DNA of 64,000 nucleotides, from assembly GCF_003334815.1 (NCBI RefSeq), contig NZ_QOWO01000003.1; one strand, 5' to 3'. Positions within the stretch are counted from its first letter, which is position 1; each line of letters starts with the position of its first letter. The stretch comes from Escherichia coli. Lineage in GTDB: Bacteria; Pseudomonadota; Gammaproteobacteria; Enterobacterales; Enterobacteriaceae. Positions 1-64,000 of the stretch are shown piece after piece. Both the position numbers and the translations under genes were made by a program. The notes under the pieces are model-generated. The model was not told the origin of the DNA, ran no database searches, and saw only the letters and a list, made by a program, of their open reading frames with translations.

Positions 1-10421: not shown

Positions 10422-11474
10422 CTACTCCTGTTGCAGACGTTTGAGTAGCTCCAGTTCGGCCTGGAAATCGACGTAGTGGGGGAGTTTGAGGTGTGAGACA
10501 AAGCCTGCGGCTTCGACGTTGTCGGCATGTGCCAGCACGAACTCTTCATCCTGCGCCGGGCCTGTCGCGTGCTCGCCGTACTCCGGGGCTTGCAGAGCGC
10601 GGTCGACCAGCGCCATCGCCATCGCTTTGCGCTCGCTCATGCCGAACACCAGCCCGTAGCCGCGCGTGAAGTGCGGCGGCTCACCCGGCGGGTCGATAAA
10701 ACCGTTAACCATTTCACACTCAGTCATCAGCAGTTCGCCGACGTTCACCGCAAATCCCAGCTCTTCCGGCACAATCGACACGTCGATATAGCCGCTGCGG
10801 ATCTCGCCTGCGAACGGGTGATTGCGCCCGTAACCGCGTTGGGTGGAGTAGGCCAGCGCCAGCAAATAGCCTTCGTCGCCGCGCATCAACTGCTGCAAAC
10901 GGGAGGAGCGTGAGCAGGGGTAAACCGGCGGCGTGCGGGTGATGTCATCCGGCTGTGCGCCGCTATCCTCTTCAAACTTCGCCAGCCCCTGACGCGCCAG
11001 CAGGCTGAAAACGTGCGGCGACGGCTGCTGTTCGCTGTCGGCGGTGGTCAGCGTCGGCGCTTCGCCGTTTGCCAGCAGGGTAAAATCGAGCAGGCGATGG
11101 GTGTAGTCGTAGGTTGGGCCAAGCAGCTGGCCGCCGGGAATGTCTTTATAAACGGCGGAGATACGGCGTTCGAGACGCATCCCGGTGGTGTCGAGCGGCT
11201 CGCTTACCGCCAGCTTCGCCAACGTGGTGCGGTAGGCGCGCAGCAGGAAAATCGCTTCAACGTTATCGCCGCTGGCCTGTTTCAGCGCCAGCGCCGCCAG
11301 TTCGCGGTCGGCAATGCCGCCTTCGGTCATCACGCGATCTACCGCGAGGTTAAGCTGCTGTTCAATCTGGGCGACGCTCAGTTCGGGCAAATCGGTATCG
11401 CCTCGGCGTCGGCTCTCTTGCAGGGCGTGGGCGGCGTCGATCGCCTTCTCGCCCCCTTTCACGGCAACGTACAT
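10422..11474 (-). CDS. phnI: C-P lyase core complex subunit (ribosyl-triphosphate forming nucleosidase)
   Basis: ORF 10422..11594; start placed at ATG that overlaps the phnH stop by 1 bp ([16 protein letters not shown]...); exact start not verified. Confidence 0.88.
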   Translation of the reverse strand: MYVAVKGGEKAIDAAHALQESRRRGDTDLPELSVAQIEQQLNLAVDRVMTEGGIADRELAALALKQASGDNVEAIFLLRAYRTTLAKLAVSEPLDTTGMRLERRISAVYKDIPGGQLLGPTYDYTHRLLDFTLLANGEAPTLTTADSEQQPSPHVFSLLARQGLAKFEEDSGAQPDDITRTPPVYPCSRSSRLQQLMRGDEGYLLALAYSTQRGYGRNHPFAGEIRSGYIDVSIVPEELGFAVNVGELLMTECEMVNGFIDPPGEPPHFTRGYGLVFGMSERKAMAMALVDRALQAPEYGEHATGPAQDEEFVLAHADNVEAAGFVSHLKLPHYVDFQAELELLKRLQQE

Positions 11475-12058
11475 CAGCACACCTCCACATGAGTGGTTCG
11501 CGGAATAGCCAGCAGGCGCTCGCCACAGGTCAGGATCAGGTCGATGCCGAGCGGGAACGGATGCGGGCGCTCGGTGAGTTCGTGCAGAATGCACTCCGGC
11601 AGCTGCGGAGCGATCATTCGTTCTTCGGCAATACCCGCACCAGTAAGGCGCAACATGCGTCCGCCGCTCAGGCTGGCGACCTGTAAAATCAGCGTCGCAC
11701 CCGCTTCCGGCGCAACGGCGGTGCCGGTGGAAAGGGCGTTGAGCTGTTCGCTGGAAATCGCCTCATCCGTCACCGCGAAGGTCGCCTGTTCCGGCTGGCT
11801 GACCAGCGGCGCGTTGGTATGAAAACGCAGGCTCTGGTTGACGATATCGTTATTTAATGGGGTAGAAAGCCACACCGGCGTGTCGTTATCGGCCAGCGTC
11901 AGCAGCACGCTGGTGGTGGCGATATTCAGCGGTTGCCAGCCGCGTTTGAGCTGATGCAGGGCGACAATCACGCCCGGCTCGCTCATGGCCTTTAACAGGC
12001 GACGAAAACTGTGCTGGGCATCCTGCACGGGAAGCATAAAAGCGGTTTCCAGGGTCAT
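11474..12058 (-). CDS. phnH: C-P lyase core complex subunit
   Basis: 194-aa ORF; 4-bp overlap with phnG stop; operon position. Confidence 0.9.
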
Positions 12059-12507
12059 GCGTTGTCTCCGCGAACCATCGTAAAGAAGTCGACCCGGCTG
12101 GCGTTCACTTCGGCCTGGCGTGCGGCAATGCGTGCCATACGGTCAGCGTCCAGCGGGGCAATAAGGGTTTCTGATAAGTTTTGAAAGTGGCGAGATTGCT
12201 GCATCAGCGCGTCAATCAGCGCGCAGCGTTCGGCGTGCTGTTTATCACGCCCCTGCACCCAGCTGTAGCCGAGCGTGCCGTCAGTCAGGCGCACGGCGGC
12301 GCGGGTCAGCGTGGCGTCGCCGGCAAAAAAACGTTCGCCGGTGCCGCCCATCCGCGCCTGAATCTGTACCAGGCCAGTTTCAGCGGCGCGGATCACCTCA
12401 TAGTCGGCGGTGATGTTTAGCGCGTTCAGGCGTGCTGCCAGTTCAGCCGGTTGGCTGTGCGCCAGCACGGACATCCAGTGCTGGCGGGTCGCGGTATCTG
12501 CGTGCAT
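12055..12507 (-). CDS. phnG: C-P lyase core complex subunit
   Basis: 150-aa ORF; directly abuts phnF stop. Confidence 0.9.
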
Positions 12508-13233
12508 TCAGTGCTCCATAGTGAATTCAATCATGTCGGCGCGCGTCAGGCTGACGGAGTACTCCGCCGGGCTGCTTTCACCGTCACGGTGGTTAAGGGT
12601 GCGCACGCACAGCAGCGGCGACATATTCGGGATTTCAAGACGCTGGCACTCTTTGGCCTGGGCGCGGCGGGCGCTGATCCGCGTCTGGCTGCGGCGCAGC
12701 GCAATTCCGGTTTGCTCGCGCAGAAAATCGTGCAGCGAGCCGCTGTCGAAGCGTTGCAGCGTCGGCCAGAGGGTGAGGTCCGCGAAGTAGTGGTCGATTA
12801 AACAGAGCGCGACGCCGTTGACACGACGCAGGGTGCGCAGGTGGATGACGTTCTCCCCCTCGGTAATCCCCAGTGCGTCAGCGACGTGGCCGGACGCGGG
12901 GCGCAATACCGAAAGCAGTTTTTCGCTGGTGGGATGGCTGCCCTGATCCAGCAGATTCTGGCTAAAACGCGCCTGGGCGTTGAGCGGGTAATCGAACGGG
13001 CGCATCAGCACCAGCACGCCGACGCCCTGACGGCGCTGTACCCAGCCTTTTTCCACCAGTTGGTCGATGGCGCGGCGCAGGGTGTGGCGATTCACCTCAA
13101 AGCGCGCTGCCAGTTGCTGCTCGGCGGGAAGATAGTCGCCGCAGCGGTAGTGTTGACGAAGCTCCTGCTCAAGTTTTGCGGCTATCTCTTGATAGCGTGT
13201 TGGGTAGCTGGTCGGATGTGTAGACAAGTGCAT
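12508..13233 (-). CDS. phnF: GntR-family transcriptional repressor of phosphonate operon
   Basis: ORF 12508..13242; start at internal ATG (MHLSTHPTSYPTRYQEIA..., 241 aa); GntR HTH plus UTRA-like C-terminal domain. Confidence 0.88.
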   Translation of the reverse strand: MHLSTHPTSYPTRYQEIAAKLEQELRQHYRCGDYLPAEQQLAARFEVNRHTLRRAIDQLVEKGWVQRRQGVGVLVLMRPFDYPLNAQARFSQNLLDQGSHPTSEKLLSVLRPASGHVADALGITEGENVIHLRTLRRVNGVALCLIDHYFADLTLWPTLQRFDSGSLHDFLREQTGIALRRSQTRISARRAQAKECQRLEIPNMSPLLCVRTLNHRDGESSPAEYSVSLTRADMIEFTMEH

Positions 13234-13253
13234 AGATATCAATGCCTCGCTTA

Positions 13254-14041
13254 TCAGATAAAGTGCTTACGCAACCGTTGAGAGAGGAAATCCAGCAGGC
13301 TGACCGTGACGATGATAAGCACCATCAGGGCGCAGGTTTGTTGGAACTGGAAACCGCGAATCGCTTCCCACAGGGTGACGCCGATCCCGCCTGCGCCGAC
13401 CATGCCGACGACGGTCGCCGAGCGGACGTTGGATTCGAAGCGATAGAGGGAGTAGGAGATCAGCAGTGGCATCACCTGTGGCAGCACGCCGTAGAGGATC
13501 TCTTCGAGCTTGTTGGCACCGGTGGCGCGAATGCCTTCCACCGGGCCGGGTTCAATCGCTTCCACCGCTTCGGAAAGCAGCTTGGAGAGCACGCCGGTGG
13601 TGTGGATAAACAGCGCCAGCACGCCAGCACGCCAGCGAACGGGCCGAGGCCGACGGCGACCACGAACAGCATGGCGAAGACCATTTCGTTAATGGCGCGG
13701 CAGGCGTCCATCAGGCGGCGAACGGGCTGGTAAACCCACCACGGCACCAGGTTTTCGGCGCTCATCAGGCCAAAGGGGATGGAGAGAACCACCGCCAGCG
13801 CGGTGCCCCAGACGGCGATTTGCAGCGTGACGGCCATTTCGGTGAGGTAATCCTGCCACTGGCTGAAATCGGGCGGGAAGAAGTCGGCGGCGAACGTCGC
13901 CATGTTGCCGCCGTCTTTGATCAGCGTAAGCGGGGCCATTTCCGCGCCCTGCCACGAGACGACCAACACGGCGAGTACAACGGCCCAGCTCAGAAGCGAG
14001 AACCAGCTGCGCTTGGGTGGGGCGATGGTGATGGTTTGCAT
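13254..14041 (-). pseudogene. phnE: phosphonate ABC transporter permease, interrupted by a frameshift (two overlapping ORFs in different frames)
   Basis: ORFs 13472..14104 and 13254..13622 are both hydrophobic permease-like and overlap out of frame; tandem 8-bp repeats gccagcac x2 plus gccagcga at 13615..13638 sit at the junction. Confidence 0.85.
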
Positions 14042-14056
14042 GTTTGGCTCCGGTCT

Positions 14057-14144
14057 GTAGGCCGGATAAGGTGCTTGCACCGCATCCGGCATCAACGCCT
14101 GCACATTGTCGGATGCGACGCCGGGGCGTCTTATCCGACCTACG
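14057..14144. repeat. REP/BIME palindromic element pair (phnD-phnE intergenic)
   Basis: Seen directly: gtaggccggataaggtgcttgcaccgcatccggcatc and cggatgcgacgccggggcgtcttatccgacctacg. Confidence 0.85.
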
Positions 14145-14146
14145 AT

Positions 14147-15163
14147 TTACTGCACCGCTTTACTCACCGAACTCATCGCGCTTAGCGCGTTGTTCAGGCG
14201 GTCCAGGTCATCCAGCTGCGCCTGAATCTCGGTGGTTTTTGCCAGCTTGTCCTGCTCATTCAGTCCTTTATTGCTTTTCACGCCCTGCATCTCTTTAAAC
14301 AGCGCGAGCTGGCGAATCGGCACCAGTTGCAGGTCGCTGGAAGCGCGGAATGGCGCCCAGCCCAGGCGTTCCAGCACCGCTTTTTCTTCCGGCGTTTTGC
14401 CGTAGTTCATAAAGAAGTCGTAGATCTTGTCTTTGGTGGTTTCGGAAAGATTCTTGCGCCAGACGATCGGATCGCCTGGGATCAGCGGCGACTTCCAGAT
14501 CACCTTCAGTTCTTTCAGCTTCTCTGGCGCGGAGGTTTTCAGCTTGTCGAGGTTTTCGGTGTTGTTGGTGGCAACATCCACCTGCTTGTTGGCGACGGCC
14601 AGCGCGTTGGTTTCATGCCCGGCGTTGACGGTGCGCTTGAAGTCGCTGGCGGAGATATTGTTTTTGGCGAAGACGTAGTAGCCGGGGACGAGGAAGCCAG
14701 AGGTGGAGTTAGGATCGCCATTGCCAAAGGTGAGATCTTTCCGCTTCGCCAGCAGATCGTTCAGGTTGTTGATCGGACTGTCTTTGTTGACGATCAACAC
14801 GCTCCAGTAACCCGGCGATCCATCCGCCGCGACCGTCTGGGCGAAGACCTGGCCATTGGCGCGATCCACCGCTTCCATCGCCGACAGATTGCCGTACCAG
14901 GCGATATCCACTTTATTGAAGCGCATCCCCTGGATAATGCCCGCGTAGTCCGGGGCAAAGAAGGCGTTGACCTTCACGCCCAGCTTCTTCTCCATATCCT
15001 GCAAGAACGGCGTCCATTGCGGTTTCAGGTTTTGCTGTGATTCCGTTGAAATAATGCCGAAATTCAACGCCTTTTCCTGCTCTTCGGCGTGCGCCGGGCT
15101 TAACAGGGTGCTGAGGCTGAACATGCTGGTGAAGGCCAGCGAGGCAATTATCTTAGCGTTCAT
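14147..15163 (-). CDS. phnD: phosphonate ABC transporter periplasmic binding protein
   Basis: 338-aa ORF with signal peptide MNAKIIASLAFTSMFSLSTLLSPAHA. Confidence 0.92.
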   Translation of the reverse strand: MNAKIIASLAFTSMFSLSTLLSPAHAEEQEKALNFGIISTESQQNLKPQWTPFLQDMEKKLGVKVNAFFAPDYAGIIQGMRFNKVDIAWYGNLSAMEAVDRANGQVFAQTVAADGSPGYWSVLIVNKDSPINNLNDLLAKRKDLTFGNGDPNSTSGFLVPGYYVFAKNNISASDFKRTVNAGHETNALAVANKQVDVATNNTENLDKLKTSAPEKLKELKVIWKSPLIPGDPIVWRKNLSETTKDKIYDFFMNYGKTPEEKAVLERLGWAPFRASSDLQLVPIRQLALFKEMQGVKSNKGLNEQDKLAKTTEIQAQLDDLDRLNNALSAMSSVSKAVQ

Positions 15164-15187
15164 TCGTTTTCCTCAATGATGGGGATG

Positions 15188-15976
15188 TCAGGCAGCTTTC
15201 GCGTTCTCTTCGACGCGGTTAATGCTGCGGTAGAGATGGTCAAAACGTTCGTTATCAAACTGTTGGCTGCTGCCGTCGTAGAAGACGTGCCCCTGGCGCA
15301 GGGCGACGATGCGTTCGCAGTAGCGCAGGGCGTAATCCACCTGATGCAGCGTGACGACCACGGTGATGCCGTCGTTCTGGTTGATGTCGCGCAGGGTGTC
15401 CATCACGATGCGCGCTGATTCTGGGTCCAGCGAGGCGATGGGTTCATCGGCCAGAATCACTTTCGCCTGCTGCATCAGCGCACGGGCAATCGCCACACGT
15501 TGCTGCTGGCCGCCGGAGAGGGTGGAAACGCGCTGATGGGCAAAATGCACCATGCCAACGCGGGTCAGCGCCTGTAACGCGCGCTGTTTCTGCTCGCCGG
15601 TGAACCAGCTAAAACAGGTGCGCCAGAACGGCGTGCTGCCGAGCGCGCCAATCAGCACGTTCTCCAGTACGCTCAGGCGGTTCACCAGGTTGAATTGTTG
15701 GAATATGTAGCCGGTATGGGCGCGGCTTTTGCGGATATCGCGGGCCAGGCGGCCTTCGCGCTGGACTGTGCGGCCCAGCAGCTCGATATGGCTACCGACA
15801 GATTTATCGCCGGTAATCAAACCGCTTAAGTGACGTAAAAGGGTGGATTTTCCGGAACCCGACGGCCCAAGCAGAGCCACCATTTCACCGTGATGAATGT
15901 TCAGATCAACCGCATGCAGCGCCTGATGCTGATTGAAGGTTTTGGCGAGCTTCTCGACACGGATAATCGTTTGCAT
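15188..15976 (-). CDS. phnC: phosphonate ABC transporter ATP-binding protein
   Basis: 262-aa ORF; Walker [10 protein letters not shown], signature LSGGQQQR; first gene of phn operon. Confidence 0.93.
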
Positions 15977-16010
15977 GATGCAGCCTCCCTAAAAAAGTGG
16001 CTCCATCGTG

Positions 16011-16052
16011 GCGGATTATTGTGACGATTTGGTTAATTAAAAGTGACTAACA
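16011..16052 (-). promoter_or_regulatory. putative PhoB-dependent promoter (Pho box) of the phn operon
   Basis: Minus-strand reading ctgttagtcacttttaattaaccaaatcgtcacaataatccgc lies 35-80 bp upstream of phnC ATG and contains CTGT-A/T-rich direct repeats resembling the Pho box consensus; exact boundaries from recall and inference. Confidence 0.5.
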
Positions 16053-16108
16053 GATGAAGAGTTAACGGGAATTCGATGACAGTGCGGGAGGGCGGGCCTC
16101 CCGGCGGG

Positions 16109-16552
16109 TTATTGCGTTGGTTGTTGTTTGACGACATTAATCATCCACGGTACGCCAAATTTATCGGTGACTTTGCCAAAGCCATGCGCCCAGAAAGTTT
16201 CCTGCCAGGCCATTTCGATTTTTCCGTTAGCGGCAAGATTGTCAAACCAGCGTTTTCCTTCTTCGACCTGTTGCGAATCGAGCACCAGCGTAAAGCCGGA
16301 GTAGCTGGCTTTTCCTGACGGCATGGCATCGCTCATCATGATGTCGCTTCCGGCAATGCGCACATTGGCGTGGGCGATGGCGGTATCGGGAAATTGCATT
16401 CCGGAAGGGCAGTTCTCGGCGCTGTCCTGCGCTGATTTTGGCATTTCGCCGAAGCTGATTTTATAGAGCAGTTCCGCGCCCAACGTACGTTGATAATAGG
16501 CAATCGCGTCGGAACAGTTACCGGCAAAAGAGAGGTAGGGACTTAACGGCAT
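16109..16552 (-). CDS. yjdN: PhnB/glyoxalase-fold family protein
   Basis: 147-aa ORF MPLSPYLSFAGNCSDAIAYYQ...; recognised as YjdN (formerly phnB). Confidence 0.85.
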   Translation of the reverse strand: MPLSPYLSFAGNCSDAIAYYQRTLGAELLYKISFGEMPKSAQDSAENCPSGMQFPDTAIAHANVRIAGSDIMMSDAMPSGKASYSGFTLVLDSQQVEEGKRWFDNLAANGKIEMAWQETFWAHGFGKVTDKFGVPWMINVVKQQPTQ

Positions 16553-16615
16553 GATGGTGACCTCAGTTAAGAGAAGCCAGTTAAGTGTAGTTCGAAATTT
16601 ATACAGATGAGAGGC

Positions 16616-16890
<275 letters not shown>

Positions 16891-16909
16891 CTTACCGATC
16901 ACAATACAA

Positions 16910-17245
16910 TCAGTTCTTTTTCACAAACTCAGATTTCAGTTTCATCGGACCAAAACCGTCGATTTTGCAATCGATGTTATGGTCGCCTTCAACCAGGCGG
17001 ATGTTTTTCACTTTGGTGCCAATTTTCAGCATCGAAGAGCTACCTTTCACCTTCAGATCTTTAATGATGGTAACGCTGTCGCCGTCAGCCAGCAGATTGC
17101 CGTTAGCATCTTTAACGATCAGCTCGTCGCTTTCCTGTGCAGGTTCTGCGTCGTTCCATTCGTAGGCACATTCCGGGCAGATGTACATGCCGTTATCTTC
17201 GTAGGTGTATTCGGAGTTGCATTTTGGGCAGTGTGGTAATGACAT
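16910..17245 (-). CDS. yjdM: PhnA-family zinc-ribbon protein
   Basis: ORF 16910..17392; start at internal ATG ([17 protein letters not shown]..., 111 aa); CPKC...CPEC zinc-ribbon motif. Confidence 0.88.
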
Positions 17246-17645
17246 GTGGATTTCCTCAAAAGTCAGCAGGGCAAAAGCGCCAAAAAACGGCAGATTGCCG
17301 AAAAAGGCCGCAATTATACACAAAATCCCTGAGTTTGTCGGGGGTACTGCTGATTTTAGACGACGATCGTTTTCATTTGAAAGGAAACGCAAAAAGAAAA
17401 TAATCTTTTTGCCTCTATTTATTATTTAAGATAATGTTAATGCTCTACTTGTTCTTTTTTTAATTCACATGATATTTTTATCTTTCTGACGTTTTAAACG
17501 TATCAGAAGACGTTATTTATTCTGATAAAAAACAACACACTAAATATAAAATTATTTCTTGCAGTAATTATAAAAGCCGAAAACAGAACTCAAAAACAAT
17601 CTGGCTAAATAAAATAACAAAATTTGCTTTAAGGAAGAATTTTCT

Positions 17646-19874
17646 ATGTACACACAGACCCTGTATGAGTTAAGTCAGGAGGCTGAACGCCTGTTACAGC
17701 TTTCTCGCCAACAGTTGCAGTTACTGGAAAAAATGCCTCTCTCTGTACCCGGAGACGACGCGCCACAACTGGCTTTACCCTGGAGTCAGCCTAATATCGC
17801 CGAACGTCACGCGATGCTGAATAATGAGTTGCGTAAAATTTCCCGACTGGAAATGGTGCTTGCAATTGTCGGTACCATGAAAGCAGGGAAATCAACCACC
17901 ATTAATGCCATTGTTGGTACGGAGGTTCTGCCTAATCGTAATCGCCCAATGACTGCGCTGCCGACGCTTATTCGCCATACGCCCGGGCAAAAGGAACCGG
18001 TACTGCATTTTTCACATGTCGCGCCAATCGATTGTTTAATTCAACAATTACAACAGCGCCTGCGTGATTGCGATATTAAGCATCTGACCGATGTGCTGGA
18101 AATAGATAAAGATATGCGTGCGCTTATGCAGCGGATCGAAAATGGCGTCGCTTTCGAAAAATATTATCTGGGTGCCCAGCCTATTTTTCATTGTCTGAAA
18201 AGTTTGAATGATTTAGTGCGACTGGCGAAGGCGCTGGACGTCGATTTTCCTTTTTCTGCTTACGCCGCCATTGAGCATATTCCCGTGATTGAAGTGGAGT
18301 TTGTCCATCTAGCGGGGCTGGAGAGTTATCCCGGTCAGTTGACGTTACTGGATACCCCCGGGCCAAATGAAGCCGGGCAACCGCATCTGCAAAAAATGCT
18401 TAACCAGCAGCTGGCACGCGCCTCGGCGGTACTGGCGGTGCTGGATTATACGCAACTGAAATCGATCTCCGATGAAGAGGTCCGTGAGGCGATTTTGGCG
18501 GTGGGGCAATCGGTGCCGCTGTACGTGCTGGTCAATAAGTTCGATCAACAGGATCGTAACAGTGACGACGCCGACCAGGTGCGGGCACTGATTTCCGGGA
18601 CGCTGATGAAAGGCTGTATTACGCCACAGCAGATATTTCCGGTGTCGTCGATGTGGGGCTACCTGGCGAATCGGGCGCGCTATGAGTTAGCCAACAACGG
18701 TAAGTTACCACCGCCAGAGCAACAACGCTGGGTGGAAGATTTTGCCCATGCCGCGCTTGGCAGGCGCTGGCGTCATGCCGATCTGGCGGACCTCGAACAT
18801 ATTCGTCATGCTGCCGATCAGTTGTGGGAAGATTCGCTGTTCGCCCAGCCAATTCAGGCGTTGCTTCATGCCGCTTACGCTAACGCCTCGTTGTATGCTC
18901 TGCGATCTGCCGCGCATAAACTGTTGAATTACGCGCAGCAGGCGCGGGAATACCTGGATTTTCGTGCGCACGGGTTAAACGTCGCTTGTGAACAATTGCG
19001 GCAAAATATCCACCAGATCGAAGAAAGTTTGCAGCTATTGCAACTCAATCAGGCGCAGGTGAGCGGCGAGATTAAACATGAAATCGAGCTGGCCCTGACC
19101 TCCGCCAACCACTTTCTGCGTCAACAGCAAGATGCGCTGAAGGTGCAGTTAGCCGCCTTGTTTCAGGATGATTCGGAGCCGTTAAGCGAGATTCGTACCC
19201 GCTGTGAGACACTGTTACAGACGGCGCAGAACACCATCAGTCGCGACTTTACGCTGCGTTTTGCCGAGCTTGAATCCACCCTTTGCCGGGTGTTAACCGA
19301 TGTTATTCGCCCCATTGAGCAACAAGTCAAAATGGAATTGAGCGAGTCAGGGTTTCGTCCTGGGTTTCATTTTCCTGTTTTTCACGGCGTAGTTCCCCAC
19401 TTCAACACTCGCCAGCTGTTCAGTGAAGTCATTTCGCGCCAGGAAGCAACGGACGAGCAGAGCACGCGTTTAGGCGTTGTGCGTGAGACTTTTTCGCGCT
19501 GGTTGAATCAGCCCGACTGGGGACGGGGAAATGAGAAATCACCGACAGAAACGGTTGATTACAGTGTGTTGCAACGAGCATTAAGCGCAGAAGTCGATCT
19601 CTATTGCCAACAAATGGCTAAAGTTCTGGCAGAGCAGGTCGATGAATCTGTTACGGCAGGCATGAATACTTTTTTCGCTGAGTTCGCTTCATGTTTGACG
19701 GAATTACAGACGCGTTTACGCGAAAGTCTGGCTCTGCGTCAACAAAATGAATCGGTGGTCAGGCTGATGCAGCAGCAATTGCAGCAGACTGTGATGACTC
19801 ACGGCTGGATTTACACCGACGCCCAGCTGTTACGCGATGATATTCAAACACTTTTCACGGCAGAACGATATTGA
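17646..19874 (+). CDS. crfC: bacterial dynamin-like GTPase (clamp-binding sister replication fork colocalization protein)
   Basis: 742-aa ORF; GTPase G1 motif GTMKAGKST and DTPG G3 motif seen in translation; long C-terminal helical region; recognised as CrfC/YjdA. Confidence 0.9.
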   Translation: MYTQTLYELSQEAERLLQLSRQQLQLLEKMPLSVPGDDAPQLALPWSQPNIAERHAMLNNELRKISRLEMVLAIVGTMKAGKSTTINAIVGTEVLPNRNRPMTALPTLIRHTPGQKEPVLHFSHVAPIDCLIQQLQQRLRDCDIKHLTDVLEIDKDMRALMQRIENGVAFEKYYLGAQPIFHCLKSLNDLVRLAKALDVDFPFSAYAAIEHIPVIEVEFVHLAGLESYPGQLTLLDTPGPNEAGQPHLQKMLNQQLARASAVLAVLDYTQLKSISDEEVREAILAVGQSVPLYVLVNKFDQQDRNSDDADQVRALISGTLMKGCITPQQIFPVSSMWGYLANRARYELANNGKLPPPEQQRWVEDFAHAALGRRWRHADLADLEHIRHAADQLWEDSLFAQPIQALLHAAYANASLYALRSAAHKLLNYAQQAREYLDFRAHGLNVACEQLRQNIHQIEESLQLLQLNQAQVSGEIKHEIELALTSANHFLRQQQDALKVQLAALFQDDSEPLSEIRTRCETLLQTAQNTISRDFTLRFAELESTLCRVLTDVIRPIEQQVKMELSESGFRPGFHFPVFHGVVPHFNTRQLFSEVISRQEATDEQSTRLGVVRETFSRWLNQPDWGRGNEKSPTETVDYSVLQRALSAEVDLYCQQMAKVLAEQVDESVTAGMNTFFAEFASCLTELQTRLRESLALRQQNESVVRLMQQQLQQTVMTHGWIYTDAQLLRDDIQTLFTAERY

Positions 19875-20749
19875 CCAAGACGTTACTTGACGGCCCCGGT
19901 CGCGTGCTGGAGTCGGTTTATCCCCGCTTTTTAGTGGATCTGGCGCAGGGTGATGATGCCCGCCTTCCACAAGCCCATCAGCAGCAGTTTCGTGAACGAC
20001 TGATGCAGGAACTTCTTTCGCGTGTGCAGCTTCAGACATGGACGAACGGCGGCATGTTAAATGCGCCGCTTAGCCTGCGTCTGACATTGGTGGAAAAACT
20101 GGCGTCGATGCTGGATCCCGGTCATCTGGCACTGACGCAGATCGCGCAGCATCTGGCGCTGCTGCAAAAAATGGATCACCGCCAGCACTCTGCTTTCCCG
20201 GAGCTCCCCCAGCAAATTGCCGCCTTGTATGAGTGGTTTTCAGCCCGTTGTCGCTGGAAGGAAAAGGCGTTAACGCAACGAGGCCTACTGGTGCAGGCAG
20301 GTGATCAGAGCGAGCAAATTTTTACCCGCTGGCGTGCTGGGGCGTATAACGCCTGGTCGTTGCCTGGGCGCTGTTTTATCGTTCTGGAGGAGTTGCGCTG
20401 GGGGGCATTTGGCGATGCCTGCCGTCTGGGAAGCCCGCAAGCGGTGGCGTTGTTGCTGGGTGATTTGCTCGAGAAAGCGACACAACATCTGGCAGAGAGT
20501 ATCAATGCGGCACCGACCACGCGTCACTATTACCATCAGTGGTTTGCCTCTTCGACCGTTCCGACGGGCGGGGAGCATGCTGATTTTTTAAGTTGGCTGG
20601 GAAAGTGGACCACGGCAGATAAACAACCCGTTTGCTGGTCAGTGACCCAACGCTGGCAAACTGTCGCGCTGGGGATGCCACGACTCTGTTCAGCGCAGCG
20701 TCTGGCGGGGGCAATGCTCGAGGAAATCTTCTCTGTAAATTTGGCGTAA
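19871..20749 (+). CDS. yjcZ: uncharacterized protein, translationally coupled to crfC
   Basis: 292-aa ORF whose ATG overlaps the crfC stop (ATGA at 19871..19874); no recognisable catalytic motif. Confidence 0.85.
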   Translation: MTKTLLDGPGRVLESVYPRFLVDLAQGDDARLPQAHQQQFRERLMQELLSRVQLQTWTNGGMLNAPLSLRLTLVEKLASMLDPGHLALTQIAQHLALLQKMDHRQHSAFPELPQQIAALYEWFSARCRWKEKALTQRGLLVQAGDQSEQIFTRWRAGAYNAWSLPGRCFIVLEELRWGAFGDACRLGSPQAVALLLGDLLEKATQHLAESINAAPTTRHYYHQWFASSTVPTGGEHADFLSWLGKWTTADKQPVCWSVTQRWQTVALGMPRLCSAQRLAGAMLEEIFSVNLA

Positions 20750-21012
20750 ATAATCAGTTACATCAATGAGTCCTAAACGAAATCCATGTGTGAAGTTGAT
20801 CACAAATTTAAACACTGGTAGGGTAAAAAGGTCATTAACTGCCCAATTCAGGCGTCAACTGGTTTGATTGTACATTCCTTAACCGGAGGGTGTAAGCAAA
20901 CCCGCTACGCTTGTTACAGAGATTGCATCCTGCAATTCCCGCTCCCCTTTTGCGGCCGTCGCGCTGATTTTTCTGGCGTTTGCGGAAATGGGCCAACTCT
21001 GCGAGGAAAGCT

Positions 21013-64000: not shown

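What the first reader, a model, noticed from the sequence alone, without database searches (positions are those of the whole stretch)
13600..13650. phnE disrupted at a tandem 8-bp repeat: slip-strand switch silencing the C-P lyase transporter
Two permease-like ORFs (13472..14104 and 13254..13622) overlap out of frame, and exactly at the junction the sequence reads gccagcac-gccagcac-gccagcga (13615..13638). Loss or gain of one 8-bp unit would restore or break the frame, so the whole phosphonate-uptake operon is cryptic but revertible in this strain. This is consistent with what is known for K-12 (three repeat units) versus phn-positive strains (two units).
Basis: partly seen in the sequence, partly recalled or inferred. 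Interest (0 to 1): 0.55.

Follow-up and report, generated by a model that had tools for sequence, protein, structure and literature searches.

The report
Known K-12 phnE 8-bp repeat frameshift
This is the long-known E. coli K-12 defect in which an extra copy of an 8-base repeat breaks the phosphonate-transporter gene phnE and can be lost again to restore it, so the finding is correct but not new.

Summary
Window 13614..13636 holds 2.9 perfect copies of CGCCAGCA (sense strand GCTGGCGT) inside phnE (13254..14041, minus strand). It is the only such tract in the 64 kb, and no shuffle produced one. With three units the gene is 788 bp and frameshifted after about residue 140. Removing one unit gives a 780-bp ORF whose 259-aa product is identical to BL21 PhnE and passes the PhnE equivalog model.

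The window is E. coli K-12. RefSeq marks this gene "frameshifted". Held papers, citing Makino 1991 and Iqbal 2004, describe three rather than two copies of the 8-bp repeat as the cause of the cryptic phn operon, with phnE+ revertants arising by slippage. The finding is therefore already known.

One correction: gaining a unit does not restore the frame. Only 2 or 5 units are in frame.

A survey of 5,426 complete genomes added detail:
- About 1,000 records have 3 units, nearly all on one K-12-type haplotype.
- 12 records have 4 units.
- Only 5 records on that haplotype have reverted to 2 units.
- Independent expansions occur on other haplotypes (3, 7 and 10 units).

The tract is a real variable-number repeat, but in nature the OFF allele is inherited stably and is not switching rapidly.

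The parts
13614..13636 (-). 8-bp tandem repeat tract with three units (plus strand CGCCAGCA x2.9; sense strand GCTGGCGT/TGCTGGCG). This is the site of the frameshift and of slippage.
   Evidence: The deletion reported in revertant RI57, GCGCCAGCA to G at MG1655 position 4,322,802, corresponds to window 13613..13621.
13254..14041 (-). phnE pseudogene (phosphonate ABC transporter permease), 788 bp, frameshifted
   Evidence: RefSeq annotation of the identical EMG2 sequence reads 'frameshifted'. The in-silico repaired product scores 311.5 bits against TIGR01097 (cutoff 216.7). Pfam BPD_transp_1 covers residues 88-258.
13472..14041 (-). Translated N-terminal fragment: about 140 native PhnE residues followed by about 49 out-of-frame residues, with a stop at 13472..13474
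   Evidence: It matches PhnE profile positions 8-133 only, at 127.7 bits, which is below the cutoff.
13254..13622 (-). C-terminal half of phnE in the original frame (a 122-aa ORF from a GTG inside the repeat). It is probably not translated as a functional unit.
   Evidence: It matches PhnE profile positions 131-251, at 176.5 bits, which is below the cutoff.
14147..15976 (-). phnD (14147..15163) and phnC (15188..15976): substrate-binding protein and ATPase of the same importer, both intact, upstream of phnE
5155..13233 (-). phnF (regulator) and phnG-phnP (C-P lyase pathway), none flagged as a pseudogene, downstream of phnE in the operon

Best explanation
This is the classical cryptic phn(EcoK0) allele of E. 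coli K-12. phnE encodes the membrane permease of the PhnCDE phosphonate and phosphate importer. In functional alleles the gene contains two tandem copies of an 8-bp unit (GCTGGCGT). Here there are three.

The extra 8 bp shifts the frame after about residue 140, in the middle of the permease domain. The ribosome then reads about 49 wrong residues and stops. Without the permease, phosphonates cannot be imported. The cell is therefore Phn-negative, although the binding protein, the ATPase, the regulator and the C-P lyase genes are annotated as intact.

Because the unit is directly repeated, nascent-strand slippage during replication can remove one unit (three to two). That restores an ORF whose product is identical to PhnE of phosphonate-positive strains. 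Such revertants are selected on phosphonate, under phosphate starvation, or when other phosphate transporters are deleted. Slippage can also add units.

Shown here: the tract, the frame arithmetic, identity of the repaired product to functional PhnE, and copy-number variation among genomes.
Taken from papers: the Phn-negative phenotype, reversion by the 8-bp deletion, and attribution to slippage.
Inferred: that replication slippage, and not some other deletion route, is the molecular event.
For: - Tract and frame.
- Break point at PhnE profile positions 131-133.
- Permease domain 88-258 is split.
- The window is K-12 and phnE is annotated as frameshifted.
- The repaired product is 100% identical to BL21 PhnE (WP_001193500.1), and to phnE of an MG1655 derivative from Sao Paulo that has two units.
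- Literature: three versus two copies of the 8-bp tandem repeat (PMC7566553); deletion of 5'-GCTGGCGT restores the phnE frame and reactivates PhnCDE transport, and revertants arise by slippage (PMC6469041); the 8-bp deletion was found in all five strains evolved under phosphate starvation and is said to occur at high frequency (PMC4759930); the 8-bp duplication is lost in Phn+ mutants (PMC3463581).
- Slippage in both directions is visible in genomes. On the K-12 haplotype there are about 1,004 records with 3 units, 12 with 4 units and 5 with 2 units.
- There is an independent 3-unit allele on a haplotype identical to BL21.
- 7-unit and 10-unit alleles occur on a third haplotype, in two strains 1 SNP apart over 3 kb.
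Against: Nothing contradicts the core explanation. There are three caveats.

- I could not read the two primary papers (Makino 1991, Iqbal 2004). Switching rates and reversibility from ON to OFF rest on citations in other papers and on my recollection.
- The population data do not look like a fast switch. Copy number is tightly linked to haplotype.
- The probe counts are approximate. Megablast needs 28-base seeds, multi-piece joins blur the identity bands, and about 1,170 genomes were not reached by the first probes.
Confidence: 0.95

Rival explanations
1. The allele is an ordinary, stably inherited pseudogene and not an evolved ON/OFF switch. The three-unit allele arose once or a few times. 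It persists by descent and by recombination into other lineages. Its revertibility is an incidental property of a short duplication.
For: - All eight sampled 3-unit and 4-unit strains are 0-2 SNPs from K-12 over 3 kb, while the sampled 2-unit strains are 47-108 SNPs away.
- On the K-12 haplotype only 5 records have two units, against about 1,004 with three.
- On other haplotypes expansions are very rare: 1 record on BL21-type flanks, and 2 of 83 exact matches on the third type.
- In STEC 2013C-4991 the K-12-like sequence is a patch of about 17 kb within a divergent background. That strain has also lost phnJ, which suggests further operon decay.
Against: - Copy number does vary (2, 3, 4, 7 and 10 units), and it does so between near-identical haplotypes. 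Examples are TB354 versus TB4019, and OkiPb01713 versus 2013C-4991.
- Reversion is readily selected in the laboratory.
- All other phn genes in K-12 are annotated without a pseudogene flag, which is unexpected for an old dead operon.
- This rival disputes only the adaptive 'switch' label. It does not dispute the mechanism.
Confidence: 0.35
2. The extra unit is a sequencing or assembly artefact at a short repeat.
For: None specific. Short repeats can be miscalled in some technologies.
Against: About 1,000 independent complete genomes carry exactly three units. RefSeq annotates them as frameshifted. Several papers confirmed three units by sequencing, including Sanger confirmation of the revertant's deletion.
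Confidence: 0.01
3. Full-length PhnE is made from the three-unit allele by programmed ribosomal frameshifting or transcriptional slippage, so the gene is not really off.
For: None found. The two frames overlap at the repeat.
Against: K-12 with three units is reported as phosphonate growth-deficient, and only the 8-bp deletion activates transport. I tested no slippery heptamer or stimulatory structure, and the tract is not a homopolymer of the kind that causes transcriptional slippage.
Confidence: 0.02

Closest known systems
phn(EcoK0) cryptic allele of E. coli K-12 phnE (Makino et al. 1991; Iqbal et al. 2004, as cited in PMC6469041, PMC3463581 and PMC7566553)
   Same: It is the same gene, the same 8-bp unit, the same three-unit state and the same position. 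The deletion reported at MG1655 position 4,322,802 maps onto window 13613..13621. The window sequence is identical to K-12.
   Different: Nothing differs. This is that allele.
Slipped-strand-mispairing contingency loci of pathogens (for example tetranucleotide or pentanucleotide repeats in Haemophilus and Neisseria surface genes). This comparison is from general knowledge.
   Same: A tandem repeat whose unit length is not a multiple of three lies inside a coding region. Changes in copy number toggle the reading frame. Copy number varies between isolates.
   Different: The tract is very short (2-4 units as a rule, against tens). The state is strongly linked to haplotype across thousands of genomes and is not scattered. 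It controls a nutrient importer, not a surface antigen.
Other cryptic K-12 genes reactivated by mutation, for example the glpR frameshift variants mentioned in PMC6469041; the bgl and ilvG examples are from general knowledge
   Same: A laboratory-strain loss-of-function state is reversed by a simple mutation under selection.
   Different: Here the reversion is a precise, repeat-mediated 8-bp deletion. The same OFF allele is also widespread in natural isolates.

Membership tests
PhnE phosphonate ABC transporter permease (NCBIfam TIGR01097 equivalog) | Full-length match above the curated cutoff (216.7 bits) | tested here: met
   The repaired two-unit product scores 311.5 bits over profile positions 8-251 of 252. 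The gene as it stands does not meet the cutoff: the fragments score 127.7 and 176.5 bits. So it is a pseudogene of this family.
PhnE phosphonate ABC transporter permease (NCBIfam TIGR01097 equivalog) | Binding-protein-dependent transport inner-membrane domain | tested here: met
   Pfam BPD_transp_1 covers residues 88-258 with E = 5.6e-26 in the repaired product. The frameshift at about residue 140 splits it.
PhnE phosphonate ABC transporter permease (NCBIfam TIGR01097 equivalog) | Operon context phnC-phnD-phnE-phnF-phnG..phnP | tested here: met
   Annotation of the identical EMG2 sequence.
K-12 cryptic phn(EcoK0) allele | Three tandem copies of the 8-bp unit where functional alleles have two | tested here: met
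   The literature statement is in PMC7566553.
K-12 cryptic phn(EcoK0) allele | Loss of one unit yields a functional phnE | tested here: met
   In silico, the product is 100% identical to BL21 PhnE. An MG1655 derivative with two units is annotated with an intact PhnE, WP_001193500.1. Function of revertants is shown in PMC6469041. The phenotype itself was not testable here.
Phase-variable (contingency) locus by slipped-strand mispairing | Intragenic tandem repeat with a unit length that is not a multiple of 3 | tested here: met
   8-bp unit.
Phase-variable (contingency) locus by slipped-strand mispairing | Copy number varies among closely related isolates | tested here: met
   2, 3 and 4 units occur on the K-12 haplotype. 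7 and 10 units occur in two strains 1 SNP apart.
Phase-variable (contingency) locus by slipped-strand mispairing | High-frequency, reversible switching within a clonal population | not testable with these tools
   OFF to ON under selection is documented in held papers. The title of Iqbal 2004 claims reversibility, but that paper could not be read.
Phase-variable (contingency) locus by slipped-strand mispairing | ON and OFF states distributed largely independently of the flanking haplotype, as expected for a fast switch | tested here: not met
   Three-unit alleles are almost confined to one haplotype. Only about 0.5% of records with that haplotype have two units. Expansions on other haplotypes are rare.

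The most novel reading that the evidence does not exclude
The three-unit OFF allele is not a laboratory curiosity. It is a long-lived natural polymorphism carried on one phn haplotype that has spread among E. coli lineages, partly by recombination. In one STEC it sits in a patch of about 17 kb. It may be kept OFF by selection, for example because of a cost of PhnCDE or uptake of harmful phosphonates. The same tract occasionally expands to 4, 7 or 10 units. This would recast the 'phase-variable switch' as a balanced or lineage-specific loss-of-function allele with rare reversion.
Probability: 0.3. Interest if true: 0.35.

Novelty: already known. Interest (0 to 1): 0.1.

Why it matters
For K-12 users the practical point is that phosphonate uptake, and PhnCDE-mediated phosphate uptake, is off. 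It can switch on by a precise 8-bp deletion under phosphate stress, and that has confounded evolution and transporter-knockout experiments.

None of this is new. The only incremental value is the population picture:
- Roughly a fifth of the complete E. coli genome records carry the OFF allele, and many of those records are laboratory K-12 derivatives.
- Nearly all of them are on one haplotype, with rare 2-unit and 4-unit derivatives.
- Independent expansions on other haplotypes reach 10 units.

This tempers the view of the site as a rapidly switching contingency locus.

Tried and rejected
- I tried to read the primary papers (PMC515159, PMC207835, PMC3256660). None is held, so switching frequencies are not quoted.
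- A one-unit probe was uninformative. Its top hits were two-piece joins over three-unit alleles, so I cannot say whether one-unit alleles exist.
- Identity bands of the 4-unit probe were likewise blurred by two-piece joins. The count of 12 comes from listed single-piece 91-bp matches and from the two-piece listing of the 2-unit probe.
- The first probes did not reach about 1,170 genomes, because SNPs near the tract break the 28-base seed. Probes for two more flank types were added, but coverage is still incomplete.
- I considered and rejected an assembly artefact and programmed frameshifting (see the rival explanations).
- No in-frame 5-unit allele was seen among the expansions listed for the two flank types surveyed this way.
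- The 9-bp repeat at 63142..63177 was checked and is the ordinary GroEL C-terminal GGM tail.

Full report
**Observation**

Tandem Repeats Finder reports 13614..13636 as 2.9 perfect copies of CGCCAGCA. On the coding (minus) strand this is GCTGGCGT or TGCTGGCG. The two overlapping out-of-frame ORFs exist at 13472..14104 and 13254..13622, both on the minus strand. The annotated phnE start is the ATG at 14041.

The tract is the only perfect tandem tract of period 4-12 with at least 2.8 copies in the whole 64-kb window. None of 200 first-order Markov shuffles produced a period-8 tract that long.

**Frame test**

| Units | Length 14041 to 13254 | Result |
|---|---|---|
| 2 | 780 bp | Intact, 259 aa |
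| 3 (this window) | 788 bp | Frameshift, stop at codon 190 |
| 4 | 796 bp | Frameshift |
| 5 | 804 bp | In frame, 8 extra residues |

"Loss of one unit restores" is right. "Gain of one unit restores" is not.

The repaired product matches the NCBIfam PhnE equivalog TIGR01097 at 311.5 bits (cutoff 216.7). The two fragments match profile positions 8-133 and 131-251, each below the cutoff, so the break is at the repeat. Pfam BPD_transp_1 spans residues 88-258, so the permease domain is cut at about residue 140.

**Identity of the locus**

Window 1-25000 is 100% identical to K-12 strains EMG2 and an MG1655 derivative. In EMG2 the map is alsCAB-alsR, rpiB, yjdP, phnP through phnC, yjdN, yjdM, crfC and onward. 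phnE lies at 13254..14041 (minus strand) and is flagged as a frameshifted pseudogene. All other phn genes are annotated without a pseudogene flag. A BL21 derivative has a 780-bp intact phnE, WP_001193500.1. The repaired K-12 protein is identical to it.

**What is already known**

[quoted passage not shown] The authors confirmed three copies in BW25113.
- PMC6469041 reports a phnE+ revertant that lost 5'-GCTGGCGT. The change is listed as GCGCCAGCA to G at MG1655 position 4,322,802, which corresponds to window 13613..13621. The paper says the deletion restores the reading frame and reactivates transport via PhnCDE, and attributes revertants to spontaneous slippage, citing Makino 1991 and Iqbal 2004.
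- PMC4759930 found the same 8-bp deletion in all five strains evolved under phosphate starvation. It describes the deletion as slippage between direct repeats occurring at high frequency.
- PMC3463581 describes the 8-bp duplication and its loss in Phn+ mutants.

The primary papers themselves are not held. The finding is thus a correct rediscovery of a documented allele.

**Survey of 5,426 complete E. coli genomes**

I used allele-specific probes of 30 bp flank, tract, 30 bp flank. All counts are approximate.

- About 1,004 records have three units on K-12-type flanks (994 at 99% identity or more, plus 10 at 95-99%).
- About 3,246 records have two units on those flanks.
- Exactly 12 listed records have four units. 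VR50 and the four other 4-unit strains I fetched are annotated as frameshifted.
- About 1,170 genomes were not reached by these first probes.

Many three-unit records are natural isolates from people, pigs, poultry, dogs, wild birds and sediment, not only laboratory K-12.

**Haplotype structure**

I compared 3 kb around the tract. All eight sampled 3-unit or 4-unit strains are 0-2 SNPs from K-12. These are KO11FL (an E. coli W derivative), 2013C-4991, TB354, TB4019, VR50, EH10-18-47, FDAARGOS_1248 and SW071611. Seven sampled two-unit strains are 47-108 SNPs away.

Searching with the repaired K-12 haplotype found only five records that combine this haplotype with two units:
- two near-identical pig ETEC isolates;
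- two hospital isolates, Z217-2 and Z217-4;
- one MG1655 derivative from Sao Paulo with an intact phnE. This is probably the published revertant RI57, but that link is my inference.

From rank six onward, every hit spans 3,083 bp, meaning three units.

**Independent events on other haplotypes**

- Bovine strain 35 has three units on a haplotype with 0 SNPs from BL21.
- 2013C-4974 has ten units and OkiPb01713 has seven. They sit on a third haplotype and differ by 1 SNP over 3 kb. Both are annotated as frameshifted.
- O157:H7 carries an interrupted tract, CGCCAGCA-CACCAGCG.

**Spread of the OFF haplotype**

In STEC 2013C-4991 the K-12-identical sequence is limited to window positions of about 7-24 kb, at 0-1 differences per kb over most of that stretch. 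It is flanked by 20-120 differences per kb, so the haplotype sits in a patch that looks recombined. That strain has also lost phnJ and parts of phnI and phnK. KO11FL is K-12-like across all 33 kb compared.

**Interpretation**

The mechanism is settled. A third 8-bp unit frameshifts the PhnE permease, and precise loss of a unit restores it. This most plausibly happens by replication slippage. That last step is inferred here and asserted in the literature.

What the genome data add is a caution about the word "switch". The tract does change in nature, with 2, 3, 4, 7 and 10 units seen. But copy number is tightly linked to haplotype, reversion on the K-12 haplotype is seen in about 0.5% of records, and expansion on other haplotypes is rarer still.

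That pattern fits one of two situations. Either the unselected rates are modest, or selection holds the OFF state on this haplotype. It does not fit a rapidly equilibrating contingency locus. I cannot distinguish the two situations without rate and fitness measurements.

**Verdict**

- Observation: confirmed.
- Interpretation: supported, with the minor corrections above.
- Novelty: already known.
- Interest: low.

Noticed in passing
window 16616..16895: A 100-bp tandem array containing REP-like palindromes, 2.8 copies at 95% identity, lies between yjdN and yjdM. The yjdN-yjdM gap differs by multiples of 100 bp between strains: 257 bp in MC1061, 357 bp here, 457 bp in STEC 2013C-4991 and 657 bp in KO11FL. 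So this array also varies in copy number.
   Followed up: partly
L025:1501-1639 and L026:1501-1615: Natural isolates 2013C-4974 (human, USA) and OkiPb01713 (bovine, Japan) carry 10 and 7 units of the phnE repeat. They share a haplotype and differ by 1 SNP over 3 kb. Both genes are annotated as frameshifted.
   Followed up: yes
L029 (STEC 2013C-4991), corresponding to window 9251..10610: On the three-unit phnE haplotype, this strain has also lost phnJ and parts of phnI and phnK. It carries the K-12-like sequence only as a patch of about 17 kb in a divergent background. Its yjdP has an internal stop.
   Followed up: partly
L019:1501-1575 (O157:H7 FRIK2533): The second repeat unit carries a G-to-A change (CGCCAGCA-CACCAGCG). 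This interrupts the repeat and might make slippage less likely in this lineage.
   Followed up: no
window 63142..63177: Four copies of a 9-bp unit (GGCGGCATG) encode the C-terminal GGM repeats of GroEL. This is a well-known ordinary feature.
   Followed up: yes
window 4862..4944: An imperfect 21-bp tandem repeat lies inside yjdP, which is annotated as 'DDRRRQL repeat protein'.
   Followed up: no
window 14042..14146: The phnD-phnE intergenic region contains a REP-like palindromic element. Strain PSJ-42 has an intergenic region 44 bp shorter here.
   Followed up: no
E. coli genome collection (no window coordinates): Five matches to the phnE region lie on plasmid records, not on chromosomes. They were not examined.
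   Followed up: no

Follow-up and report, generated by a model that had tools for sequence, protein, structure and literature searches.

The locus comprises two plus-strand open reading frames, crfC (also known as yjdA or rdcA) and yjcZ (rdcB), which lie in a 64,000-nucleotide stretch of Escherichia coli DNA, hereafter the window. Both were recovered with the coordinates and lengths (742 and 292 amino acids) given in the first-pass annotation, and the features that we assigned to them are collected in Table 1. The locus is identical to that of E. coli K-12 W3110 (100% DNA identity over 3501 nt). K-12 is the strain on which the function of RdcA and RdcB was demonstrated, and its gene order, gene lengths, K82 and T103 match those of the window. 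RefSeq annotates the pair as crfC and rdcB, with the same yjcZ start as in our ORF call, and the product of crfC matches the NCBIfam model NF007368 ('clamp-binding protein CrfC') over residues 1-742 with 1597 bits (cut-off 1146).

The pair had been described as sitting between a phosphonate island and proP and as flanked by repeat-rich DNA. The phn genes and proP do flank it, with yjdN and yjdM intervening. Repeats are confined to the upstream side, where three tandem 100-nt REP/BIME units (16616-16915) match Rfam naRNA4, with yjdM between them and crfC; none were found when the downstream flank of the pair was checked.

Table 1. Features of the crfC–yjcZ locus, in window coordinates
Feature	Coordinates	Strand	Description
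AT-rich intergenic region upstream of crfC	17246..17645	+	Presumed operon promoter and 5' UTR; GC 0.41-0.43
crfC (yjdA, rdcA)	17646..19874	+	ORF, 742 aa; soluble dynamin-like GTPase with N-terminal G domain and predicted long-helical C-terminal half
Codons for the beta-clamp-binding motif 41-QLALP of CrfC	17766..17780	+	Motif and Q41A defect as cited in PMC6374313
Dynamin_N GTPase domain, residues 72-277	17859..18476	+	Pfam Dynamin_N, 7e-18; holds K82 (G1), T103 (G2) and D236 (G3)
FliA (sigma-28) promoter within crfC, drives yjcZ	19619..19646	+	Identical to the site TAAAGTTCTGGCAGAGCAGGTCGATGAA found by ChIP-seq (PMC4183435)
Overlap of crfC stop and yjcZ start, TTGA	19871..19874	+	TTG start of yjcZ over TGA stop of crfC
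yjcZ (rdcB)	19871..20749	+	ORF, 292 aa; soluble all-helical partner of CrfC

Gene junction, promoters and conservation

The stop codon of crfC and the start codon of yjcZ indeed overlap by four nucleotides, as first reported, but the sequence is TTGA and not ATGA, and yjcZ starts with TTG. This start is weak, and a strong Shine-Dalgarno sequence is absent in E. coli. Across 81 junctions the overlap is retained in 77, as ATGA in 72 cases, as TTGA in four (all of them in the Escherichia clade) and as GTGA in one, while the other four have a 2-nt gap; ATGA is the form found outside Escherichia. The proposal of a translationally coupled two-gene module therefore fared well in both its parts, in that a true dynamin-like GTPase is paired with a partner and the geometry of the overlap, kept at nearly all of these junctions, would suit coupling. 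On a bicistronic mRNA, RdcB would be made by termination-reinitiation, in step with RdcA.

Upstream of crfC, a sigma-70-like match lies at 17377-17404 (10 of 12), and a conserved block just 5' of the crfC ATG includes the Shine-Dalgarno-like TTAAGGAA (16 genera). In agreement with PMC4183435, no good FliA site was found upstream of crfC, either in a pattern scan of the window or in 16 genera, where the best candidates score 10-12 of 16 and the intragenic site scores 13 of 16. The FliA promoter inside crfC has GTCGATGA as its -10 element, and its activity in a reporter has been described (bioRxiv 10.1101/188474). The motif is retained in 63 of the 81 loci, and synonymous variability at its codons (0.44; mean, 0.71) is the joint lowest in crfC, ranking second among 550 windows along the gene, in a set of sequences that are related and not independent. 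The intragenic FliA promoter is a second supply route for yjcZ, judged from these alignments to be under selection across genera, and it would top up RdcB while cells are motile. Expression of the pair is known from the literature to track the flagellar FlhDC/FliA regulon, and RdcA and RdcB have been assigned to a flagellar-coregulated c-di-GMP module (PMC8669469). For NtrC, a ChIP peak was reported at 'yjcZ-proP', with a negative EMSA (PMC4066584).

The two genes also travel together. When co-conservation was examined, as had been proposed, crfC was directly upstream of yjcZ, in the same orientation, in all 80 species loci. Within E. coli, 5418 of 5426 genomes contain the locus, and the crfC–yjcZ arrangement is kept in 5401 of the 5426 complete genomes. 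The order yjdM–crfC–yjcZ–(kdgT-like)–proP is maintained across about 20 genera, with yjdM and proP conserved as neighbours in most of the 80 species loci. Divergence of CrfC and of YjcZ is correlated (r = 0.94), YjcZ evolving about 1.3 times faster. In Enterobacteriaceae, crfC and yjcZ form an obligate unit whose members are inherited together, and their arrangement is beyond chance. What our analysis adds to the RdcA/RdcB system is comparative only: the co-conservation of the two genes, the geometry of their overlap, selection on the FliA promoter inside crfC, and the family context. Two apparent additions to this picture were rejected: the additional ~1.7 kb that other genera have between yjcZ and proP, considered as a third operon member, holds a minus-strand membrane-protein gene instead, and a seeming 'second RdcB' in E. 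coli 19KM2326N is not a paralogue, being a deletion remnant of the same locus.

The two proteins

CrfC carries the dynamin-type GTPase motifs that had been read from its sequence (G1, 76-GTMKAGKS; G3, 236-DTPG) as well as G4 (297-NKFD), and K82 and T103 are invariant in an alignment of 17 CrfC orthologues. Against solved structures its sequence gave weak matches to Nostoc BDLP 2j68 and Campylobacter DLP 5owv, and no match extends into the stalks of the solved dynamins. In an AF2 model of CrfC fused to YjcZ, of low to moderate confidence (pTM 0.42), long helices are predicted at residues 401-505, 513-567 and 639-741. No membrane segment or paddle was found in CrfC, the highest 19-residue Kyte-Doolittle mean being 1.21 and lying inside the G domain; a conserved aromatic loop (569-GFRPGFHFPVFHGVVPHF) is the sole feature at the hairpin position.

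The G1-G4 motifs are common to CrfC and Nostoc BDLP1 (2j68), Campylobacter DLP1/DLP2 (5owv), B. subtilis DynA and mycobacterial IniA/IniC. Like these bacterial dynamin-like proteins, CrfC is predicted, in that model of low to moderate confidence, to form long helical hairpins in its C-terminal half and, according to the literature, it self-associates. It differs from them in lacking a paddle or hydrophobic segment, in being soluble, as it is described in the literature (PMC6510439, PMC6374313), and in its output, which is the binding of a signalling protein and not membrane remodelling. Unlike the tandem bacterial dynamins, CrfC has a non-dynamin helical protein as its operon partner and no second dynamin; yjdA has been singled out as the exception to the tandem arrangement (PMC4159319).

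That partner had been reported to have no recognisable motif. A full-length family match does exist, to Pfam PF13990 'YjcZ-like' (1e-143, residues 21-287), although the family gives no biochemical clue. YjcZ is all-helical and has no recognisable fold: its sequence found no match among solved structures below E = 0.3, no GAP- or GEF-like fold was detected, and there were no matches in PADLOC, PHROGs or NCBIfam. Many arginines are invariant (R41, R43, R70, R126, R137, R167, R176, R185, R218, R271 and R277). In the fused CrfC-linker-YjcZ model, which was built from a paired 16-species alignment and in which the G domain falls below pLDDT 35, confidence is higher than in the monomer model for the N-terminus of YjcZ and for residues 217-269, a comparison in which the alignments also differed. 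The idea that YjcZ is a diverged piece of a dynamin was discarded, since hhalign of the YjcZ profile against the CrfC profile gave a probability of 0.1% and YjcZ has no Dynamin_N match.

Function of the pair and the part played by RdcB

The partner had been called uncharacterised; it is in fact RdcB, which acts with RdcA as co-activator of the diguanylate cyclase DgcE (PMC6510439). Pfiffer, Sarenko, Possling and Hengge reported in 2019 that RdcA (CrfC/YjdA) binds RdcB (YjcZ) and that both are required to activate DgcE via its MASE1 domain (PMC6510439), so the physical interaction proposed for testing in the first-pass annotation has already been addressed by bacterial two-hybrid analysis. [quoted passage not shown] The pair thus controls motility and the biofilm matrix, a phenotype beyond clamp binding, so that the refuting condition set in the first-pass annotation, a lack of any such phenotype, is already answered. 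An independent genome-wide FRET-To-Sort screen of 2026 likewise recovered dgcE, rdcA and rdcB as low-c-di-GMP mutants (PMC13031359). With respect to the nucleotide, an RdcA K82A variant (no GTP binding) was active, whereas T103D (no GTP hydrolysis) was dead and had lost DgcE binding (PMC6510439); nucleotide-free RdcA is therefore the activator and GTP an inhibitor. DgcE-type MASE1 proteins also occur in Salmonella, Kluyvera and Cronobacter, genera without a named YjcZ match, in a rough search that returned mostly fragments for MASE1, suggesting that DgcE can work without RdcAB.

We are highly confident that the locus is the rdcA(crfC/yjdA)–rdcB(yjcZ) operon of E. coli K-12, whose products form a dynamin-like switch that senses GTP and turns on DgcE, the master diguanylate cyclase. 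The observation of a two-gene module is real, yet it is already known and explained, activation of DgcE by the pair having been published in 2019 (PMC6510439). Little is new for this locus itself, as the part that the operon plays when cells pass from motility to biofilm is both published and present in the genome annotation.

How RdcB acts can be approached from its relatives. Our preferred reading, held with somewhat less than even confidence, is that RdcB serves as a structural coupler that would keep RdcA effector-competent, and not as a dedicated GAP or exchange factor. We arrive at this because the YjcZ domain of relatives is also fused to the non-GTPase sensor JukA, always next to an effector gene. 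In the one such locus that was examined (L088), a JukA–YjcZ fusion is followed by a patatin and no dynamin is found among the called genes, an arrangement hard to reconcile with a dedicated regulator of a GTPase. RdcB showed no binding to DgcE in two-hybrid assays (PMC6510439), which fits poorly with a simple adaptor.

It is rather less likely, within the same pathway, that RdcB is a GTPase-activating or nucleotide-release factor which drives RdcA into its apo, DgcE-binding form. A role of this kind was favoured by the authors of the 2019 study themselves, and RdcB was found to bind RdcA whatever its nucleotide state (PMC6510439). The activity of the apo form, as judged from the K82A and T103D variants, and the many invariant arginines of RdcB also speak for it, whereas the lack of a detectable GAP- or GEF-like fold and the JukA–YjcZ fusion beside a patatin speak against it. 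A precedent is offered by MglA/MglB, where one operon encodes a GTPase switch along with its small partner and binding to the target depends on the nucleotide state; operons of this type, with a small GTPase and its partner, work by such regulation. The likeness lies in the way of working only, there being no sequence or fold relationship, and RdcA differs in being active when free of nucleotide. To our knowledge, there is no dynamin cofactor of the RdcB kind with a known fold or mechanism.

A different main job for CrfC, at the replication fork in clamp binding, sister-fork colocalisation and nucleoid partition, with YjcZ incidental, appears improbable. Such a role has been published (Ozaki 2013, as cited in PMC6374313), the RefSeq and NCBIfam protein name is 'clamp-binding protein CrfC', and the clamp motif 41-QLALP is present in the window. 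However, Q41, on which clamp binding depends, is confined to E. coli, whereas the pairing with yjcZ is universal. The motif sits in the least conserved block of CrfC: its equivalent is VLPLHF in most genera and PLTLPW in other Escherichia species, and it is missing altogether in several genera. Furthermore, deletion of crfC causes no growth defect and clamp binding is GTP-independent (PMC6510439), and expression, as noted above, follows the flagellar regulon. CrfC may still moonlight at the clamp or in nucleoid partition, and control of DgcE is possibly not its only function.

It is very unlikely that crfC and yjcZ themselves form a dynamin module for phage defence or membrane repair, in the manner of Eleos (LeoA/LeoBC) or DynA, and this earlier lead is not supported for a locus that is core and syntenic across genera, in contrast to a variable island, and that has no membrane segment, second dynamin or effector gene. 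Anti-phage defence by bacterial dynamins is documented (PMC8844932), and CrfC gives weak PADLOC matches to LeoBC (5.8e-6) and LeoA (3.2e-5; 21-24 bits). These marginal scores reflect general, distant dynamin homology; YjcZ has no match of this kind, so that confident LeoA and LeoBC matches on two adjacent dynamin genes were not found in PADLOC. The crfC–yjcZ pair also has no island context and no PHROG matches, its partner protein is not a dynamin, it has a demonstrated signalling role, and its known phenotypes are fully explained by DgcE. Nor does the window contain the other parts of such a module: tblastn with the accessory patatin found nothing, no patatin gene overlaps the end of yjcZ (proP lies downstream), and neither protein matches the sensor JukA (DUF3944 plus a Cbp3-like domain) of the Juk (JukA/JukB) anti-jumbo-phage system, which was matched at two distant loci alone, L088 and L093.

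Accessory dynamin–YjcZ–patatin cassettes

Distant YjcZ relatives sit in dynamin–YjcZ–patatin cassettes, some of which have the jumbo-phage sensor JukA as a linked gene or as a fusion partner, and YjcZ adjoins the patatin in every distant locus examined. Of the 5426 complete E. coli genomes, 2442 (45%) carry the cassette, in a CP4-like island and at up to five places per genome; one copy is that of E. coli CFSAN064036 (L095, 6803-11165). Its first two genes are homologous to the window pair, the dynamins being 33% and the YjcZ-like proteins 31% identical, and have identical G motifs (GTMKAGKS, DTPG, NKFD) and the same 4-nt overlaps. Only the cassette has a third gene, which encodes a catalytically intact patatin-like phospholipase with its serine in a GASIG motif, and in some cases a JukA gene or fusion; it is also accessory and mobile, in contrast to the core pair. 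[quoted passage not shown] For these paralogous cassettes elsewhere, the lead towards phage and membranes does have substance.

Taken one step further, the core RdcA–RdcB pair could be an effector-less, domesticated branch of this mobile cassette, in which the YjcZ domain is a general coupler from a sensor (dynamin or JukA) to a membrane effector and the effector in Enterobacteriaceae was rewired from the phospholipase to the MASE1 cyclase DgcE. We regard this as doubtful. Under the domesticated-branch reading, the core pair might still read a membrane- or infection-type cue, with c-di-GMP as its output.

No paper among those searched and read connects yjcZ, rdcB or PF13990 with JukA or with the spread of the cassette, and nothing relevant was found when these names were combined with patatin; the Juk preprint makes no mention of YjcZ or dynamin. 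Three points seem, then, to be undescribed: the link to JukA, the JukA–YjcZ fusion, and the occurrence of the cassette across Gammaproteobacteria and in 45% of the complete genomes of E. coli. The wider interest is that the same two-protein core precedes a patatin phospholipase in nearly half of complete E. coli genomes and is, in places, linked to JukA, a validated phage sensor. Should the cassette prove to be a defence system, RdcAB would clearly exemplify a sensor-coupler core common to a signalling and an immune module, and the accessory copies would be misnamed by the label that NCBI gives to all members, 'diguanylate cyclase regulator RdcB family'. Dynamin–RdcB-like–patatin operons also occur in other Gammaproteobacteria.

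The crfC-yjcZ pair and its published function

The crfC and yjcZ ORFs lie exactly where the first-pass annotation had placed them (see the table below), and the surrounding region matches E. coli K-12 W3110 at 100% identity. The observation holds apart from a single error at the base level: the four shared bases, which had been read as ATGA, are TTGA, and yjcZ starts with TTG, not ATG, as it also does in the RefSeq annotation. The first protein is a CrfC equivalog by NCBIfam (1597 bits; cut-off 1146), and the dynamin-type GTPase motifs noted earlier in the 742-aa ORF were confirmed (76-GTMKAGKS as G1, 236-DTPG as G3 and 297-NKFD as G4), with Pfam Dynamin_N spanning residues 72-277. The second protein belongs to Pfam PF13990 'YjcZ-like' (1e-143), and its gene is named rdcB in RefSeq ('diguanylate cyclase regulator RdcB family protein'). 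No transmembrane-like segment was found in CrfC or YjcZ. Among 5426 complete E. coli genomes, 5418 contain the 3.5-kb stretch of this locus and 5401 have it with at least 80% coverage. E. coli 19KM2326N is one of a small number of E. coli genomes that lack the pair; it carries a natural deletion (comparison locus L001, 8000-8242) that takes crfC, the 5' part of rdcB and much of the phn region. In the window, phnE (13472-14104 region) is frameshifted according to the W3110 record annotation, which is the known K-12 phnE pseudogene and agrees with a K-12-like window. The DNA flanking the pair had been called repeat-rich. Indeed, there are REP/BIME units on one side, each matching Rfam naRNA4 (RF02564) above the gathering score, but yjdM separates these from crfC, and no repeats were found downstream of the pair in the window.

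The earlier description of the partner as uncharacterised is out of date, because published work assigns YjcZ a role as RdcB (PMC6510439, PMC13031359). The key study of RdcA (YjdA, CrfC) and RdcB is that of Pfiffer, Sarenko, Possling and Hengge (2019). [quoted passage not shown] In two-hybrid assays RdcA self-associates, tightly binds RdcB and also binds the MASE1 domain of DgcE, the main diguanylate cyclase, whereas RdcB shows no binding to itself or to DgcE. RdcA K82A, which does not bind GTP, is fully active; RdcA T103D, which does not hydrolyse it, is dead, having lost DgcE binding and kept RdcB binding. In the proposed model, a drop in GTP at entry into stationary phase allows nucleotide-free RdcA/RdcB to activate DgcE (PMC6510439). 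Two checks suggested earlier, for physical interaction and for a phenotype other than clamp binding, had therefore already been published with positive outcomes (PMC6510439). A genome-wide FRET-To-Sort screen from 2026 again placed dgcE, rdcA and rdcB among low-c-di-GMP mutants and strongly associated ynjH with the RdcA/RdcB system (PMC13031359); ynjH, another FliA target (PMC4183435), may be a third component of the system. We hold with high confidence that the identity and pathway of crfC-yjcZ are as published: the locus is already known, and the first-pass interpretation was partly right and has been overtaken by the literature.

Coordinates of the features in the window and in comparison loci from other genomes
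Feature	Sequence	Position	Strand	Details
REP/BIME	window	16616-16915		three tandem 100-nt units between yjdN and yjdM; naRNA4 match on minus strand
crfC ORF	window	17646..19874	+	742 aa
Clamp-binding motif QLALP	window	17766-17780		CrfC residues 41-45
Intragenic FliA site	window	19619-19646		~225 nt upstream of yjcZ TTG start
yjcZ ORF	window	19871..20749	+	292 aa
Polytopic membrane-protein gene	L010; L043	6924-7934; 6913-7908	-	331-336 aa; between yjcZ and proP
JukA–YjcZ fusion	L088	4001-5599		PADLOC JukA 8e-74; patatin next
JukA-like gene	L093; L094 (E. coli contigs)	1165-1914; 334-1083		separate gene before dynamin; PADLOC 2.6e-66
Cassette (dynamin family protein, RdcB family protein, patatin-like phospholipase)	L095 (E. 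coli CFSAN064036, complete genome)	6803-11165

Conservation, the clamp motif and expression of the pair

A word-indexed protein search returned 227 YjcZ relatives; all those listed carry PF13990, and all source names among them are Enterobacteriaceae genera. Scanning a single genome for each species yielded 110 relatives, and 80 loci from about 20 genera were retained. Co-occurrence, proposed earlier as a check, held throughout: a CrfC homologue (53-92% identity) lies immediately upstream of yjcZ on the same strand in 80/80 loci. With the W3110 locus included (n=81), the junctions comprise 72 ATGA, 4 TTGA (Escherichia clade only), 1 GTGA and 4 with a 2-nt gap. The neighbours are also conserved, with yjdM upstream and proP downstream of the pair; outside Escherichia, a membrane-protein gene on the minus strand sits after yjcZ and before proP. 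The membrane protein is putatively KdgT-like, and its gene is absent in E. coli. Pairwise divergences of CrfC and YjcZ correlate (r = 0.94), YjcZ evolving ~1.3 times faster. Such a pattern marks an obligate two-subunit unit inherited vertically, not an island.

Unlike the pairing with YjcZ, which is universal, the exact clamp motif is not shared by all CrfC proteins. The published clamp-binding motif of CrfC is 41-QLALP, and a Q41A mutant is defective (PMC6374313). No block of CrfC is less conserved than the one that holds this motif, and Q41 is found in E. coli only; the position reads PLTLPW in other Escherichia species and VLPLHF in most genera, and the segment is missing in Pluralibacter, Yokenella and RIT691-type loci. 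This fits Hengge's view of clamp binding as lineage-specific or moonlighting, and does not disprove the role itself.

Fitzgerald et al. (2014) reported that a FliA site within yjdA drives yjcZ, that deletion of fliA lowers yjcZ RNA from 52 to 1 and yjdA RNA from 111 to 11, and that the FliA promoter earlier predicted upstream of yjdA is wrong (PMC4183435). Activity of the intragenic site in a reporter fusion is FliA-dependent. Its motif (TAAAGCTTT…GTCGAT) is kept in 63 of the 81 loci, and the synonymous variability of the motif codons is 0.44 (mean 0.71), which ranks second among 550 windows, joint-lowest in crfC and equalled solely by the crfC 5' end. This is suggestive, although the sequences are related and the comparison falls short of a formal test. 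In 16 genera, nothing comparable to this FliA site was found upstream of crfC. The pair can fairly be read as translationally coupled on the bicistronic mRNA, but yjcZ also has a conserved transcript of its own. Separately, an NtrC ChIP-seq peak, 'yjcZ-proP', maps to window 19350-19650 (K-12 4327301-4327381), ~150 nt from the FliA site by K-12 coordinates; EMSA was negative (PMC4066584).

Accessory dynamin, YjcZ-like and patatin cassettes

The phage or membrane lead raised earlier fails at the core locus, because PADLOC gave marginal LeoBC and LeoA matches for CrfC and nothing for YjcZ, PHROGs had no matches for the pair, and there is no second dynamin, effector gene or island context. An exhaustive profile search returned 262 YjcZ-family cluster representatives, many of ~300 aa at 70-190 bits, and showed a wider family than the word-indexed search had suggested. 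Ten distant members were examined, giving eleven loci, to which BLAST added one from a complete genome. The visible downstream gene is always a patatin-like phospholipase. In ten loci this gene overlaps the YjcZ gene or lies directly against it; the two are separated by an IS110-family element in L093, and L094 stops at the YjcZ gene. In those complete copies that were checked, patatin has its GGGxxG, GxSxG and DGG motifs intact. Upstream, L090, L091 and L092 encode a CrfC-type dynamin (46% and 41% identity over the N-terminal part in L090 and L092, and 32% over ~700 residues in L091) with GTMKAGKS, DTPG and NKFD identical to CrfC, and the junctions read in these three are ATGA overlaps. The upstream gene has a Dynamin_N Pfam match in L093 and L094; the upstream ORF of L084 and of L085/L086, clipped by the contig end, weakly resembles the CrfC C-terminus. 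The cassette is thus not confined to E. coli but extends to other Gammaproteobacteria; among the named sources are Pontibacterium granulatum, Methylomonas, Pectobacterium, Thiodictyon, Thiorhodospira, Moraxellaceae and E. coli. In Pontibacterium granulatum (L090, 1-2342) the cassette directly follows bpMoxR AAA+, VWA and HEPN_RiboL-PSP genes, a neighbourhood that looks like a defence island.

The genes of the E. coli CFSAN064036 cassette have overlapping starts and stops and lie in a CP4-like island, with Ag43 on one side and DUF932, antirestriction, JAB and YeeU genes on the other. The dynamin is 33% identical to CrfC and the YjcZ-like protein 31% to YjcZ. Of 5426 complete E. coli genomes, 2442 carry the cassette with at least 80% coverage, and a single genome can hold it in as many as 5 places. 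These accessory operons were described in a transcriptome paper of January 2026, which reported their ~30% identity to RdcAB and strong induction in lysogens and put them forward as putative dynamin defence systems (PMC12922286). Although already noted as a putative defence operon, it is this cassette that deserves separate study. The Juk system acts against jumbo phages, and JukA, its validated sensor, is reported to pair with varied effectors; patatin and 'Ras-like GTPase' fusions appear in the Juk preprint, where neither YjcZ nor dynamin is mentioned. Literature linking JukA to YjcZ/RdcB, or describing the JukA–YjcZ fusion or the cassette outside E. coli, was not found in a search that did not combine these names.

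The role of RdcB and structural models

We tentatively favour RdcB as a structural coupler that would keep RdcA effector-competent, because the YjcZ domain always travels beside an effector gene and because one fusion locus (L088) carries it on a different sensor, with dynamin absent among the genes called around the fusion. The negative RdcB–DgcE two-hybrid result (PMC6510439) counts against this coupler role; that RdcB is instead a GAP or release factor for RdcA is, in our judgement, less likely. YjcZ as a degenerate dynamin was ruled out (hhalign probability 0.1%).

The AF2 monomer of YjcZ is all-helical (mean pLDDT 64) with a confident core at residues 65-215, and the most conserved stretch, 250-275 (PVCWSVTQxWQxVALGMPRLCSA), is of low confidence. 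The YjcZ termini are more confident in a fused CrfC-linker-YjcZ model built from a paired alignment, which is poor overall (pTM 0.42); it predicts three very long helices in the CrfC C-terminal half, with a conserved aromatic loop (569-586) in the would-be paddle position. The match of CrfC to Nostoc BDLP and Campylobacter DLPs is limited to the start of the G-domain (query residues ~54-124). CrfC is 742 aa long in the Escherichia clade against ~784 aa elsewhere (window versus L005-L082), and the Escherichia-clade protein carries a deletion of 8 aa after residue 35 and, within the helical half, one of 36 aa after residue 512.
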